Positions 1 through 61,918 of a stretch of DNA of 61,918 nucleotides are shown here, piece after piece. The stretch comes from a virus (taxonomy: Duplodnaviria; Caudoviricetes): positions 1 through 61,918 of the IMG/VR virus record IMGVR_UViG_3300037852_000239, one strand, 5' to 3'. Each line of letters starts with the position of its first letter. Positions within the stretch are counted from its first letter, which is position 1. The notes below the pieces were generated by a model that was not told the origin of the DNA, made no database searches, and saw nothing but the letters and a program-made list of their open reading frames with translations. Both the position numbers and the translations under genes were made by a program.

Positions 1-362
1 GCTGCCGTGAGGGCTGCCGCGAGGGCTGCCGCGAGGGCTGCCGCATGGGCTGCCGTGAGGGCTGCCGCGAGGGCTGCCGCATGGGCTGCCGCGGGGGATG
101 CCGCGGGGGCTGCCGCGAGGGATGCCGCGGGGGCTGCCGCGGGGGATGCCGCGGGGGCTGCCGCGAGGGATGCCGCGGGGGATGCCGCGGGGGCTGCCGC
201 GAGGGCTGCCGCGAGGGCTGCCGCATGGGCTGCCGCGGGGGATGCCGCGGGGGATGCCGCGGGGGATGCCGCGGGGGATGCCGCGGGGGATGCCGCGGGG
301 GATGCCGCGGGGGCTGCCGCGAGGGCTGCCGCATGGGCTGCCGCGGGGGATGCCGCGGGGGC
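1..362 (+). repeat. 12-bp tandem repeat g(c/a)tgccg(c/t)(g/a)(a/g/t)gg, ~30 units
   Basis: Directly visible: gctgccgcgagg / gatgccgcgggg / gctgccgcatgg / gctgccgtgagg units. Confidence 0.95.
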
Positions 363-423
363 TGAGCAAGCCACGATAGTACGCGAGTACTTCCCCGTCC
401 CTCCAAAGCGGAGGAAGTCATGA
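1..423 (+). CDS. 3' part of the Ala-rich tetrapeptide-repeat protein ([12 protein letters not shown]); continues from 61398 across the contig junction
   Basis: Open frame of 12-bp repeats ending ...[19 protein letters not shown]; the same repeat frame is open at the window end. Confidence 0.8.
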
Positions 424-677
424 ACAATTCGCGCCTTGGCACGCGCGTCGTGGCACAGTCGACGCCGCTTGCGATGGTGGTCAAGGAGATCACCGACCTC
501 GCGTGGCTCGCCGTGGAGCGCGCCGCGCTGGCCGAGGACTGGCAGCAGCTGGCCGCACGCTACCCTGGGAAGGTGACAGTGGTGAATGGGCGGTTGGAGG
601 TGGTCCGCCGCCATGAGGTCCAGCAATTGCGCTGGTCACGGATCCGACGAAGGCGAAGGGGGGTGGAGTCTGACTAA
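420..677 (+). CDS. hypothetical protein
   Basis: ATGA overlap with the upstream stop; GGAGG upstream; GC3-rich codons. Confidence 0.65.
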   Translation: MNNSRLGTRVVAQSTPLAMVVKEITDLAWLAVERAALAEDWQQLAARYPGKVTVVNGRLEVVRRHEVQQLRWSRIRRRRRGVESD

Positions 678-2229
678 CAACGGCCACCAGTGGCCCCTAC
701 TCTGGTTCACGTCTCGCACACCCACGGTCGAGGGACAGACGCGCTGCCGGATGGCGCGGTTCTTGGGCTACCACGCAGGCCTCCACGGCACAGGCTGGCG
801 CCGTCGCGCGTTGTCCGTCCCACTCGCCACCGGCGGCGCCGTCCACGTCGGCGTCGAGTTGTTGTGTGGCTGGATCCACGAGTATCAAGCCGCCCACCAA
901 GGGATGCCACCCGACCGCATGACCAAGCACTTGGATGTGATCGCGTGGGCGGCGAGTGAAGCCGCGATCCGCTATGAGGCCGGCGCGAGAGCCCGTGGGT
1001 TCCTCGAGCGTGGGCTGGAAGGCGTCGGAGAAGGAGAGGACGATGCTGGACATGACATGCGTCAATCTGACCACCAAGCTGGTGGTAATCCAATTCCTGA
1101 TCAGCTATCTGCTCACCGTGGCAGCGCTGACATACACGTACTACCGGCGGCGGTAGAACACCTGATCCTTGAACAACGGACGCTGATCGAGGCCCAGGTG
1201 TGGGTGTTCGCCGCGTTGATCCTCCCGCAGATCTTGGGTGAGTCGCGGATCCTCGACGTAGAGCATGAGGAATCGTTGGTGCTGGATTGTACGTGCGGCC
1301 TCGGAGATGGGGTGGCGGACTGGGTGGTACATGATCAACGCGGGTGTTCGGGGATCGTGCAGATGGGCCGGGCGGACATCCTGTGCGAAGGCTGGGCGGA
1401 TCAGGTGCGGGGGCAGATCACCTACTTGGAGGTGAAGACCAAGGCCACGCCGAATCTCCCGTGGGAGAAAGCCTGGGAACACTCCGGCCAGCTGCGCATC
1501 AACATGGAGACGGCGTCAAGGCGGCTGGGGAAGCCTATTGAGGCCGCCTATATTCCTGTGCTGTTCAAGGGCTGGCGAGGACGCGACAAGGGCGATCCAC
1601 CAGAGGCGCCGAAGTATCAGCACAGCCCATTAGTCTATGGGTATTACGACCCCGGCAGCCCGGGGTTCCGCGCCGCGGAGTGGAAGTCGAGTTACAAATG
1701 GGTGGACGACTACGGGAAGGGGCATACCTTACCGAGGACATACGATCGCCAGCCTATCTGGGAGGAAACCCGTGTGATGCCCTACGCGACCGCGCGCGCG
1801 GAGGCCGGCCGCGTCGAACGCTGGGTGCTGGACTATCTCCAACCGGCGCAGTGGCCGGCGCTCGCCAAGTTGCTGGGGCCGTTTCCCCACCAGCGGGCGT
1901 GGATCCCAGAAACCCTACAGTCGGTGCTGGCCGAAGAGAGGGACTGGCGTGACCTGGTGGGGTATATCCGCGACGAGGTCCAACAAGGGCATGGCACCGA
2001 GGCACAGATCGCCAGTAGTGTGATTACTCGGTCGTGGAATTGTTTGAGCTTTAGCGGGGAACCCTGTGCGTTTCAACCACTGTGCTTCAAACAACCTGGG
2101 TGGGAAGATCCCGGCACCATGAATTTGTTCGATATACGAACACCGCACCACTCCACTGAGCGACTTGCGTATGAAGCAGTAGGGTTGGTGTTCCCTGCCA
2201 ATGAGGCAGAAGAGGACGACACCGAGTGA
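670..2229 (+). CDS. Cas4-like PD-(D/E)XK exonuclease (start uncertain)
   Basis: ADIL...LEVKT catalytic motif, QLRI motif, N-terminal Cys (TRCRM) plus C-terminal C-x7-C-x5-C (CLSFSGEPCAFQPLC) typical of an Fe-S staple; next to a Sak4-like ATPase. Confidence 0.75.
   Translation: MTNNGHQWPLLWFTSRTPTVEGQTRCRMARFLGYHAGLHGTGWRRRALSVPLATGGAVHVGVELLCGWIHEYQAAHQGMPPDRMTKHLDVIAWAASEAAIRYEAGARARGFLERGLEGVGEGEDDAGHDMRQSDHQAGGNPIPDQLSAHRGSADIHVLPAAVEHLILEQRTLIEAQVWVFAALILPQILGESRILDVEHEESLVLDCTCGLGDGVADWVVHDQRGCSGIVQMGRADILCEGWADQVRGQITYLEVKTKATPNLPWEKAWEHSGQLRINMETASRRLGKPIEAAYIPVLFKGWRGRDKGDPPEAPKYQHSPLVYGYYDPGSPGFRAAEWKSSYKWVDDYGKGHTLPRTYDRQPIWEETRVMPYATARAEAGRVERWVLDYLQPAQWPALAKLLGPFPHQRAWIPETLQSVLAEERDWRDLVGYIRDEVQQGHGTEAQIASSVITRSWNCLSFSGEPCAFQPLCFKQPGWEDPGTMNLFDIRTPHHSTERLAYEAVGLVFPANEAEEDDTE
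1043..1156 (+). CDS. putative nested 37-aa single-TM peptide overprinted in the nuclease gene
   Basis: AAGGAGAGGA directly before ATG; MLDMTCVNLTTKLVVIQFLISYLLTVAALTYTYYRRR; GC3 bias moves to this frame locally. Confidence 0.5.
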   Translation: MLDMTCVNLTTKLVVIQFLISYLLTVAALTYTYYRRR

Positions 2230-2323
2230 TCAACCAAGCACGTCTCCGTCACGGCGAGTCACGACGACGTGGGCAACGCCCAGCGACTCCGGAGGACGTG
2301 CACTGAAGTATCGGACACCTTAA
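2226..2323 (+). pseudogene. possible remnant of an HNH-type homing endonuclease gene
   Basis: GTGA-coupled VINQARLRHGESRRRGQRPATPE, then YRT in another frame; resembles the HG..TPEY..W N-terminal motif of the family seen at 46149-46682. Confidence 0.3.
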
Positions 2324-2347
2324 CGAAGGCCGAGGAGAAGAACACTA

Positions 2348-4168
2348 ATGGCCATTATTCGACGACGCACGCAGACGTTGCCTTCGCAGACAGCTCTGAC
2401 GCCCACTACTGACGCGGTCGTGTCGGGGTTGCCGCCGCAGCCTCCGAACCTCGGCGTGGTCGCCGCGCAACCGCGGGCGATCACCGCCATCGTCAACCAA
2501 GCGAACGCGTGCTTGGGATTAGTAGGGTTGACCGGCGCCGGCAAGACTTCGCTCGCGGTCACCGCCGTGGTCGAAGCCTGGGAAGTCTATGGCAAGGTCA
2601 CCCATTGGTACGCCAGCGACCTCGGTGGCTGGGGTAACCAGTTGTTGTCGCTGATCCGGCTGGGGATCTGCCACGTGTGGTACATCCGCAACCACCATAA
2701 CCCGTTCACGACCATGGAATTGGCGAGTCAAGGGTGCTGGCCGGAAACCATGCAGGACCGGGAGACGGGGTTGGCGGCGCCGGATGTGCGGTTGATCCCG
2801 CCCCGGCAGACCCGGTGGACGGTGATCTGCCCCAATGACCACGCGGTGGCGAGCTATGGGGACGTGGCGCAGGCCACGGCGATGCAGCTGGCCTGTCCAA
2901 CTTGTGGCGTGATCACCACGGCCGGGAACGCGCTGCGCATGGACCGCACGATTGTGCGATCAGCTGGGTTTAGGAACGTCGGCCACTACGTGTTCGACTC
3001 GATGACCCAGATGAGCGAGTACGGGCTGACCGAGCTCCGCAACAAGAGCGCACGTGGCGAACTCCCGGCGGGGCACTCGGGCGGATCCGCGTTGGGGTCA
3101 GCGGACGCCCTCCGCGAGGTGGGTGGCAGCGTGTTTGGCACCGGGTCATTGGCTCAATATGGCTTCATGCAGGATAGAGTGCCGGTGTGGATCGGCAACA
3201 TGCGCGCGATCCCCGATCAAGTCCTCCCGCCAATTGTCACCTTCGGCATAGAGTACAGCAAGGGCAGCGACGAATCCGGCGGGATGCCCATGTATGGGCC
3301 GAAGATCGCTGGGAATAAGCGCACGCCACAGGTGCCCGGGTGGCTGGGGAATTGTTTGTACGCTGCGAAGGAGCCGCATAACCCCCCAGACACGGATGAC
3401 CAGGGGAATGTGAAGAGCTACCACCGGTTGTGGTTGGTGAACCATCCGCTGGCGGGGGATGCGGAGAACACCCCGATTGTCGCCAAGCATCGCGGGGAGC
3501 CGCTGGGGATGCCCGATTACCTGGAAGACTCTGGGAAGCCCGAAGAGGCGTGGCAGCGGTGTTCGCTGCGGGAGTTCTACCGGTTGTTGCGGGTGCAGGC
3601 GGAGGTGATTGAGGCAAGGGACCGGGCGAAGTATGCAAATGCGCCTGCCCTCGCGGGCGACCCTGAGGATGAGGAGGAGGTGCTGGAGGTCACTCGCGCG
3701 GATGTTGGAGGTGCCACACAGGGAGGCGCGGTCGGGGGTGGGGCCTCGAGCAGCCGGGTGATTCGGCGGCGGCGGAGTCCTGGGGCGGGTCCGGCGTTGC
3801 CTTCGCAGGTGGCCCCGGTATTCGAGAACAATGTCATCCAGGACAACGCAGGAAATGGGTCGATCTCGCGACTCACACCAGAGGCCTTGACCGGGAGTGG
3901 GCTGGTGCAGAACGCCGCGGGCGAGTGGGTGCAGCCTCCAACCTCCTCGTCAGTGGTCGAACAACAACTGAAGGCCAGCTTGGCCGAGCGGCAGCAGACC
4001 TTGGCGAGCCCCGAGGAAACGGCCGCGGCGTTGACGGCGTTTGACACCAAGGACGCATCGACGGGTGGCAACGGGCACGCCCAAGAGGCCACGGTGGACG
4101 CGAGCGCGCCGCCGATGGCGAGGCCGGTGAGTCGGATTCGGCGGGTGCCGCGGCCACCGGCGGAGTAA
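2348..4168 (+). CDS. AAA_24/Sak4-like P-loop ATPase (ssDNA annealing/recombination) with zinc-ribbon insert and long disordered C-terminus
   Basis: Walker A GLTGAGKT, Walker B-like YVFDSMT, CPNDH...CPTCG insert, GPKIAG motif; lies between a nuclease and an SSB candidate. Confidence 0.7.
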   Translation: MAIIRRRTQTLPSQTALTPTTDAVVSGLPPQPPNLGVVAAQPRAITAIVNQANACLGLVGLTGAGKTSLAVTAVVEAWEVYGKVTHWYASDLGGWGNQLLSLIRLGICHVWYIRNHHNPFTTMELASQGCWPETMQDRETGLAAPDVRLIPPRQTRWTVICPNDHAVASYGDVAQATAMQLACPTCGVITTAGNALRMDRTIVRSAGFRNVGHYVFDSMTQMSEYGLTELRNKSARGELPAGHSGGSALGSADALREVGGSVFGTGSLAQYGFMQDRVPVWIGNMRAIPDQVLPPIVTFGIEYSKGSDESGGMPMYGPKIAGNKRTPQVPGWLGNCLYAAKEPHNPPDTDDQGNVKSYHRLWLVNHPLAGDAENTPIVAKHRGEPLGMPDYLEDSGKPEEAWQRCSLREFYRLLRVQAEVIEARDRAKYANAPALAGDPEDEEEVLEVTRADVGGATQGGAVGGGASSSRVIRRRRSPGAGPALPSQVAPVFENNVIQDNAGNGSISRLTPEALTGSGLVQNAAGEWVQPPTSSSVVEQQLKASLAERQQTLASPEETAAALTAFDTKDASTGGNGHAQEATVDASAPPMARPVSRIRRVPRPPAE

Positions 4169-4182
4169 AGGAGACGCACCCA

Positions 4183-4332
4183 TTGACTGAACGCGAGCGT
4201 GCCGCCTTGGAGCGGCTAACGGCCTACATGAAAAAGCGCTTCCCGAACCTGACCGTGGAGGAGACGTTGAAGATCGCGCTGGACGTGATGGAGATTGTGG
4301 CAGGCTACCATGACCAAGGCAACCATGGCTGA
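4183..4332 (+). CDS. small hypothetical protein (49 aa, TTG start)
   Basis: AAGGAG RBS; LTERERAALERLTAYMKKRFPNLTVEETLKIALDVMEIV...; missing from the ORF track. Confidence 0.6.
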   Translation: MTERERAALERLTAYMKKRFPNLTVEETLKIALDVMEIVAGYHDQGNHG

Positions 4333-4558
4333 AGTCATCTACGGCACCCTGCGCACGTATGAGGTCGGCAAGCTGTATCAAGGGTTGCGTAAGGAGAATG
4401 GCCAGTTGTTCCACGAACAACCATTTTACGTCCTGCGGGAGGCCACCTATCAGGAATGGCTGGCGTTCGCCGCAGAGGAAGGGATGGTGCCCAGTCCACA
4501 GATGTTGAAGGCCGCGCAGAGTAAGGCGGCGAAGTTCTATGCGATTTCGACTGACTAA
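4310..4558 (+). CDS. hypothetical protein
   Basis: Open frame in operon context. Confidence 0.55.
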   Translation: MTKATMAEVIYGTLRTYEVGKLYQGLRKENGQLFHEQPFYVLREATYQEWLAFAAEEGMVPSPQMLKAAQSKAAKFYAISTD

Positions 4559-4609
4559 TGGCCCATGACGAGCAACCAGTAACCCAACAACACCAGGAGC
4601 ACACAAACC

Positions 4610-5371
4610 ATGGCGACCCCAGCCCAAGCGGCAATCGTAGCTGACGTTAACCGCCCCGCCACCACGGACATCGCCGGAGAAGTCTGGCCGGAAGGCGACC
4701 TCCCCGCCCAGGGCGGCGGCTTCGGCCCCACGCTGATGCCGGGCATCGACACGTTTCTGATCCCCGAGAACCTCGCCCAGCTCTGGGACGAGATCGATAT
4801 GAAGGAGAGCAATCCACGCAGTCCCAGGTATGGGCAGACCTGCAAGTACAACCGCTTGAAGTTCGATAAGAACTCGCCGCTGATCGTCGTCGAGGGACCA
4901 AACAAAGGCGAGACGTTCACACTGACGATCCATGGCCACCAACGACCACGTGGCGGGAAAGCAGATGATCCCGCCACGCCGTGGGTGAGCGATCTGGCCT
5001 ATATGCTCGACATTGGCCTCGGCGACCACTCGCGTCCGTCAAGTGCCCAAGCCCTCAAGGCGACGATCAACAAGTACGCGGGGAAGACCATTAGGCTGGA
5101 GCACGGGTTGTCGGCGCATTGCCGGGCCGACAAGCAGCGGTATATCCTGAACGCCGAGGACAAGTCCATCCTCGACCCGACCGGGCAGAAGGGCTGCGGC
5201 GACGACACCAAGCAGCGCGAGGACAAAAAGGGTAAACAAGGGCGGTATTACACCCGCGACTTCAAGGATCCCACGACCGGGGAGTATGTCGAGGAGATCG
5301 AGTGTGAGTGTGGCGCGATTTTGCGCGGGTTCCCGAACCTCGAGCGGTTTGTGCCGCCGCTGGGGAAGTAG
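4610..5371 (+). CDS. hypothetical protein, candidate ssDNA-binding protein with zinc ligands
   Basis: AGGAG RBS; position after nuclease + Sak4-like gene; HC...GC...CECG residues; function inferred from synteny only. Confidence 0.5.
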   Translation: MATPAQAAIVADVNRPATTDIAGEVWPEGDLPAQGGGFGPTLMPGIDTFLIPENLAQLWDEIDMKESNPRSPRYGQTCKYNRLKFDKNSPLIVVEGPNKGETFTLTIHGHQRPRGGKADDPATPWVSDLAYMLDIGLGDHSRPSSAQALKATINKYAGKTIRLEHGLSAHCRADKQRYILNAEDKSILDPTGQKGCGDDTKQREDKKGKQGRYYTRDFKDPTTGEYVEEIECECGAILRGFPNLERFVPPLGK

Positions 5372-5387
5372 CGCTCGCGCGCGGCCC

Positions 5388-5457
5388 TAGAATCACCGGT
5401 GGTTGTGGAATCACGCCACACGTAAGTGCGTTGGGAACGCTACTGACCATAACCGGT
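5388..5457 (+). ncRNA. candidate structured RNA behind a TAGAAT -10 box
   Basis: TAGAAT 5388-5393; GGTTGTGG(5401-5408)/CCATAACC(5447-5454) closing stem; inner CAC-GTAA-GTG and GCGTT-GGG-AACGC hairpins. Confidence 0.3.
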
Positions 5458-5539
5458 TCGCGGATGGGCTGACACTCGGTAGATGTTGCAACGAGTCACT
5501 GTTCATACATTGTTCAGGCATTGATGGAGGACACGCCCC

Positions 5540-6115
5540 ATGTCACATAAGTCGCACAAAGGCCCGCCTCAGAAGATGTCCGCGCCGGAGTACGCCCGCC
5601 TGGTCAACCAAGGCAACCTCGCCGCCCGCGACCGGTTCGGCGTGCCGATCGCCCGCGGCCAGCTCGTCGAGTATCGCCCAGAGATCCTCGGCATGGGCGC
5701 GCTGATCTGGCAAGTGATGGACGTCACGCCGATCATGGATCCGAGGCTGCCAGGGATGATCCGCGTCACCCTTGAAGGGAAGGCGCATTTGTCGCTCCAG
5801 GTCAACGTGGCGTGCCATGCGCTGCGCTATCATGGGGAGGCGCAGATCCCAGAGCAGGAGGTGGCGCCGCCCAAGCCAGAGGTAGTTGCCGCTGGGAATG
5901 GCGTCGCTGGCGACGTCGACGCGGCGGTCGAGGCGGTGGTCGCGCGCCTCGGCATCGAGGACACCAAGGTGGCGCCGGTGGTCGAGCGTGAGCCGACGCG
6001 AATCCATCTCACCGATGCGGACCCCCGCGGGCCAGCCCTGCCACAGCCTGACATCGAAGCCGCAGACTATGACGAGGATGGAGCCCCCGATGACGACGAC
6101 GAACAGGCCCACTAA
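5540..6115 (+). CDS. hypothetical protein with SH3-like N-terminus and acidic tail
   Basis: GGAGG RBS; DRFGVPIARGQLVEY motif; acidic C-terminus. Confidence 0.65.
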   Translation: MSHKSHKGPPQKMSAPEYARLVNQGNLAARDRFGVPIARGQLVEYRPEILGMGALIWQVMDVTPIMDPRLPGMIRVTLEGKAHLSLQVNVACHALRYHGEAQIPEQEVAPPKPEVVAAGNGVAGDVDAAVEAVVARLGIEDTKVAPVVEREPTRIHLTDADPRGPALPQPDIEAADYDEDGAPDDDDEQAH

Positions 6116-6359
6116 CCCCGAAGCCCTCACCGGCGAGCACACCGGCATTGTCGATCGGCTGATCGCCAGCAAGGGCTTTGGGTTCATCCACGCCGACAAT
6201 GGCAAGGATTACTTTTTCCACATGAGTGCGGTGGAGGGAGAGGGGGGTTTCAGCGAGCTGGACCTCGGCGACGTGGTCAGCTTTGATGGGACGGTGACCA
6301 TCAAGGGCTGCCGCGCGACAGGAGTGCAGTTGGTACGCAATCGCCACAATCAGAAGTAG
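6090..6359 (+). CDS. cold-shock domain protein
   Basis: RNP1/RNP2 motifs KGFGFI and YFFHMSA; GDVVSF...KGCRATGV. Confidence 0.9.
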   Translation: MTTTNRPTNPEALTGEHTGIVDRLIASKGFGFIHADNGKDYFFHMSAVEGEGGFSELDLGDVVSFDGTVTIKGCRATGVQLVRNRHNQK

Positions 6360-6369
6360 GAGATCGCCC

Positions 6370-7830
6370 ATGTATGAACCCTTAGAAGAGGAAGACGCCG
6401 CACCAGCGCCTGCGAGCGTGGAAGCCCCGTCTCCACCGGACGTGACGCCGCTCGTGCCCACCATTGAGCAAGCCAAGGCCATGGGCGTTATCGCCGCACA
6501 GCCGTTTGTCAACGTCTCCGGCACCGCCGGGTGCGGCAAGACCTACCTCGCCAAGTTCCTGGCCGAGGGCGACCCCAGCGTGTTGTTGTGCTCCACCACG
6601 GGGATCGCGGCGGTCAACCTCGGCGAAGGGCAGACGATCAACTCGGCGCTGGGGTACTATGACACCGCGAGCTTGAAAGACGCCTACGTCAACGGGTTCC
6701 TGCAGGCCAAGCTGCGGAAGCTGCGCAAGGCGGGTATTCGAACCATCTTGCTGGATGAAAAATCCATGCTGGACGCGTTCCAGTTGACGTATCTGGTGCG
6801 CGGCATCGACGACGTCAACCAGGGGAAGGCGCTCGAGGCCGTGGGCGAGGGCGATGCCACCGCAGCCGAGGTCGAGGCGAACAACCCCCAGATGGGGCTG
6901 GTGCTGGTGGGCGACTTCGGCCAGTTGCCGCCGGTGAAGGCGCCCTTCGCGTTCGAGTCCGCGGAGTGGCCGCGGTTCGCCGACCACACGATCACGCTGA
7001 CGCAGATCCTGCGTCAAGTTGACGCCCCGTTTATCACGGCGCTGCGCCATGTCCGTGCCGGGCGGGCTGGGTGGGCGCTGGAGTACTTCACCGAGGCGAA
7101 GTTCAGCCTCACCACCGACGATCACTTCGACGGCACCACGGTGTTTGCGCGGAATGACGCGGTCGATCGCTACAACCAGCTGCGGCTGGACGAGTGTGCC
7201 GGCGCCCCGATGTCGTTCACGGCCTCGCGCTGGGGGAAGCAGTCAGGCGAGTGGAAGGGCATTCCTGATCAACTCGACATCAAGGTGGGCGCACTGGTCA
7301 TGGTGCTGGCCAACCGGCGCTACCCCAGGATTGATGAGGATGACCTTCCTGGGCTGCAGTATTGCAATGGCGATCTGGCGGAGGTGCTGGACCAAGCGAC
7401 GATTCGCGTGGAAGATCGATTAGGGCGATCTCGCTTGGTGACGCGCTGCTACGTGCGGCTGCACCGCACCAAGAGTGAACAATGGATCTGGCCGGTGACG
7501 CGGGACTTTTTGATCCCCATGGATCCTGGGAGGCGCACGGAGCTTCGCGAGGCGGGCACCCCCGAGAAGATCAAGGAACGCTGGGAGATCGCTGGGCAGA
7601 TTACGTATATGCCGTTGCGGCTGGCGTGGGGGACCACGGTGCATAAGTCGCAGGGGCTGAGCCTGGACCAGGTCCAGATCAACATCCGCGATGGGTTCTT
7701 CGGGCAGCCTGGGATGTTGTTCGTCGCGTTGTCCCGGGCGCGAACGCCGGAAGGGTTGCGGATTGTTGGGAACGCGCGGACGTTCGTGGCGCGGTGTGCG
7801 ACGAACCCGGCGGTGGTGCCATGGTTGTGA
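6370..7830 (+). CDS. PIF1/RecD-like SF1B DNA helicase
   Basis: GTAGCGKT, TTGIAA, LLDEKSM, VGDFGQLPPV, LTQILRQ, PLRLAWGTTVHKSQGLSLD, VALSRAR. Confidence 0.92.
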   Translation: MYEPLEEEDAAPAPASVEAPSPPDVTPLVPTIEQAKAMGVIAAQPFVNVSGTAGCGKTYLAKFLAEGDPSVLLCSTTGIAAVNLGEGQTINSALGYYDTASLKDAYVNGFLQAKLRKLRKAGIRTILLDEKSMLDAFQLTYLVRGIDDVNQGKALEAVGEGDATAAEVEANNPQMGLVLVGDFGQLPPVKAPFAFESAEWPRFADHTITLTQILRQVDAPFITALRHVRAGRAGWALEYFTEAKFSLTTDDHFDGTTVFARNDAVDRYNQLRLDECAGAPMSFTASRWGKQSGEWKGIPDQLDIKVGALVMVLANRRYPRIDEDDLPGLQYCNGDLAEVLDQATIRVEDRLGRSRLVTRCYVRLHRTKSEQWIWPVTRDFLIPMDPGRRTELREAGTPEKIKERWEIAGQITYMPLRLAWGTTVHKSQGLSLDQVQINIRDGFFGQPGMLFVALSRARTPEGLRIVGNARTFVARCATNPAVVPWL

Positions 7831-8036
7831 GGCTCATGCGCTACTGGAACGGACAGATCTACACGATAGGGATGGCAGGTTTTAATCCAGACTACGAGTG
7901 GGCCTCAACCGTGCTTGCGCGCTACCTCAGCGACGCGATCTTCGACATCGGAACGCGGGGCTGCTGGGTGGATCTCCAAGAGGCGCCAGCCCTGCTCCCG
8001 CGTAATGAGGACCATATCGTCCGAGGGGAAAACTGA
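7827..8036 (+). CDS. hypothetical protein
   Basis: GTGA overlap with the helicase stop. Confidence 0.5.
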   Translation: MRLMRYWNGQIYTIGMAGFNPDYEWASTVLARYLSDAIFDIGTRGCWVDLQEAPALLPRNEDHIVRGEN

Positions 8037-8291
8037 ATGCCTCTCATCGACCCCGCCGACCTCGACCAGGTCAAGCCGCTGGTCGTGGGTGACCGCGTCC
8101 AGCGCCGCGATGTGTTGATCGCCCGCATCACGCTGATCCGCCAAGGCACGGTGGTGGAGGTGTACCAGTCTCGCCCCAACGCTGTGGGCCACACCCTGCC
8201 CCTCTATGCGGTCGAGTGGGAGGGGCAAGGGTTTATCGAGCGAGGGTACTTCCGCGAGGGGTTGGTCAAAATCACCCCCGATGTCGCGTGA
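8037..8291 (+). CDS. hypothetical SH3-like protein
   Basis: Abuts the upstream stop; VGDRV...GTVVEV...YAVEW pattern. Confidence 0.6.
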   Translation: MPLIDPADLDQVKPLVVGDRVQRRDVLIARITLIRQGTVVEVYQSRPNAVGHTLPLYAVEWEGQGFIERGYFREGLVKITPDVA

Positions 8292-8362
8292 ATGGAAAGC
8301 GGTTGTACGTACATGGGTGGATCGGACAAGGGGCATAACCAAACAGAAAGGACAAGGGGACC

Positions 8363-8737
8363 ATGGGACAAGCATTTGACCACGAGGGCGGCGTGTTGGG
8401 TGAGGCGTCTGGGGAGACGAAGCGCGACGTGTTTGACAAACTCATGAAGGAACATCTGGATGCGCACGAGATTCGCATCAAGTCCATGGAGGAAAAAGCT
8501 GCGGCGGTCAAAGACCCCCGAGCGGCGACTACGGCACCGCTCGACGTGCTCGATCCGCTCCTGCAATTCTTCCAGTATGAGCACCTACCACCACAGGTGT
8601 GGATGATCAGTCGTCCATTCGGGGAGTTGGCCACGAATCTCGTCAAGATGTTGCCACGCAATCCTGAGAGGACGGTCGCACTGCGGAAGCTGCTCGAGGC
8701 GAAGGACTGCGCGGTGCGGGCGGTGTTGTTCAAATAG
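8363..8737 (+). CDS. conserved phage helical protein (LLQFFQYEHLP...ERTVALRKLLEAKDCAVRA)
   Basis: RBS upstream; C-terminal motif I recognise from many phage hypothetical proteins. Confidence 0.75.
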   Translation: MGQAFDHEGGVLGEASGETKRDVFDKLMKEHLDAHEIRIKSMEEKAAAVKDPRAATTAPLDVLDPLLQFFQYEHLPPQVWMISRPFGELATNLVKMLPRNPERTVALRKLLEAKDCAVRAVLFK

Positions 8738-8747
8738 GGCGAGTGCC

Positions 8748-8852
8748 ATGACCAGGCTGTGGAGCGACGTTCGGCTGGCCGTGCGCGATTGGTGGTGGAC
8801 GTGGCGGTATGGGTTAAACCTGAACAGGGATCGCAGGTGGAGGCGCTGGTGA
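8748..8852 (+). CDS. small Trp/Arg-rich peptide (34 aa)
   Basis: MTRLWSDVRLAVRDWWWTWRYGLNLNRDRRWRRW; stop overlaps the next GTG. Confidence 0.4.
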   Translation: MTRLWSDVRLAVRDWWWTWRYGLNLNRDRRWRRW

Positions 8853-9067
8853 TTCATGAGGCGGGAGAGCTGACGCGGGACGGGGTGCAGCGGTGCGTGC
8901 GGTGCGGGTATGTGCTGACCGATTATCGGCACACCCTGGTGGTGGCAGGCTCGCCGGCACTCGGGGGGTGGGAGGTGGGGGCCTTCGTCGAAGTCGTCAA
9001 AGGCGCGGGGAACCCCAGGTATAGCGGCATCACCGAGGTGCCGCCGGACTGTGAGGTAGTCCAATGA
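8849..9067 (+). CDS. hypothetical zinc-ribbon-like protein
   Basis: GGAGG RBS, GTG start; H...CVRCG...C. Confidence 0.55.
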   Translation: MIHEAGELTRDGVQRCVRCGYVLTDYRHTLVVAGSPALGGWEVGAFVEVVKGAGNPRYSGITEVPPDCEVVQ

Positions 9068-9159
9068 AGGGTGACACGTCGCTGGTCGTGCTGTTCGTGG
9101 CCACGTGTGTGCTCGCCGCACTGTGGTTTGCGGTGATTCTCTGGGGAGGAGGGTTCTGA
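9064..9159 (+). CDS. small single-TM peptide (31 aa)
   Basis: MKGDTSLVVLFVATCVLAALWFAVILWGGGF; ATGA and TGATG overlaps on both sides. Confidence 0.6.
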   Translation: MKGDTSLVVLFVATCVLAALWFAVILWGGGF

Positions 9160-9377
9160 TGGCCAAAGGTTTGTCCGGGCGCTACCACCGCCTGCGGCAG
9201 GCGCTCGCGCGCGGCCCGTGGCGGCCGAAATACCCCAGACGGACGTCTGGGTCGGTGGTGGTCCAGTCGCCGATCGTGGCGCTGCCCAAGTCAGGGTCCG
9301 TCGTCGTCCACACCGGCGCGGAGGTCGTGGCCGTGGTGACCACGCTGGTTGAACAATGGCTGCGGCGGAGGCCATGA
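9159..9377 (+). CDS. hypothetical protein
   Basis: GGAGGAGG RBS; coupled start and stop. Confidence 0.6.
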   Translation: MAKGLSGRYHRLRQALARGPWRPKYPRRTSGSVVVQSPIVALPKSGSVVVHTGAEVVAVVTTLVEQWLRRRP

Positions 9378-9622
9378 TGGCGAGCCCGATGACCTTGGTG
9401 GTCAACGCGGCGGTGCAACAAGCCACGACCCGGGCCGCGCGCATCGACGCGCTGGCGCCCGACCGGCGCGAGGCCGCGCTGGCCGCCGAACGCTATCTCC
9501 AACACGGGCTGCACCCGCGCCATGAGTCGCGCGAGGCGTGGTTGGCGACCCGGCGGGCGTGGCGAGAGGCGCCACCGCGGTTGTGGGTGTGGCGGCGGTT
9601 GCTCGCCAAGGCTAGGGGCTGA
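9374..9622 (+). CDS. hypothetical protein
   Basis: GGAGG RBS; ATGA overlap. Confidence 0.55.
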   Translation: MMASPMTLVVNAAVQQATTRAARIDALAPDRREAALAAERYLQHGLHPRHESREAWLATRRAWREAPPRLWVWRRLLAKARG

Positions 9623-9624
9623 CC

Positions 9625-10189
9625 ATGCGCGTGCTGGTCGCCTGTGAGTTCTCCGGAGTGGTGCGGGAGGCGTTCCGTGCAAGGGGGCATGATGCGTGGT
9701 CGTGCGATCTGCTGCCCTCGGAGATCCCCAGCGGTCGGCATTTCGAGATGCACGTTGAGCGGCTGCTGGAAGGCGACGACGATTGGGATCTCCTGATCGC
9801 ACATCCTCCATGTACGTATCTGGCTGTAAGCGGTGCCCGGTGGTTAAAGTCTCGGCGTCACGAGCAGATACATGCACTGGAGTTCGTGCGTACCTTGCTC
9901 ACTGCGGGAGTTCCCCGCATCGCGTTGGAGAACCCGGTCGGTGTTATCAGCACGATGGTGCGCAAGCCCGACCAGATCATCCAGCCGTGGCAGTTCGGCC
10001 ACGGCGAAACCAAGGCCACGGTGCCTCTGGCTGAAGGGACTGCCCAAGCTTCAGCCGACGAATGTGGTACCAGGCCGGCAGGGACGTGTGCATCACGAGC
10101 CTCCACATCCGGATCGCTGGAAGCGCCGGAGCCGCACGTATCAAGGCATCGCCGACGCGATGGCCGAGCAATGGGGGAGGGGCCTCTGA
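9625..10189 (+). pseudogene. phage DNA cytosine methylase-like gene with a +1 frameshift at ~10021
   Basis: MRVLVACEFSG...WSCDL...IAHPPCTYL...ALENP...HGETKAT, then CLWLKGLP...RSRTYQGIADAMAEQWG in the next frame (one extra G); the shifted stop overlaps the next ATG (TGATG). Confidence 0.8.
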
Positions 10190-10528
10190 TGGATCCGCGT
10201 CGCGGCACGTTGTGGCAGCGCTTCTGGCCCAAGGTCCAGCTCGCGCCGAACGGCTGTTGGATCTGGCAGGGCGCGAGAGGCCGCCGCTCAGCGCAAGGGG
10301 CTAGATGGGCGGCTGCGCAAAGGCGGCCGGGGCGCAGGGCACGTCAGCCCGCATCGCCAGGTGCTGATCTGGGCGTGCGGCCCTCCACCCACCCCCGACC
10401 ACCAAGCGTGTCACCAATGCCCCAACCCCACCGAACACTCGACCTTGTGCGTCAATCCCTACCATTTGTACTGGGGGACACAGGTGGAGAATGAAGCGGA
10501 TAAGCGAAGCGCTCGCGCGCAGCCCTGA
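10189..10528 (+). pseudogene. HNH endonuclease with a +1 frameshift at ~10275-10295
   Basis: RFWPKV...GCWIWQGA, then in the +1 frame HRQVL...ACHQC...LCVNPYHLYWGTQVENEAD*, an HNH/His-Cys motif. Confidence 0.75.
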
Positions 10529-10530
10529 CT

Positions 10531-12585
10531 ATGCAACCTAAATTCCAGAAGCCTGACGCCTGCCGCGGCTGCGACCTCGCCCTGCGCGGCACTGGGTTCG
10601 TCCCACCGGACGGCCCCGCCTCGGCGCGGCTGGTGTTCATGGCCGAAGCCGCCGGCCCCGAGGAAGTCATCGTCGGCCGCGGGCTGGTCGGCGCGGCCGG
10701 CGGCGTTCACACGCGCGTGCTGCACCGAGCGGGGATCAACCGCGAGTTGACGCGCACGACAAACGCCATTTGGTGTCTGCCTCCTGGCATGTGGTTTGAT
10801 GAAAAAGCCCCGTGGTATTTTCCAGCACTCAGTCATTGTGCCGTCCATCGATCGCGCGCGCTCGCTGACGTCCCCGACAACGGGGTGGTGGTCGCCCTCG
10901 GGGGCGTCGCCCTGCGCACCGTGTTGAACCTCCACGGCACCCCCGGCGTCCGCGTCGACGAGTTCCACCACACGGTCAACCGGGATCCCACCGACCGCTT
11001 CTGGGTGGTGCCGACCTTTCACCCGAGTCACTTGCAACGCGGCGCGATGTCGCTGCTCGAGGTAGTTTCTGATGCGTATCGATTATCAGATCGAATTGCG
11101 ACTCACGGGTTCACTCGATCAGCTGTGTCGCTGGTGGTCGACCCATCGCGAGAATTTGTCGAACGTTGGGTGGACAGCCACTTGGCACGCGTTGCCGCCG
11201 ATCCGGACGGCACCCACCTCAGCCTCGACACCGAGTTCGAGAAGAAAGCCACTGACGAATCGACAACTGACCAAGCGGCTACAGCAGCCAGCGCGCTCAC
11301 GCGCATCAACCTCGCCAACGACCAGACGACCGGGCTGAGCTATCCCTACGCGGGGGAGTATCGTGCGCTGACGGAGCGGTTGTTGGCGGGGATGGCGCGG
11401 CTGGGGGGCATCTGCTGGTTGTGGTTCAAGTATGCCGATTGGGAGCATTTGCGCCGCGCCGGGCACACGCTGGACGGGATCGTGGCCTATGACGGGGCGG
11501 TGGCGTGGCATTACTTGCAGAGCGATCTCCCGATGGGGCTGGGGTTTGTCGCGCCGCTGGCGTCAGACATGGGGCCGTGGAAGCACTGGTCGGAGGACAA
11601 GGCCCGGTTCGGCCAGTATGCGGCGGCTGACGCGGTGCAGAACTGGCGCACGTGTTTGTGGGTGTTCAAGGCGTTGTTGGCGGCTGGCCAATGGACGGTG
11701 TTTGAACAAGACTGGCATGCGCGGGATGAATACGTGCTCCGGCCGAGTCATGCCATGGGTGTCCCGATCAATCGAACAGCGCTCGAGGCCTTCCACCAGG
11801 ATCTCCAGCATAAATACGCGCACGTGCTGAGTGAGATTAAAACCATTGGTGCGCAGGGTGTGTTGAAGCCCAAGGCCGGGTATGCGAAAAAACCAACGCG
11901 TGAACAACCCCCGCAATCTATCCTGGGAGGGCGGAGCAAGAAAACCCCGGACGACGCCAAAGCCACCTACATCGCCGAGAACGTCACGCTCGTTGAGCGC
12001 GAAGTTATACAGGCTGTGCGTGTCTGCCGAACCTGTGGCGCACGCGCTGTTGGCAAAAAACACCGCTGTGGGAAGAAATTTGGCGGAGCGCCTGTGGTAC
12101 TTGCTCTGGAAGATCAGCGAGTATTACGATGGTGGTGGGCGGTTCCCTTTAATCCCAGCAGCTGGCAGCAAGTGTTGTCCTACATCGAAGGGAAAGGCCA
12201 CCAGCCCGGCGTCTCGCGCAAAACCCGGCAACCCACCACCGACGCCGCGAGCCTCAAAAAGCTAGCCGCGGAGACGGGCGATCCGTTGTACCAATTGTTG
12301 TTGGATGGCCGGGCGATTGAAAAGGTGGATTCCAACTATGCCGTGGGGACGTTGTCGCGGCTGGACGAGGATGATCGCATCCATCCTGAGATCACCCCCA
12401 GGACGAGCACCCTCCGCGATAGTTCCATCGGGCCGAACCTGCAGAATGTCATCGCGGACAAGAGCGGGCCGGCGGGGTTGGCGAGTGGCTTCCGCACGTG
12501 TATCGTGAGCCGCGACGGCATCCCGGCGCTGGGCGGGGCGATCCCCCTCTACGAAGCGTGGTTGGATCGCTGGGGGCTGCGGTGA
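10531..12585 (+). CDS. DNA polymerase A N-terminal part: family-4 UDG-like domain + 3'-5' exonuclease + thumb/first palm segment
   Basis: CRGC, AEAAGPEE..GRGLVGAAG and TFHPSHL (UDG-4); LDTEF and YAAADA (exonuclease); GVPIN, FNPSSWQQV, DDRIHP, TLRDSSIGPNLQNV (PolA). Confidence 0.85.
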   Translation: MQPKFQKPDACRGCDLALRGTGFVPPDGPASARLVFMAEAAGPEEVIVGRGLVGAAGGVHTRVLHRAGINRELTRTTNAIWCLPPGMWFDEKAPWYFPALSHCAVHRSRALADVPDNGVVVALGGVALRTVLNLHGTPGVRVDEFHHTVNRDPTDRFWVVPTFHPSHLQRGAMSLLEVVSDAYRLSDRIATHGFTRSAVSLVVDPSREFVERWVDSHLARVAADPDGTHLSLDTEFEKKATDESTTDQAATAASALTRINLANDQTTGLSYPYAGEYRALTERLLAGMARLGGICWLWFKYADWEHLRRAGHTLDGIVAYDGAVAWHYLQSDLPMGLGFVAPLASDMGPWKHWSEDKARFGQYAAADAVQNWRTCLWVFKALLAAGQWTVFEQDWHARDEYVLRPSHAMGVPINRTALEAFHQDLQHKYAHVLSEIKTIGAQGVLKPKAGYAKKPTREQPPQSILGGRSKKTPDDAKATYIAENVTLVEREVIQAVRVCRTCGARAVGKKHRCGKKFGGAPVVLALEDQRVLRWWWAVPFNPSSWQQVLSYIEGKGHQPGVSRKTRQPTTDAASLKKLAAETGDPLYQLLLDGRAIEKVDSNYAVGTLSRLDEDDRIHPEITPRTSTLRDSSIGPNLQNVIADKSGPAGLASGFRTCIVSRDGIPALGGAIPLYEAWLDRWGLR

Positions 12586-13667
12586 TCACCGCCGACGTCT
12601 CCTGTCGATTGCTGGAGATCGACTACGCCGGCATCGAAAACGCGCTGACCGCGTGGTTCCTCTGGCGCCACAACGTCGCCACGGCCGAGGAGGCGCACGA
12701 ATACCTGCGCTGGTGTCAGCTGGGTTTGCACGCGGCCGTGTGCGCCATCCGAGTCGGCGAACCGGCGTGGCCAAACTGGCCCGATGACCAGATCAAGGCC
12801 CACTTGGCCAAGGTGAAGGAGGCGCACCCCATCGAATACGACATCTGCAAGCGCGTGGACCACGGCACGGGCTATGGCCTCACGCCGTTTGGGATGACCG
12901 AGATGTTCCCCGACTACTTCAAGACCTTGAAGGAGGCACAGGAGGGCCAACAATTCCTGTTTACCTTGGCGCCGAGCCTGCCGAAGTGGCACCACGCGGT
13001 GCGGCAGCGCGCGCGCGACGTCGGCTATCTGGGAGGGATTACACTACCCCCGGCGGCGCCGTCCATCTGGGATCATCCCTACGGGTATCGACACTGGTTC
13101 TGGGACGTCCTCAGTTACAAACCGACTGATGAAGTCTCAGCCCGCCGGTGGTTGAACGATCCGCGGCGCGCCGCCCGCGTGGTGCGCTTGCACGGGCGGT
13201 GGTTCCGCGTGGACTATGGCGGCGATTCGAAGCGCACCTGTGCGTTGTACCCCCAGTCCACAGGCGCTGGGGTGCTGAAGCTGGCGGAACTGCGGTTGTT
13301 CCACCCCGCGTCCAGCGATTTCATCGGCGACGCGTATTTTGGGCGCACGCCGTTGCTGCATCCCATCCACGATTCCTTGCTGCTGCACCTACCCAATCGC
13401 GTCTACGACCGGGTGCTGGCGATTGTCGTGCGCGTCATGCAAGACTGGTTGCGCGCGCTGCCCATCCCAGCGGCGTGGAACATGGGGCCCTTCCTGCGCA
13501 TCGGCGTGGCGGCGAAAGGCGGACGCACCTGGGACAGCCGCGACATGGAGAAGTTGCCGGTGGCGCCGATCCGGTTCGGGGTGGAGCATCCGGAGGATGC
13601 GCCGGTGATGGCCGCACAGGAGTCAGATCTGGAAATGTGGAATGCGCTGGCGAGGAGGGTCGCATGA
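12582..13667 (+). CDS. DNA polymerase A C-terminal part (motifs A, B, C)
   Basis: DYAGIENAL (A), CKRVDHGTGYG (B), PQSTGA, IHDSL (C); GTG start overlaps the upstream TGA. Confidence 0.85.
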   Translation: MITADVSCRLLEIDYAGIENALTAWFLWRHNVATAEEAHEYLRWCQLGLHAAVCAIRVGEPAWPNWPDDQIKAHLAKVKEAHPIEYDICKRVDHGTGYGLTPFGMTEMFPDYFKTLKEAQEGQQFLFTLAPSLPKWHHAVRQRARDVGYLGGITLPPAAPSIWDHPYGYRHWFWDVLSYKPTDEVSARRWLNDPRRAARVVRLHGRWFRVDYGGDSKRTCALYPQSTGAGVLKLAELRLFHPASSDFIGDAYFGRTPLLHPIHDSLLLHLPNRVYDRVLAIVVRVMQDWLRALPIPAAWNMGPFLRIGVAAKGGRTWDSRDMEKLPVAPIRFGVEHPEDAPVMAAQESDLEMWNALARRVA

Positions 13668-13903
13668 CAGGCACTGTGGAGCGGCTGCACGACAACGGCC
13701 ATACCGGCTCGATCCACGGCGATGACGACCACCGCTACTACCTCTACCGCGGGAACCTCCAGCGCCTCCAGGCGCACACCTGGGAGGACGTGCGCGTCGG
13801 GACGCGCGTGTCGTTCGGGATTGCCGAGTCGGGGCACGCGCGGGATCAGCCGCGCGCGATTGAAGTGTTGATCGATGATGCCGCACCGCTGGATGGGGTG
13901 TGA
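13664..13903 (+). CDS. divergent cold-shock/OB-fold protein
   Basis: MTGTVERL...GSIHGDDDHRYYLY...VGTRVSF...PRAIEV; AGGAGG RBS, ATGA overlap. Confidence 0.7.
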   Translation: MTGTVERLHDNGHTGSIHGDDDHRYYLYRGNLQRLQAHTWEDVRVGTRVSFGIAESGHARDQPRAIEVLIDDAAPLDGV

Positions 13904-14038
13904 TGGCGTTGAATAGCCGCCCAGATGGCCAGCTCGCGTGTGCGTACTTGGAGGTGTGGCTAGGGCCTCACTGGCTATGCCAAGCGGCGGTGGAGGCGAT
14001 CACCGGACACCCCTGTCGCCTCGCCGATCACACGCATC

Positions 14039-14503
14039 TCATGCCGAAGCTGCTGCCGGCTGCCACGCCACCCCCGTCGCCAGCGTCTCCGCCCAGCGCG
14101 CGATCCGCGCCGGCTCCTGGTGGTCCGCGGTGCTCGCCTTTAGCTGGAGGCTGGCAGCCGCCCACTCCCCAGCCTCGAGGTGCGCCAGCATCTGATGGAA
14201 CCCCAACAACCCCGCCACCCCAAGGTTGTACGCCAGTTGCGCCAGCACCCCCAGGCGCACCTCGTCGATGGCATCCACCCACAGGAGTGCGGCGACGACG
14301 GCGGTGAGAAACTGGTTGAACTGATACGTGAGGACCACAGTGGCCAGCGCCTCGCTCCAGTTGGCACACGCACACCCGTAGCCGATGGTGGGCGTCCCGG
14401 TGGCGTGGATCGGCGCCCCAGTCGCGTCGTCGTAGACGTGCGCGCGAAAGGCCTCGTCCGCCTTCAGCTGGACGAGACAGGCGTTGAAGGTCCAGTCGGT
14501 CAT
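14039..14503 (-). CDS. endolysin, T4-like lysozyme (GH24)
   Basis: LKADEAFRAHVYDD...TIGYG catalytic region; LAYNLGV.GLLGF..ML; ARIARWAETLATG. Confidence 0.85.
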   Translation of the reverse strand: MTDWTFNACLVQLKADEAFRAHVYDDATGAPIHATGTPTIGYGCACANWSEALATVVLTYQFNQFLTAVVAALLWVDAIDEVRLGVLAQLAYNLGVAGLLGFHQMLAHLEAGEWAAASLQLKASTADHQEPARIARWAETLATGVAWQPAAASA

Positions 14504-14646
14504 CGGGCGAGCGGCACCGCCGCGCGGAGCAGCTCCAGAATCGCCAAGAGCACGACGGCAATCCACAACACCGGTTGTGGCTTCACCGCGGAGTAAATGG
14601 CAATGAACAAGGCGAGTACCGCGAGGATCAGCGCAATGGTGATCAT
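14500..14646 (-). CDS. putative holin (48 aa, two TM helices)
   Basis: MITIALILAVLALFIAIYSAVKPQPVLWIAVVLLAILELLRAAVPLAR; ATGA-coupled to the lysozyme; missing from the ORF track. Confidence 0.65.
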   Translation of the reverse strand: MITIALILAVLALFIAIYSAVKPQPVLWIAVVLLAILELLRAAVPLAR

Positions 14647-14652
14647 GTGGGG

Positions 14653-14847
14653 TTACTCCGTGGGCCGGCGCCGAGGTTGCTGTGCCATGGTGACTAATGG
14701 GCGCTGAATCGAGGGCCCCAGCGCCTTGAGCCGCGCCTCTAACGTCGCGATGATGAACTCGCCGGGGGTCTGCCCCTTTCGTGCGGCCACGGCCTGCACC
14801 CGCGTCCAGAGGTCATCCGCCACATGGATGTCGTGCCGGTGCGTCAT
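14653..14847 (-). CDS. ribbon-helix-helix DNA-binding protein
   Basis: HDIHVADDLWTRVQAVAARKGQTPGEFIIATLE fits the RHH/CopG pattern. Confidence 0.7.
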   Translation of the reverse strand: MTHRHDIHVADDLWTRVQAVAARKGQTPGEFIIATLEARLKALGPSIQRPLVTMAQQPRRRPTE

Positions 14848-15311
14848 CCGCGCCCGTCCTTGATCTGTTGCGCGGCTTCGACCTTCTCGATAGCCGCCGC
14901 CTCATGCACGACCAGCGGCATCAGGGCCTTGAGCGCCTTCGCCGCTTCGATCTCGTTGGTGGGGGTTTTTGGGTTGGCGATCTGCACGTCCAGGAGCGCG
15001 ACCAGTTCAGGGAGTTCCACGGGGGTCAACGTGGTCTTGTCGAGTTTCTCCAAGAGGGCGTCTTGTCGAGAATGGGACGGATCGGGATGGTGCAGGCCCG
15101 CCGAGAGGAGATCCTGCACCTGTTTCATCAGCGGCGAGGTCTGCCGGGCCATGTCCAGCTCCAGTTGTCGAATCCGCTGGTTCTGCTCGTCAATCTTTTG
15201 TTCGTGCTTGTCGGTGACGTGGACCCGGTTGCTGTGGCCCTTCAGGTAAATGGCCCAGCCCATGGAGAAGACGGCCACCAACCACGGGATGAACGGCGCG
15301 AGTTCACTCAT
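14844..15311 (-). CDS. N-terminally membrane-anchored coiled-coil protein (lysis-module associated)
   Basis: MSELAPFIPWLVAVFSMGWAIYL TM segment followed by a coiled coil. Confidence 0.6.
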   Translation of the reverse strand: MSELAPFIPWLVAVFSMGWAIYLKGHSNRVHVTDKHEQKIDEQNQRIRQLELDMARQTSPLMKQVQDLLSAGLHHPDPSHSRQDALLEKLDKTTLTPVELPELVALLDVQIANPKTPTNEIEAAKALKALMPLVVHEAAAIEKVEAAQQIKDGRG

Positions 15312-15366
15312 GCTGGTATACTCGGCCCATGATATACCTGTTCGGCTCCATAGTCTGTGCGCTCGG

Positions 15367-16662
15367 CTACTTGCTCGTCGTCGTGGTCGGCGACCGCTGA
15401 TCCGCGTCGGCGTCGGCGGCGGGATCCGCGGCCCCCACCCACGCATGCGCCGCCGCGCGCACAAGGGCCGGCGCCACATACCGAAACGTCTGCGCTCCAG
15501 CGCTGACGCTACGCGCAATGATCGATCGCAGCGGCGCGCCTTCCCGTCCCGCAATCGCCAACAAGGTAATCAACGGATGTTGCGCGGCCCAAAACAAACT
15601 TTTCTCTGACGGGTTTTGCAGCGTGGCCAACCGCTGCGCCACGGCCTCATGCGCGGCGAGCAACTTGGACTCGCGGGCGTTGAGCGCGGCAACATCGGTG
15701 GCGCCCTGACGGGTCGCGAGGCCTTCGATTTCTTCGCGGAGGCCTTTGGCCAATGCCTTTTGGGTTTCGATCGCGGCCCCTTTCAATTCGCCGTAGCCGC
15801 TTTTCCGGCGCAGTTGGGCATAGGTGCCGCGTTTGAGTTCCTGCGCCTGCGCGCCCGTGAGGGGCTGCATCCGTGGCTCGATCCTGGGGGGAGGAAACTG
15901 TGTGTGTGAGGGGTAGAACGTGGGTTTCCCGCGGCCAACAACCGTGGGTTTGCTGTACTGGGGATGTTGGAGGAACTCCTGTGTACTCGCGGACACCGTT
16001 GCTAGATCGTCGACAGGGTTGACCTGCTTGGCCACCATCGCCGCCACGTCCTTCGTCCGGCTGGCCACCGCCTGCGGTGAGATCGTCCCCTTGAGCGATT
16101 GAATCGCGTGACTGAGTTCAAGGTCTGTGGCCTCGATCAGCGTATCCAGCCGGGTCAATCCGCGTTTGGTGACATTCACGCCGTTGGCGATCAACGTCTT
16201 TGCCAAGGCTTGGGTGGAGGTTCTGTAATCCTTCAGTGTCGCGGCGGTGACTTTGCCCAGCGCGCTGCGCATGGCCCACTCGCCGATTTTTGGCGCGACC
16301 GCTTTCGCGGCGACCCCGATGCCCTCGGTCGCACCCCCAACTGCTCCGCTGATGCCGATGTCGGTGGCCGCCTCTGTCATCGTCGCTGGGCCCCCCTTGC
16401 CGCGCGCGCGATTGACGAGTTGGCGTCCCGCGGCGCCAGCCGCCCCTCCCAGCGCGGCGCCGGGGATGGCGCCCGTGACACCCCCGATGGTCATGCCAGC
16501 GGCGGGAATGAGGTCCACCGCCGTATCCGTCCACGTGCGCTTTGCGGGGGCCTTGGGGAGCCCTGACGTGTCCCATGTGCCCTGAGGAGCGGCCCCAGTC
16601 GCCGTGGGCTTCTGGGACGCGGCGGGGAGGCCAGACACGTCCCACGTCTGGGCTTGGGCCAT
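15367..16662 (-). CDS. putative internal virion/DNA-ejection protein
   Basis: Gly/Ala-rich membrane-active segments; WDVSGLP/WDTSGLP duplicated N-terminus; position after tail genes. Confidence 0.55.
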   Translation of the reverse strand: MAQAQTWDVSGLPAASQKPTATGAAPQGTWDTSGLPKAPAKRTWTDTAVDLIPAAGMTIGGVTGAIPGAALGGAAGAAGRQLVNRARGKGGPATMTEAATDIGISGAVGGATEGIGVAAKAVAPKIGEWAMRSALGKVTAATLKDYRTSTQALAKTLIANGVNVTKRGLTRLDTLIEATDLELSHAIQSLKGTISPQAVASRTKDVAAMVAKQVNPVDDLATVSASTQEFLQHPQYSKPTVVGRGKPTFYPSHTQFPPPRIEPRMQPLTGAQAQELKRGTYAQLRRKSGYGELKGAAIETQKALAKGLREEIEGLATRQGATDVAALNARESKLLAAHEAVAQRLATLQNPSEKSLFWAAQHPLITLLAIAGREGAPLRSIIARSVSAGAQTFRYVAPALVRAAAHAWVGAADPAADADADQRSPTTTTSK

Positions 16663-18395
16663 TACTTGAACCCTGCGTTTTTCGGGTTGTTCAGGAACGT
16701 GTCGATGGTGGTGTCATTCGCCGTGATGCCTTGGCTGAGCAGATATTGCCGCGCCTTGGTCCGCCGCGTCGGATCATCGGCGGAGGTACTCGCAGGCAGG
16801 CTGAGATCGCCGCCAATCGTGCCCATGAACTGGCCGATCACCGACGACACGTTGTTGATCTGCTTGGCTTGGTTGCCGACGACGTTGCGCATGTCCTTTT
16901 GCATGGCCTCGGTCGCTGCGCGAAACGCCCCGGGCGTCTGTGCCGCGTTCAACAACTCGTTGGCTTTGCTGGCAGCCGAGTCGGTGAGGCCTTGCGCGGA
17001 CTGCGCGGCGCCCGAGGTGACCTTGGCATACTCGCGGGCGGCGGTGTAGATGTAGACCTCAAACTTGGTCAGTGCCGCGTTGCCAGTCAACTCGTGCCCG
17101 TTGGCCCATTGAATGTAGCGGTTGGCGATCGGCGATCCCGTACGCGCGACCTTGTCGCTTTGATCCAGGGCGAGCGCGAGGTTGTCCCCGGCGGCTCCGG
17201 CGAAGCCCGCCGTCGCGCGGTATTGCGGCACCAATTTGTTGAGCGTGGTGGCATTGGCCCGATACTCGGCGCGCAGGGTTGAGAGATCAGTCCCCGCGGC
17301 GTCGGCCATCGCGGCGGCCTTGTTCTGAATCGCAAAGCGCGCGGCGCGGACCTGTCCGGCTGATCCCAAGCCCATGGACGGCATGGATCCCTGCAGCGCG
17401 AAGGCCACCGAGTCTTGATAGACGGCGTTTGGCGTGAGTCCGGTCGTGGCGTCGACCTTGTTCGCCGTCTTGGGATCGGGCTTATCCGGTGTCACGCTGT
17501 CTTTGGCGACGGGGCCTCCTCCGGCATTGTCGATGCGAATCGTGATGGCTTGGTTTTTGAGGGATTCATTTTTCAGCCCGGCTTTCCCCGCGTCTTTCAT
17601 CACGCCGAGGACTTGTTCATCCGTAGCCTTGTTGGGATCGATGCCTTGGGCCATGAGCATATCCGCGACACGCTCTTTGGCTTGGCCGGGAAGGCCATTG
17701 AGCACTGACGACGCCTTGGGTGGGTTTTTCCCCGCGGACTGCCATGCCGCGCGAGCTTTGTCGATGATCGCGGGCATCTCGTCATCGGTGGGTTCGCGAT
17801 CGTCGTGGTCGGCTTTGAATTTGTCGACTTCGGCTTGGATGCGACCTTGAATGGTGCCGGGGCCGAATTTCCCAGCCGTCTGGACTTTGGTGCGTTCCAG
17901 CGCGGCGCTCTCGGTCTGCGCTTGTTCCGCGGTGCGATACTGGTGTTCCAGGCCAAGTTCCTTGGCGTGTGTGTTGAATTGGATATCAGCCTTTTGCTGT
18001 TCGCCTGCACGCGACTGATCTTGGACCTCGGCGTCGCTCTTGAACATCGATGGCGGTGCGGCGCCTTGCTGGCCTTGCGGCCCCTGCTGGCCTTGTGGCT
18101 GCTGCATCATCTTGAACATCGGGTCGATATACTGCCGCAGCATCTGGTTGGGGTCAGGCTGGCCTCCCTGGCCTCCCTGCCCTCCACTACCGCCCTTCGC
18201 CCCCTTGGGTTTCTGCCCCAGCTGGGGGTACAACTGCTGCAACAACGGCTGGAGATCGTCATAGTTGCGCAGCCGCCCGGTGCTGACCATGAAGTTGATC
18301 ACGTCACGGGTGTTGCGTTCACGGCGGTCGCGTTCGGCGTTCTGGGTGTCGATGAAGCCGTTCAAAAACCCTGAGGCGAAGGCAGCATTCGGCAT
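16662..18395 (-). CDS. putative internal virion/DNA-ejection protein
   Basis: FASGFLNGF N-terminus; helical Ala/Gln-rich composition; podovirus synteny. Confidence 0.55.
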   Translation of the reverse strand: MPNAAFASGFLNGFIDTQNAERDRRERNTRDVINFMVSTGRLRNYDDLQPLLQQLYPQLGQKPKGAKGGSGGQGGQGGQPDPNQMLRQYIDPMFKMMQQPQGQQGPQGQQGAAPPSMFKSDAEVQDQSRAGEQQKADIQFNTHAKELGLEHQYRTAEQAQTESAALERTKVQTAGKFGPGTIQGRIQAEVDKFKADHDDREPTDDEMPAIIDKARAAWQSAGKNPPKASSVLNGLPGQAKERVADMLMAQGIDPNKATDEQVLGVMKDAGKAGLKNESLKNQAITIRIDNAGGGPVAKDSVTPDKPDPKTANKVDATTGLTPNAVYQDSVAFALQGSMPSMGLGSAGQVRAARFAIQNKAAAMADAAGTDLSTLRAEYRANATTLNKLVPQYRATAGFAGAAGDNLALALDQSDKVARTGSPIANRYIQWANGHELTGNAALTKFEVYIYTAAREYAKVTSGAAQSAQGLTDSAASKANELLNAAQTPGAFRAATEAMQKDMRNVVGNQAKQINNVSSVIGQFMGTIGGDLSLPASTSADDPTRRTKARQYLLSQGITANDTTIDTFLNNPKNAGFK

Positions 18396-18405
18396 CGATC
18401 ACCCC

Positions 18406-19212
18406 CTAAGCCAGTGCCGCGAGGATGAACGGCATAGCGGTGGCCACCGCGCTGCCAATCGCCGACCCGGTTGACTTGTTTTGATTGGCGGCGAACTGCG
18501 CCTGCTGTTCATAATTCTGAATCGACGCGTTCAGATCGTTCAGCCCTTGCGCGGAGGCCGACACCCCCAACTGGGCGAGGTTCGCCCCGAGCGTGCCGAG
18601 TTCATTCACCCCGGCCGTGCGCGCGTCCGCGCTGATCCCCGACAACTGCCCGGCCTTCGCGGTGTCCCGCGCCATGGTGCTCGAGACTTGTCCGCCGCCA
18701 CGCGGCAAGAACTGGTCGCCGCGCTTCGCGGTGTCATACTGGTCGATCACGCGGGTGCGCTGTGGCGTGGTCGCCCCCAACAGCGCGCCGGGGTCGCCGC
18801 CCGCCACCGCTTGCAAATACTTGAGCACGGGCGTCAAGGCTTGATCGCCTTGAGCGAGGAAGTCCTTGCCCTTCCCGAACAGGGACTGGGCGAGCTGTGT
18901 GAGGTTGGCATTGCTGGCGCTGGCCTGCCCCGCCGCGGGGTTGCTCGAGCCCAGCAAGCTCACCAACATGGGCGCGAGGGCGCCGATGGCGCCGGCTGCG
19001 TTTGATCCCCCGCTGCTCGATGTGGAGGGCGCCATCAGGCCCGAGGGGCTGCCACTTGGCAAGGCCGGGTTGCCAAACGAGGGCGATGACGACAGGGGCC
19101 CCATCGGAAACGGCGACCCCGAGTTGAGCGCGAAGGGGTCGCCCCCTCCAGCCGTCCAGCTGTTCAACCCCCCGGGGAGGTCTTGCATCCAGTTGAGCGA
19201 GGGATCAGCCAT
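18406..19212 (-). CDS. putative DNA pilot/ejection protein
   Basis: Gly/Ala/Gln-rich; hydrophobic C-terminus GSAIGSAVATAMPFILAALA. Confidence 0.55.
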   Translation of the reverse strand: MADPSLNWMQDLPGGLNSWTAGGGDPFALNSGSPFPMGPLSSSPSFGNPALPSGSPSGLMAPSTSSSGGSNAAGAIGALAPMLVSLLGSSNPAAGQASASNANLTQLAQSLFGKGKDFLAQGDQALTPVLKYLQAVAGGDPGALLGATTPQRTRVIDQYDTAKRGDQFLPRGGGQVSSTMARDTAKAGQLSGISADARTAGVNELGTLGANLAQLGVSASAQGLNDLNASIQNYEQQAQFAANQNKSTGSAIGSAVATAMPFILAALA

Positions 19213-19217
19213 GGTCT

Positions 19218-19247
19218 AGTCTAGGCCCTCACGGGGCGCCCTGACAA
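19218..19247 (-). promoter_or_regulatory. sigma70-like promoter, probably leaderless
   Basis: TTGTCA-18 nt-TAGACT, 5 nt before the ATG at 19212; no SD. Confidence 0.45.
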
Positions 19248-19290
19248 GCCCTTGCTATTGGTGCTATCTGTCATATAGTCGCACATATTG

Positions 19291-20349
19291 TCACAATCTT
19301 ATGTATGGAATTAGGTCAGTATAGTTCACATCGGTCGCGTTGGTCGCCCCAGTCTGGTAATTGATGTTCACCGCGCTTCCCGTGCCCCCACTCGACGAGT
19401 TTTCATGGATGAACTGGCCAATCAAATTCGGCGTGGTGATCCCTTGGGTGCCCCCCGCGGCCGTCGAGCTCGTCGCCGCGCCCCCATTGCACTGCGCCCA
19501 CGCGGCACTGGGGCCGGCCGTGAAGTTACAGATCATCCCCCGCATGGGTTGTCCCGGGGAATCGCCCCACGCAGAGCCGTTCCAGGTGTACTCCCGATCG
19601 AAGTCCGTCGCCGCGTAGGTGAACCCGGCGTCATTCACCCCCAAGGTGGGCTTCCCCGACAACACGCCGACCATCGGTCCGCCGCAGCCTTTGATCAACA
19701 CCCACGCGCCGATGCCGTAGTCCAACTCCCACGCCTGATCGCCTTGGTCAGTGGCTACCCAGATCACCCCGGCATCGCAGGCCGTGAACGCCACCGGGCG
19801 GTTGGCGATCGGGCCGTATTGCGTGCCTTGGTGCCAGTGCCACACCGCCCCCGACCACAGCCACGTGACCCCGGTGGTTTGATCAAACGCGTAGAAGGCC
19901 GCGTCGTTGCTGCCGAGATCCCCTGGGAGGGTGGCGATCCCCGACACCTCCATGGCCGGGCAACTCCCCGACAGCGTCCACACGCCAATCCCCGCCGAGT
20001 AGAGGGCGTGGCGATCGGTTTCGTAGAAGTTCGCCCCGGCGAAGGGCGCGAGGATCAACCGTTGGGCGTGCGTGCCGACGATCAACGCGTTGCCGCCCGC
20101 GCCGGGGAGGCCGGTGACCACCAAGGGCGTCCCACCTGTGGCTTGCAACGATTGAACAACCTGCTTCAACTGCGGCGTGGTGAGCTTCGGCGCCAGCGCA
20201 GGGTTGGTGACCTGGCTGTGCAGCCCAAGCACGCGCCCTTCCAGCGCGTTGCCAAACGCCGTCAACCCCGTCAACGCGTCCAGCACCTTGGTGGGCACCG
20301 TCGGAGGTGCAGCGTAGTCGGGCGTCAGCGTCGGGAGTTGAAAGGGCAT
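19291..20349 (-). CDS. tail fibre/collar-domain protein
   Basis: C-terminal GMICNF...WAQCNG...TPNLIGQF collar motif; repeated DAG.Y.ATD...W.G..W modules. Confidence 0.7.
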   Translation of the reverse strand: MPFQLPTLTPDYAAPPTVPTKVLDALTGLTAFGNALEGRVLGLHSQVTNPALAPKLTTPQLKQVVQSLQATGGTPLVVTGLPGAGGNALIVGTHAQRLILAPFAGANFYETDRHALYSAGIGVWTLSGSCPAMEVSGIATLPGDLGSNDAAFYAFDQTTGVTWLWSGAVWHWHQGTQYGPIANRPVAFTACDAGVIWVATDQGDQAWELDYGIGAWVLIKGCGGPMVGVLSGKPTLGVNDAGFTYAATDFDREYTWNGSAWGDSPGQPMRGMICNFTAGPSAAWAQCNGGAATSSTAAGGTQGITTPNLIGQFIHENSSSGGTGSAVNINYQTGATNATDVNYTDLIPYIRL

Positions 20350-20381
20350 CGGTGACGGCCTTGGAACAACCTGTGAACAAC

Positions 20382-20591
20382 CTAGAAGTGTAACCCGCCC
20401 ACGCCGGGCGCCTCCGCGCTGCCAAACTCGCTGACCGTGCCGACCTCCGCCTCCTCGCGTCCACGCTTCTTTGCGGACTTCAAGGTCGTATCGGTCAGCG
20501 TGAGCAGCGCCGTGCGTAGGTCCAGCGGATAGACACGCGTCGGCGGCAGCGGTTGATCCGCGAGGCTAAAGGGGCCGGGTGGTGGCGGCAT
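20382..20591 (-). CDS. 69-aa protein with one YPLDLRT repeat and a VGGLHF C-terminus
   Basis: Miniature copy of the C-terminus of the 933-aa neighbour; weak RBS. Confidence 0.55.
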   Translation of the reverse strand: MPPPPGPFSLADQPLPPTRVYPLDLRTALLTLTDTTLKSAKKRGREEAEVGTVSEFGSAEAPGVGGLHF

Positions 20592-20607
20592 ATATGAGGA
20601 CGACCCC

Positions 20608-23409
20608 CTAGAAGTGTAACCCCCCCACGTTGGGTGTATGCGTATTGCCGAAGTCGTTGGTCACGTCGAGCTGGTAGAGGTCCGTGAGGTGCGGCGCTTG
20701 CGGCGCGGGCGTCAAGGTCGTGGTGAGGAGATTGACCACCGCCGTGCGCAGGTCGAGGGCGTAGGGGCGGACCGGGGGCAGCGCGTCCACGTCCATGACG
20801 GCCGGGAACGTCTGCGCCGGCTTCAGGGTCGTGGTGATCAGGATCTGCAGCGCGGTGCGCAGGTCCGGCGGATACGGATGCGTGAGCGTGGGCAAGGCCT
20901 GTTCGCTGAGGTCGGGCGCAAATGGATACTGGAGGGTCGCCCCCAAGAGGTTGACCACCCCCGTGCGCAGATCCAGCGGATAGGGCCGCGTCGGGGGTAC
21001 CCCATCCACGGTGGCGACCACGGGATACGACAGCCCCAAGGGGAAATGGCACACGCTCGTGCGGAGATCCATCGGATAGGGCGTGGTGGGCGGCGAGTCC
21101 CATAGTTGATCGACAAAGGGCGCGGCGGGCAACGTCGACGTTTGGAGCGAGAGCGTGGCGGTGCGCAGGTCCAGCGCATAGGGCCGCGTGGGCGGGTTGG
21201 GCCAGTCCCGCGCCGGCACGGGGGCCGCCGCGGGCACCAGCGTCGATTCCAGGAGATTGCCCAGCGCCGTGCGCAACTCCAACGCGTACGGCGTGACCGG
21301 CGGATTCGGCCAGTCGTAGTGTTCAATCGGGGCGGCCAGCGTGGTCCGGATCAGATTCATCGTGGCAGTGCGCCACTCCAGCGCGTAGGACCGCTGCCAC
21401 GGCACGTGATACTCGATCGCACTGATGAAGGGTTGATTCTGATCGAGTTGGTAGTAGCTGATGAACGTGCGGAGATCCAACGGATACGGGAGGACGGGTG
21501 GCAACGGCTGATCGTCAGGGCGAAATGGCGGAGTGGCGGGCTGCAACGTCGTCTGCTGGAGATTGACCACCGCCGTGCGCAGGTCGAGGGCGTAGGGGCG
21601 CGTCGGCAGCCACGGGGGATCGGCGTTGACAAACGCAGCTTGGAATAACGTCGATTGCACCAGGGTCGTGGTGCTCGTGCGCAGATCGCTGGGGTACGCG
21701 AGGCGACCCGACGGCAGGGCGACGTCGGAGGGAAGGGCCACGGGTACGGGCGCCAGCGTGAGCACGAGGAGATTCTGGGTCGCCGTGCGCAGATCCAGCG
21801 GATAGGGCCGCGTCGGGGGCGAGTCCCACCACTGATCGACAAAGGGCGCGGCGGGCAATGTCGAGGTCTGCAGCGAGAGCGTCGACGTGCGGAGATCTCG
21901 CGGATACGGCAGGACGGGTGGCAGCGGCTGATCATAGGTGCCGCGCGCTTGTGCCACAGGCTGTAGCGTCGTTTGCTGGAGGTTCACCGTGGCCGTGCGC
22001 AGGTCCAGCGCGTAGGGCGGCATGGGGGGCCACATCGCGGTGAGGGCGATGACGGCCGGGAACGTCTGCGCCGGCTTCAGGGTGTTGGCCAGCAGATCGG
22101 TGATCGACGTGCGCAGATCGCTTGGGTAGGCTGGCGTGGCCGGCCGCGCGAGTTCCCCGTTCAGGAGGAGCGGATTGAACGGCTGCGGCCTGAGTGTGGA
22201 TTCCAGCAGGTTGTACGACGACGTACGGAGATCGCTCGGGTAGGCCTTTGGCGGAATGACGACGTCTACGAAGTAGGGCACACACGGTGGGGTCAGACTC
22301 GGGATGTAGGCCACCAGCACCCCGCACTCGTAGAGCGAGGCTGTCGCCGCCGTCGTATTCGTCACCATCCCGATGTCGGTGCCGGTCCCTGCTGGGTAGG
22401 TCGTGGGGTTGGGCGAGAGTTGGGTGAACAGGGCGGCCGTTGAGGTCACCAAGATGCTGGTCTGGGTGCCGTCCACGAGGATTTTGTCAGTCTCGGTCAG
22501 GGTAGACTTGGCGAAGATCCACCCTTCGACGCCGACAATCGTCGCGCCAGTGAGGTTAGCGTCTCCGACAGAGACGCCCTCAATGTTGTACTCCTCAGTG
22601 ATGGCTGACGCGACCACGGCCGCGGACCACCCATCTGCTTGGTTGAGTGGGCGCTCATTGACCTGCGGGGCGTGCCCAGAGCCGTAGCCGGACCCGCCAG
22701 AGCCAATCTGCGTGGTAAAGCCGTTGGTGGTGCCATTCGCAAACGGCCGTTTCGCGGTGACGTGGATGTTCCCGGGGTCCGTCAGATCGGTGCGATTGTC
22801 GACATAGACGCTATCGAAGTACATCGAGAACGCCGTGAACGGATTGAAGATATTCGTGTCAAAGGTGGGCCCCAGGCACAGATCGACCCCGCCCATATTC
22901 GTGAGAGTGCCTTGCGCGTTGGTACTCGTGACTTCAAGGACGCCATTCAAGAAGACTTTGATGGTCCAGCTGACGGTTGAGGTCAGCACGTACGAAACAG
23001 ACACGCGATACCACGTGTTGGCCGCCAGCACGGTCGTGCCGATCACTTCCGTGGCGCCACACGCTTGGATGGCCAGTTTTCCGGTGGTGCTCAAGCCGAC
23101 GGCAAACTCCGTGGAGCCATCACCTGTGACCAGGGACGAGATAAAGGCGAGGTCCGCAGACGGCGCCACACTCGGAAACCGCACCCACAGGGAGATGGCG
23201 CGTCCCGCATCGGCGAGGATAGCATTGCCCGTGATGATGATCGCGTACGACCCTGACCCGCCCGTCGTCGCGCACTTGATCGAATTGATTCCGTCTTCCT
23301 GCTGTGTGCTGTCGGAGGCGACGGTCCCCCCGCTGATCTGCGTGCCGCTGTAGAACTCCAGACCAGACGTCGCATCGGACCCGGCTTCCAGGAACAGCAC
23401 CGTGGCCAT
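20608..23409 (-). CDS. LamG/concanavalin-like virion-region protein with 15 C-terminal YPxDLRT repeats
   Basis: GTTVLAANTWYRVSV...KVFLNGVLEV...YFDSVYVD laminin-G-like motifs; repeats counted by eye. Confidence 0.75.
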   Translation of the reverse strand: MATVLFLEAGSDATSGLEFYSGTQISGGTVASDSTQQEDGINSIKCATTGGSGSYAIIITGNAILADAGRAISLWVRFPSVAPSADLAFISSLVTGDGSTEFAVGLSTTGKLAIQACGATEVIGTTVLAANTWYRVSVSYVLTSTVSWTIKVFLNGVLEVTSTNAQGTLTNMGGVDLCLGPTFDTNIFNPFTAFSMYFDSVYVDNRTDLTDPGNIHVTAKRPFANGTTNGFTTQIGSGGSGYGSGHAPQVNERPLNQADGWSAAVVASAITEEYNIEGVSVGDANLTGATIVGVEGWIFAKSTLTETDKILVDGTQTSILVTSTAALFTQLSPNPTTYPAGTGTDIGMVTNTTAATASLYECGVLVAYIPSLTPPCVPYFVDVVIPPKAYPSDLRTSSYNLLESTLRPQPFNPLLLNGELARPATPAYPSDLRTSITDLLANTLKPAQTFPAVIALTAMWPPMPPYALDLRTATVNLQQTTLQPVAQARGTYDQPLPPVLPYPRDLRTSTLSLQTSTLPAAPFVDQWWDSPPTRPYPLDLRTATQNLLVLTLAPVPVALPSDVALPSGRLAYPSDLRTSTTTLVQSTLFQAAFVNADPPWLPTRPYALDLRTAVVNLQQTTLQPATPPFRPDDQPLPPVLPYPLDLRTFISYYQLDQNQPFISAIEYHVPWQRSYALEWRTATMNLIRTTLAAPIEHYDWPNPPVTPYALELRTALGNLLESTLVPAAAPVPARDWPNPPTRPYALDLRTATLSLQTSTLPAAPFVDQLWDSPPTTPYPMDLRTSVCHFPLGLSYPVVATVDGVPPTRPYPLDLRTGVVNLLGATLQYPFAPDLSEQALPTLTHPYPPDLRTALQILITTTLKPAQTFPAVMDVDALPPVRPYALDLRTAVVNLLTTTLTPAPQAPHLTDLYQLDVTNDFGNTHTPNVGGLHF

Positions 23410-23410
23410 G

Positions 23411-23683
23411 CTACTTGGCCCACCAGCTGCCGCTTGGCGGTGTCACGCCGATGTTACCCGTCCAGACAGCCACGGTGAGCGGGGCAATCGTGAAGACGTG
23501 CACGATAAGTTGGCACCCGGTGATGTTGGCCGGCACCCACACCGTGTTGATCCACGTTGCCACCAACGCAGGGGTGTTGTCAGGCCCCGGAATCATCGCA
23601 GTCGTCACGATGCGCGAGACGCCGCCTTGGTCCGCGACTACGAACGACCCGGACTGGCAGAGGACGGAGCGGATGGCAGGCAT
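23411..23683 (-). CDS. hypothetical protein
   Basis: Tightly packed in the structural operon. Confidence 0.6.
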   Translation of the reverse strand: MPAIRSVLCQSGSFVVADQGGVSRIVTTAMIPGPDNTPALVATWINTVWVPANITGCQLIVHVFTIAPLTVAVWTGNIGVTPPSGSWWAK

Positions 23684-23702
23684 CAGCAGGGATCCGCCGG
23701 GA

Positions 23703-25820
23703 TCAGCAGGGGCTCGTGGTGGAGAACGGCGTCCCGTGCAAAAACCGCCAGTAGGCGGGCAGGGTCAAGGTCTGTCCACTCGGGACGGCGTTCACCCACG
23801 GCCACGAGCAGTTGTAGAAAAACCCTGGCTTGCTACTCAGATAGAACGACGCGGGCAACGCCGCGACGGCACTGTCCCAGTGCACGCTACTGGTGGCGTA
23901 GTCGTAATTGCCATCGCGGAGTGCGGTCGTCGCCACCGCATTGTCGACTATGCTCACGGTCCCGCCCGTGCCGCCCGTCGTCACATTGACGGGGATCGTG
24001 AACGTCGTCGGCGAGACGTAGGTCGCAGTATAGGTGTTGTTGATCGACGGTGTGCTGCCGGAGTGCCCCGAGATGACCACGGCCGATCCGCCGAGCGGGA
24101 CCGGCGAATCGGCGGGAATGGTAATCACCGTCGGGTTGGCGACTGAACTGCTGGTGATCGATACGCCGGTCTGCGTCGAATCCGGGTAGCCGAACACCCA
24201 GATTGGGATGTTGGGCGAAAAGTTGAACGAGGCATCGGCGCAGCCGGTGGTCGTGTCGTAGGCGGTGCAGTATTGGAACCCGGTATTCCCATCGTGCAGT
24301 GAGGGGTTTGTCCCGTATGTCGTTGTCGTCGCCATGCCCGAGCTGCCGATGACGTTCCCGACAAAGGAATAGTAATGATGGTACGCGCCGATCATCACAC
24401 CGCGCACTTCGGTCGCGTCGCTCAGGCTGGTCGAGGACGGCGGCAGCGGGTTGCCGGAGAGGTTGCGGAAGATCGTCGCCCAGTTCCGAAAGAATGTGAT
24501 ATAGACCGAGGACCCCCAGCGCGCATCGCCGCCCAGATTGAAGGTCTGGTTGCCCTCGAACAATTCGTAGTGCGGCGTGGTCATGTGCGAGGCGTTGGCG
24601 CCGACTTCTGGGATCGTCGGATACCCGGCTCCATAGCCCTCATCCAGATAGTTGTATGCGATGACGTTGCCGCCGCCACCCGCCCGCGACACGATCACCT
24701 TGTTGCCGTTGACGGCGATGTTGTTCTCGATCAAGCTGTCGGAGGTCGCCCAGGAAAAATCAATGAGGTAGCCCGCGCCGCCGGGATTGGGGCTCTTGGA
24801 TTCATGGGCATAGGAGTCCCGGATGACACAGCGGAAGCATTCATACATCCGCAACGCTGAGCCGTTGAACCAGTCCGAGTCGACATTTTTGACCCAGCTG
24901 TACTCAGCCACACTCAACAGGATGTTGCCGCCGCCATCCCCGCCTTCGCCGCCATGCACCCAGACATTCTCCAAGCCGGCATTCTTGACCGGCTGCAAGC
25001 CCGAGGCATACTGCGTCAGTTCGGCCGTGTGCGCGGTGTCGAAGGTCATGTGAAACGGCGTCGTGAAGGTGATCGTCGTGGAGGTCAGCGAGGCAATCTC
25101 CATGATCTGCGCGATGGGCCGACCGGTCGGCTCGCCCGACACCAGCCGCGAGAACCACCCCTGGCAGCTGTTCATGGTGCCGGTGGACGCCGTGTCGCAC
25201 TGGTTGTACGCGGTGTACGCGCTGTCGGCGAGCTTATCGATCAGCACCACTTGGCCCATCGACAGGCCGGTGGTGGACGTGACCGTGGCCGTCGACGTGC
25301 CCCGCACCGCGTCCGCGGTCAGCGCCATCGTGGACCCGAAACTCGCGACCGAGTCCAGGTACTGCCGCGGCCCGATCACCACCACCGATTGGCTGGTCCC
25401 GTCCGCGACGTCGATCTCCGTATCGTCGGGATTCCCGTCGCACCCGCGCACGACGATCCCCTTGTTGATGAGTATCGGCCCTGACGTGAGCGCGTAGACG
25501 CCACACCCGAGGGAGACATACTGCCCGACGGTACAACCGTTGATGGCGGTCTGGATCCCGCCCCGCGCATCCATGGAGCCATTCCCGTAGGTCGAGGCGG
25601 CCAGCGTGGCACAGGCCGTGGTGTAGTTCGGAATGCCGCCCACGGCATTCAGCCCAGGATTCCACGGCCCTTGCCGAATGGCGGGGAGGGTATACCCGGA
25701 GAGTCGGGCATCGACATGGACGGCGGTGGCGGGTGCCGGGGCTTGTCCGAACCCGATCGCGGCCAAGTACGCGAGTACCAGCCCCAGTCCTAGCACTAGC
25801 CCCAAGACCAGGCCACGCAC
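23703..25820 (-). CDS. right-handed beta-helix (pectate lyase-like/GH55-like) protein with a signal peptide or TM N-terminus
   Basis: WNPGLNAVGGIP, DARGGIQTAIN, CFRCVIRDSY, SLIENN repeats; hydrophobic N-terminus RGLVLGLVLGLGLVLAYLAAIGFG; start uncertain. Confidence 0.75.
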   Translation of the reverse strand: MRGLVLGLVLGLGLVLAYLAAIGFGQAPAPATAVHVDARLSGYTLPAIRQGPWNPGLNAVGGIPNYTTACATLAASTYGNGSMDARGGIQTAINGCTVGQYVSLGCGVYALTSGPILINKGIVVRGCDGNPDDTEIDVADGTSQSVVVIGPRQYLDSVASFGSTMALTADAVRGTSTATVTSTTGLSMGQVVLIDKLADSAYTAYNQCDTASTGTMNSCQGWFSRLVSGEPTGRPIAQIMEIASLTSTTITFTTPFHMTFDTAHTAELTQYASGLQPVKNAGLENVWVHGGEGGDGGGNILLSVAEYSWVKNVDSDWFNGSALRMYECFRCVIRDSYAHESKSPNPGGAGYLIDFSWATSDSLIENNIAVNGNKVIVSRAGGGGNVIAYNYLDEGYGAGYPTIPEVGANASHMTTPHYELFEGNQTFNLGGDARWGSSVYITFFRNWATIFRNLSGNPLPPSSTSLSDATEVRGVMIGAYHHYYSFVGNVIGSSGMATTTTYGTNPSLHDGNTGFQYCTAYDTTTGCADASFNFSPNIPIWVFGYPDSTQTGVSITSSSVANPTVITIPADSPVPLGGSAVVISGHSGSTPSINNTYTATYVSPTTFTIPVNVTTGGTGGTVSIVDNAVATTALRDGNYDYATSSVHWDSAVAALPASFYLSSKPGFFYNCSWPWVNAVPSGQTLTLPAYWRFLHGTPFSTTSPC

Positions 25821-25845
25821 CAGCCTCAAGACCAGGCCACGCTGA

Positions 25846-26151
25846 TTACTCCGCGACAAGGGGCACCGTAAACACATTCGACACCGCGGATTCGGTGGAC
25901 CCGCCGGGGCTCACAGCCGTAATGGTGACGTCGTAGTTGCCCGCGGGGAGGGCCGCGAGGATGCCTTGGATATTCACACGGCACACGCCGCCTGGCGCAG
26001 GCGGCTTCCCGAATTCCTGAGAGGCCAGGACGGGGGTGACCGTGCCTTGGGCGTACACCTTCCCGATGTAATCCGTGACCGTCGGATCGGGGGACACGAC
26101 AAAGGTCACGTCGCCGACCGAGGGCCTCGGGACAAAGACGATGAGGGACAT
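25846..26151 (-). CDS. FN3/Ig-like small protein
   Basis: DPTVTDY...LPAGNYDVTITAVSPGGSTESAVSN is a fibronectin-III-like C-terminal pattern. Confidence 0.65.
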   Translation of the reverse strand: MSLIVFVPRPSVGDVTFVVSPDPTVTDYIGKVYAQGTVTPVLASQEFGKPPAPGGVCRVNIQGILAALPAGNYDVTITAVSPGGSTESAVSNVFTVPLVAE

Positions 26152-26178
26152 AGCCCTGGGCGTCTCGGACGCACCCCC

Positions 26179-26682
26179 TTAGAGGGGTTCGAAGATGAAG
26201 TGGCTGCCCATCAGTCCCGGCGTGCCCCCGGTGAACGCACTGAGCGACAACTCGCCAAAGCTGGCGGTGTTGCCCAGCATGATCGGCTCCTGCCCCACTG
26301 GGAAGTTCATCCTGAGCAACCCGCCGTAGGCGTTGAAGCTCTCGTTGTGGAGCGAGAGGGTGGCGCTGCGCTGAGGCACGGTGGTGGCGGAGTTGAACCC
26401 GACCACGGGGGCACCGAGCGCGGCGGTCGCGGGATCGAGCGCAGCGGCAGCGACCGCGTTGCCGGTTTGCACCAAGGTGATGCCCACCGTGGAGTCGCGT
26501 CCCAGCTGGAGGATGCCCGGGGCCGAGGATCCCGCCTGGCCGCCCCCGAATACTTCGTGGATGATCACGCGCTGGGTGCCGCTGCCCCCCTGCAGGGACT
26601 GATACCCCCCATTGGTGAAGCCCACCGTGTCGGCCACCGCGATCGGCGTCCACGACCGAATGTTGTATACCCAATTGGCCAT
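26179..26682 (-). CDS. putative virion structural protein
   Basis: GAGGAG RBS; Gly/Thr-rich beta composition. Confidence 0.65.
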   Translation of the reverse strand: MANWVYNIRSWTPIAVADTVGFTNGGYQSLQGGSGTQRVIIHEVFGGGQAGSSAPGILQLGRDSTVGITLVQTGNAVAAAALDPATAALGAPVVGFNSATTVPQRSATLSLHNESFNAYGGLLRMNFPVGQEPIMLGNTASFGELSLSAFTGGTPGLMGSHFIFEPL

Positions 26683-26722
26683 CGAAGACTCCTCAAAAAA
26701 GACTGCAGTTGCCGATCACGGA

Positions 26723-27190
26723 TCAGGGTTCCAGCTCGCGTTGTTTCTGTGTGGGAATGTGGAGCAAGGGCGACACGCCCTGTGCCGCGTTGTAGCGATC
26801 GACGGGGCTGTAGGGATCGAAGCCGGTGCCCGCGTGGGGATCGACGCTGCGGCCTCGGGACGCGGTGCGAAAGTATCGAATGTGGTTGGCGCACATCCAG
26901 TAGGTATAGCCGTACAGGGAATCGGCGATCAGGGGCGGCCCCTCACCGGCGATGACCGCGCCACCCGAGTTGTAGGTGACACGTCCCGCATGACCGCCGA
27001 GGCACCAGTGGCACCGGCCCATCTGGCAACACAGCGTGCAGTCCGGGTGGTAGGTGAAGTCCGTGCGGCGGGCTTCGACAAAGCGCTGTGACGCTTGCCA
27101 CATGGCCAACGCCGCGATCATATCCGGGGCCGCCCGCGAGGGCACGGCTTGGGTCGTTCGCCACCGTGCCAGTGCCGCGATCATGTCCAT
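26723..27190 (-). CDS. hypothetical Cys-rich protein with duplicated DMIAALA.W N-terminus
   Basis: CTLC/CHWC motifs; internal repeat. Confidence 0.55.
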   Translation of the reverse strand: MDMIAALARWRTTQAVPSRAAPDMIAALAMWQASQRFVEARRTDFTYHPDCTLCCQMGRCHWCLGGHAGRVTYNSGGAVIAGEGPPLIADSLYGYTYWMCANHIRYFRTASRGRSVDPHAGTGFDPYSPVDRYNAAQGVSPLLHIPTQKQRELEP

Positions 27191-27197
27191 GCGTGGA

Positions 27198-27554
27198 TCA
27201 CACTTCGCTGACGTTCAACGCACGGAACGCGGCTTCCTGCAACTCGTCCAGCACCCGGTAAATGTTGTGGCAGGTGTGATCGACCGCGCGAATCGCGGCG
27301 CACCTATCGCAGATGTAGTGGTAGCAGGTCGGGCACAGGTGCCGCTCGCGTTGGCGAAGGGGGTTCATGATCAACACCCGCTGGCAGTGGCTGCAGGTCT
27401 GGAGTCCCGTTTCATGAACCATGCCGCTGGGAACGACCTCGCCGGGGAGGATCTTCCCTTGGGCCACCCAGAAGTCTTCCAGCTCCTTGGGAATACCAGG
27501 AGAATAGCGGTGGTCCACGATCATGTAGCCTTCATTGGCGCGGAGACTTGGCAT
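27198..27554 (-). CDS. zinc-binding protein (CSHC, CPTC, CDRC)
   Basis: AGGAGG RBS; three CxxC pairs. Confidence 0.7.
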   Translation of the reverse strand: MPSLRANEGYMIVDHRYSPGIPKELEDFWVAQGKILPGEVVPSGMVHETGLQTCSHCQRVLIMNPLRQRERHLCPTCYHYICDRCAAIRAVDHTCHNIYRVLDELQEAAFRALNVSEV

Positions 27555-27567
27555 CGGTGGTACCCTC

Positions 27568-27915
27568 CTACTGCGTCGTGTAGGTGACGAGCACTCCATC
27601 ATTGGTGTTGTTGGCATCGATGAAGTATTGCGCGACGTTCAACGCCGCGGGGGCGTTGGGCACCGCGAGCGTGGCCGTGATAAAGGGTCCGGTGACGGCG
27701 CTCCCAGGAGCTGGGATGACGAACATCACGCCCACGTAGGACGCCCGCACCATCCCCTTGTGCCCGATATACACGACGCCGATATTGGTGGGCAAGGCTT
27801 GAAACGCCACCGCTTGAGCGCCCACGTGAATGGGCGCTGGCGAACCCAGTCCCGCGACCACAGACACCGGCGTGCCCGGCGTGACCACGGTCACGGCGCC
27901 AAGGGGGAAGTCCAT
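27568..27915 (-). CDS. small beta-rich virion protein
   Basis: QALPTNIGVVYIG...YFIDANNTNDGVLVTY motif seen in small phage structural proteins. Confidence 0.65.
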   Translation of the reverse strand: MDFPLGAVTVVTPGTPVSVVAGLGSPAPIHVGAQAVAFQALPTNIGVVYIGHKGMVRASYVGVMFVIPAPGSAVTGPFITATLAVPNAPAALNVAQYFIDANNTNDGVLVTYTTQ

Positions 27916-27978
27916 AGATGCCTCGTAGTATAGCGTGCGCCCTGAAACCCCACGTAAACGGGTTGCGCGCGGTTGCGC

Positions 27979-30900
27979 TTAAATCGCGGCCCCGTCAGCC
28001 CGCGACGGCCCCCCGAAGGGCTGGACCACCCGATACCCCGAGCGCGCCCCCCACGGCCCCACGCGCATGGCACAATCGCGCTTGAACAACTGGAAGGGCT
28101 GGGTCGAGGTCAACACGGGTTGGAAAGACCGCCCCTTGGCCGCGACCAGCGCCGAGAGATACGTGCGCGCGTAGACGCCACCAGAGGCCGGGATGGTATA
28201 GGTGGCCGCCACCGCGCCGTCATACCGGATCGACAAGGTGAGGTCCGCGGTGGACACATGGGCGATCAGGATGTCGCGCGCCGAGAAGTAGCCGGGGAGA
28301 TCGCACGTGGTGGGTTGAGGCGCCCATTCCGTGGCGAGTTCTGGCGCGGGTTCGGACACCCACTGCGTCTCGGCTTCGAATAATAGCCAGGGCACCGCGT
28401 CCATCCCGATCAGCCGCACGAGGTGCGCGGTGAACGGCGTCCAGCCTGCGGCCACACGCGGATACGCGATCGATTGCTCGCCGTTGTGGTTGATCACCAA
28501 GGTCAACACCGTCGTGCCGCCATCGCACTGGACCGCGATCGTTTTGTTCACCCCGAAGGTGTTGGCGCGGATGATCACCCCTTGTACCCACTTGGCCCCT
28601 GGCGATCCCAGATCGCTCCAATCGGTCGCGCGGTCGAGGATCTGCTCGACCTTGGGGACGAAGGAGGGCTGCCACCAATAGAGGATCAACCCGGCGACGG
28701 TGTTTGTCCATTGGAGCAGCACGGACATCGTGCGCGCGAGGTACCCCGCGCCGGCGTTGAGGTCGCAGGGGATGGTGCTCTCCTGCGTGTTGACCAAGGG
28801 GAGGAAGCCCAGCGCCGCGAGGTCATCCGAGAAGTATGGGATCACCGTGAGCCCAGCGGCGGCGGGGGCGTTGGCGTTGACGGCGAAGTCGCCCCAGAGC
28901 TTTTCGACGCGCGGATCGCCCGCATCGCTGCTGTGGGTCAGCGCCATGCCCGCGATGGGGAGGCCGAGGTCGGTCGTGCCACCCATGGTGGCGAGGAGGC
29001 CGGCCGAGGTGCCGACCACACAAGCATGCACCGATTCGCCGGGCTCCCAGTCGCGGACCTGGACGCGCACGCCGTAGCGGTCGTACCACCAGCGCTTGGC
29101 ACTCCACTCGAGCGCGAGCGTGGCCTGTGCACCGGAGGTGTCGGAGAAGTCCGCGTAGAAATACCCATCGACATAGGAGAGACGCAACTTGGCGGCCTGC
29201 GTCATGTCTGGCGGGTAGATGGTGAGCCCGCCTACGGTGATCGCGACGCCGGGGCCGCCATCATGCGGGAACAACAGGCGGAGATCCGGATCGGTGAGCG
29301 ATTGGGCGAGCGCGCCGGATCCCGCGCTGAAATAAATCCCGTCCTTGCCCCAGAACGCCACGCCGCCGGCCGCCACGACAAAGCTCCACGGCGTCCACCC
29401 GCCGCGGTTGCACGGCGTCACTTGTGGGTGGAAGGGCGTGCCCGGGCTGACATTCCCGTAATCCGGCAACAACGCATGAATATTCTCGGTCGACAACACA
29501 TAGGGCACGCCGTCATAAAACCAGCCGCACAACACCGGTTCATTCGCGTCGGTGACTTGGATGGTGTTGGCGTCCGAGGCCATCTCCGACGCGTTGGCGT
29601 TGGTCCAGTACACCGTCCCCGGGTTGTTGGGATCGCCCACGGCAAAGATGTACAACACGCCGCCGACGGTCCCCGCGAAGATTTGTGGCAGCGGCTGGCC
29701 CATGAGCGTCGGCCCAGGAATATAGAAGCTCACATTGGTTTGCGCGAGCGCGTTCTCGTTGATGGCGAGGAAGGTGGCGGAGTAGGGCTGCGCGTAAAAG
29801 GTGTAGGGGAGGCCGTTGATCAGGATTTGTGTCCCCGGCGCCCAGTTGGTGTTGAACAGCCCACCAGAGACGAGAAACACTGAGTTCCCGACCACGGTGC
29901 ACGTGCCGGTGACTGGGGCGCCGAGCGTCGGCCACGGTTGGAAGTTGGTGAAACTCAGTGGTTCGCCACCATCCAACTCGCTGTCGCTGAAGTTATCCGT
30001 GAACGACGCCGGGGGGACTTGGCTCCCGACATAGGTTGGAGTGGTGAGGTTCCCGCCTTGGCGGAACCAGTCCACGACATCGGCTTGCGGGTCCGGGGAG
30101 GCCGCGGCGCTGAGCGCGACCGCCAAGCGGCGCGGGATCAACCCGCCCAAGGTCATGGGACTGGGATTGCTGATCGCCCCAGTCGCGCGTGAGCGATAGC
30201 GGTTCCAGTAGAAAATGGGTTGTCCGGTGGCGCCGATGTCGACGTTGCCGCCACCGGACAACCAGAGCGAGGAATACTGGACGGTTAAGGGGTCCAAGCC
30301 GTTAGCGGAGATCAGGATCTCCACGCCGTTCACATTCGCGAGCGTCTTTGAGGTGTCGGCCCCCACGCGGATCAAGCTGCTCACCGGCGCCGTGAGCTGG
30401 ATCCACTGGTCGTTGCCCAAGGCGAGTTGCTGCGCGAGCTGGGTCGCCGTGATTGGCGCGGCGTTGTCGGGGGTATTCGGTCCCGTATTGGTGACGTTGC
30501 CGGCGGCCTTCTGGGCGGCGAGGGCCGCCGCAGACTGGCTGATCGGCGCCGTCGCCCCGGCGTTGATGGACTGCAGCGAATTGGCGAGATCGCTGCCGCT
30601 CCACACCATCATGTAGTAGTTGCTGAGGAACGGCGAGGGGCCGCCGTTGACGTCAAGGTAGACCCGCACCTCGGTCACCGAGCTGAGGAAGTCCACATTC
30701 AACGAGAGATGCAGGTAGTCGTCAGGCAGCACCGCGATGGCGTTTGGGAACTGCGCGAGGTTGTGCGCGACCGCGGTGTTCTGAATCCCGCCCACCAGCG
30801 GCGCGTTGTTCGCGGGAGTGAGGGTTTGCGTGAACGCGAGGACGGCGGCGGCGTCCCCTGCGCTGCGCGCCGTGGTGGTGTAGACGCGGACGGCTGACAA

Positions 30901-32031
30901 CCCGACGATTGCTTGGCCGAAGGCATGCGCCCCGTTGGTGTAACAGCGGAACGACAACGTGCCATTGCGCCCGGTCTGCACGGAGAGGATGCGCACGGGT
31001 TCGCCGCCAATCGTGATCAAGCAATCGACCGGGAAGTTCACGGGCTGGGTGGGCGAGAGAAACGTGCTGGCCGTGATGTCACCCGGCAGGTTGATCTGTG
31101 GGTTGGTGACACCGGGAACTGTTCCACGTGGAACACCCGTGCCCGCCGGAAGCAGCCCCCCACGACCGAGCCCCGACGGCACGGACAAGCTGCTGCCGAG
31201 CTGTCCGGTCCCCAGCGATCCGACCGGCACCACGGAACAAAACCCGGTCGACCCGACGTCGTAGGCGATCGCCGCCACCGTGGTCGAGGCCACGGGGATC
31301 TTCACATCCTGCACGACCACGACTTCCGCGCCACCAGCCAGGTACAACCGCTCGCCGATGCTGATGTTGGCGGCGTTGGCCAAGTGGATCAACGCCCACC
31401 CGGTGGCGCCGTTGTCGTAGAGGATGGTCGAGATCGTGGTGATGATCGGCGCGACGGGAGACGGGGCACTCGCGCTGGCGCCGGGGCTGACGGCGAACGC
31501 CCAGCTGCCCACCGCCGCAAAGTCTTCGATCACGATGGTCTGGAGCGGTTGCAGCACCGCGCTGGGTGGCGCGACGGGAGGCGCGATCCCCCACGCGCGC
31601 ACCGGACCGTCGGTCGAAGCCTTGCCGGTTTTGGCGGAGTCGCCGATGTAGATGAAGGGTCGAGGCGACTGCGGCGGCGTGGCGACGGCGAACGACAAGG
31701 GGTTGCCAGAGTACCCGGTATCCACGAGCGCGGGAGGATTCGCCGACAACACGTCGATGTGGAGGTTGAGGCCTGCGCCGGTGACGCGCACGGCGGGCTT
31801 GGTCGCCACCGTCGAGCTGTCGTTGAGGCGCGCGAGCGAATGGATGTTGGGTTGCGCGAGCGGGATGGTGTTGACGCCGATCAGCCCCAGCCGAGAGACG
31901 AACGCGTCCTCCAGATACGCCCGCACGTTAGATAAGAAAGGGAACTTCCCTGCGGGGATGGCGGTCGGGGAGGCCGACACGTACAACCCTTTGCACGTGA
32001 AGCGCTCGGTGAGGCGTTGGAACAAGGCCAT
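27979..32031 (-). CDS. large tail protein, probable nozzle/stabilisation protein (P22 gp10 / tail tubular B-like) with insertions
   Basis: GLYVSASPTAIP...LSNVR N-terminus; beta-propeller-like FWGKDGIY; follows the adaptor genes. Confidence 0.65.
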   Translation of the reverse strand: MALFQRLTERFTCKGLYVSASPTAIPAGKFPFLSNVRAYLEDAFVSRLGLIGVNTIPLAQPNIHSLARLNDSSTVATKPAVRVTGAGLNLHIDVLSANPPALVDTGYSGNPLSFAVATPPQSPRPFIYIGDSAKTGKASTDGPVRAWGIAPPVAPPSAVLQPLQTIVIEDFAAVGSWAFAVSPGASASAPSPVAPIITTISTILYDNGATGWALIHLANAANISIGERLYLAGGAEVVVVQDVKIPVASTTVAAIAYDVGSTGFCSVVPVGSLGTGQLGSSLSVPSGLGRGGLLPAGTGVPRGTVPGVTNPQINLPGDITASTFLSPTQPVNFPVDCLITIGGEPVRILSVQTGRNGTLSFRCYTNGAHAFGQAIVGLSAVRVYTTTARSAGDAAAVLAFTQTLTPANNAPLVGGIQNTAVAHNLAQFPNAIAVLPDDYLHLSLNVDFLSSVTEVRVYLDVNGGPSPFLSNYYMMVWSGSDLANSLQSINAGATAPISQSAAALAAQKAAGNVTNTGPNTPDNAAPITATQLAQQLALGNDQWIQLTAPVSSLIRVGADTSKTLANVNGVEILISANGLDPLTVQYSSLWLSGGGNVDIGATGQPIFYWNRYRSRATGAISNPSPMTLGGLIPRRLAVALSAAASPDPQADVVDWFRQGGNLTTPTYVGSQVPPASFTDNFSDSELDGGEPLSFTNFQPWPTLGAPVTGTCTVVGNSVFLVSGGLFNTNWAPGTQILINGLPYTFYAQPYSATFLAINENALAQTNVSFYIPGPTLMGQPLPQIFAGTVGGVLYIFAVGDPNNPGTVYWTNANASEMASDANTIQVTDANEPVLCGWFYDGVPYVLSTENIHALLPDYGNVSPGTPFHPQVTPCNRGGWTPWSFVVAAGGVAFWGKDGIYFSAGSGALAQSLTDPDLRLLFPHDGGPGVAITVGGLTIYPPDMTQAAKLRLSYVDGYFYADFSDTSGAQATLALEWSAKRWWYDRYGVRVQVRDWEPGESVHACVVGTSAGLLATMGGTTDLGLPIAGMALTHSSDAGDPRVEKLWGDFAVNANAPAAAGLTVIPYFSDDLAALGFLPLVNTQESTIPCDLNAGAGYLARTMSVLLQWTNTVAGLILYWWQPSFVPKVEQILDRATDWSDLGSPGAKWVQGVIIRANTFGVNKTIAVQCDGGTTVLTLVINHNGEQSIAYPRVAAGWTPFTAHLVRLIGMDAVPWLLFEAETQWVSEPAPELATEWAPQPTTCDLPGYFSARDILIAHVSTADLTLSIRYDGAVAATYTIPASGGVYARTYLSALVAAKGRSFQPVLTSTQPFQLFKRDCAMRVGPWGARSGYRVVQPFGGPSRADGAAI

Positions 32032-32046
32032 GGGGATGCGCCGCTC

Positions 32047-33372
32047 CTATCCCGCGGTGTCACCGGTCATGAGTGGCGCGGTGCGCGTGGGGTCCGCGCT
32101 CTGCACGCGCTGGAATTGGCGATTCGGTACCGTCTTGCGTGCAATGGCGAGGGTGACGCCAGCGGCGCGCATGAACCGGTCGACGAGCGGCTGCGTCGCC
32201 TCCACCAACGCGGGGCCGTCCTTGATGAGGGCCAAATGCTCCGCATAGTCGAGCACGATCGAGTACAGCTCGGGGCCTAACGGGACATACCCAAACCCCG
32301 AGATCGGCACCACGGCGTTCGCCACCACGTCCAGCGTCACCGACCACGGTTCGCCACCAGGTTGGACACCAGGTGGGGGAATCACCGCCAACAGGTTGTG
32401 GCCCGCGGTCAGCACCTGTGCCACGGTGCCGCGTGTGGTCTGCCACAGCGGATGATAGGTGTCGAGATCCGCTAAGCTGTTGATCGCGCACGGCACATTG
32501 TCGATGCGTGCGGTCAGGACCACGCCGGCTGTTCGCGCGAGCGTCACGCCGTGGCGGAAGCGGGATTCAAAGTAGGCCGCGCGTCCGAGATCCTGCGACA
32601 ACCCATCCTTCGATAAGAGATCCGCCAACGCCCCGAAGCGCACCACCCACGCCCAGTCATCGGGGACGCCCAGAGGCGTTGGCCCTGCCGCCGGGTTGAA
32701 CGCCGCCCCGCGGTTGATGCTGACGAGGTCGAGCACGCCAGTGTCCTGGGGCGGCGGCGCCAACTGGATCATCAGCGGTGGCGCCGCGCCCACGCTGTAG
32801 GTCTGTGGCGGGCGGGTGGGGTCTTGCGCCCAGCCGGTGGAAAAATGGTTGAACGCCCATTCGTCGTCGCGCAACAACGGGGCGACCACGGCGTCCGGGG
32901 TCGACAACCAGACCGCGCGCCGGGGCTCGATCACGGCTTCGGGGAGCTGGATACGGCCGTTGGGCGGCGGCGAGATCGGCAACAGTTGGCGTGTCAGCAC
33001 CGCGCCGGTTTCGCGCAGGAACTGGTCGCGCCGGTATTGGAGGGCGCTGGCGAGATCAGCGAGGGAGAACTGGTCCGTCCCGGCCCAGGTGTTCCACGTA
33101 GAACCTTGTGGGGGCTCCAAGAGGGTGTACTGCATGGACACGATCAGTTGCTGATCGGTGAGGGTATAGCCGCGTACGGTGGGGAGGACTTGCGACAGGT
33201 CATAGAACGTGGTCGACCCCACGGTGTCGAACGTTGCGGTTTCGTGGGTGGACTCGGTCAGCGCATTCCACGTGCGGAGGGCTTCGCCCAGGTCACGTTC
33301 CAGCTCGTCCACCGTCCACCGCACGTGGTTGGGATCAACAAGGCGCGCGGCGAGGTCGTTGACGGCGCTCAT
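32047..33372 (-). CDS. putative head-tail adaptor (tandem adaptor-like domains)
   Basis: RW..DEL...L.EA..W motif repeated; VPDDWAWVVRFGALADLLSKDG. Confidence 0.6.
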   Translation of the reverse strand: MSAVNDLAARLVDPNHVRWTVDELERDLGEALRTWNALTESTHETATFDTVGSTTFYDLSQVLPTVRGYTLTDQQLIVSMQYTLLEPPQGSTWNTWAGTDQFSLADLASALQYRRDQFLRETGAVLTRQLLPISPPPNGRIQLPEAVIEPRRAVWLSTPDAVVAPLLRDDEWAFNHFSTGWAQDPTRPPQTYSVGAAPPLMIQLAPPPQDTGVLDLVSINRGAAFNPAAGPTPLGVPDDWAWVVRFGALADLLSKDGLSQDLGRAAYFESRFRHGVTLARTAGVVLTARIDNVPCAINSLADLDTYHPLWQTTRGTVAQVLTAGHNLLAVIPPPGVQPGGEPWSVTLDVVANAVVPISGFGYVPLGPELYSIVLDYAEHLALIKDGPALVEATQPLVDRFMRAAGVTLAIARKTVPNRQFQRVQSADPTRTAPLMTGDTAG

Positions 33373-33385
33373 CGTTGTCTCTAGT

Positions 33386-35938
33386 CTACCCCCAGGTCTG
33401 CCAGCGGTACGGCGACGCGGGCCAGATCAACACCTGTCCATGCGGCACCGGGATGGGTGGCGGCTTCAGGGTCGACTCCAGCAGGTTTAGGATCGCCGTG
33501 CGCAGATCGCTGGGGTAGGGTGGGCGCAGTGGCGCGTTGGCGTCAAGATGGATCACCCACGGCGGCGGCCCTGGCGCGAGCGTCGTCTCGAGCAAGGCCG
33601 CGAGCGCGGTGCGCAGGTCCAGCGCGTAGGGCCGGGTGAGGAGCATCCCCACGTCGCGCTGCACAAACGGCCGATCGCGCAAGGTCGATTCCAGCAGATC
33701 CACCACGGCCGTGCGCAGATCGAGCGGGTACGCCGGCCGGGGGAGGATCAACCCACTGTCGATGGGGTGCAGCGGCGGCAGCGGCACCAACAAGGTCGTC
33801 GTCAAGAGGTTGATCGCCGCGGTGCGCAGGTCGACCGGGTAGGGGGGCCGCCCCGAGGACAACCAGGCGACGTCGTACGGCCTGATGGGCGCGACACCGG
33901 GTGCGAGCACCGTCGTGAGCAGGTTGAGCGTCGCCGTGCGCAGGTCAAGGGGATACGACAGGCCCCCTCGTGCCAAGCCAAGCTCGACCGTGAGCAGGGG
34001 CACACTCGAAAACTCGTAGGCGCCGATCGTCGGGGGGTTGGGCCGCGTCGCCCCGACAAAGTCCGTGGGGACCAACGCGACGTAGAGGCCCCCGGCAATC
34101 GCGGCACTCCCGGCCTGCACGCGGAAGTTGGGCGGTGTCCCTGTCGGATTCACAAACAGCGGATTCAGTTGGAGTCCGTTGTGCACGATGGCCGTGTGGG
34201 CCCCGCTCTGGTAGCCGCCATAGTCCACGATCTGGGCGCCGCCATTCCCATACGCGATATCGTTGTCAGACGTCGGGGGCAAGGTTTCGTCGTAGTACTG
34301 GAACACCAACCCATCGCTCGTGTTTCCATATATCGTGTTGTGGTGGCACAGGACGCTGGACTGGTAGCTGTAGATCAGGATGCCGGTGGCGCTGCAGATG
34401 TTCGTGCCAGCGGCGTTGAAGCCATTGCCATAGGCGAGACAGTTGAAGATGACGTTGCCGGTTGCCGGATTCCCGCTGTCGGCGATGAAGTTGAACCCGC
34501 CACCCGAGCTGCCCCCGACGCCGCTGCCCCCGACATTGATGATGTTGTTGTAGAACCGGCATTCCCGCACGGTGTTGTTGGACCCACGAAACTGCATGCC
34601 GTAGGCGTGGTTGTTGTAGAAGTCACAGCCCTGCACCAGGGTGTGATTCGTGTCCAGATAGGCGCCATACCCGGAGTTCGCAAAGGTGGGGTCCAACCCA
34701 CAATCGTGGAGCAGGCAGTAGAGGACTTGATGATGATCGGAGGCGCCGTTGTTCGGGGAGAATCCCAAGCCGTCGCCGCCGTTGTTCTTGATCTCCAGGT
34801 GGATGAACTGGTTGAAAGACGCGCCGCCGCTGGAGTAGACCAGGGGCACGCCGCCCCCGCCGACTTGGTCACTGTGGGGATTGTTGATCCCGTCGATGAT
34901 GAGATCTTCAAAGATCAAGTAGGAGGGCGCGGTCCCCGCTGGCGTGGTCAGTTCGATGGCGAAGGTCGCGGGGCCTGGGGGGCGGATGACCACGACCTCG
35001 GCGCCGGGACGGGGGCCACGTATCGTGCTGGCCGGGAGGTTCCCCGGGTACGCGCTCCAGGTAATCGGCGCGCTGACGGTGCCGGAGTTGACGGTGCCCA
35101 GCGTCGTGTTGATCGTCTGCCCCGCTCCGATGTAGAGGCCGCCTCGAATTAGAATTGTTGATCCCGCCGGGGCGGTCGCCGCCGCATGCGCCAGCGTCAA
35201 CCACGGGGTGGACGGACTGGTCCCCGTGTTGCTGTCCGAGGCCGACCCGCCAATGCTCGCGATGTCGACGTAATAGAAGGGGCCACCCCCACCGCCGCCT
35301 CCGCCAGTGGACGGCTTGTAGGTGATGATGTGGGCTTGGAGCGCGCCAGCGGGCGAGACGCCGGCCCAGGTGGGGTTGGTGGGGGATGCGGCAGCGAGGT
35401 GGTAGGCCATCGCCGCCGCGAAGTTCACGCCGTTGACCAGGACGTTCTGGTCAGTAATCGTGAAGCCGGCGTTGATCGTCGCGGGACCACCGGTCCACCA
35501 CCCCGCCAAGAACGTGATCGTGGCCTCCCCAGCGAGTACAGAGACACTGCCGGGTTGGAGCGCGGTGCCACTCGTGGTCTGCGCCGAGGTGAAGGCATCG
35601 ACCGCGGCGCTGGTCAGGGTGCCGGATACGCCAAGGACATCCAGCGTTTCGTAGTAGTCCGCCCCTGACGTGAAGAAGGACATCACCCCGGTGACGTTGG
35701 GGTTCTCGCACTCCCACGTCGCGCTGTAGAGCGGCGTCACCGCGTCTGATTGCGTGGTGACTTGGACGTAGGTGTTCCCGTTGGAGTCGGAGGGGGCCGG
35801 GGCGCCGAAATAGCCAGACGTGCCGATCACGATGACGGACGCGCCCGTCATGGCGATCGGGCCAGGCGTCCCCGTCGTGGAGGCGCCCGTGCCCCCCGAT
35901 CCCTGCGCCGCGACGTGAGCGACGATGCCAATCGCCAT
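33386..35938 (-). CDS. beta-helix protein (DUF1565-like start) with N-terminal beta domain and 5 C-terminal YPxDLRT repeats
   Basis: YYVD...SDSNTGTSPSTPWLTLAHA...GSTILIRGG.Y; N-rich parallel beta-helix; NPLFVN...NFRVQAGSAAI..G...IGAYE cap. Confidence 0.8.
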   Translation of the reverse strand: MAIGIVAHVAAQGSGGTGASTTGTPGPIAMTGASVIVIGTSGYFGAPAPSDSNGNTYVQVTTQSDAVTPLYSATWECENPNVTGVMSFFTSGADYYETLDVLGVSGTLTSAAVDAFTSAQTTSGTALQPGSVSVLAGEATITFLAGWWTGGPATINAGFTITDQNVLVNGVNFAAAMAYHLAAASPTNPTWAGVSPAGALQAHIITYKPSTGGGGGGGGPFYYVDIASIGGSASDSNTGTSPSTPWLTLAHAAATAPAGSTILIRGGLYIGAGQTINTTLGTVNSGTVSAPITWSAYPGNLPASTIRGPRPGAEVVVIRPPGPATFAIELTTPAGTAPSYLIFEDLIIDGINNPHSDQVGGGGVPLVYSSGGASFNQFIHLEIKNNGGDGLGFSPNNGASDHHQVLYCLLHDCGLDPTFANSGYGAYLDTNHTLVQGCDFYNNHAYGMQFRGSNNTVRECRFYNNIINVGGSGVGGSSGGGFNFIADSGNPATGNVIFNCLAYGNGFNAAGTNICSATGILIYSYQSSVLCHHNTIYGNTSDGLVFQYYDETLPPTSDNDIAYGNGGAQIVDYGGYQSGAHTAIVHNGLQLNPLFVNPTGTPPNFRVQAGSAAIAGGLYVALVPTDFVGATRPNPPTIGAYEFSSVPLLTVELGLARGGLSYPLDLRTATLNLLTTVLAPGVAPIRPYDVAWLSSGRPPYPVDLRTAAINLLTTTLLVPLPPLHPIDSGLILPRPAYPLDLRTAVVDLLESTLRDRPFVQRDVGMLLTRPYALDLRTALAALLETTLAPGPPPWVIHLDANAPLRPPYPSDLRTAILNLLESTLKPPPIPVPHGQVLIWPASPYRWQTWG

Positions 35939-35950
35939 TGGCGGGGCGTG

Positions 35951-37789
35951 CTACGAGTACCCGGTAATCCCGACGGATTGCAGGGTCGCGGTGGTCAGGC
36001 TGGTAATCGTCAGGTAGAACTCCCGCGTGGTCGCTTGCGGGATCGACATCGTGCCGAGGAGGGTCCACCCGGTGTTGGTGGTGACGGTCCACGGGAAGTT
36101 GACGCTGGAACTATTGATGATGCGCAGCGTATAGGATTGACCGATGGTCGGATCGTAGCCAGGGACGGTCAACGCGGCGATCAACGCGGCCACCGTGGGG
36201 AGGACGAGGAGCGCACTGGCCACTAACGCCCCGGTCATGTTGAGTGTGACGCCGCTGCTGCCGCCCACCAACGCGCTCGCCGGTAGAATCACTCCCGCGG
36301 TGGCAGGGTTGGTGTTATACGCCACGGCGGCTTGGGCGGGGGTTGGGAGATCGGACAGCCCGACCACGCCCATGAAGCGCGATCCCGGAAACGGCATCCC
36401 GACGAGCACCGCCGTAGTCGCGGTGAAGTTGCCGCCCACGATGGCAATCGGTCCGGTCTGGCCGGTGTCAAACGCGACGCAGTAGGGGCTGCCTTGGCAC
36501 ACACAGCCCGTGATGGTGACTTGCGTGGCATTGGACGCGATGTCGATGTCGGATTTGACGTTGGTGTTGAAGACCATGCCGGTGACGGCGATCAACGTGC
36601 TTTGCGTGATGGCGAGCCCGATGCCGCCGCCCCCGGTGGCCAACGCCAATTGGTTGTACCCCCCAATGATGGTGGCCGCTAAGACTCCCGTGAGGGAGAT
36701 GTTCGGCGAGACGAGACTGGCCTCCACAAACGGATTGGTCATCAGGAGCTTCTGGACATCGGTGAAGATGAAGCCCCCGGCGTTGCCGCTCGCCTTGCAG
36801 TGCAGCAGATAGATGTCATCTAATGAGATGACGTTCCCATTGACGGGTTGGTTGAACCAGAACCCATACACGCCGTTGGCATCCGCAAAACAATAGTTCA
36901 TGCGGATGTCTTCGCCGCCGCCTTGGACGAGGAACCCGCTTAGTGCACACCCGTTGGCTTGGCAGTAATCCAGATCCATCTGGCTCTGCCCTTGCAAGGG
37001 GTTGGTGGTGCCGTCGAGGAGAAATCCATTGCCGGTATTGGGCCCGGTGATGCACTGCCGCCACGTGATGGCGGTGCCCGCCGAATAGAACCCGTTGAAG
37101 TGGAACGAGGTGTTGACGCGTTCGTGGTGGATGTAGGCCCAGCGGGTGGGGCCTTGGATGTGGATGCCGTCTCCGGTGCGGTTGGGCACGCCGCTGGTGA
37201 GGGTGAAGTCCAGGAGGTTGACGTAGGACGCCGCGACGATGATGCCGTGCGCCGTGCCCGATTGGACGGTGATGGTCGCCGCGCGGTCGGCGCCGACGAG
37301 GGAGACGCCGGGGCTGGCGATCGTTAATGGGCTGGTGATGACGTAGGCCGCCGAGGTCACCGGCAACCAGACGATCCCGCCGCCGGCCACACCGGCCGCA
37401 TTAATCGCCGCTTGGATCGCTAGCGTGTCATCGTTGATACCGTTGCCCAGCGCGCCGAAGTCCGAGACGTTGAACACGATCGGCGATTGATCCACGAAGA
37501 TGTAATCGCCGAGGGTATAGGGTGACGTGATGCCGGTGCCGGAGAACTGCACATCGACATGCTGACGCAGGCAGTAGAAGTTGAAAAAGCCGTTGATGTC
37601 CGCGGTCAGGGGGTTGGCGAGCGGCGTCAGCCCAAACTGGTCGGCGTAGAGCAAGACGGGGTTGGTGGTCCCTGAGGCAAACACGGTCACCGTCGCGCCA
37701 GGGGCGAGGCCCGCGGGCGCGGTGGTCGTGTTGGGCGTCTGAGGCCGGGAATAGGCGTATCCCCAACCCCGGTTCATGTTGAGCGCCAT
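35951..37789 (-). CDS. tailspike with head-binding-like N-terminus and pectate_lyase_3-like beta-helix
   Basis: NPLTADINGFFNFY; VFNVSDFGALGNGINDDTLAIQAAINAA...GGIVWLP. Confidence 0.85.
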   Translation of the reverse strand: MALNMNRGWGYAYSRPQTPNTTTAPAGLAPGATVTVFASGTTNPVLLYADQFGLTPLANPLTADINGFFNFYCLRQHVDVQFSGTGITSPYTLGDYIFVDQSPIVFNVSDFGALGNGINDDTLAIQAAINAAGVAGGGIVWLPVTSAAYVITSPLTIASPGVSLVGADRAATITVQSGTAHGIIVAASYVNLLDFTLTSGVPNRTGDGIHIQGPTRWAYIHHERVNTSFHFNGFYSAGTAITWRQCITGPNTGNGFLLDGTTNPLQGQSQMDLDYCQANGCALSGFLVQGGGEDIRMNYCFADANGVYGFWFNQPVNGNVISLDDIYLLHCKASGNAGGFIFTDVQKLLMTNPFVEASLVSPNISLTGVLAATIIGGYNQLALATGGGGIGLAITQSTLIAVTGMVFNTNVKSDIDIASNATQVTITGCVCQGSPYCVAFDTGQTGPIAIVGGNFTATTAVLVGMPFPGSRFMGVVGLSDLPTPAQAAVAYNTNPATAGVILPASALVGGSSGVTLNMTGALVASALLVLPTVAALIAALTVPGYDPTIGQSYTLRIINSSSVNFPWTVTTNTGWTLLGTMSIPQATTREFYLTITSLTTATLQSVGITGYS

Positions 37790-37812
37790 GGTTCAAGGGC
37801 CGCGCGCGAGCG

Positions 37813-38073
37813 CTACGACCAGCGCCGCTTGCCGATTGCCGGTCGCCCAGTCGGCTTGGGCGGCGCCGCCTGCCCTGGCGCGTGATCGGTCGGCAGCCGC
37901 TCGCCGTGTGACTCCATGATCTTGACCGGGAGGCCGCCCGGGCCCCCGCTGTCGTGCGGCCAGCCGGAGAACGGGCCGTGCGGATACTGGTTGATCGATC
38001 CTTTGGCGCCGCGAATCGCGGGCGGGCGATCCTGCGGCATTTGCGAACGCACCGGTGAGCCACGCTTGGCCAT
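37813..38073 (-). CDS. small basic/Pro-rich hypothetical protein
   Basis: GAGG RBS; operon context. Confidence 0.55.
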   Translation of the reverse strand: MAKRGSPVRSQMPQDRPPAIRGAKGSINQYPHGPFSGWPHDSGGPGGLPVKIMESHGERLPTDHAPGQAAPPKPTGRPAIGKRRWS

Positions 38074-38084
38074 GCTGGGTACCT

Positions 38085-38297
38085 CTACTCCTCAATTGCC
38101 TCGGATCCGTCGACGAGAGAAAAGTCGTCGGCGGCGATGTCCACCCATGTTACTCCATGCAGTAACCGGGCGCGGTTCAGCGGGTTGTTGAGGCGATCGG
38201 CCACGTGGTCGACGGCCGCTTGGATCGTGTCCACGTTGGGCACGATGACGTCCGCGTATTGGCAGAGGGTGCGCATGACGGTGACGCGGACGCGCAT
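38085..38297 (-). CDS. hypothetical protein
   Basis: Operon context. Confidence 0.55.
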   Translation of the reverse strand: MRVRVTVMRTLCQYADVIVPNVDTIQAAVDHVADRLNNPLNRARLLHGVTWVDIAADDFSLVDGSEAIEE

Positions 38298-38303
38298 GGG
38301 TGA

Positions 38304-39389
38304 TCACCAAGTCACAGGATGCGATTGCCAATAATCGGCATCGGCTGGCCCGACTCCCGCCATCCGGTCGCGCACCAACCCGTGCCCGCGGCTGATGATC
38401 GATTGCAGCCCGGCTTCGTCGTCCGCCAACTTCGCGTCCATCAACGCGCCGCGCTTGCCATCTCGCCCGCCATACAACGACGCGCGCAGTTCGTTGGCGA
38501 GCAACGACCAGTTGGTCTTGGCCATGGTCGGAAACTTTCCGATGTTCGCCTGCACGTGCGGATACCCGAAGTGGAGCAGCGCCAGCTGGATGATCAATTC
38601 ATCAGGGATGCCAGGCGGCGGCACGTCTGACGCGTTGACGAAGTCGGTGCCGCGCCGACGATACCGACAATACCAGGTTTGCCCTTGGGTGGACCCGGGC
38701 CAGAACTCGTAGATCGGTTGCCCATACGTGGTGGTCGGTTGTGGGGTGGTCGTGGCGCCGGGTAGCGTAGAGGCCAGGGCGTTGCCCCGGTAGAGGCCCA
38801 GGAAATAGCTGAGCCCCAGCGACAGCCGCTGCGGATCGCGGGCATCGATGTAGGCAGAGGTATAACTGAGCTTCGGCCCGGTGATGGCAAAGCCGTTGAC
38901 CATGTCGGTGACCGACACCCACGCGAGGAAGTCGGTGGCTGGTGGAATGATATAGGTCCGGTAGATCAGGTAGGTGGAGGCCGCGTTGGTGCCCTCCATC
39001 ACCGCGCGGTCGAGCGTCAGGACCAGCGCAGTGGGTACGCTGCTATTGACCCCGATGATGTTGTAGATCTCGCTGGGCGAGGGCGCGGAGAGGCTCGTGA
39101 AGCGGATCTGGAGCTGGGTCGCTTGCGGGACGCTGGTTGAGAGGGTGAACGGCAACAGCGCCGCCGAGGCCGCCGCGTTCAGCGTGACGAGATTGGTGAA
39201 GCGAACAATGGCAACGGCGCCGGAGGTGATGGCCGGGGGGCACACCACCGCGGCATCCGCAACGAGGAAGCTCCAGCGCTTGGCGTCACAGATCTTCCGC
39301 CACGCGCGATTGATAAACGTGCGCGCAAGCGTCGGCGAGAGCCCAGGGAGGACTCCCGCCAATTCCGCGGAGAGGTCCAAGAAGGCCAC
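38304..39389 (-). CDS. putative head-tail adaptor (tail tubular protein A-like)
   Basis: FINRAWRKICDAKRWSFL N-terminus; YEFWP...Y..RY...D.PP..IPDELII; follows the capsid genes. Confidence 0.65.
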   Translation of the reverse strand: MAFLDLSAELAGVLPGLSPTLARTFINRAWRKICDAKRWSFLVADAAVVCPPAITSGAVAIVRFTNLVTLNAAASAALLPFTLSTSVPQATQLQIRFTSLSAPSPSEIYNIIGVNSSVPTALVLTLDRAVMEGTNAASTYLIYRTYIIPPATDFLAWVSVTDMVNGFAITGPKLSYTSAYIDARDPQRLSLGLSYFLGLYRGNALASTLPGATTTPQPTTTYGQPIYEFWPGSTQGQTWYCRYRRRGTDFVNASDVPPPGIPDELIIQLALLHFGYPHVQANIGKFPTMAKTNWSLLANELRASLYGGRDGKRGALMDAKLADDEAGLQSIISRGHGLVRDRMAGVGPADADYWQSHPVTW

Positions 39390-39398
39390 ATGAACAAC

Positions 39399-39782
39399 CT
39401 ACTGCGGCCCAGCGCCGATCAGTTTGATGGTGCGCCCTGAGAGATTCGTCGTCCCGGCGACCTCGTCGCTGGTCCCGGCGGCCACCCAGCGCAACGTGAA
39501 ATTCCGAGACGGAAGAATCCCCGTCGAGGCCTGCGAGTTCCCATCGATCGGGATCACCGAGGCTTCGTACGCGCCATTGTCGGAGCACATCGGCGCCGTG
39601 AGCCAATCGGCGTATTTCAACCCGCCTTGCGCGAGAAGTTCCGCGGCGGTGATGATATCGCCGCCGGTGGCCGGCGTCCCGTTGGTCACCTGGGTGTAGG
39701 ACGCAGGTCCAGTGTGCGTCCAGCACGCTTGCTTGACGTTGCCCGTGATCGTGGGGTACCCAATTTGGTTTTTCCGCGCCAT
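39399..39782 (-). CDS. putative head decoration protein
   Basis: GPASY...GGD...EVAGTTNLS motif; GAGGAG RBS; downstream of the MCP. Confidence 0.6.
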   Translation of the reverse strand: MARKNQIGYPTITGNVKQACWTHTGPASYTQVTNGTPATGGDIITAAELLAQGGLKYADWLTAPMCSDNGAYEASVIPIDGNSQASTGILPSRNFTLRWVAAGTSDEVAGTTNLSGRTIKLIGAGPQ

Positions 39783-39814
39783 GACGAGAGTCTCCTCAGA
39801 AGGTCAGACGCGAG

Positions 39815-40450
39815 TTACCCGCGTACGTTATGGATGTTGACGTAGACCAGCGTCAAGGTGCCGTTGTTCGGGGTGCCGTCTGCCGTGCCGATGTAGCGCT
39901 GGAGCATGACGTCGGTGATCGCGGTCGCCGCGGATTGCGTGTCGGCGAATCCGTTGTCGGCACCGGCACCCGCGCCAGCCGCGTAGACGCCCGCACCGGC
40001 TGCTGACGCGCCGGTGAGCGTTCCGCGGAATTGCACGTAGCAGGGGCCGATGTCTTGGATGACCGAGTAGCGGCCCGCGGACCACCCGGCGTTTAGCACG
40101 ATACCCGCGGCGTTGAGCGCCCCGGTGGCTGACCCGGTTTCCAAGGTCGTCACCTGGTAGAGGTTGTCGACCGCGTTGGCGACCGTGTCCCAGAACACGA
40201 TCTGGCCGCGCACCACCGCGGAGGAGGCCGCGGAGAGGCGCACGTAGCGGAAGTGGCCCCCGAACCCAGGCGTCGCCAAGCTCCACTGGATGACGTTGTC
40301 GTCGAGCCAGCAGCCTTGGCCAAGTTGGCCGGGGAGCATGGACTGGGTGGTGGAATTGCCGAACGCGGGCTTACCGCCGACCACCACGTCGTTGATGTTG
40401 TCGATGTAGCCGGTGGTCAGCCGGATGCTGGGGGAGTCATAGTGGGACAT
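39815..40450 (-). CDS. putative capsid cement/decoration protein
   Basis: FRYVR...GQIVFWD...AGIVL...YSVIQ..G pattern directly after the MCP. Confidence 0.6.
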   Translation of the reverse strand: MSHYDSPSIRLTTGYIDNINDVVVGGKPAFGNSTTQSMLPGQLGQGCWLDDNVIQWSLATPGFGGHFRYVRLSAASSAVVRGQIVFWDTVANAVDNLYQVTTLETGSATGALNAAGIVLNAGWSAGRYSVIQDIGPCYVQFRGTLTGASAAGAGVYAAGAGAGADNGFADTQSAATAITDVMLQRYIGTADGTPNNGTLTLVYVNIHNVRG

Positions 40451-40547
40451 TGGTTAATCCTTGCCTATCCGGCTGCCAGAACCCTCGGCTGGCTGTTCGT
40501 TCGGGGTGGATTCCCCGGTTTGGGTGCTGCTCGTGCGACGCGTGCGA

Positions 40548-41678
40548 CTACCCGCCGATACCGTAGAACTGCTTATGAGTGCGCGCAGCGATTCCCTCAA
40601 GGTTACACATTGCCTTCAATTGCCCAACCACCTTGGTGTTGTCCTGCGCCGGCACGAACCCCGACCACCCAAACCCGAATTCCTCGTTGTCGGTGACGCG
40701 GAACAACAAATCAAACGTGTTGAACAGGCACGCGACCTCACCCACGGTGCAGGTGACGCCGGACGCCGGCAGGTTGCTGAGCGCGGCTGCGGTGCCGCCG
40801 TTCGCCGTGGTCCCCGGCGACACGAACGTCCCGGTCAGAAATGACTGCCCGCCGGCCCGGTTGGCCTGCCCGTACTTCAGGCTGGGGAAATAATCGTCCT
40901 TCAGGCACATCGCGTTGTTAAACCGGAAGCCCATGACGCCCCAGACCGGGTCGCGCTCTTGCTGGAAGCGCTGTTGGACTTGGAGTTTTTCCTTGATGTA
41001 GGCCGCCCACGCCTTGTTGCCCGTGAACAGGTTAGGCTCCTTCTTGCCGATGGTGGCGTCCTGGTAGCCTTCCTCGTAGGTGGAGTAGCTGGCGACGCCC
41101 GCGTTGCCGAGGCCGTCTCCGCACCAGACGGGGATCGAGTTCATGGTCTGGCCGATGGCGCCGTTGCGCAGCTGCTGACCATACGAGGTGTAGACGTTGC
41201 CGTCCCAGCTGGGCGTGATGCCGTCGTTGATCAGCTCGGGCCAGCCGTTGATCGCGAGAGAGCGGGTGCCCTGTCCGGACTGGTGCATGGCAATCGCGTA
41301 GATCTCGTTGATGGAGTCCATGCCGTTTTGCATGTCGGCGTCCAGCAGGAGGACCACCGCGTTCTCGCCCTTGTTCTCGACCTGGATTTCTTCCTTGTAC
41401 TCGGGCACCGAGACGTAGCCGTATTTGGTCGTGAACTGCAACGCCGCGATGGTTTGGCGCTTGGTCGTGTTGAGCGTGGCGCCGGGGGCGTAGAAGCCGC
41501 CGATCATCGGCGCGTAGCGGAAGGGCGCCTGCATGAAGCTCCCGCCGGTGAACGGGACCAGGCAGTGATCGCGGATGTAGGCGAGGAGGGGGGCGCCGAG
41601 GAACCACTCGTCCTCGATCGAACGTGGGAACAATTCGAAGAGGGTCACGGCGTTGAGTTCGGCGATGTTCGGGTCCAA
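40548..41678 (-). CDS. major capsid protein (HK97 fold)
   Basis: 376 aa; AAGGAG + TTG start; FTGG...PFRY, INGW, GFRFNNA...D.Y; follows the scaffold. Confidence 0.8.
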   Translation of the reverse strand: MDPNIAELNAVTLFELFPRSIEDEWFLGAPLLAYIRDHCLVPFTGGSFMQAPFRYAPMIGGFYAPGATLNTTKRQTIAALQFTTKYGYVSVPEYKEEIQVENKGENAVVLLLDADMQNGMDSINEIYAIAMHQSGQGTRSLAINGWPELINDGITPSWDGNVYTSYGQQLRNGAIGQTMNSIPVWCGDGLGNAGVASYSTYEEGYQDATIGKKEPNLFTGNKAWAAYIKEKLQVQQRFQQERDPVWGVMGFRFNNAMCLKDDYFPSLKYGQANRAGGQSFLTGTFVSPGTTANGGTAAALSNLPASGVTCTVGEVACLFNTFDLLFRVTDNEEFGFGWSGFVPAQDNTKVVGQLKAMCNLEGIAARTHKQFYGIGG

Positions 41679-41734
41679 GGCTAACTCCTTTTGCTACAAC
41701 AACTTGCAGTAACTCAGGCCGGTTCGAAAATGTT

Positions 41735-42664
41735 CTACGCCGCTGGTCTTCCGCCTGCTCCCCGATACCGATGCGTGGCCAGCGCGCTGGCCGCTTTGCT
41801 GATCTTGTCGGTCTGTGCCACAGCACTCGGGCGCTGTAGCTTGCTCACGTGGGTGGCCGGGTCGCCGGCCGCCTTCAGCACCGGCGAATGCTGGCCTCGC
41901 GCGATCTGCCCGGGAATCGCGGCCTGACTCCGGATCTCCTGCCGCCCTTCCTCGCGAATCGCGTCGTCGTGCGCCTTGGCATCGGCGGTCGCCTTGGCGG
42001 TGCGCTTCTCCCCGATCGCAAACTTCTCTTCCCAGATCTTGATCAGGTCGATCGGTTTCTTGAACGTGCCATCGGCGTTGCGGTTGAGGCGGTCACTCGC
42101 GCGGACCTCAAACTCCCCCATGACCTCCGCGGGGTCCAACCACTCCCCAGTGAGTTGTTGGTGCTCATGCTGGATGCGTGGCAGCTGCGTGTTGAGCATG
42201 AGGGAAAACTTGGCGTAGGAACCCAACTGCTCTTGGGTGACGGTGTTGGGATCTCGAGCGGGCACCACCGGAGGCGTCACCACTGGCGCGGGCGCGTCGT
42301 CGCCGATGATCGTCTTGGGGTCCAGCCCGAGTTCGGTGGCCTTGCTGGTGACAATGGTCTTGAGGCGGGTGACCTCAGCCTGGGCCTTGGCGAAGTCGTT
42401 GCGCATCGCCTCGGTGATCTTCCCACCGGCGTTCTGCGTCTCCGCCCACTCGACCATTTCTTGGTTGAGCCGTTCGTTCGCCGCGTCCAGCTCGGTCTGC
42501 TTGGTCTGGAGCGCGGTCATATTGCGAGAATAATCGGACAACCGCAGTCCCGATTTCTCAATGTTGGTCGCGACGGTCGGGTCCGACAACGTGGGAAGCA
42601 CCGCGTCGATTTTGTCTGCAGCAACGCCCATCTCCGCGAGCCACGCCTTGAGATCGAGTGCCAT
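41735..42664 (-). CDS. capsid scaffolding protein
   Basis: LRLSDYSRNM motif, coiled coil, directly upstream of the MCP. Confidence 0.75.
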   Translation of the reverse strand: MALDLKAWLAEMGVAADKIDAVLPTLSDPTVATNIEKSGLRLSDYSRNMTALQTKQTELDAANERLNQEMVEWAETQNAGGKITEAMRNDFAKAQAEVTRLKTIVTSKATELGLDPKTIIGDDAPAPVVTPPVVPARDPNTVTQEQLGSYAKFSLMLNTQLPRIQHEHQQLTGEWLDPAEVMGEFEVRASDRLNRNADGTFKKPIDLIKIWEEKFAIGEKRTAKATADAKAHDDAIREEGRQEIRSQAAIPGQIARGQHSPVLKAAGDPATHVSKLQRPSAVAQTDKISKAASALATHRYRGAGGRPAA

Positions 42665-42680
42665 GGGGTTCAGCCTCCCA

Positions 42681-42787
42681 GTCCCTTCTCGCCAACGCGC
42701 GCGGCTGCAGGGCCGCCCGCGAGGGCCAGGTTGAGGACCGAATAGTGATGCTCCCTTCCCGCGGAAACGGTGCGCGGGGTTGAGGAG
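42681..42787 (-). promoter_or_regulatory. tandem stem-loop elements in the scaffold leader
   Basis: Two copies of TCCTCAACC...GAAGGGA, each closing a hairpin; the second ends just before the GGGAGG SD. Confidence 0.5.
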
Positions 42788-42832
42788 TGAACCAACGACG
42801 ACTGCGGTTGTACGATCATGGTTGGATTCGTG

Positions 42833-43159
42833 CTATTGCGACGAGGTCGGAACAGCCTCGCTGGAGCCCGTTTGTGGCGGGGCGGCTTGGCTGGCCTTTT
42901 GAACCGCTTGTTTGATGGCGGCTTTCATTTGCTGGGCGAGCGGCCGGAGCGCCGGCATCTCGCCAAAGACCTGGTCGATGTGCTGATCGAGTTCGCGCAG
43001 GCGCCCCATGAAGGCGGCGAGCTGCGCGCGTTGCTGGTCTTGACCAGAGGCGCCGGGCGAGCCACCACCAGCCGAGGCCGCGGCGGGCTGCCCGCCGCCG
43101 GAGGTCAACTGATCGATCGCGCCCGTCATCGGGGCGGCGTCGCTGGCGATCCCAGGCAT
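42833..43159 (-). CDS. hypothetical protein between portal and scaffold
   Basis: Gln/Ala-rich helical hairpin typical of this position in podoviruses. Confidence 0.65.
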   Translation of the reverse strand: MPGIASDAAPMTGAIDQLTSGGGQPAAASAGGGSPGASGQDQQRAQLAAFMGRLRELDQHIDQVFGEMPALRPLAQQMKAAIKQAVQKASQAAPPQTGSSEAVPTSSQ

Positions 43160-43182
43160 CAGGGGGGCTCACGGGACTAGGA

Positions 43183-43341
43183 TTACCGGGACTTGCCCCC
43201 GCGCTTCCGGCCACGGCCCATGACCGTCATCGAATTGGTCATGCGTACCGGCGCGGATTTGCGGTTGGTCGAGCCGCCACGCTTCGCCGAGCGCGGATGC
43301 CGCGCCCGGGCGTGCACGGCGTGGGGGTGACTCATGTTCAT
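43183..43341 (-). CDS. small highly basic peptide (52 aa)
   Basis: MNMSHPHAVHARARHPRSAKRGGSTNRKSAPVRMTNSMTVMGRGRKRGGKSR; missing from the ORF track. Confidence 0.55.
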   Translation of the reverse strand: MNMSHPHAVHARARHPRSAKRGGSTNRKSAPVRMTNSMTVMGRGRKRGGKSR

Positions 43342-43494
43342 GATAGAAGCCTCTGACCCTTGAAAATGGTTGGCGGGAAATCAGAGCGGCCAGCAACTCC
43401 CCAAGCCACCGCGCCGCTCCAATCCGCTGCACCCAATGCCGCCCAGGGGACACACGGTGCTCGGACCACCGCGTCTCATTCGGGCGGATTGGAG

Positions 43495-43554
43495 CTACTT
43501 GCGGCCGTGCCGTTTCTTGCCGCGCCGCTTGCCGCGAACGATCTCGAGATCCAT
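43495..43554 (-). CDS. 19-aa basic micropeptide MDLEIVRGKRRGKKRHGRK
   Basis: AAGGAG SD 6 nt before ATG; first ORF after a promoter. Confidence 0.65.
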   Translation of the reverse strand: MDLEIVRGKRRGKKRHGRK

Positions 43555-43579
43555 GAGAGGCTCCTTGACACGTGGGAAG

Positions 43580-43644
43580 GGTTCAAGGCCTCTTGAACCG
43601 CCGCGTGTGAGACTCAGCATGGCGCGCGTGGGCGAGGTTGTCTA
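43580..43644 (-). promoter_or_regulatory. sigma70-like promoter for head genes plus downstream inverted repeat
   Basis: TAGACA(43644-39)-17 nt-CATGCT(43621-16); GGTTCAAG-gcct-CTTGAACC at 43580-43599. Confidence 0.5.
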
Positions 43645-43908
43645 GGAGGAAACAGGCAACGAGGAGGCCGAGCGCGTTGGTGGTTGCGCGTCGGTGCACA
43701 GGACTTTGACGGGGCGGCGCAAGCGTTGCTGACGAACCGTCAAGCGCCGGAGGTCCGCCACCGGGAAGCGGAGGGTGCGCCCCACGTGCACGTAGGGGAT
43801 GCGGCGGCGGCTCACCCAGTAGTACACGGTGCGGCGGCTGACCTCGAACAATGCCATGATCTCGTCGAGGCGGAGGTAGTTGCGATCGGTGGTGAGGAGA
43901 TCAATCAT
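43642..43908 (-). CDS. excisionase/MerR-like HTH DNA-binding protein
   Basis: YLRLDEIMALFEVSRRTVYYWV...IPYVHVGRTLRF. Confidence 0.85.
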   Translation of the reverse strand: MIDLLTTDRNYLRLDEIMALFEVSRRTVYYWVSRRRIPYVHVGRTLRFPVADLRRLTVRQQRLRRPVKVLCTDAQPPTRSASSLPVSS

Positions 43909-44119
43909 GGGTGGGATCCTTGACGAAGTCGTCCGCGACATCGTCTTCATGCCACGCACGTGCGGCGTTGCCACTCCACGTTTTTGGACACGCCTTGATG
44001 TTGTGGTCCCGCGCTCCGCAGTAGTCACAGCGCATGTGGAGACGTGCCGCGCTCCCGCTCCATGTCGAGGGGCAGCACGCGATCGTGTGAAACGGCGAAC
44101 CGCAGTAAGTACATCGCAT
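43901..44119 (-). CDS. double CCHC zinc-knuckle protein
   Basis: CTYCGSPFHTIAC and CDYCGARDHNIKAC, each followed by P.TWSG.AAR. Confidence 0.75.
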   Translation of the reverse strand: MRCTYCGSPFHTIACCPSTWSGSAARLHMRCDYCGARDHNIKACPKTWSGNAARAWHEDDVADDFVKDPTHD

Positions 44120-44122
44120 GGG

Positions 44123-46159
44123 CTAACTCGTGGCCACCGTGCTCCGCGTGCCACCGGATTTCGATTCCATGTGCGGGGGCTTGTGCCCGGAATTGGGCCG
44201 CCCCTTCGGCGGAGGCTGCCCTCCACCACCGCCGTATTTCTCCGCCATCTCGTGCTGCATGCGGACCTGCGCCATCCACTTTTCGAGGATCGAATGGCAC
44301 TCTTCTTCGGAGGCGTTGCCGTCCTCGTCCAGCTTCTTGGGGATGGCCCCGAAGCCGGGGAGCTGCGCCACCTTCGCGATCGACCACCAGTCAATCGGGA
44401 AGCCCAGTTTTTGGAGTTGGAGATAGAACAACTTGGTCGACATCCGGTTGATCTCGGTGATGCCGGATTGGGAGACGCGGTATTTGAACGCGGTGAGGAA
44501 GCCGCGCGCGCGGTCCTGGCGCGTCTGCACCGTGTCATTGGAGAGGCGCCCGACTAAGAGTTCAGGGGTGTACACCCAGTCTTCCTCGTCCCCGGCGTCG
44601 TTGATGGTCTGCAACAACCGCTCGTAGGTGTAGAACTGGAAGTAATCGGACTTGCGCATCTCGCCCAGCTGCTGGTAGGGGAGGATGATCGCGCGGACCA
44701 TGTCTTGGACTAAGGGCCCCGCCATTTCGAGAAACTTCTCAATGGAGTCGGAACTCGGGACTTGCTTGGCCTTGGCCATGGCGGTGAGATCGCGTGCCCC
44801 GGTGAGATACTCCATGCGGTCGTCGAGGTACTTGAGATGGTCGGCGATGTAGGGCGGGAGATCATAGACCTGGTAGGGGACGGGGAATTTGATCACGTCG
44901 CCCTGGGAGAAGTCCGCCGCGGCCTTGGACCCCGCCTTGCGCGGGTTGAAGGCTTCCGCGAAGCCGGTGGTCACCGCCTGGTCGTTGTACAACATGGGCG
45001 GGTCGAGGCGCGCGCTGATGCTGTCCTCCATGCCCTGCATGATGGCGTTGGCGGAGTCTTCCATCGAGCCGATCATCCCGACGCAGGAGCGGCCGAGGGC
45101 TTCCCACGGCCAGTCGTTGAAGCGGAGGCGGACCAGCGGAGTCAGGCCGTGCCACCACGGCGAACTATTGTCGTAGGCCACGATCTCGGTGGAGCGCGCG
45201 AAGATGATGTAGCGCTTCAGTGGGAATAGTTGGGCCTCGACCGGGTCCGCCGAACGGGTCAGCAACGCGCCAGTGGCAGGGTTGATCAGCCCGGTGGGGA
45301 ACTCGCCGCCCAAAGTCGGCACCGTATAGCTCCAGTTGGTGCCGGCACTCCCCATGGTCATCGGCGAGCCAGACTCGTTCAGCGTGTCATCGTTGATGTA
45401 GGCGTGGAAGATGTCGACCACGGGGAACGCGGTGTCCTGGTCGAAGTCGCCGGGGTGCATGCCACGGACGCGCAGGGCGGGAGACAGGAATTGCTGGACT
45501 TTTTTGAGGCCTTTGGCAATCCACCCCGGCGCGTCGCGGTCGGGGAGGAGCGACTCGGCGAACGCGGGGTTGGTGCGGCGGTAGATGCGCTTGGCGAGGG
45601 TGATTGGAAGCTCCTCGCGGATCAGGGTGATGTAGGCGCGTTGAATGTCATGGTCACTGGGGAGTTGCACAAAGGTCACGCGATCGGGGGCGAGCGCTTG
45701 GAGGCGGATGTCGCCTTTGTAGGTGCCGTGGAAGTGTGGATCCCAGGTCTGCCACGCGTAACCCGTGCCGAGGGTGACGGCGAGCTGCGCCAAGGTGCGG
45801 TGCGACTCAATGGTTTGTGGGAGGTGAAACCAGTTATGATCCAACGCCGTGAGCACGCCGGCTTGGGCATAGAGTGATTGGGAGACAGCAGGCTTGAACT
45901 CGCCCACGTGCGAGAAGCTGGTTAGGCTGGCCACGATCTCCCTGGCGAGGCGCTCCGTTTTGGGATAGGTGATATTGGATTGCCCAGCCAAGTTGAGCTG
46001 CGCGTTACTCGGGCCGAGGCGCTCAAGGAGGGCTTCGTATTCCGAAGCGGGCTTCTGGGTGGACAACCACGCGGCGCCTTCGCTGACGGCCTCGCGCAGG
46101 TAGCCGGTGAGCGTCGCGCCAGAGGTGCCCCACCGCGGGCAAGCAAAACTACGTGCCAT
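44123..46159 (-). CDS. portal protein
   Basis: 678 aa between terminase and scaffold; [31 protein letters not shown] features of P22-like portals. Confidence 0.75.
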
Positions 46160-46682
46160 AACAAGGCTCTATGAATCCGGCAGGACGTACCTGCCACCGG
46201 CGCTGGCGGCGGTTATTGGCTTGAACCTTTCGTGTAACCCACCGACAATTTTCGGGACTATACGGGCCATCGTTGTCTCGGCGATCAAGCGTGAGATCTT
46301 CACGAAACCCGTTGGCGCGTGACCAATCACGAAACGGTTCATAGACGTGCCACGCCGCACATACCGTAATACCACGACCTCCGTAATCGGGCCATGATTT
46401 GCCATTCCGATTCTCACAACGCTGTCGCATCGCCTTCCAGACATGATGAAGATGCGTTCCCGCCTCACCGTGTTTGAATGGAGTTTGCCGCTGCCGTTCT
46501 TTGTGTAAGCAGCCACAAGATCGTTTATGCCCCGAGTGAAGGTGGTTACTTGTCGCCACTGTTAATGTTCCACAATCGCAACGGCACGACCAACAGACTT
46601 GACGACATCCTTCAACAGCCACACGTTCAATGACAACGAGACGCGCGTAACGTTGTCTAGGAACTACGAATAGCGCCATCAT
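46149..46682 (-). CDS. HNH-type homing endonuclease
   Basis: [52 protein letters not shown]...QANN; lower GC than its neighbours. Confidence 0.88.
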
Positions 46683-47329
46683 TAGTCCCGCCTCCGCTGG
46701 CCGCGGTCGTTGGTGTACGCCTCACGGTTCGAGCGATCGTTGGAGTAGCAATCAACGTGGACGCCGGGTTCGCCGATGCGCCGATGCCCTTTGCGATCAG
46801 ACTGCTCCATTGCACGGCGCATGACGTCGCGGGCTTGCGGGCGCAGATGGGTGGTGATCATCCGACCCGTCGCGCGGATCACGCCGTCCGCGCACATCCG
46901 ACGTTCCGGCACGCGGAAGCCTTGCTCTAATCCATGACGGATGTCTGAGCGCCGCACAGCATCTTGTTGTTCAGCCGCCTCTAAGCGCCGCTCCTCGGCA
47001 CGTCGCAAGTGCGATTGCTCGTGCTGGTTCATGCGTGATTCGAGGGCGCGGACTTCGGCGAAGCCACGGGCTTCCACGCGCTGGTAGCCCATGCGATCAT
47101 ACTTGGCGCAGGAGGTGCCGCCGGTTTCGCCCGGGAAGCGGAAGCTGCCGTCTAGCGCGCGGTAGACGACCACGGGGTCGACGCGGCTGACCACCTGCGG
47201 AGGCAAATGGCGTTGCTCGGTGGCGCCGCCACAATCGGGGCAGGGTGGGGTCGCGGGAAAATCGGCGAGCCGGCGCACGACTTCCGAGAGGTGGCCACAG
47301 GACAAACAGGCGACGTCGATCAAGGGCAC
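46682..47329 (-). CDS. FmdB-like zinc-ribbon protein
   Basis: [13 protein letters not shown]...CPDCGG. Confidence 0.75.
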
Positions 47330-47330
47330 G

Positions 47331-47591
47331 TCAGGCGTCCTCTTCCTTGGTGACTTCTAACATCACCGGTTGGATCGGTGCACCACCGGTTCTGATCCAG
47401 AGGCGCACACGCTCTCCGGCCAGGACGCGTGCGCGTTCTTCGTCCGTGAATGCCCACTCGGTCAGGACTGTCCCATCCGCATAGATCACGGCAGGTAACG
47501 CGCTGACATGTGCAGCCTCGTCGCCTGCAATCGTGACGGCCCATAAGTCCACATGGACGATCGCCAAGTCACGGAGATCACAGGGAATCAT
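47331..47591 (-). CDS. conserved phage hypothetical protein
   Basis: LPA....DG.V.TEW.FTDEERARV..G..VRLWI....QPV.L motif; ATGA overlap. Confidence 0.65.
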   Translation of the reverse strand: MIPCDLRDLAIVHVDLWAVTIAGDEAAHVSALPAVIYADGTVLTEWAFTDEERARVLAGERVRLWIRTGGAPIQPVMLEVTKEEDA

Positions 47592-49864
47592 CGATACCCC
47601 GCTGGTAAACGCAACCGCGGATCTCTGAAACGCCCCAGCCGCACCGTCGCGCGCAGGCTCCCCGCCACCGGCCGCCGGAACTCCAACGGGATCGCGCCAC
47701 GCCCCATACTAGCACTGCTGGCTTGGATCCCCGGCCGGTAGGTGGCGAACGCGGGCGGGGGGCGGTCTTCATCCAAGGCCTCTGGCAAATACTGCGGCAC
47801 CGACTTCGCGTAGCGCGTGCGCGTGCGGTCGTCGACGGTGAGGGACTCCAGCGGGAACCCGATCGACATCACGCGGTCGTCGTGGGTGTTGTAGGCGGCG
47901 CGGGCGGATTTTTCGTCGGGGTCGCGCTCGAGGGTTTCCAGCTCGTTGACCAGCCACGGCGATCGAATATCCAAGGCTTCCTCATCGACCGCGGTGAGCA
48001 ACGTGTCCATCATCATGCTGCGATACCAGACGTTGGTGAACACCCCTTCCTTGTGGACCTTGTCGTTGGTGATGCGGCGCCGATTATCCAACTTCTTCCA
48101 AGGGTGGAAGTTGGTCCAGCCGCGCTTCTTGAGTTCGTCTTGGACCTTTTCGCCATTGCCTTTGCACTCGACGCAGATGCGAGCTTGCGTGCGGCGGCCC
48201 GCGCGCGGGTGCAGGACGGAATAGAACGCACCCAGCGCCAAGGCGAGATCCCACAACTGGGCGGCCTTGATATAGGGGGAGGCGAACTCCGCGCATTGCC
48301 CATGGGGGCGTTCGAACGTGCCCTTGCGGATCATGTTCAACACCGACCAGTCCTGGCCGATGCCGTCGCTGGTGTCCACCCCTTCCGCGTAGGTCTGGAA
48401 GTCTTCGGGTAACTCCCAGATGAATAGTTTGCCCAGCGGGTTATACCCGATGTAGCCCTCGAATTTCAGCGGGATGAACTGGTAGACCTCGGTGGCCCGG
48501 CAGATCGCTGAAGGTCGGACGGTGATCGTCGGCTTGGAGAGATCCCACTCGGAGCGCGGGATGGTCAGCATTTTATGAATGCTGGGGCCGACGATGGTGT
48601 ACACGCCGAGGGGAGGCCGCGCCAACGCACGCTCCCGGTAGTTCAGCGTGATGTCCTGATCGACCACCGAGATATTGGTGTTCTGGAACGCTTCGATGTC
48701 GTCCGCCGGCATCTCCGACAGGAATTTGTTGAGGCGCTTTTCCTTGATCGCCAGCTCGCGCTCACGTTCGTAGTACCACATCTGCCGCTGCGGCATGGTC
48801 CAGTCGCGGTTGCCCTTAGCTAAATAATGCAGCCACAACGGATTCGCCAACACCGCCTGGCGCGCGCGCTCGGCGTGGCGGATGGTGCGGTCCAACGGCA
48901 CCCAGTTCGCAGGCGGCGGCAACTGGTGGTGCTCGGTGTCGGTCGGGTAGAGGTCCACGCCGAAAAACCATGGGAGGAACACCGGGCGAATCTGGCTCCG
49001 CCCCGCCGGGTATTCGACCTTCTGCGACTCCCACTTGTCGTACCACCAGTTGTCGCGGCCGAGCGCCGTCGACTCCATCGCCAAGAACAATGTCGGAGTC
49101 GGGTGCATTGCCTTGAGCAGCGCGGAGTCCACGTCGTCAGCCGCGTTTTTCCAACTGGACAACTCGCTGAGGTGCCCGGCGCTGGGGGTCTGGCCGCGGC
49201 CGACGCCGTGATACTGATTGCCCCACTGCGGCTTGAGCACCGAGGTGATCGCGGGGATTTCCGCCGGGACGCCGCGCAGGTAGCGCACCGACGGCGGCAA
49301 CAACCACCACGGGAGTTGTTCCCACGCGTAGGCGATCATCCCGGCCATGGCTTCGGTCTTTGAAGGATCGGCCGAGGCGATCACCGCGTAGGTGCGCGGC
49401 ATGAACAGGAACAACCAGAGGATGATCATCTCGACCAAGGTGGTCGAGCCGAGCTGGCGCGCCTTCAGGATCATCAGCATCAGGGCATGGTGGGAGCGCT
49501 CCGACTCCGCGAGGAGGTCGAGCACGACCAGCTGCGCGAAGTTCGGCGTCATGATGGTGTCGCGCTTGTCCCAACCAATAATGTGACAAAAATTCAAAAA
49601 ATAGCGGAAGTCCAGCGCACAGATCACGCGCTCGTTGCGGATGAAGGCCATTTCCTTGGGGGTGAGCGGGCGCACGAGGCCGGCGGCGCCACCCTCCTCT
49701 GGCGTCAGCTCGGCGAGGTGGGCTATGGCGGAGGCGATCCCCGCGGCGGTGTGGCGTCGGTAGACGATATGGTCCTCGCGTGGTTTGAGGGTGCCATCGG
49801 GCAAGGTGTTCGCGCGCGCGGTGGCGGCGGCGATCGCGGCGTCAGAGCGCGCCAGATCAAACAT
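47588..49864 (-). CDS. terL: terminase large subunit
   Basis: LKARQLGSTT Walker A, HLSE Walker B, MESTA, FLPWF, GVDTSDGIG.D, HDDRVMS nuclease motifs. Confidence 0.92.
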   Translation of the reverse strand: MFDLARSDAAIAAATARANTLPDGTLKPREDHIVYRRHTAAGIASAIAHLAELTPEEGGAAGLVRPLTPKEMAFIRNERVICALDFRYFLNFCHIIGWDKRDTIMTPNFAQLVVLDLLAESERSHHALMLMILKARQLGSTTLVEMIILWLFLFMPRTYAVIASADPSKTEAMAGMIAYAWEQLPWWLLPPSVRYLRGVPAEIPAITSVLKPQWGNQYHGVGRGQTPSAGHLSELSSWKNAADDVDSALLKAMHPTPTLFLAMESTALGRDNWWYDKWESQKVEYPAGRSQIRPVFLPWFFGVDLYPTDTEHHQLPPPANWVPLDRTIRHAERARQAVLANPLWLHYLAKGNRDWTMPQRQMWYYERERELAIKEKRLNKFLSEMPADDIEAFQNTNISVVDQDITLNYRERALARPPLGVYTIVGPSIHKMLTIPRSEWDLSKPTITVRPSAICRATEVYQFIPLKFEGYIGYNPLGKLFIWELPEDFQTYAEGVDTSDGIGQDWSVLNMIRKGTFERPHGQCAEFASPYIKAAQLWDLALALGAFYSVLHPRAGRRTQARICVECKGNGEKVQDELKKRGWTNFHPWKKLDNRRRITNDKVHKEGVFTNVWYRSMMMDTLLTAVDEEALDIRSPWLVNELETLERDPDEKSARAAYNTHDDRVMSIGFPLESLTVDDRTRTRYAKSVPQYLPEALDEDRPPPAFATYRPGIQASSASMGRGAIPLEFRRPVAGSLRATVRLGRFRDPRLRLPAGYR

Positions 49865-51008
49865 CGATCGCGTCCTCATCGGGGCTGCGCGCGAGCGTGG
49901 GGCTGCCCGCGAGGGCACTATCGCGCGCTGAACTCGCGGCGTTGATGTCCTCAAGGAAGCTGGGCATCGACGGTGACGCCGCTGCCGAAGCCGCTGCTGC
50001 GGCGTTGGCGCTCGCCACCACGTTGATCGTGGCCCCCTTCGGCGTCGGCAGGAACCCCGAATGGGCCAGCAACGCCATGCGGTCGCGTTGTCCGATCGCG
50101 GAATTGAGGCGCTTGGCGGATCGCACCGTGCCTTCGATGATCGTCGGGTGCGCCACCGACGCGATCAGGTTCCCGACATCGCACCCGAAGTTGAACGCGG
50201 TGCGCGCCATCGTGCCCACCAGCGTGCCGCGGTCGATGCCGGCCGCCAAGCAGACCAGGTCGACGTTGGCATGGGCCTGGTCCCAGGCACTGAGATCGAA
50301 CCAGATGGATCGAAATTTCTTCGCGTCGTCGTCGCCGCCCTCGGCCGCCAGTTGCACAATGCGGATGAAGGCCTCTCGGCCGCCGGGGAGCAAGCGCATC
50401 GCCATCGACAGAGACTGATCGTAGTCGATCGGGGTGACCGCCCGCTCGGAGAGCTTCTGCTTGAGAAGCGCGGGAACATGGCGGTCGCGGCGATTCTTGG
50501 CCAGCGGCGTCTGGGGCGCGAGAGCGTAGCCGCGGCCTTGATCGTAGGTCAGCGCACGCTTGGCCGCGGTGGCTGCGCCGTGGCGCTTGGCGGCCACGCT
50601 GCGCTTGGCGCGGGCCTCGGGCGTGCGCGTCAGCTCCCGGTTGGGGTCGAATCCGCGCTGGAATCCGTGGGAGCGCTTGGGTTGTTCGGTGCTTGGTGAT
50701 CCGCCGCCGGGGCTGCCCGCGAGGGCAGGGGCTGGAGCTGGGGCAGGGCCCCCGCCTCCAACTGCTGCAATAGGCGCGTCTGCCGGTTCAGGACCACGAC
50801 GTCCGCCGCGGTCCGCTTGCGGCGGAGGGGTGGTGGCGGGGCCGTCCGCGCGGCCAGCTCGCCGCCCAGGATCAACACCGATCGTTGCAGGGCTTCCACC
50901 TGTTGTTCCAGTGCTAGCACGCGCGCGGTCAATTCGGCCGCGGACTCCGTGGAGCGCGGGGCGGGGCCCAACGACGTGGGCATCGGCGTCTGGTCGTGAC
51001 TCGTCCAT
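49857..51008 (-). CDS. putative terminase small subunit / packaging-associated protein (start uncertain)
   Basis: Directly upstream of terL; GFQRGFDPNR motif; helical C-terminal domain. Confidence 0.5.
   Translation of the reverse strand: MDESRPDADAHVVGPRPALHGVRGRIDRARASTGTTGGSPATIGVDPGRRAGRADGPATTPPPQADRGGRRGPEPADAPIAAVGGGGPAPAPAPALAGSPGGGSPSTEQPKRSHGFQRGFDPNRELTRTPEARAKRSVAAKRHGAATAAKRALTYDQGRGYALAPQTPLAKNRRDRHVPALLKQKLSERAVTPIDYDQSLSMAMRLLPGGREAFIRIVQLAAEGGDDDAKKFRSIWFDLSAWDQAHANVDLVCLAAGIDRGTLVGTMARTAFNFGCDVGNLIASVAHPTIIEGTVRSAKRLNSAIGQRDRMALLAHSGFLPTPKGATINVVASANAAAAASAAASPSMPSFLEDINAASSARDSALAGSPTLARSPDEDAIDV
50630..50983 (-). CDS. coiled-coil ORF overlapping the 5' part of the terS candidate in another frame
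   Basis: AAELTARVLALEQQVEALQRSVLILGGELA heptads with GC3-rich codons. Confidence 0.5.
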   Translation of the reverse strand: MPTSLGPAPRSTESAAELTARVLALEQQVEALQRSVLILGGELAARTAPPPPLRRKRTAADVVVLNRQTRLLQQLEAGALPQLQPLPSRAAPAADHQAPNNPSAPTDSSADSTPTGS

Positions 51009-51030
51009 GGCCACATTCGGCTACCTCACG

Positions 51031-52164
51031 CTAGACGTCCACCCACTGCGTCACGCCGCCGGGCCCGCGCACCTGTCGCTTGCCGGGGCGCGGGAGTGCT
51101 AACGCTTGGCGGAGCGCGTCGGGCGCTTCGATGGACTGGCCTTGGTCGTCCGTCTCGCGCCGCTCCGCCAGCACGACAAAGCAGACCTGGTCGGCAACGT
51201 CCCGCGCGATCTCGGTCGGCGTGCGCGTTCGCGCCTCGTGCGTGGTGGGCAAGACCTTGTCGATCACAAACGCGTGGTCGGTGGCGAAGCCGGAGATCTC
51301 AATGGCGACTCGGGCGGTGACCTGCGGATAGGTGAGCGCTTCGCTGAAGCGCAGGTCGTTGAGCAGGCGCGCGTGGACCTCGTCCATCAGCGTCTCGACC
51401 AGCACCAACAACTCGGGGCCGGTGAGGGCGAAGTATTCCAGCGCCGCTTGGTCGCCGAAGCCGCCGGTAATAGCCTTGCCCGGGTCGCGGTTGAGTTCCG
51501 CGCGGGGCACGCCGCGCGAGGGGCTATCGGTATTGGACCCGGCGGGGTAGACCGAGAGGTCGACGGGGGCGAACGGGTCGACGGCGGCGTGGTCCACGGC
51601 CGCGGGGGGGTGATCGACCTCGCCAGAACGATCGTGTGCATGCGGCACGACGGTGCGCGTCTCCGGTGGGGGTTCGAACGCCTCCGCGACGAGGCCACTG
51701 CGCTCCGTCACGACGTCATCGGGAATGGCCTCGGCCTCTGCCATCGGCACCACCGGCGGCCTCGCGACTCCCGTCGCACGGCGCAGAATCCTCCGCGCCG
51801 CCGTCGGGGGCACTGACCCAGGGCCTCCTGCGCCGGCCACCCGATCAGGCTCTACGGCTGTCTTCAGGCGCTGGTAGAACGGGTCCATCTTGGACTCCGC
51901 CACCGCGTCCACGGCTTCGGCCACGCCGCCTGCCTTGGGCTGGGTGATATAGTGCAGCGGCTCCAGCGTGCGCTCGTTGTGCCGGGCCCGGGCCGCCGGT
52001 GACATCCGGTGCCAGTCCTCGGTGGCGTAGGACTCCCCGGTGCGGGGGTTGACCGCCTCGACAATGGCCCCGGCCTCGGCGGTCAGCGGTTGCGACACCT
52101 CGACCGGGGCGCCGGGCGGAGGCACCGCCCCGATCTGGCCGGTCGCGGGGATGTGATCAGCCAT
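51031..52164 (-). CDS. hypothetical protein
   Basis: Long ORF with coding-like bias; globular C-terminal half. Confidence 0.7.
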   Translation of the reverse strand: MADHIPATGQIGAVPPPGAPVEVSQPLTAEAGAIVEAVNPRTGESYATEDWHRMSPAARARHNERTLEPLHYITQPKAGGVAEAVDAVAESKMDPFYQRLKTAVEPDRVAGAGGPGSVPPTAARRILRRATGVARPPVVPMAEAEAIPDDVVTERSGLVAEAFEPPPETRTVVPHAHDRSGEVDHPPAAVDHAAVDPFAPVDLSVYPAGSNTDSPSRGVPRAELNRDPGKAITGGFGDQAALEYFALTGPELLVLVETLMDEVHARLLNDLRFSEALTYPQVTARVAIEISGFATDHAFVIDKVLPTTHEARTRTPTEIARDVADQVCFVVLAERRETDDQGQSIEAPDALRQALALPRPGKRQVRGPGGVTQWVDV

Positions 52165-52171
52165 GGGTGGA

Positions 52172-52747
52172 TCAGGCGTTCAGGGGTTGTTCGGCGACAG
52201 GCACCTCGACCACTGGCACGTGCGCGGGCACAGGCTCGGGCACGACCGTAGACGCGACCACAGGCACGGGCACCGGCGGTTCCTCGACCACGGGCTCCGG
52301 CAGCACCTCCAGCGGCGGGACCACCGTGGGCGCCGCGATGACGAACACCTTCGGCACCGGCGGATACGCCGGCACATCCCCGAGAGCGCGTGTCAACAGC
52401 TTAGCCGCCCCCATGAACAGGTTGAGCCGGATCTGCGTGGCGTCGTCTACGAGCGACAGCGGGGGTACCACCGGTGCCGGCACCGCGGCGGCCAAGGTGC
52501 CCAAGGGCACGGGGTGTTCCACCACGACCACGCTGGCTGGCGCCGCCGGAGCCGGCAACGTGTCATACCCCGCCTCGAGCGCCGTGATCTGGTCCCGCAT
52601 GGCGGCGACGAAGATGACCGCCGCTTGTTCAACCTGGTTGAGCTGGTTGGTGAGGCCGATGGTGTGGGTGCGCAGGGCGACGTGGGTGACGGGGCCGGTG
52701 GCTGGAACGGCGTAGCTCAGCGGTGCGTGGGGGTCGGTCGGTGACAT
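52172..52747 (-). CDS. Pro/Val-rich hypothetical protein, first gene of the - strand arm
   Basis: AAGGAG RBS before ATG. Confidence 0.7.
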   Translation of the reverse strand: MSPTDPHAPLSYAVPATGPVTHVALRTHTIGLTNQLNQVEQAAVIFVAAMRDQITALEAGYDTLPAPAAPASVVVVEHPVPLGTLAAAVPAPVVPPLSLVDDATQIRLNLFMGAAKLLTRALGDVPAYPPVPKVFVIAAPTVVPPLEVLPEPVVEEPPVPVPVVASTVVPEPVPAHVPVVEVPVAEQPLNA

Positions 52748-52767
52748 AGTAGAGGCTCCTTGGGGAG

Positions 52768-53450
52768 TAGCCTTGCACAGAGGCGAGTGAGGAGTCAACA
52801 AAAAATTTACAGTCGGATCCCGATCGCGTCGACACCCCCTCCCCCGGGGGCACCCCCTTGACAATGGGGACAGCGCGGGCCTATGGCTGGGCTAGGTGGG
52901 TGGCTGGACTGGGGGTGGGGTGGGGGTGGGTGGACGTGGGTGGGTGGTGGGCGGCCATGGGTGGCGCGGCCGGTATGGAGGTAGGGCGCCATCGAAAAGC
53001 CCCGCCAATTGGGATATTGGAGGCGTGGCTCCATGACAATGGAGGCGTGGCTCCATACGGCCGGCGCCTCACCACTCTATCTAGTGGTTGCACGTGGCTC
53101 GACCACCATGGGTTGCTTGGCACGCGCGGTGCTCTGCGTGGTCGGCATGAGACACCACACATACGAACGGTGCACAACCTGCGGCGAGTGGCGACGACCG
53201 CGGCCCGCGCGGTGCCCACACTGCAACGGGTAGCAGCGCAAGGTGTGGTCAAACAGCCACAGCGAACAGCGAGCGAACTGTGGTAATTCAGCCACACCGA
53301 TTCGGTATGGCCACCCGTCAATGGTAGGTATAAGCGAAGGCATACCGAAGGGTATAGCCTATAGCTGAGGTAGCACCAAGGGGCGATAGTTCGGCAGTTG
53401 AATGCATCCACGGTCGGCGCAATACCGCGCCACAGTCGGATAATCGGAGG
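52768..53450. other. divergent non-coding control region (possible genome end, packaging site or origin)
   Basis: Strand switch; A-tract + TTGACT on the - strand; G-tracts 52885-52955; 17-bp direct repeats; several hairpins. Confidence 0.55.
53018..53056. repeat. 17-bp direct repeat TGGAGGCGTGGCTCCAT x2, each self-complementary
   Basis: 53018-53034 and 53040-53056. Confidence 0.85.
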
Positions 53451-53458
53451 CTAGTCAC

Positions 53459-54535
53459 ATGGAACTCTTCAGCGCACACAAGCAATGGTCCACACGACCG
53501 GACGATCAGCGGTTCACGTCACTCCAGCAACTCTACGATGCGACACGCGCGTATGCAGCCACGGCACATGAGCGGGAAAACGTCCGGGTCGACTCGCTCC
53601 GCGTCGAGAACGTTGATGGGGATGTGCAGATTCTTGGCAAGGGGAATCAACCAGCACGGCTGACACACTGGGCGTTTGGGCAACTCGCCGCGCGTGTGGG
53701 TGCCCCAGCTGGGTATCTCCGCGAGCTGCCCGCGACACTCGCCGCGCAGAACCTCAACCATGGACTGGCCAGCCGCGTCGCTGTCTCAGGGTCTGACTCC
53801 GTGGTTAACCTACTGGTACACGCCAACGGATCGTTATTGCTCCGTGCGCTGACCAGCGACCGGTACGAGCGGATCTGGAATCACGAAGTCGCCAGCCGAT
53901 TGCTCGATCTGCAATCACGGGGCTGGCGCCCAGCTCAGCCAGATATCCGCGTCATCGATGACCGCTTGCCACTCTACGCGAGCGACCACGACTTGTACGC
54001 GTTTGTCAGCCACAGCGAGAGAACGATCGCCGAACCTGGGAACCCGGACGGGTTGCAACGTGGGTTGATCTGCGAGAATTCCGAAGTGGGCGCCGGCAAG
54101 CTGAAGCTGACTCGATTCCTGTATCGTGAAATGTGCGGGAATCACATTATCTGGGGGGCGAAGGACGTCACCGAAGTGGCCTTGCGCCATGTCGGCAAGG
54201 TGCGTGACCGGTTGCGGCTGTGGGATACCCAGGTGCGTCGTTACTTGGATGAGTCGGCGAGTGAAGATGAAGCGAAGATCAAGGCCGCGAAGTCGCGGAT
54301 GATCGCAGCCACTAAGGAGCAGGTACTTGACGCGCTGTTCGCCGATCGACGGATTGGGCTCAGCCGAAAGGCTATCGCAGCCGGATACGACGCCGTGGTA
54401 CCGGAGCAGGATGGCGATCCGCGATCGACGTGGGGATACGTGCAAGGGCTGACACGGAGTAGCCAGGCTACGCCGTTTGCGGATGCGCGCATGGCGATTG
54501 ATACGGCGGCGGGACGGGTGTTAGAGGCGTTCTAG
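53459..54535 (+). CDS. DUF932/DUF945-like phage/plasmid early protein
   Basis: WSTRPDDQRF, THWAFGQLA, RALTSDRYERIWN, NSEVG, MCGNHIIWG, RH.G; GGAGG RBS. Confidence 0.75.
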   Translation: MELFSAHKQWSTRPDDQRFTSLQQLYDATRAYAATAHERENVRVDSLRVENVDGDVQILGKGNQPARLTHWAFGQLAARVGAPAGYLRELPATLAAQNLNHGLASRVAVSGSDSVVNLLVHANGSLLLRALTSDRYERIWNHEVASRLLDLQSRGWRPAQPDIRVIDDRLPLYASDHDLYAFVSHSERTIAEPGNPDGLQRGLICENSEVGAGKLKLTRFLYREMCGNHIIWGAKDVTEVALRHVGKVRDRLRLWDTQVRRYLDESASEDEAKIKAAKSRMIAATKEQVLDALFADRRIGLSRKAIAAGYDAVVPEQDGDPRSTWGYVQGLTRSSQATPFADARMAIDTAAGRVLEAF

Positions 54536-54554
54536 GTTGGTGGCGTCACGCATG

Positions 54555-54586
54555 CGGCCGGAGCGGAAGCGGGCTCCGGCCGTTTC
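54555..54586 (+). terminator. GC-rich hairpin, possible terminator
   Basis: CGGCCGGAGC-8 nt-GCTCCGGCCG followed by only TTT. Confidence 0.4.
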
Positions 54587-54616
54587 GTGAATCCATCAGC
54601 GGAGGGGTTGAGATCA

Positions 54617-54832
54617 ATGGTAAAGACACTCTACACAAAACGGCAGACACTCGCCTTGCTCTATGGTTGGGGATATTCCGAGGGTACCTTACCGCAACGG
54701 CATCGGCCGGAGTCCCTTGTTTCCATTGCGCCTGAACTGCGCACGAATCCACTGATTACGCGAGCACGGATCACGTTTGACCAGCTGAACAGCGTGAAAC
54801 AGCGACTGTACGGGGTTGAGTTTATTGCGTAG
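54617..54832 (+). CDS. hypothetical protein
   Basis: GGAGG RBS. Confidence 0.55.
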   Translation: MVKTLYTKRQTLALLYGWGYSEGTLPQRHRPESLVSIAPELRTNPLITRARITFDQLNSVKQRLYGVEFIA

Positions 54833-54842
54833 AGGTTCAAAA

Positions 54843-55655
54843 ATGGCCACTCGTCACACCTATCCGGGTAGCGCAGTCGTCTACCGCGGCCGATCAACCT
54901 TCGATGATCAACCGATCGTGGCCGTGGTCACGGGGTTGCGGCGATCGTCGAATAACCCGAAAACTGGACCTATGGCTCAGCTGTGGATCCTGCGCGCCGA
55001 TGTCAATCCGAATCGCGCGATCGAGACGCGGGCGGATTATTCCGTGTGCGGCGATTGTCCCCTGAGAGGCGATCGGCACGGGCGATCGCGCGCGTGCTAC
55101 GTGACGGTGAGCCATTCGCCCGGCTGGATCTATCGGGCGTTTCGCGCTGGGCGGTATCGGGAGTTGGAACCGGCCGCAGTGGCCAGGATCCTAGAATCGA
55201 CCGGGCGATCGATCCGACTGGGCGCCTATGGCGATGTCACCGCGATGCCGGTGTGGGTTGTGGATGAACTGGTGGGGAGTGGTAAAACTGGCATTCGATG
55301 GACGGGATATACCCACCAATGGCGCGATCACGTGGCGCAATTATTCAAACCGTACCTGATGGCCAGTGTCGACACGTTAGGGCAATCGCAGCGCGCGCAG
55401 GCAGCCGGATGGCGCACGTTTCGGACGCGAGTCGCAGAGTTGCCGTTGTTCCCCGCTGGTCTGGCCGCTGGCGAGATTGCGTGTCCCGCCGCCGCGGAAA
55501 GTGGACACAGCACCACGTGTGATCGGTGTGGGCTGTGCAACGGCGTGAGGCGATCGGGGGATCAACGGCGATCGATCGCGATTGTGGCACATGGGAACAG
55601 CGCGGTGCATTTTGCGAAGTGGGTGAGTAAACAGGAAATGGAGCGAACACAATGA
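54843..55655 (+). CDS. Cys-rich phage early protein, GP88/radical-SAM-like fold suspected
   Basis: N.KTG, SVCGDCP...ACYV, RLGAYGD, WTGYTHQW, MASVD, CPA...TCDRCGLC. Confidence 0.65.
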   Translation: MATRHTYPGSAVVYRGRSTFDDQPIVAVVTGLRRSSNNPKTGPMAQLWILRADVNPNRAIETRADYSVCGDCPLRGDRHGRSRACYVTVSHSPGWIYRAFRAGRYRELEPAAVARILESTGRSIRLGAYGDVTAMPVWVVDELVGSGKTGIRWTGYTHQWRDHVAQLFKPYLMASVDTLGQSQRAQAAGWRTFRTRVAELPLFPAGLAAGEIACPAAAESGHSTTCDRCGLCNGVRRSGDQRRSIAIVAHGNSAVHFAKWVSKQEMERTQ

Positions 55656-56014
55656 GCCAATGGCGACACGATCAACCGACTGGACTGTTAGTGTGCTGGG
55701 TGCATGCGGAGCACAAAACACGCGTGTACGTGTACCCAGAGTTCAAACGCCGGATCGTGTTCAGCCATCCGAGTAACAGCCACCCGGATGTTGACGAATG
55801 GCCGATCTTGTACCGGCGGGACGTGCCCAGCTTGACCGATGCCGAGTGGGTGGCGTGCCCGGGCGAAGGGTGGGCAGAACCGGACAACCGCGCGCGCCTC
55901 AAGCGGGCGTTTCCGGATTACTGGGTCAAGTATCAAGACTTGGCAGAGCTGGCCAAAAAGCGCCAGGCTGCCCCAGGCACCACGATCGCCCCGCCGACCG
56001 AGGAAACCTCATGA
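55652..56014 (+). CDS. hypothetical protein
   Basis: ATGA overlaps at both ends. Confidence 0.65.
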   Translation: MSQWRHDQPTGLLVCWVHAEHKTRVYVYPEFKRRIVFSHPSNSHPDVDEWPILYRRDVPSLTDAEWVACPGEGWAEPDNRARLKRAFPDYWVKYQDLAELAKKRQAAPGTTIAPPTEETS

Positions 56015-56220
56015 GCGCCCACAGCGCCCATGATCGCCCCAAGGCGCCCCCGCTGCAGGCACGCTGCCGCACGTGTGGCGACGCGCTGTCCCGTGCGAGG
56101 GTCCAAGCCACTCCGGACGCGGTGCAATGCGTGCCGTGTCTCGAGGCGGGCGGCGACGTGGCCCCGACGACGGCCAAGGATCTGGACCTGCCGATCGCGG
56201 ACGATATCGACTGGAGTTGA
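56011..56220 (+). CDS. TraR/DksA C4-type zinc-finger protein
   Basis: CRTCGDALSRARVQATPDAVQCVPC; GAGG RBS. Confidence 0.8.
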   Translation: MSAHSAHDRPKAPPLQARCRTCGDALSRARVQATPDAVQCVPCLEAGGDVAPTTAKDLDLPIADDIDWS

Positions 56221-56249
56221 GCCACACCCAGCGAAAGGCGAAAGTTTAG

Positions 56250-56274
56250 ATCCCCAGATGGGGGGTATTTTTTG
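56250..56274 (+). terminator. possible rho-independent terminator
   Basis: CCCC-AGAT-GGGG stem followed by TATTTTTT. Confidence 0.4.
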
Positions 56275-56490
56275 TGCGGGTACTTCAAAATCGCCTAATT
56301 TGCTAGGGAAACCATGAAAGAGTACCCGCCCAACTATGTGCGGGTACTCTGCGGGCTGCGGGGGACTTTCGCCGTCTATTCGCTCGCACAGAAAAGCGAA
56401 ACTGCGGGCGAAAGTGAGTACCGGGATAATATAGTACTTACTAGAGTGTGCCCGCACCCGCACACACCCCCAATCAGGTGCCCGCAATAC

Positions 56491-57477
56491 TTATAAAATC
56501 CTTGCGCGTTTCGCCCAGTGTGGGGGTGTGATGCGGTGCCAGCGTCCGTCATCGTCTTTGAGAATGATGCCACGATCCTTGAGCAGCGCAAACGCCCGTT
56601 CGAAGGTGCGTTCGCTGATCGAGAACGTGTGCTGGGCGAGGTCGGACCACTCGGTGTACCTCAGCCCATCGACAGGCAGGAGCTCGGCGATCTGGGTGGG
56701 GCGATCGGGATCGACGCCTACGTCATCCAGCCCGATGTAGGGCACAAACCATTGTTCGCGGGTGAATTTGTGCTCCTCGGGCTTGCTGTATCGGGGATTC
56801 CAGCCCAGCAGGTAGTAGGGTTGTTTGACCTCGGGGTCGACCAAGTAGATCTGCGTGTCCGAGTAGCCGCTGAACGCGCCACTGCCTGAGATGCGATCCT
56901 GCGGCCGGCGATACCGATCGTTCTTGTCGGCCTTTTGCTTCCCGAAGTGGGCCGTGCCGGTGATGTTGATCTGATACTCCTCGATCGTGCGTGAGAGGCG
57001 GATCAGACTCGCGGCGACGTCGCGCTGGGCGTTCGGCGATCCGCTGATGAACAACGGCGAGATGGGATCGATGATGAGGTGGCTGCCCGGGATGGGCTGG
57101 AGGGCGGTGAGGACGTGGCGGAGGAGATCCTTGCCGTGGGTGGACTTTTGGAGATCGTCGACGTTGAGCCCTGAGTCGGCGCTGACGACCGAGTAAAAGC
57201 TCAGCTGTTCAGAAAACCCCGCCAGCGCGTAAAAGTCTTCACGCAATAACCCGCGGTCGGCGCAGACGTAGTACACCCAGGTTGGTCCTGTAGTGGGGTG
57301 GGTGCAGATGGTCCGCCCGTCTCGCCAGCGGCGCAGCCACTCCAGCAGCATGGTGGTTTTGCCGACACCCGGAGCGCCAGCAAAAATAGTCAGGGTGCCG
57401 AAGGGGAGCAGCCCGGGAATCGGATCGGGCCAGGTGGTACGCGCGTTGCCGGACTGAGGATTGGCGGCGTCAGGCAT
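56491..57477 (-). CDS. AAA_25/RepA-like SF4 helicase with C-terminal winged helix
   Basis: GAPGVGKT, LIIDP, AHFGK, ISGSGAF; SERTFERAFALL...GII C-terminus. Confidence 0.8.
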   Translation of the reverse strand: MPDAANPQSGNARTTWPDPIPGLLPFGTLTIFAGAPGVGKTTMLLEWLRRWRDGRTICTHPTTGPTWVYYVCADRGLLREDFYALAGFSEQLSFYSVVSADSGLNVDDLQKSTHGKDLLRHVLTALQPIPGSHLIIDPISPLFISGSPNAQRDVAASLIRLSRTIEEYQINITGTAHFGKQKADKNDRYRRPQDRISGSGAFSGYSDTQIYLVDPEVKQPYYLLGWNPRYSKPEEHKFTREQWFVPYIGLDDVGVDPDRPTQIAELLPVDGLRYTEWSDLAQHTFSISERTFERAFALLKDRGIILKDDDGRWHRITPPHWAKRARIL

Positions 57478-57947
57478 GCGTCATGCCAGGATCGCCGCAT
57501 TGCGAGAGACTCATATCGGTTGGTTATCCCATCAGCTCGACCACGACAGCTAGACCACGGGCCCCCTTACAAAAAAATGGGGAGGGCGGTTGGCCGGCCA
57601 GCCAAGCCGCCCCCTGGGATCCATCCGACATGCACGAGCACGGCGATTGTGCCATGGTGGGCGCGGGCTTGTCAAGCGATGGGGGAATGTGATAGGGTCC
57701 AGCCTGTGAGCGTCTGGACGCCAACGCTGGCACTGCTCAGCCGAGTGTGGACGTGGCTCCGGCGTGGCCCACGCCAGTGGTTTTACTAACACAACGAGGG
57801 CGTGCGCCGAGCGTGCGCCGAGCGAGCGCCCGCACCAAAGGAGAACGGCATCATCATGGGATACACCGTGTGTTTCTGGATTACGAACATCTTTTGGGAC
57901 GTGGGAAGTTTGCTTGGATTATCCGGATTGAACCCCCGCGCGAGGAG

Positions 57948-58004
57948 AGGGTAGGCAACCATGACGGTGACCATCACCTTCGACGGCAAACATCTGGCCG
58001 ACAT
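57948..58004 (+). repeat. 57-bp direct repeat, copy 1 (upstream region + first 15 codons)
   Basis: Identical to 60417-60473. Confidence 0.9.
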
Positions 58005-58299
58005 TCCAGACGGGTCCACGCTGGATGTCAGTCTGAGCACAGGCGCGCCTCCGCCGCCGGCGCCGCCAGCGGTACGCCCCACGCAGGCGTTCGCCACGGC
58101 CATGACGGCGGATCAGGTGCGCGTGTTAGTCAATGAGTACATCGCGGCCGGCGGCGTGGCGAACATCGACAACGGGCAGTACTGGGTGCTGGCCTGGAGC
58201 GAGTGGGGCTCGGGCGATCCGGCGTACTTCCGGACGAAGCTCGAGGCCGGGATCGCGGGGCAACCGAGCTACAACGGGATCTACACGCCGCTGGATTAA
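57961..58299 (+). CDS. hypothetical protein
   Basis: RBS upstream; GC3-rich. Confidence 0.7.
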   Translation: MTVTITFDGKHLADIPDGSTLDVSLSTGAPPPPAPPAVRPTQAFATAMTADQVRVLVNEYIAAGGVANIDNGQYWVLAWSEWGSGDPAYFRTKLEAGIAGQPSYNGIYTPLD

Positions 58300-58323
58300 C
58301 CAGGGGTATGGCGCATAACGCCC

Positions 58324-58527
58324 ATGTTGGTGCTCCCCTACTTGATCGCCCATCACCTGGTGAAATGGTGCTGCACCTGTGCCACCTATCACGCCGTGAC
58401 GCTATTTGGGCCGAATCGGAGCCAGCCCGATGGGTTGGGGATTCACTGCCGTGCGGCGCATAATCGGCTGAGTCGTGAAACCCACGCCCGCCACAAGGCC
58501 GGGCATGGGGTCCGCGGGAAAAGTTAA
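58324..58527 (+). CDS. stand-alone zinc-ribbon resembling the N-terminus of HNH/EndoVII endonucleases
   Basis: KWCCTC...F.PNRSQPDGL..HCR. Confidence 0.5.
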   Translation: MLVLPYLIAHHLVKWCCTCATYHAVTLFGPNRSQPDGLGIHCRAAHNRLSRETHARHKAGHGVRGKS

Positions 58528-58585
58528 GGCGCCATGAAGCCCGTCTGCCGTGTTACGATCAGCCGTGAGCAATTGGTTCCAGCGT

Positions 58586-58810
58586 ATGGAGGCGCTCCTC
58601 ACGGCGCTCTCCCTCAAGGTGAACACCATCATGGCCACTGAACAGAATTTGCAGGACGACATGGACGCCATCAAGGCGGGGGTGGCGGCCCTCGCCGCCG
58701 AGATCGCGGCGCTCAAGGCGGCGGGCGCAGGCGCGGTGACGCAGGCGCAGTTGGACGCGCTGGACGCCGAAGCCAAGACCATCGTCGCGGGCACCACGTC
58801 AGGCGCGTAG
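58586..58810 (+). CDS. short coiled-coil protein
   Basis: MATEQNLQDDMDAIKAGVAALAAEIAALK...TQAQLDAL. Confidence 0.65.
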   Translation: MEALLTALSLKVNTIMATEQNLQDDMDAIKAGVAALAAEIAALKAAGAGAVTQAQLDALDAEAKTIVAGTTSGA

Positions 58811-58815
58811 GCGCG

Positions 58816-59139
58816 ATGCTGACGCGATTCGGCGCGTGGCTGACCTCGCTCGGCATCTCCCGGGAGGACATGTCGCTCGTATGGACGCAGTGGATCAGCG
58901 TGGCGACCATGATTGTGACCGGCGCCCTGAACCTGACCACGGTCGGGGAGCCCTTGGGCATCCACATCTCGCCGCCCGTCATGCACTGGATCATGGTGAT
59001 CTGCACGGCGTCGCTCTGGTTCGGGGCGAAGATGGCCGCGAGCCCGCTGTTCAACAAGGACCACACGGCGGCCATCGTGGAACTCCAGACCGCGGTGAAG
59101 GCTGACCAGCAAGCCGTCAAGGAGAACCCCCCATCATGA
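58816..59139 (+). CDS. two-TM membrane protein (holin-like)
   Basis: Two hydrophobic segments; charged C-terminus. Confidence 0.6.
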   Translation: MLTRFGAWLTSLGISREDMSLVWTQWISVATMIVTGALNLTTVGEPLGIHISPPVMHWIMVICTASLWFGAKMAASPLFNKDHTAAIVELQTAVKADQQAVKENPPS

Positions 59140-59663
59140 GAGGCGAGGGACCAGGGGCAGCGGCGCTGACGACCGCGTTGCTGTGCGTGTGCATCCTGGG
59201 CAGCGCGCAGCTCGGGCACTGCCAAACGTTCGATGCGTGGCCGCAGAACAAGCAGTCCATTGCGGACTATGTGTCAACGGGCATCGTGGCCGGGACGATC
59301 GGCGCGGACGTTCTCTATGAGACACATGAGGCGCGCCAGCAGGGGTTGTCGTGGCAAGCCGGGTTTGGCTGCCCCGCACTCAAATACACCGCGGTGAACC
59401 TCGCGGCGATTGGACTGAAGTCCGCCTTTCCTCGAGAGCGCCCCAACCACCTGAACAATCAGGATAGCTTCAGCGAGCACACCGCCAACGTGACGGTGAC
59501 CGCTGGGCCGTGGTGGGTGGACTTGGTCATGGGCGTGGTCGTGGGTTACTTCCGTGGCGCAGCGAACATGCACGATCTCGAAGGGGTGCTGGAAGGCTTC
59601 GGCCTTGGGCTCGCGACACGCGGCGGGGTCAGGCTGATTCCCGCGTGCCGGAGCCTGTCATGA
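59136..59663 (+). CDS. PAP2-family phosphatase-like membrane/secreted protein
   Basis: Signal-like N-terminus; K-x6-RP (KSAFPRERP), SEH for SGH, R-x5-H (RGAANMH). Confidence 0.65.
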   Translation: MRGEGPGAAALTTALLCVCILGSAQLGHCQTFDAWPQNKQSIADYVSTGIVAGTIGADVLYETHEARQQGLSWQAGFGCPALKYTAVNLAAIGLKSAFPRERPNHLNNQDSFSEHTANVTVTAGPWWVDLVMGVVVGYFRGAANMHDLEGVLEGFGLGLATRGGVRLIPACRSLS

Positions 59664-59730
59664 CGAGGCGTCTGACACGTGCGCACGCGGCGCTAGACAC
59701 GGCGGCGACGATCACTGGGGCCTAGTCACG

Positions 59731-59922
59731 ATGGACCCGCTCGCCGTGATCATGGCCGCGATTCAGTTGGCCTCGGCGTCGCTGGCCTTTGAGACGAAGG
59801 TCTGGGACGCGATGCCGCCTCCGGTCCAAGCCACCGCAGCCGTCGATGTGGCCACGTTCAATCACAACATCGCGACGTTCTTGATTGGGATCCAAACCAA
59901 GCTGAAGATCCCGGTGGCGTGA
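59731..59922 (+). CDS. hypothetical hydrophobic protein
   Basis: MDPLAVIMAAIQLA...; GC3-rich. Confidence 0.55.
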   Translation: MDPLAVIMAAIQLASASLAFETKVWDAMPPPVQATAAVDVATFNHNIATFLIGIQTKLKIPVA

Positions 59923-60116
59923 TGGCGGATGAACCACCCGCAAGCCGGGAGAGTAACTGGCACGCCGCTGGCCGCGCAGCGGTTCCAGCCGTGCCCGTCT
60001 CGGTACTGCGGGCACTCGCGCGTGATCTGAAAGCACGCTGCTGGGAGCCAGCGAACGTAGACGCGCTCGCGGATCATCTCGCCGTCCTCTGTGATGCCGC
60101 GGAGTCGAAGCCGTGA
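59922..60116 (+). CDS. VPVS.LRAL...LA.LCDAAE family micro-gene 1
   Basis: Shares flanking motifs with 60476-60634 and 61131-61310. Confidence 0.65.
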   Translation: MADEPPASRESNWHAAGRAAVPAVPVSVLRALARDLKARCWEPANVDALADHLAVLCDAAESKP

Positions 60117-60367
60117 TTTTCCGCCGTCGCGGCGATCGGCACGCCTACGAGTTTCGCGCGGCGGATTGTATGGGATTGTCGTGCTGGGCTGCCGGATTGT
60201 ATCAGCATCGATCGCCGATGGCTGGCGGGGGCTCACGGAATACGGGCAGTCCCGATTCGCCGTGCTGCTTAAATCGCGCCTATCACGGGTGTCCATCGCC
60301 CCTGCCGACGTTTCAACCGGTGCTGGCGACGCAGCGCAAGACAGAAGGCTGGAAGCTGATCCGATGA
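60113..60367 (+). CDS. hypothetical Cys-rich protein
   Basis: GTGA and ATGA coupling at both ends. Confidence 0.55.
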   Translation: MIFRRRGDRHAYEFRAADCMGLSCWAAGLYQHRSPMAGGGSRNTGSPDSPCCLNRAYHGCPSPLPTFQPVLATQRKTEGWKLIR

Positions 60368-60423
60368 ATCGCGCGGACCTCGCCGCCCTCTGTGACGCCG
60401 CGGAGAAAAAGAATGAAGGGTAG
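60364..60423 (+). CDS. 19-aa remnant of the same family (MNRADLAALCDAAEKKNEG)
   Basis: Only the 3' conserved motif is present. Confidence 0.4.
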   Translation: MNRADLAALCDAAEKKNEG

Positions 60424-60473
60424 GCAACCATGACGGTGACCATCACCTTCGACGGCAAACATCTGGCCGACAT
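60417..60473 (+). repeat. 57-bp direct repeat, copy 2 (truncated gene start MTVTITFDGKHLADIIE*)
   Basis: Identical to 57948-58004. Confidence 0.9.
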
Positions 60474-60475
60474 CA

Positions 60476-60634
60476 TTGAATAAAGATAAAGAACCATGTG
60501 TGCCCGTCTCGGCGCTGCGGGCGCTCCAACGGTATCAGGTGAGCGCCCGTGGGCGTTCCTGGGCGATGCAAGATGGCGAGTGGGTGAAGTGGGAAGACCT
60601 CGCCAAACTCTGTGACCAAAGCGGAGAACCCTGA
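60476..60634 (+). CDS. VPVS.LRAL family micro-gene 2 (TTG start)
   Basis: LNKDKEPCVPVSALRALQRYQVSARGRSWAMQDGEWVKWEDLAKLCDQSGEP; missing from the ORF track. Confidence 0.55.
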   Translation: MNKDKEPCVPVSALRALQRYQVSARGRSWAMQDGEWVKWEDLAKLCDQSGEP

Positions 60635-61027
60635 ATGACTAATCTCGGTGCGCGGATCGGGGACGGCGTCGACCTCATCTCGGAGGAGCGGGTGCGTCAA
60701 CTGACGGCAGGTTGGACGCCGGCACATGATGACAGCCACGACGACGGCGCGTTGGCGGCAGCAGCGGCGTGCCTCGCCGGTGAAGAAACGGCGGCGGCGT
60801 CCTCCATCTGGCCGGACGACGATCGGTCCTGGATCTACCAGTTGCGGGCCAAGCATGCGGTCCAAGGTCCGCGCGACTCGGCCCGGTGGACGCGGACCCG
60901 CGTGCGACAACTCGTCATCGCGGGCGCATTGATCGCGGCCGAAATCGATCGGTTGGAACGGCGCGCCCGTCCACTGGCAGCCTACGACCGCGCGCAGGCG
61001 GTCGACGAGACGCACGAGGCGAAATGA
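60635..61027 (+). CDS. conserved phage hypothetical protein
   Basis: I.EER.RQ...GWT..HDD.H..G.LA.AA.C...LV.AGALIAAEIDRL motif widespread in phages. Confidence 0.8.
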   Translation: MTNLGARIGDGVDLISEERVRQLTAGWTPAHDDSHDDGALAAAAACLAGEETAAASSIWPDDDRSWIYQLRAKHAVQGPRDSARWTRTRVRQLVIAGALIAAEIDRLERRARPLAAYDRAQAVDETHEAK

Positions 61028-61130
61028 TCGTCACCTGTTTCCCTCTGTGGACGGCCATGCAGTCCATCGATCGCGACGCGAACGACGGCTGGGTGGGTGT
61101 GTGCAAGGGCCGTCTCGACAGGAACAAGCC

Positions 61131-61310
61131 ATGAGCTATGAGTGGTCGGAGTCGCAGCAAGCCTTCGTGTTACGTGAGCCCGCCGTGCCCGTCTCGGCGC
61201 TGCGGGCGCTCCTGGATGAAATGGACAAGACTGCGCCGCAATTTCCGCAACGCCTCACACCGTGGATGCGGAAACTCGCCGCCCTCTGTGACGCCGCGGA
61301 GCCGAAGTAA
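61131..61310 (+). CDS. VPVS.LRAL family micro-gene 3
   Basis: MSYEWSESQQAFVLREPAVPVSALRALLDEMDKTAPQFPQRLTPWMRKLAALCDAAEPK. Confidence 0.65.
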   Translation: MSYEWSESQQAFVLREPAVPVSALRALLDEMDKTAPQFPQRLTPWMRKLAALCDAAEPK

Positions 61311-61314
61311 GGGC

Positions 61315-61342
61315 TTGACATCGTTTGCACAACGTGCATAAT
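61315..61342 (+). promoter_or_regulatory. sigma70-like promoter with a palindrome across the spacer
   Basis: TTGACA-16 nt-CATAAT; TGCAC-AAC-GTGCA at 61326-61338. Confidence 0.7.
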
Positions 61343-61397
61343 TAGGCGGAGTCAGTCATTGCCACACGGCGTCACAAGGAAGAAGGAGGTCCGTTAC

Positions 61398-61918
61398 ATG
61401 GCCGCACCCCCCAAACCCCATTGGTCCACGCGCCTTGCGCGTCTCCACGCGTGCGCGGACGCCATCGCGTTTGCCCGTGGCTATCCGACGTTCAGGGCGG
61501 CATGGCGAGCGTGCCCGCGTAGCGATTGGTTGATCTGGTGGTTGGCACGCACGGAACCCGCAGAGAGCCAGCCGCTACGGTGCATCGCGATCCGGTGTGT
61601 GCTCGCCATTCCACGCCGGAAGCCCATTGAAGGCTGGGATGAGTGGGCACGTAACTATCTCGCTGGGAAAGCCCGTAGCAATACGACATTACGGGATGCC
61701 GCATGGGCTGCCGCGGGGGATGCCGCGGGGGCTGCCGCGGGGGATGCCGCATGGGCTGCCGTGAGGGCTGCCGCGAGGGCTGCCGCGAGGGATGCCGCAT
61801 GGGCTGCCGTGAGGGCTGCCGCGAGGGCTGCCGCATGGGCTGCCGCGGGGGATGCCGCGGGGGCTGCCGCGAGGGATGCCGCGGGGGCTGCCGCGGGGGA
61901 TGCCGCGGGGGCTGCCGC
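61398..61918 (+). CDS. 5' part of the Ala-rich tetrapeptide-repeat protein (runs off the end and joins 1-423)
   Basis: AAGGAGGT SD; [49 protein letters not shown]... then AAW/AAG repeats. Confidence 0.85.
61694..61918 (+). repeat. 12-bp tandem repeat, same unit as 1-362
   Basis: Directly visible. Confidence 0.95.

What the first reader, a model, noticed from the sequence alone, without database searches (positions are those of the whole stretch)
59922..61310. Array of micro-genes with conserved DNA flanks and unrelated centres
Seen: motif A gtgcccgtctcgg(c/t)(g/a)ctgcgggc(g/a)ctc (VPVS.LRAL) at ~59991, 60500 and 61185; motif B ctcgccg(c/t)cctctgtga(c/t)gccgcggag (LA.LCDAAE) at 60078, 60379 and 61275, with a degenerate copy at ~60599. 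Between A and B lie ~20-24 codons with no similarity to each other (ARDLKARCWEPANVDALADH / QRYQVSARGRSWAMQDGEWVKWED / LDEMDKTAPQFPQRLTPWMRK). Unrelated genes are interspersed. The layout is superficially repeat-spacer, but it is coding. Inference: a fixed helical scaffold displaying variable inserts, or short homology arms that let the phage's Sak4-like/Cas4-like recombination machinery swap accessory cassettes.
Basis: partly seen in the sequence, partly recalled or inferred. Interest (0 to 1): 0.72.

Follow-up and report, generated by a model that had tools for sequence, protein, structure and literature searches.

The report
Shuffled hairpin micro-gene family in phage
A soil phage carries several tiny genes of one unnamed protein family whose two short conserved ends are kept almost letter for letter while the parts around them are swapped between related phages, which looks like gene shuffling guided by short in-frame homology.

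Summary
Motif A occurs 3 times and motif B 3 times plus one degenerate copy, at the stated places, with 0 expected by chance. The copies lie in four small genes of one uncharacterised family: 56 representatives among 1.84 billion proteins, with no Pfam or PHROG match. AlphaFold2 predicts a helical hairpin in which motif A starts helix 1 and motif B ends helix 2. The two motifs would therefore form the conserved base and the "unrelated centre" the variable tip.

Across relatives the modules are combined freely. Of 19 protein pairs with similar N-modules, 0 share a centre. All 6 pairs with similar centres have unrelated N-modules, and similarity breaks at motif A.

Motif DNA is conserved beyond what the protein needs. 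Codons differ in 0 of 16 motif positions against 10 of 16 flanking ones (p=2.5e-4). Otherwise unrelated contigs share 38 identical bases. The 3' end of motif B carries a GGAG placed as ribosome-binding site for the overlapping next gene.

Best reading: a recombining accessory-gene family whose coding motifs double as homology arms. No recombinant reads were seen, because only contigs were available. The protein function is unknown.

The parts
59922..60116 (+). P1, a 64-aa family member with N-module, motif A, centre and motif B. Its ATG overlaps the stop of the upstream 63-aa gene (TGATG).
   Evidence: ORF list; profile match E 1.3e-18; sequence read
59991..60017 (+). Motif A copy 1 (VPVSVLRAL). 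It has 3 base differences from the other two copies.
60078..60104 (+). Motif B copy 1 (LAVLCDAAE). Its GGAG at 60101-60104 lies 8 nt before the GTG at 60113.
   Evidence: sequence
60113..60367 (+). 84-aa ORF coupled to P1 (GTGA overlap). It has no homologue, and its coding status is uncertain. An alternative 110-aa ORF (60091-60423) runs in the frame of the next motif B.
   Evidence: no PHROG match; GC3 does not decide between the frames; no match to family N-modules
60364..60423 (+). P4, a member or remnant with motif B only (MNRADLAALCDAAEKKNEG). Read as a 19-aa micro-ORF its ATG overlaps the stop of the 84-aa ORF (ATGA). Otherwise it is the C-terminus of the 110-aa ORF.
   Evidence: profile match to the C-terminal part only, E 8.6e-6; the tail is 14 of 14 identical to P0010
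60379..60405 (+). Motif B copy 2, identical over 27 nt to copy 4 at 61275.
60417..60473 (+). 57-nt low-GC linker between P4 and P2, including most of a 17-aa ORF (60430-60483). In run X2 it is a separate contig of higher depth, with other sequence attached on both sides.
   Evidence: record 12; loose ends at 60417, 60428, 60473
60476..60634 (+). P2, a 52-aa family member with TTG start and almost no N-module. Its motif B is degenerate (LAKLCDQSGEP), but GGAG is kept at 60623-60626, 8 nt before the ATG of the next gene.
   Evidence: (E 1.7e-16); P0010 shares the same MNKDKEPC head
60500..60526 (+). Motif A copy 2
60599..60625 (+). Degenerate motif B
   Evidence: (D4)
60635..61027 (+). Interspersed unrelated 130-aa gene. 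It matches the C-terminal domain of nine PHROG families of unknown function.
   Evidence: best E 3.5e-14
61024..61134 (+). Interspersed 36-aa ORF, coupled on both sides by ATGA overlaps.
   Evidence: sequence; not searched in the right frame (see Tried and rejected)
61131..61310 (+). P3, a 59-aa family member and the last gene of the unit.
   Evidence: E 1.1e-20; fold
61185..61211 (+). Motif A copy 3. With its flanks (61179-61216) it is 38 of 38 nt identical to L018.
61275..61301 (+). Motif B copy 4
61315..61342 (+). Sigma-70-like promoter (TTGACA, 16 nt, CATAAT; 11 of 12) directly after P3. It marks the end of the array's transcription unit.

Best explanation
The region is a cluster of four paralogous accessory genes (three complete, one with motif B only). 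They belong to an undescribed family of small phage proteins of about 50-170 aa.

Each complete member has four parts: a free N-terminal module, helix 1 opening with (E)PAVPVSALRAL (motif A), a variable stretch of about 12-50 residues, and helix 2 closing with LAALCD(A/Q)AE-x-(K)P (motif B) at the very C-terminus.

In the predicted antiparallel hairpin the two motifs lie side by side and form the conserved base, while the 'unrelated centre' is the variable tip. That the motifs touch is inferred from the topology.

The same two motifs, 27-38 identical bases each, serve as crossover points for homologous recombination between paralogues and between co-occurring phages. N-modules, centres and tails are therefore reassorted in frame. 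The discordant module similarity is shown; the crossover itself is inferred. Repeated exchange keeps the motif DNA near-identical between phages that are otherwise diverged beyond DNA recognition.

The last codons of motif B (GCG GAG) also supply a GGAG ribosome-binding site 5-9 nt before the start codon of the next gene, which usually overlaps the stop (ATGA or GTGA). This is read from the sequence; its function is inferred.

The protein's cellular role is not known. My guess is a host-interaction or counter-defence protein whose variable tip sets specificity. That guess rests only on small size, an early or accessory position and hypervariability.
For: 1. One family. A profile of 4 members finds 56 representatives at E<=1e-3 among 1.84 billion. 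A profile of 48 finds 65 proteins at 90% clustering, nearly all singletons (62 of 65 with one member sequence, 3 with two), none with a Pfam domain. In the 48-row alignment V, R, L and C are invariant, and V, P, A, L, L, L, D and E are at least 90% conserved.

2. Fold. AF2 on that alignment gives pLDDT 75.8 (80-88 over the domain), with helices at 22-35 and 40-57.

3. Shuffling. Of 85 proteins in hand, 80 were parsed and 3003 pairs scored.
- 19 pairs have N-modules at least 60% identical. Of these, 0 have centres at least 60% identical and 18 have centres below 35%.
- 6 pairs have centres at least 60% identical, and all 6 have N-modules below 35%.
- P0051 and P0069 share an identical N-module, and P0062's is 94% identical to it; the three have different centres.
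- P0006 and P0032 have the same N-module but different centres.
- P0006 and P0031 have the same centre but different N-modules.
- P0007/L020 combines the N-module of P3 with the centre of P1.
- P0010 combines the head of P2 with the tail of P4.

4. Motif DNA. All 8 motif-A copies from 5 contigs are near-identical, and 4 of the 5 variable sites are third codon positions.
- P3 against L020A: codons differ at 0 of 16 identical-residue motif positions against 10 of 16 elsewhere (Fisher p=2.5e-4).
- P1 against L020A: 1 of 14 against 11 of 15 (p=4.8e-4).
- From the window's codon usage, nine identical codons for VPVSALRAL have a chance of about 8e-5 per pair (my product of the figures).
- G001 (35 kb) shares no other blastn match with the window: all 4 HSPs lie in this gene.
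- L018 shares 38 of 38 nt with the window.

5. Arrays elsewhere.
- L018 has three consecutive coupled members (3178-3847).
- L020 has two, and a third ORF that runs off the contig end after 'GDELA', the opening codons of motif B.

6. GGAG is present in 9 of 10 motif-B copies. A start codon follows 5-9 nt later in 6 of those 9.

7. In two soil runs, other contigs join or leave the window's sequence exactly at 61211 (end of A), 61275 (start of B) and 61307.
Against: - No recombination event was observed directly. Laying two runs gave no joints, and those runs are held as contigs, which drop rare variants.
- DNA was available for only 5 contigs. The codon test rests on two comparisons that share one partner (L020A).
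- The third comparison, L019 against the window, is only a trend: 4 of 20 against 16 of 34, p=0.079.
- The protein sets are cluster representatives (50% and 90%). This removes some concordant pairs and so inflates the share of discordant ones.
- No recombinase was identified in the window by the models tried.
- Members with motif B only show that the two motifs need not act together.
- Metagenome assemblies could in principle be chimeric at shared motifs. This is unlikely for a 27-38 nt repeat.
- The protein function is a guess.
Confidence: 0.65

Rival explanations
1. The nucleotide conservation reflects a DNA- or RNA-level signal embedded in the coding sequence, such as a hairpin in the mRNA, a binding site for a phage or host factor, or a recombination hotspot sequence. 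Shuffling would then be a by-product.
For: - Synonymous sites in the motifs are strongly conserved.
- Non-preferred codons are fixed. In motif B, TGT (37% of Cys codons in the window) and the CTC before it (35% of Leu codons) occur in 10 of 10 copies. In motif A, CGG (27% of Arg codons) occurs in 8 of 8 copies.
- Motif A can form a 7-bp stem (98.2% of cells paired), or alternatively a 10-bp stem (88.8%). Slid controls give 30-70%.
- For the 3' end of motif B an RNA-level role is likely (GGAG as Shine-Dalgarno). In P2 the GGAG is kept although the residues changed.
Against: - There is no change on both sides in any stem pair, so there is no covariation evidence. One copy (L019) breaks a pair.
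- Whole-gene folds are not better than shuffles, with z from -0.39 to -1.05.
- There is no Rfam match.
- Where the motif varies, it varies mostly at third positions (4 of 5 sites in A). In the wider family it shows conservative residue changes (S/A, L/I, D/E), as expected for protein-level selection.
Confidence: 0.12
2. These are ordinary diverged paralogues. Strong purifying selection acts on the two helix ends, and relaxed or diversifying selection acts on the tip and N-terminus. Recombination at the motifs plays no special role.
For: The motifs are the structurally constrained part of a hairpin. The family is old and diverse. The three window copies each have their own closest relatives elsewhere.
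Against: - Divergence alone cannot give pairs that are 100% identical in one module and unalignable in the next, in both directions.
- It also cannot give zero synonymous change in the motifs beside 60-70% codon change in adjoining homologous modules.
Confidence: 0.12
3. A dedicated cassette or diversification system acts on the motifs: integron-like site-specific recombination, a diversity-generating retroelement, or a RiPP-type precursor with conserved recognition flanks and a hypervariable core.
For: The layout of conserved flanks with a hypervariable core resembles, on recall only, cyanobactin precursor cassettes and attC-bounded cassettes. Motif B has a conserved Cys.
Against: - No reverse transcriptase is present in the window.
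- The centres differ in length and in all residues, not at adenines only.
- Motifs A and B are not inverted repeats of each other.
- None of the ORFs scanned next to the array gave a significant family match apart from the interspersed 130-aa gene, which matches PHROG families of unknown function; no integrase or modifying enzyme was found among them.
- N-terminal 'leaders' are the most variable part.
- The domain folds confidently as a hairpin.
Confidence: 0.05

Closest known systems
PeSLs (promoter-early stem-loops) of T4-type phages (Arbiol et al. 2010, PMC2839356; Comeau et al. 2014, PMC4122927; abstracts read)
   Same: Short conserved sequences are repeated among small non-essential genes in a plastic genome region. 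They serve as points of homologous exchange between otherwise unrelated sequences and carry an expression signal as well.
   Different: PeSLs are intergenic promoter-terminator cassettes. Here the repeats are in-frame coding segments of one protein family, so exchange reassorts parts of proteins rather than whole genes. Only the tail of motif B carries an expression signal (GGAG). Mini-circles and recombinants are demonstrated for PeSLs and not here.
Mosaicism by relaxed homologous recombination in temperate phages (De Paepe et al. 2014, PMC3945230; Sak/Sak4, PMC5499656; search listings and abstract openings only)
   Same: Exchange occurs between diverged phages at short stretches of similarity, giving abrupt transitions from near-identity to no similarity.
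   Different: Those studies tie the process to Rad52-like or Sak4 recombinases. No such gene was identified in this window by the models tried. The junctions here are recurrent and lie inside a gene family.
Generic helical-hairpin proteins (for example ATP synthase c subunit, the top Foldseek rows)
   Same: Two antiparallel helices of about 15-18 residues.
   Different: No significant structural match: the best E is 2.6 and there are 0 rows at E<=0.001. There is no sequence relation. The resemblance is of fold class only.

Membership tests
PeSL-type mobile regulatory cassettes | Intergenic position | tested here: not met
   Motifs A and B lie inside ORFs and are read in one frame in all copies.
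PeSL-type mobile regulatory cassettes | Sigma-70 promoter plus stem-loop terminator within the repeat | tested here: not met
   The only promoter-like site in 58000-61918 is at 61315-61342, outside the motifs. No + strand terminator-like site was found.
PeSL-type mobile regulatory cassettes | Replacements and indels between relatives bounded by the repeats | tested here: met
   Module similarity is discordant, with breaks at motif A. Contigs diverge at 61211, 61275 and 61307.
Diversity-generating retroelement | Reverse transcriptase and a template/variable repeat pair differing at adenines | tested here: not met
   There is no RVT_1 match in the window, and the control genomes do give matches. 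The centres differ in length and are unalignable.
Integron-type cassettes (attC) | Imperfect inverted repeats bounding each cassette, and a linked integrase | tested here: not met
   No A/B inverted pair appears among the 21 inverted repeats found. No integrase was found among the ORFs scanned.
CRISPR-like repeat-spacer array | Non-coding, regularly spaced identical repeats | tested here: not met
   Spacings are 509 and 685 nt for motif A and 301 and 896 nt for motif B. The motifs are coding. There is no Rfam match.
Any curated protein family (Pfam, PHROGs) | Significant profile match | tested here: not met
   - The window copies gave 0 Pfam families at E<=1 and no PHROG better than E 0.06.
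- Of the 48 members scanned, 1 has a weak TerY_C hit (E 0.0038) in its N-module.
- There are no precomputed Pfam domains on any of 65 relatives.
The new family itself (hairpin with VPVSALRAL ... LAALCDAAE) | Both motifs in order, with motif B within about 10 residues of the C-terminus | tested here: met
   P1, P2 (degenerate B) and P3 are met; P4 is met for B only.

The most novel reading that the evidence does not exclude
The two motifs are dual-purpose 'in-frame linkers'. They are kept at the nucleotide level because they let a community of soil phages assemble micro-proteins combinatorially, as head x tip x tail, by homologous recombination. This would be a prokaryotic-virus analogue of exon shuffling, with the hairpin base guaranteeing that every recombinant still folds and motif B guaranteeing that the next gene is still translated.
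Probability: 0.25. Interest if true: 0.8.

Novelty: new variant of a known kind. Interest (0 to 1): 0.6.

Why it matters
Small phage genes of unknown function are the bulk of viral 'dark matter', and how they diversify is poorly understood. Here a whole family appears to diversify by reassorting protein parts at two short coding motifs that stay near-identical in DNA between otherwise unrelated phages.

If confirmed, this extends the PeSL idea (short conserved sequences as exchange points) from intergenic regulatory cassettes to in-frame protein segments. It would also give a concrete, testable example of how homology of only about 30 bases can structure gene flow in soil viromes.

The family also offers a natural minimal scaffold, a hairpin with a fixed base and a free tip. 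It belongs to phages that appear, on distant capsid similarity only (27.7% identity), to be related to the few isolated Acidobacteriota phages.

Tried and rejected
- **RNA structure.** Folding the four A-to-B stretches gave z from -0.39 to -1.05. Rfam gave 0 matches. Two hairpin models for motif A showed no change on both sides, so they are uninformative rather than negative.
- **Homodimer prediction of P3**. The verdict was 'no answer' (median score 0.37, mark 0.42). It is not used as evidence either way.
- **Fold search against PDB.** There were 0 rows at E<=0.001.
- **ESM Atlas.** The best scores were 0.81, below the level at which hits mean anything.
- **Read-level recombinants.** Only two runs hold the stretch, both as contigs. 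No joints were listed. This cannot show absence.
- **More DNA of relatives.**
  - IMG/VR degenerate-motif scans gave 6 and 4 loci. Only L007 carries both motifs in an ORF. I judged the others to be chance from their translations.
  - Profile scans confirmed 1 of 60 (viral), 3 of 127 (metagenome) and 1 of 30 (genome) pattern matches. Unconfirmed stretches may include true short members.
  - Scans with P0030 and P0008 found nothing.
  - No match to P0023 was found in GenBank phages.
- **Host range.** In 401 genomes of the order of G002, 30 had a 'match' at E<=0.01. Only G002 is convincing (1.6e-16). The other 29 (E from 1.7e-4 to 9.8e-3, partial, mostly inside long ORFs) I treat as noise without inspecting each.
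- **P4 frame.** GC3 did not decide between the 84-aa and 110-aa ORFs. Neither has relatives among the family proteins.
- **Recombinase hunt.** AAA_24 was sub-threshold and PDDEXK_1 gave none. Pfam and PHROG scans of 20 further ORFs found a helicase, a polymerase, a methyltransferase-HNH and AAA_25, but no SSAP. Other recombinase families were not searched.
- **36-aa ORF.** It was sent to PHROGs in the wrong frame, so nothing can be said about it.
- **Neighbours of the arrays in L018 and L020.** There are no Pfam matches, and only PHROGs of unknown function.
Full report
**Setting.** The window is a complete IMG/VR virus record of 61,918 bases, estimated 94% complete and linear, with about 64% G+C. 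It encodes a Dda-like helicase, a family-A DNA polymerase, a major head protein, a large terminase and tail proteins. Its head protein has only two relatives in GenBank phages, Tunturiibacter phages Tunturi_1 and Tunturi_2, at 27.7% identity over the full length. These infect Acidobacteriota (abstract listing of PMC11924767). One relative of the finding lies on a 1.6-kb contig binned into a Vicinamibacterales MAG. The host is therefore probably an acidobacterium, but this is weakly supported.

**The observation.**
- Motif A occurs at 59991, 60500 and 61185. Motif B occurs at 60078, 60379 and 61275. None is expected by chance.
- A degenerate B lies at about 60599.
- The centres are 20, 24 and 21 codons long and do not align.
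- The family profile finds exactly four places in the window.
- Genes are tightly coupled, with TGATG, GTGA and ATGA overlaps at 59922, 60113, 60364, 61024 and 61131 (sequence).
- A near-consensus promoter follows P3 at 61315-61342.

**What the genes are.**
- A profile of the three window copies and one relative finds 56 cluster representatives at E<=1e-3 among 1.84 billion.
- A 48-row profile finds 65 proteins in the 90%-clustered collection. Nearly all are singletons (62 of 65 with one member sequence, 3 with two), and all that carry a name but one are named 'hypothetical protein'. None has a Pfam domain.
- Pfam, PHROGs and the ESM Atlas give nothing.
- The shared part is always C-terminal: (E)PAVPVSALRAL, then 12-50 variable residues, then LAALCD(A/Q)AE-x-(K)P and the stop.
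- AlphaFold2 on the alignment predicts two helices, 22-35 and 40-57, with pLDDT 80-88 there. Motif A is the first half of helix 1 and motif B the second half of helix 2. In an antiparallel hairpin these halves face each other. This is my inference from the topology, since no contacts were given.
- Some members are hardly more than the hairpin (P2, P0010, P0075). Others carry zinc-ribbon-like or other N-modules.
- A few small genes in the same arrays end in motif B without a recognisable motif A. These are L018 3450-3617, L020 1102-1335 and the window's P4.

**Shuffling.** I split 80 of the 85 proteins in hand into N-module, motif A, centre, motif B and tail. Five were left out: P0041 and P0045 (repeat proteins), P0057 (identical to P3), and P0081 and P0082 (no motif B by my pattern).
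- Among 3003 scored pairs, 19 have N-modules at least 60% identical. None of these has a similar centre, and 18 are below 35%.
- 6 pairs have centres at least 60% identical, and all of these have N-modules below 35%.
- In N-sharing pairs similarity ends just after ALRAL. In centre-sharing pairs it begins just before (A)VPV (sequences). The break therefore falls inside motif A.
- The window takes part. P0007 (= L020 916-1092) has P3's N-module and P1's centre. P0010 has P2's head and P4's tail (14 of 14 residues).
- Clustering of the source collections removes some concordant pairs. The existence of 25 sharply discordant pairs does not depend on that.
- Several members share the same longest-contig length: three at 19,958, three at 52,229, and pairs at eight other lengths. 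This suggests that 2-3 members per phage is usual. It is an inference, confirmed only for L018 and L020.

**Nucleotide conservation.**
- Eight motif-A copies from five contigs differ at 5 of 27 positions in all, 4 of them third codon positions. In ten motif-B copies CTC-GCC and CTC-TGT are invariant.
- Between P3 and L020A, codons for identical residues differ at 0 of 16 motif positions and 10 of 16 other positions (p=2.5e-4).
- Between P1 and L020A the figures are 1 of 14 and 11 of 15 (p=4.8e-4).
- Between the window and L019, a neighbouring gene is 42.5% identical in protein with 16 of 34 codons differing. The motifs differ at 4 of 20 (p=0.079).
- G001 and L018 have essentially no other DNA similarity to the window (L018 shares one further 60-nt patch), yet they share 28-38 identical bases at motif A.
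- Codon bias cannot explain this. The chance is about 8e-5 per pair for nine codons, and minor codons (TGT, CGG) are fixed.
- I read this as homogenisation through repeated exchange. A direct nucleotide-level function is not excluded. Hairpin models for motif A are compatible with the data but show no covariation.

**A second layer in motif B.** GGAG, from the Ala-Glu codons GCG GAG, is present in 9 of 10 copies. In 6 of those 9 a start codon follows after 5-9 nt, usually overlapping the stop as ATGA or GTGA. In P2 the residues have changed (QSGEP) but GGAG remains in place, 8 nt before the ATG at 60635. This part of the motif therefore most likely serves as ribosome-binding site for translational coupling.

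**Reads.** Two soil runs from two studies hold the stretch, one possibly the source sample, and both are held as contigs. They confirm the arrangement and show no joints. Other contigs attach or depart exactly at 61211, 61275 and 61307, and around the 57-nt linker at 60417-60473. This shows co-occurring relatives that share just the motifs. It does not show recombination in progress.

**Rejected alternatives.**
- A retroelement: no reverse transcriptase.
- attC-like or CRISPR-like elements.
- A RiPP-like precursor: the neighbours scanned gave no match to any family of known function, the 'leaders' are variable and the fold is confident.

**Comparison with known systems.** The closest known mechanism is PeSL-mediated modular shuffling in T4-type phages (abstracts). 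The present case fails the PeSL membership tests for intergenic position and for promoter plus terminator, but it works alike as a recurrent short exchange point. It is best called a new variant: in-frame, protein-coding exchange points within a new small-protein family.

**Verdict.** The evolutionary mechanism is moderately well supported, and the biochemical function is open.

Noticed in passing
window 61315-61918: After a near-consensus promoter comes a gene (ATG at 61398, open to the contig end). Its 3' part from about 61645 is a 12-nt periodic repeat with 13 overlapping copies, encoding AAxDAAWAA-type units. Summed contig depth rises from about 18 to 147 (X1) towards the end, so the repeat is shared with, or collapsed from, much other DNA. 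The contig probably ends here because of the repeat.
   Followed up: no
window 60635-61027: The 130-aa gene between P2 and P3 matches the C-terminal domain of nine PHROG families of very different lengths (186-685 aa), all of unknown function (best E 3.5e-14). This looks like a promiscuous phage domain.
   Followed up: no
window 60417-60473: A low-GC 57-nt linker, which includes a 17-aa ORF, appears in run X2 as its own contig at about twice the depth of its flanks, with different sequence attached on both sides. It may be a further shared exchange point.
   Followed up: partly
window 59686-59708: A 23-nt stretch upstream of the 63-aa gene is 78% complementary to motif B copies at 60380-60402 and 61276-61298 (inverted repeats I3 and I4). 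This may be chance in G+C-rich DNA.
   Followed up: no
window 58717-58776 and L018 102-158: An isolated patch of 85% nucleotide identity over 60 nt lies in the coiled-coil gene 58550-58810 (…TQAQLDALDAEAK…). The two contigs are otherwise dissimilar at DNA level.
   Followed up: no
window 9625-10494: This ORF combines a DNA methyltransferase part (PHROG 757, E 7.8e-46) with an HNH endonuclease part.
   Followed up: no
proteins P0045 and P0041: Two odd profile hits. P0045 is a 550-aa repeat protein in which 'YRELAALCETAEEKKAVWREYIAKNP'-like units recur (6 matched stretches). P0041 is a 169-aa protein with three tandem 'PCVPKLALRVLLPDQ' units. Both were left out of the analysis, and their relation to the family is unclear.
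   Followed up: no
window 40548-41678: The major head protein's only relatives among 50,697 GenBank phage records are the two Tunturiibacter (Acidobacteriota) phages, at 27.7% identity.
   Followed up: partly
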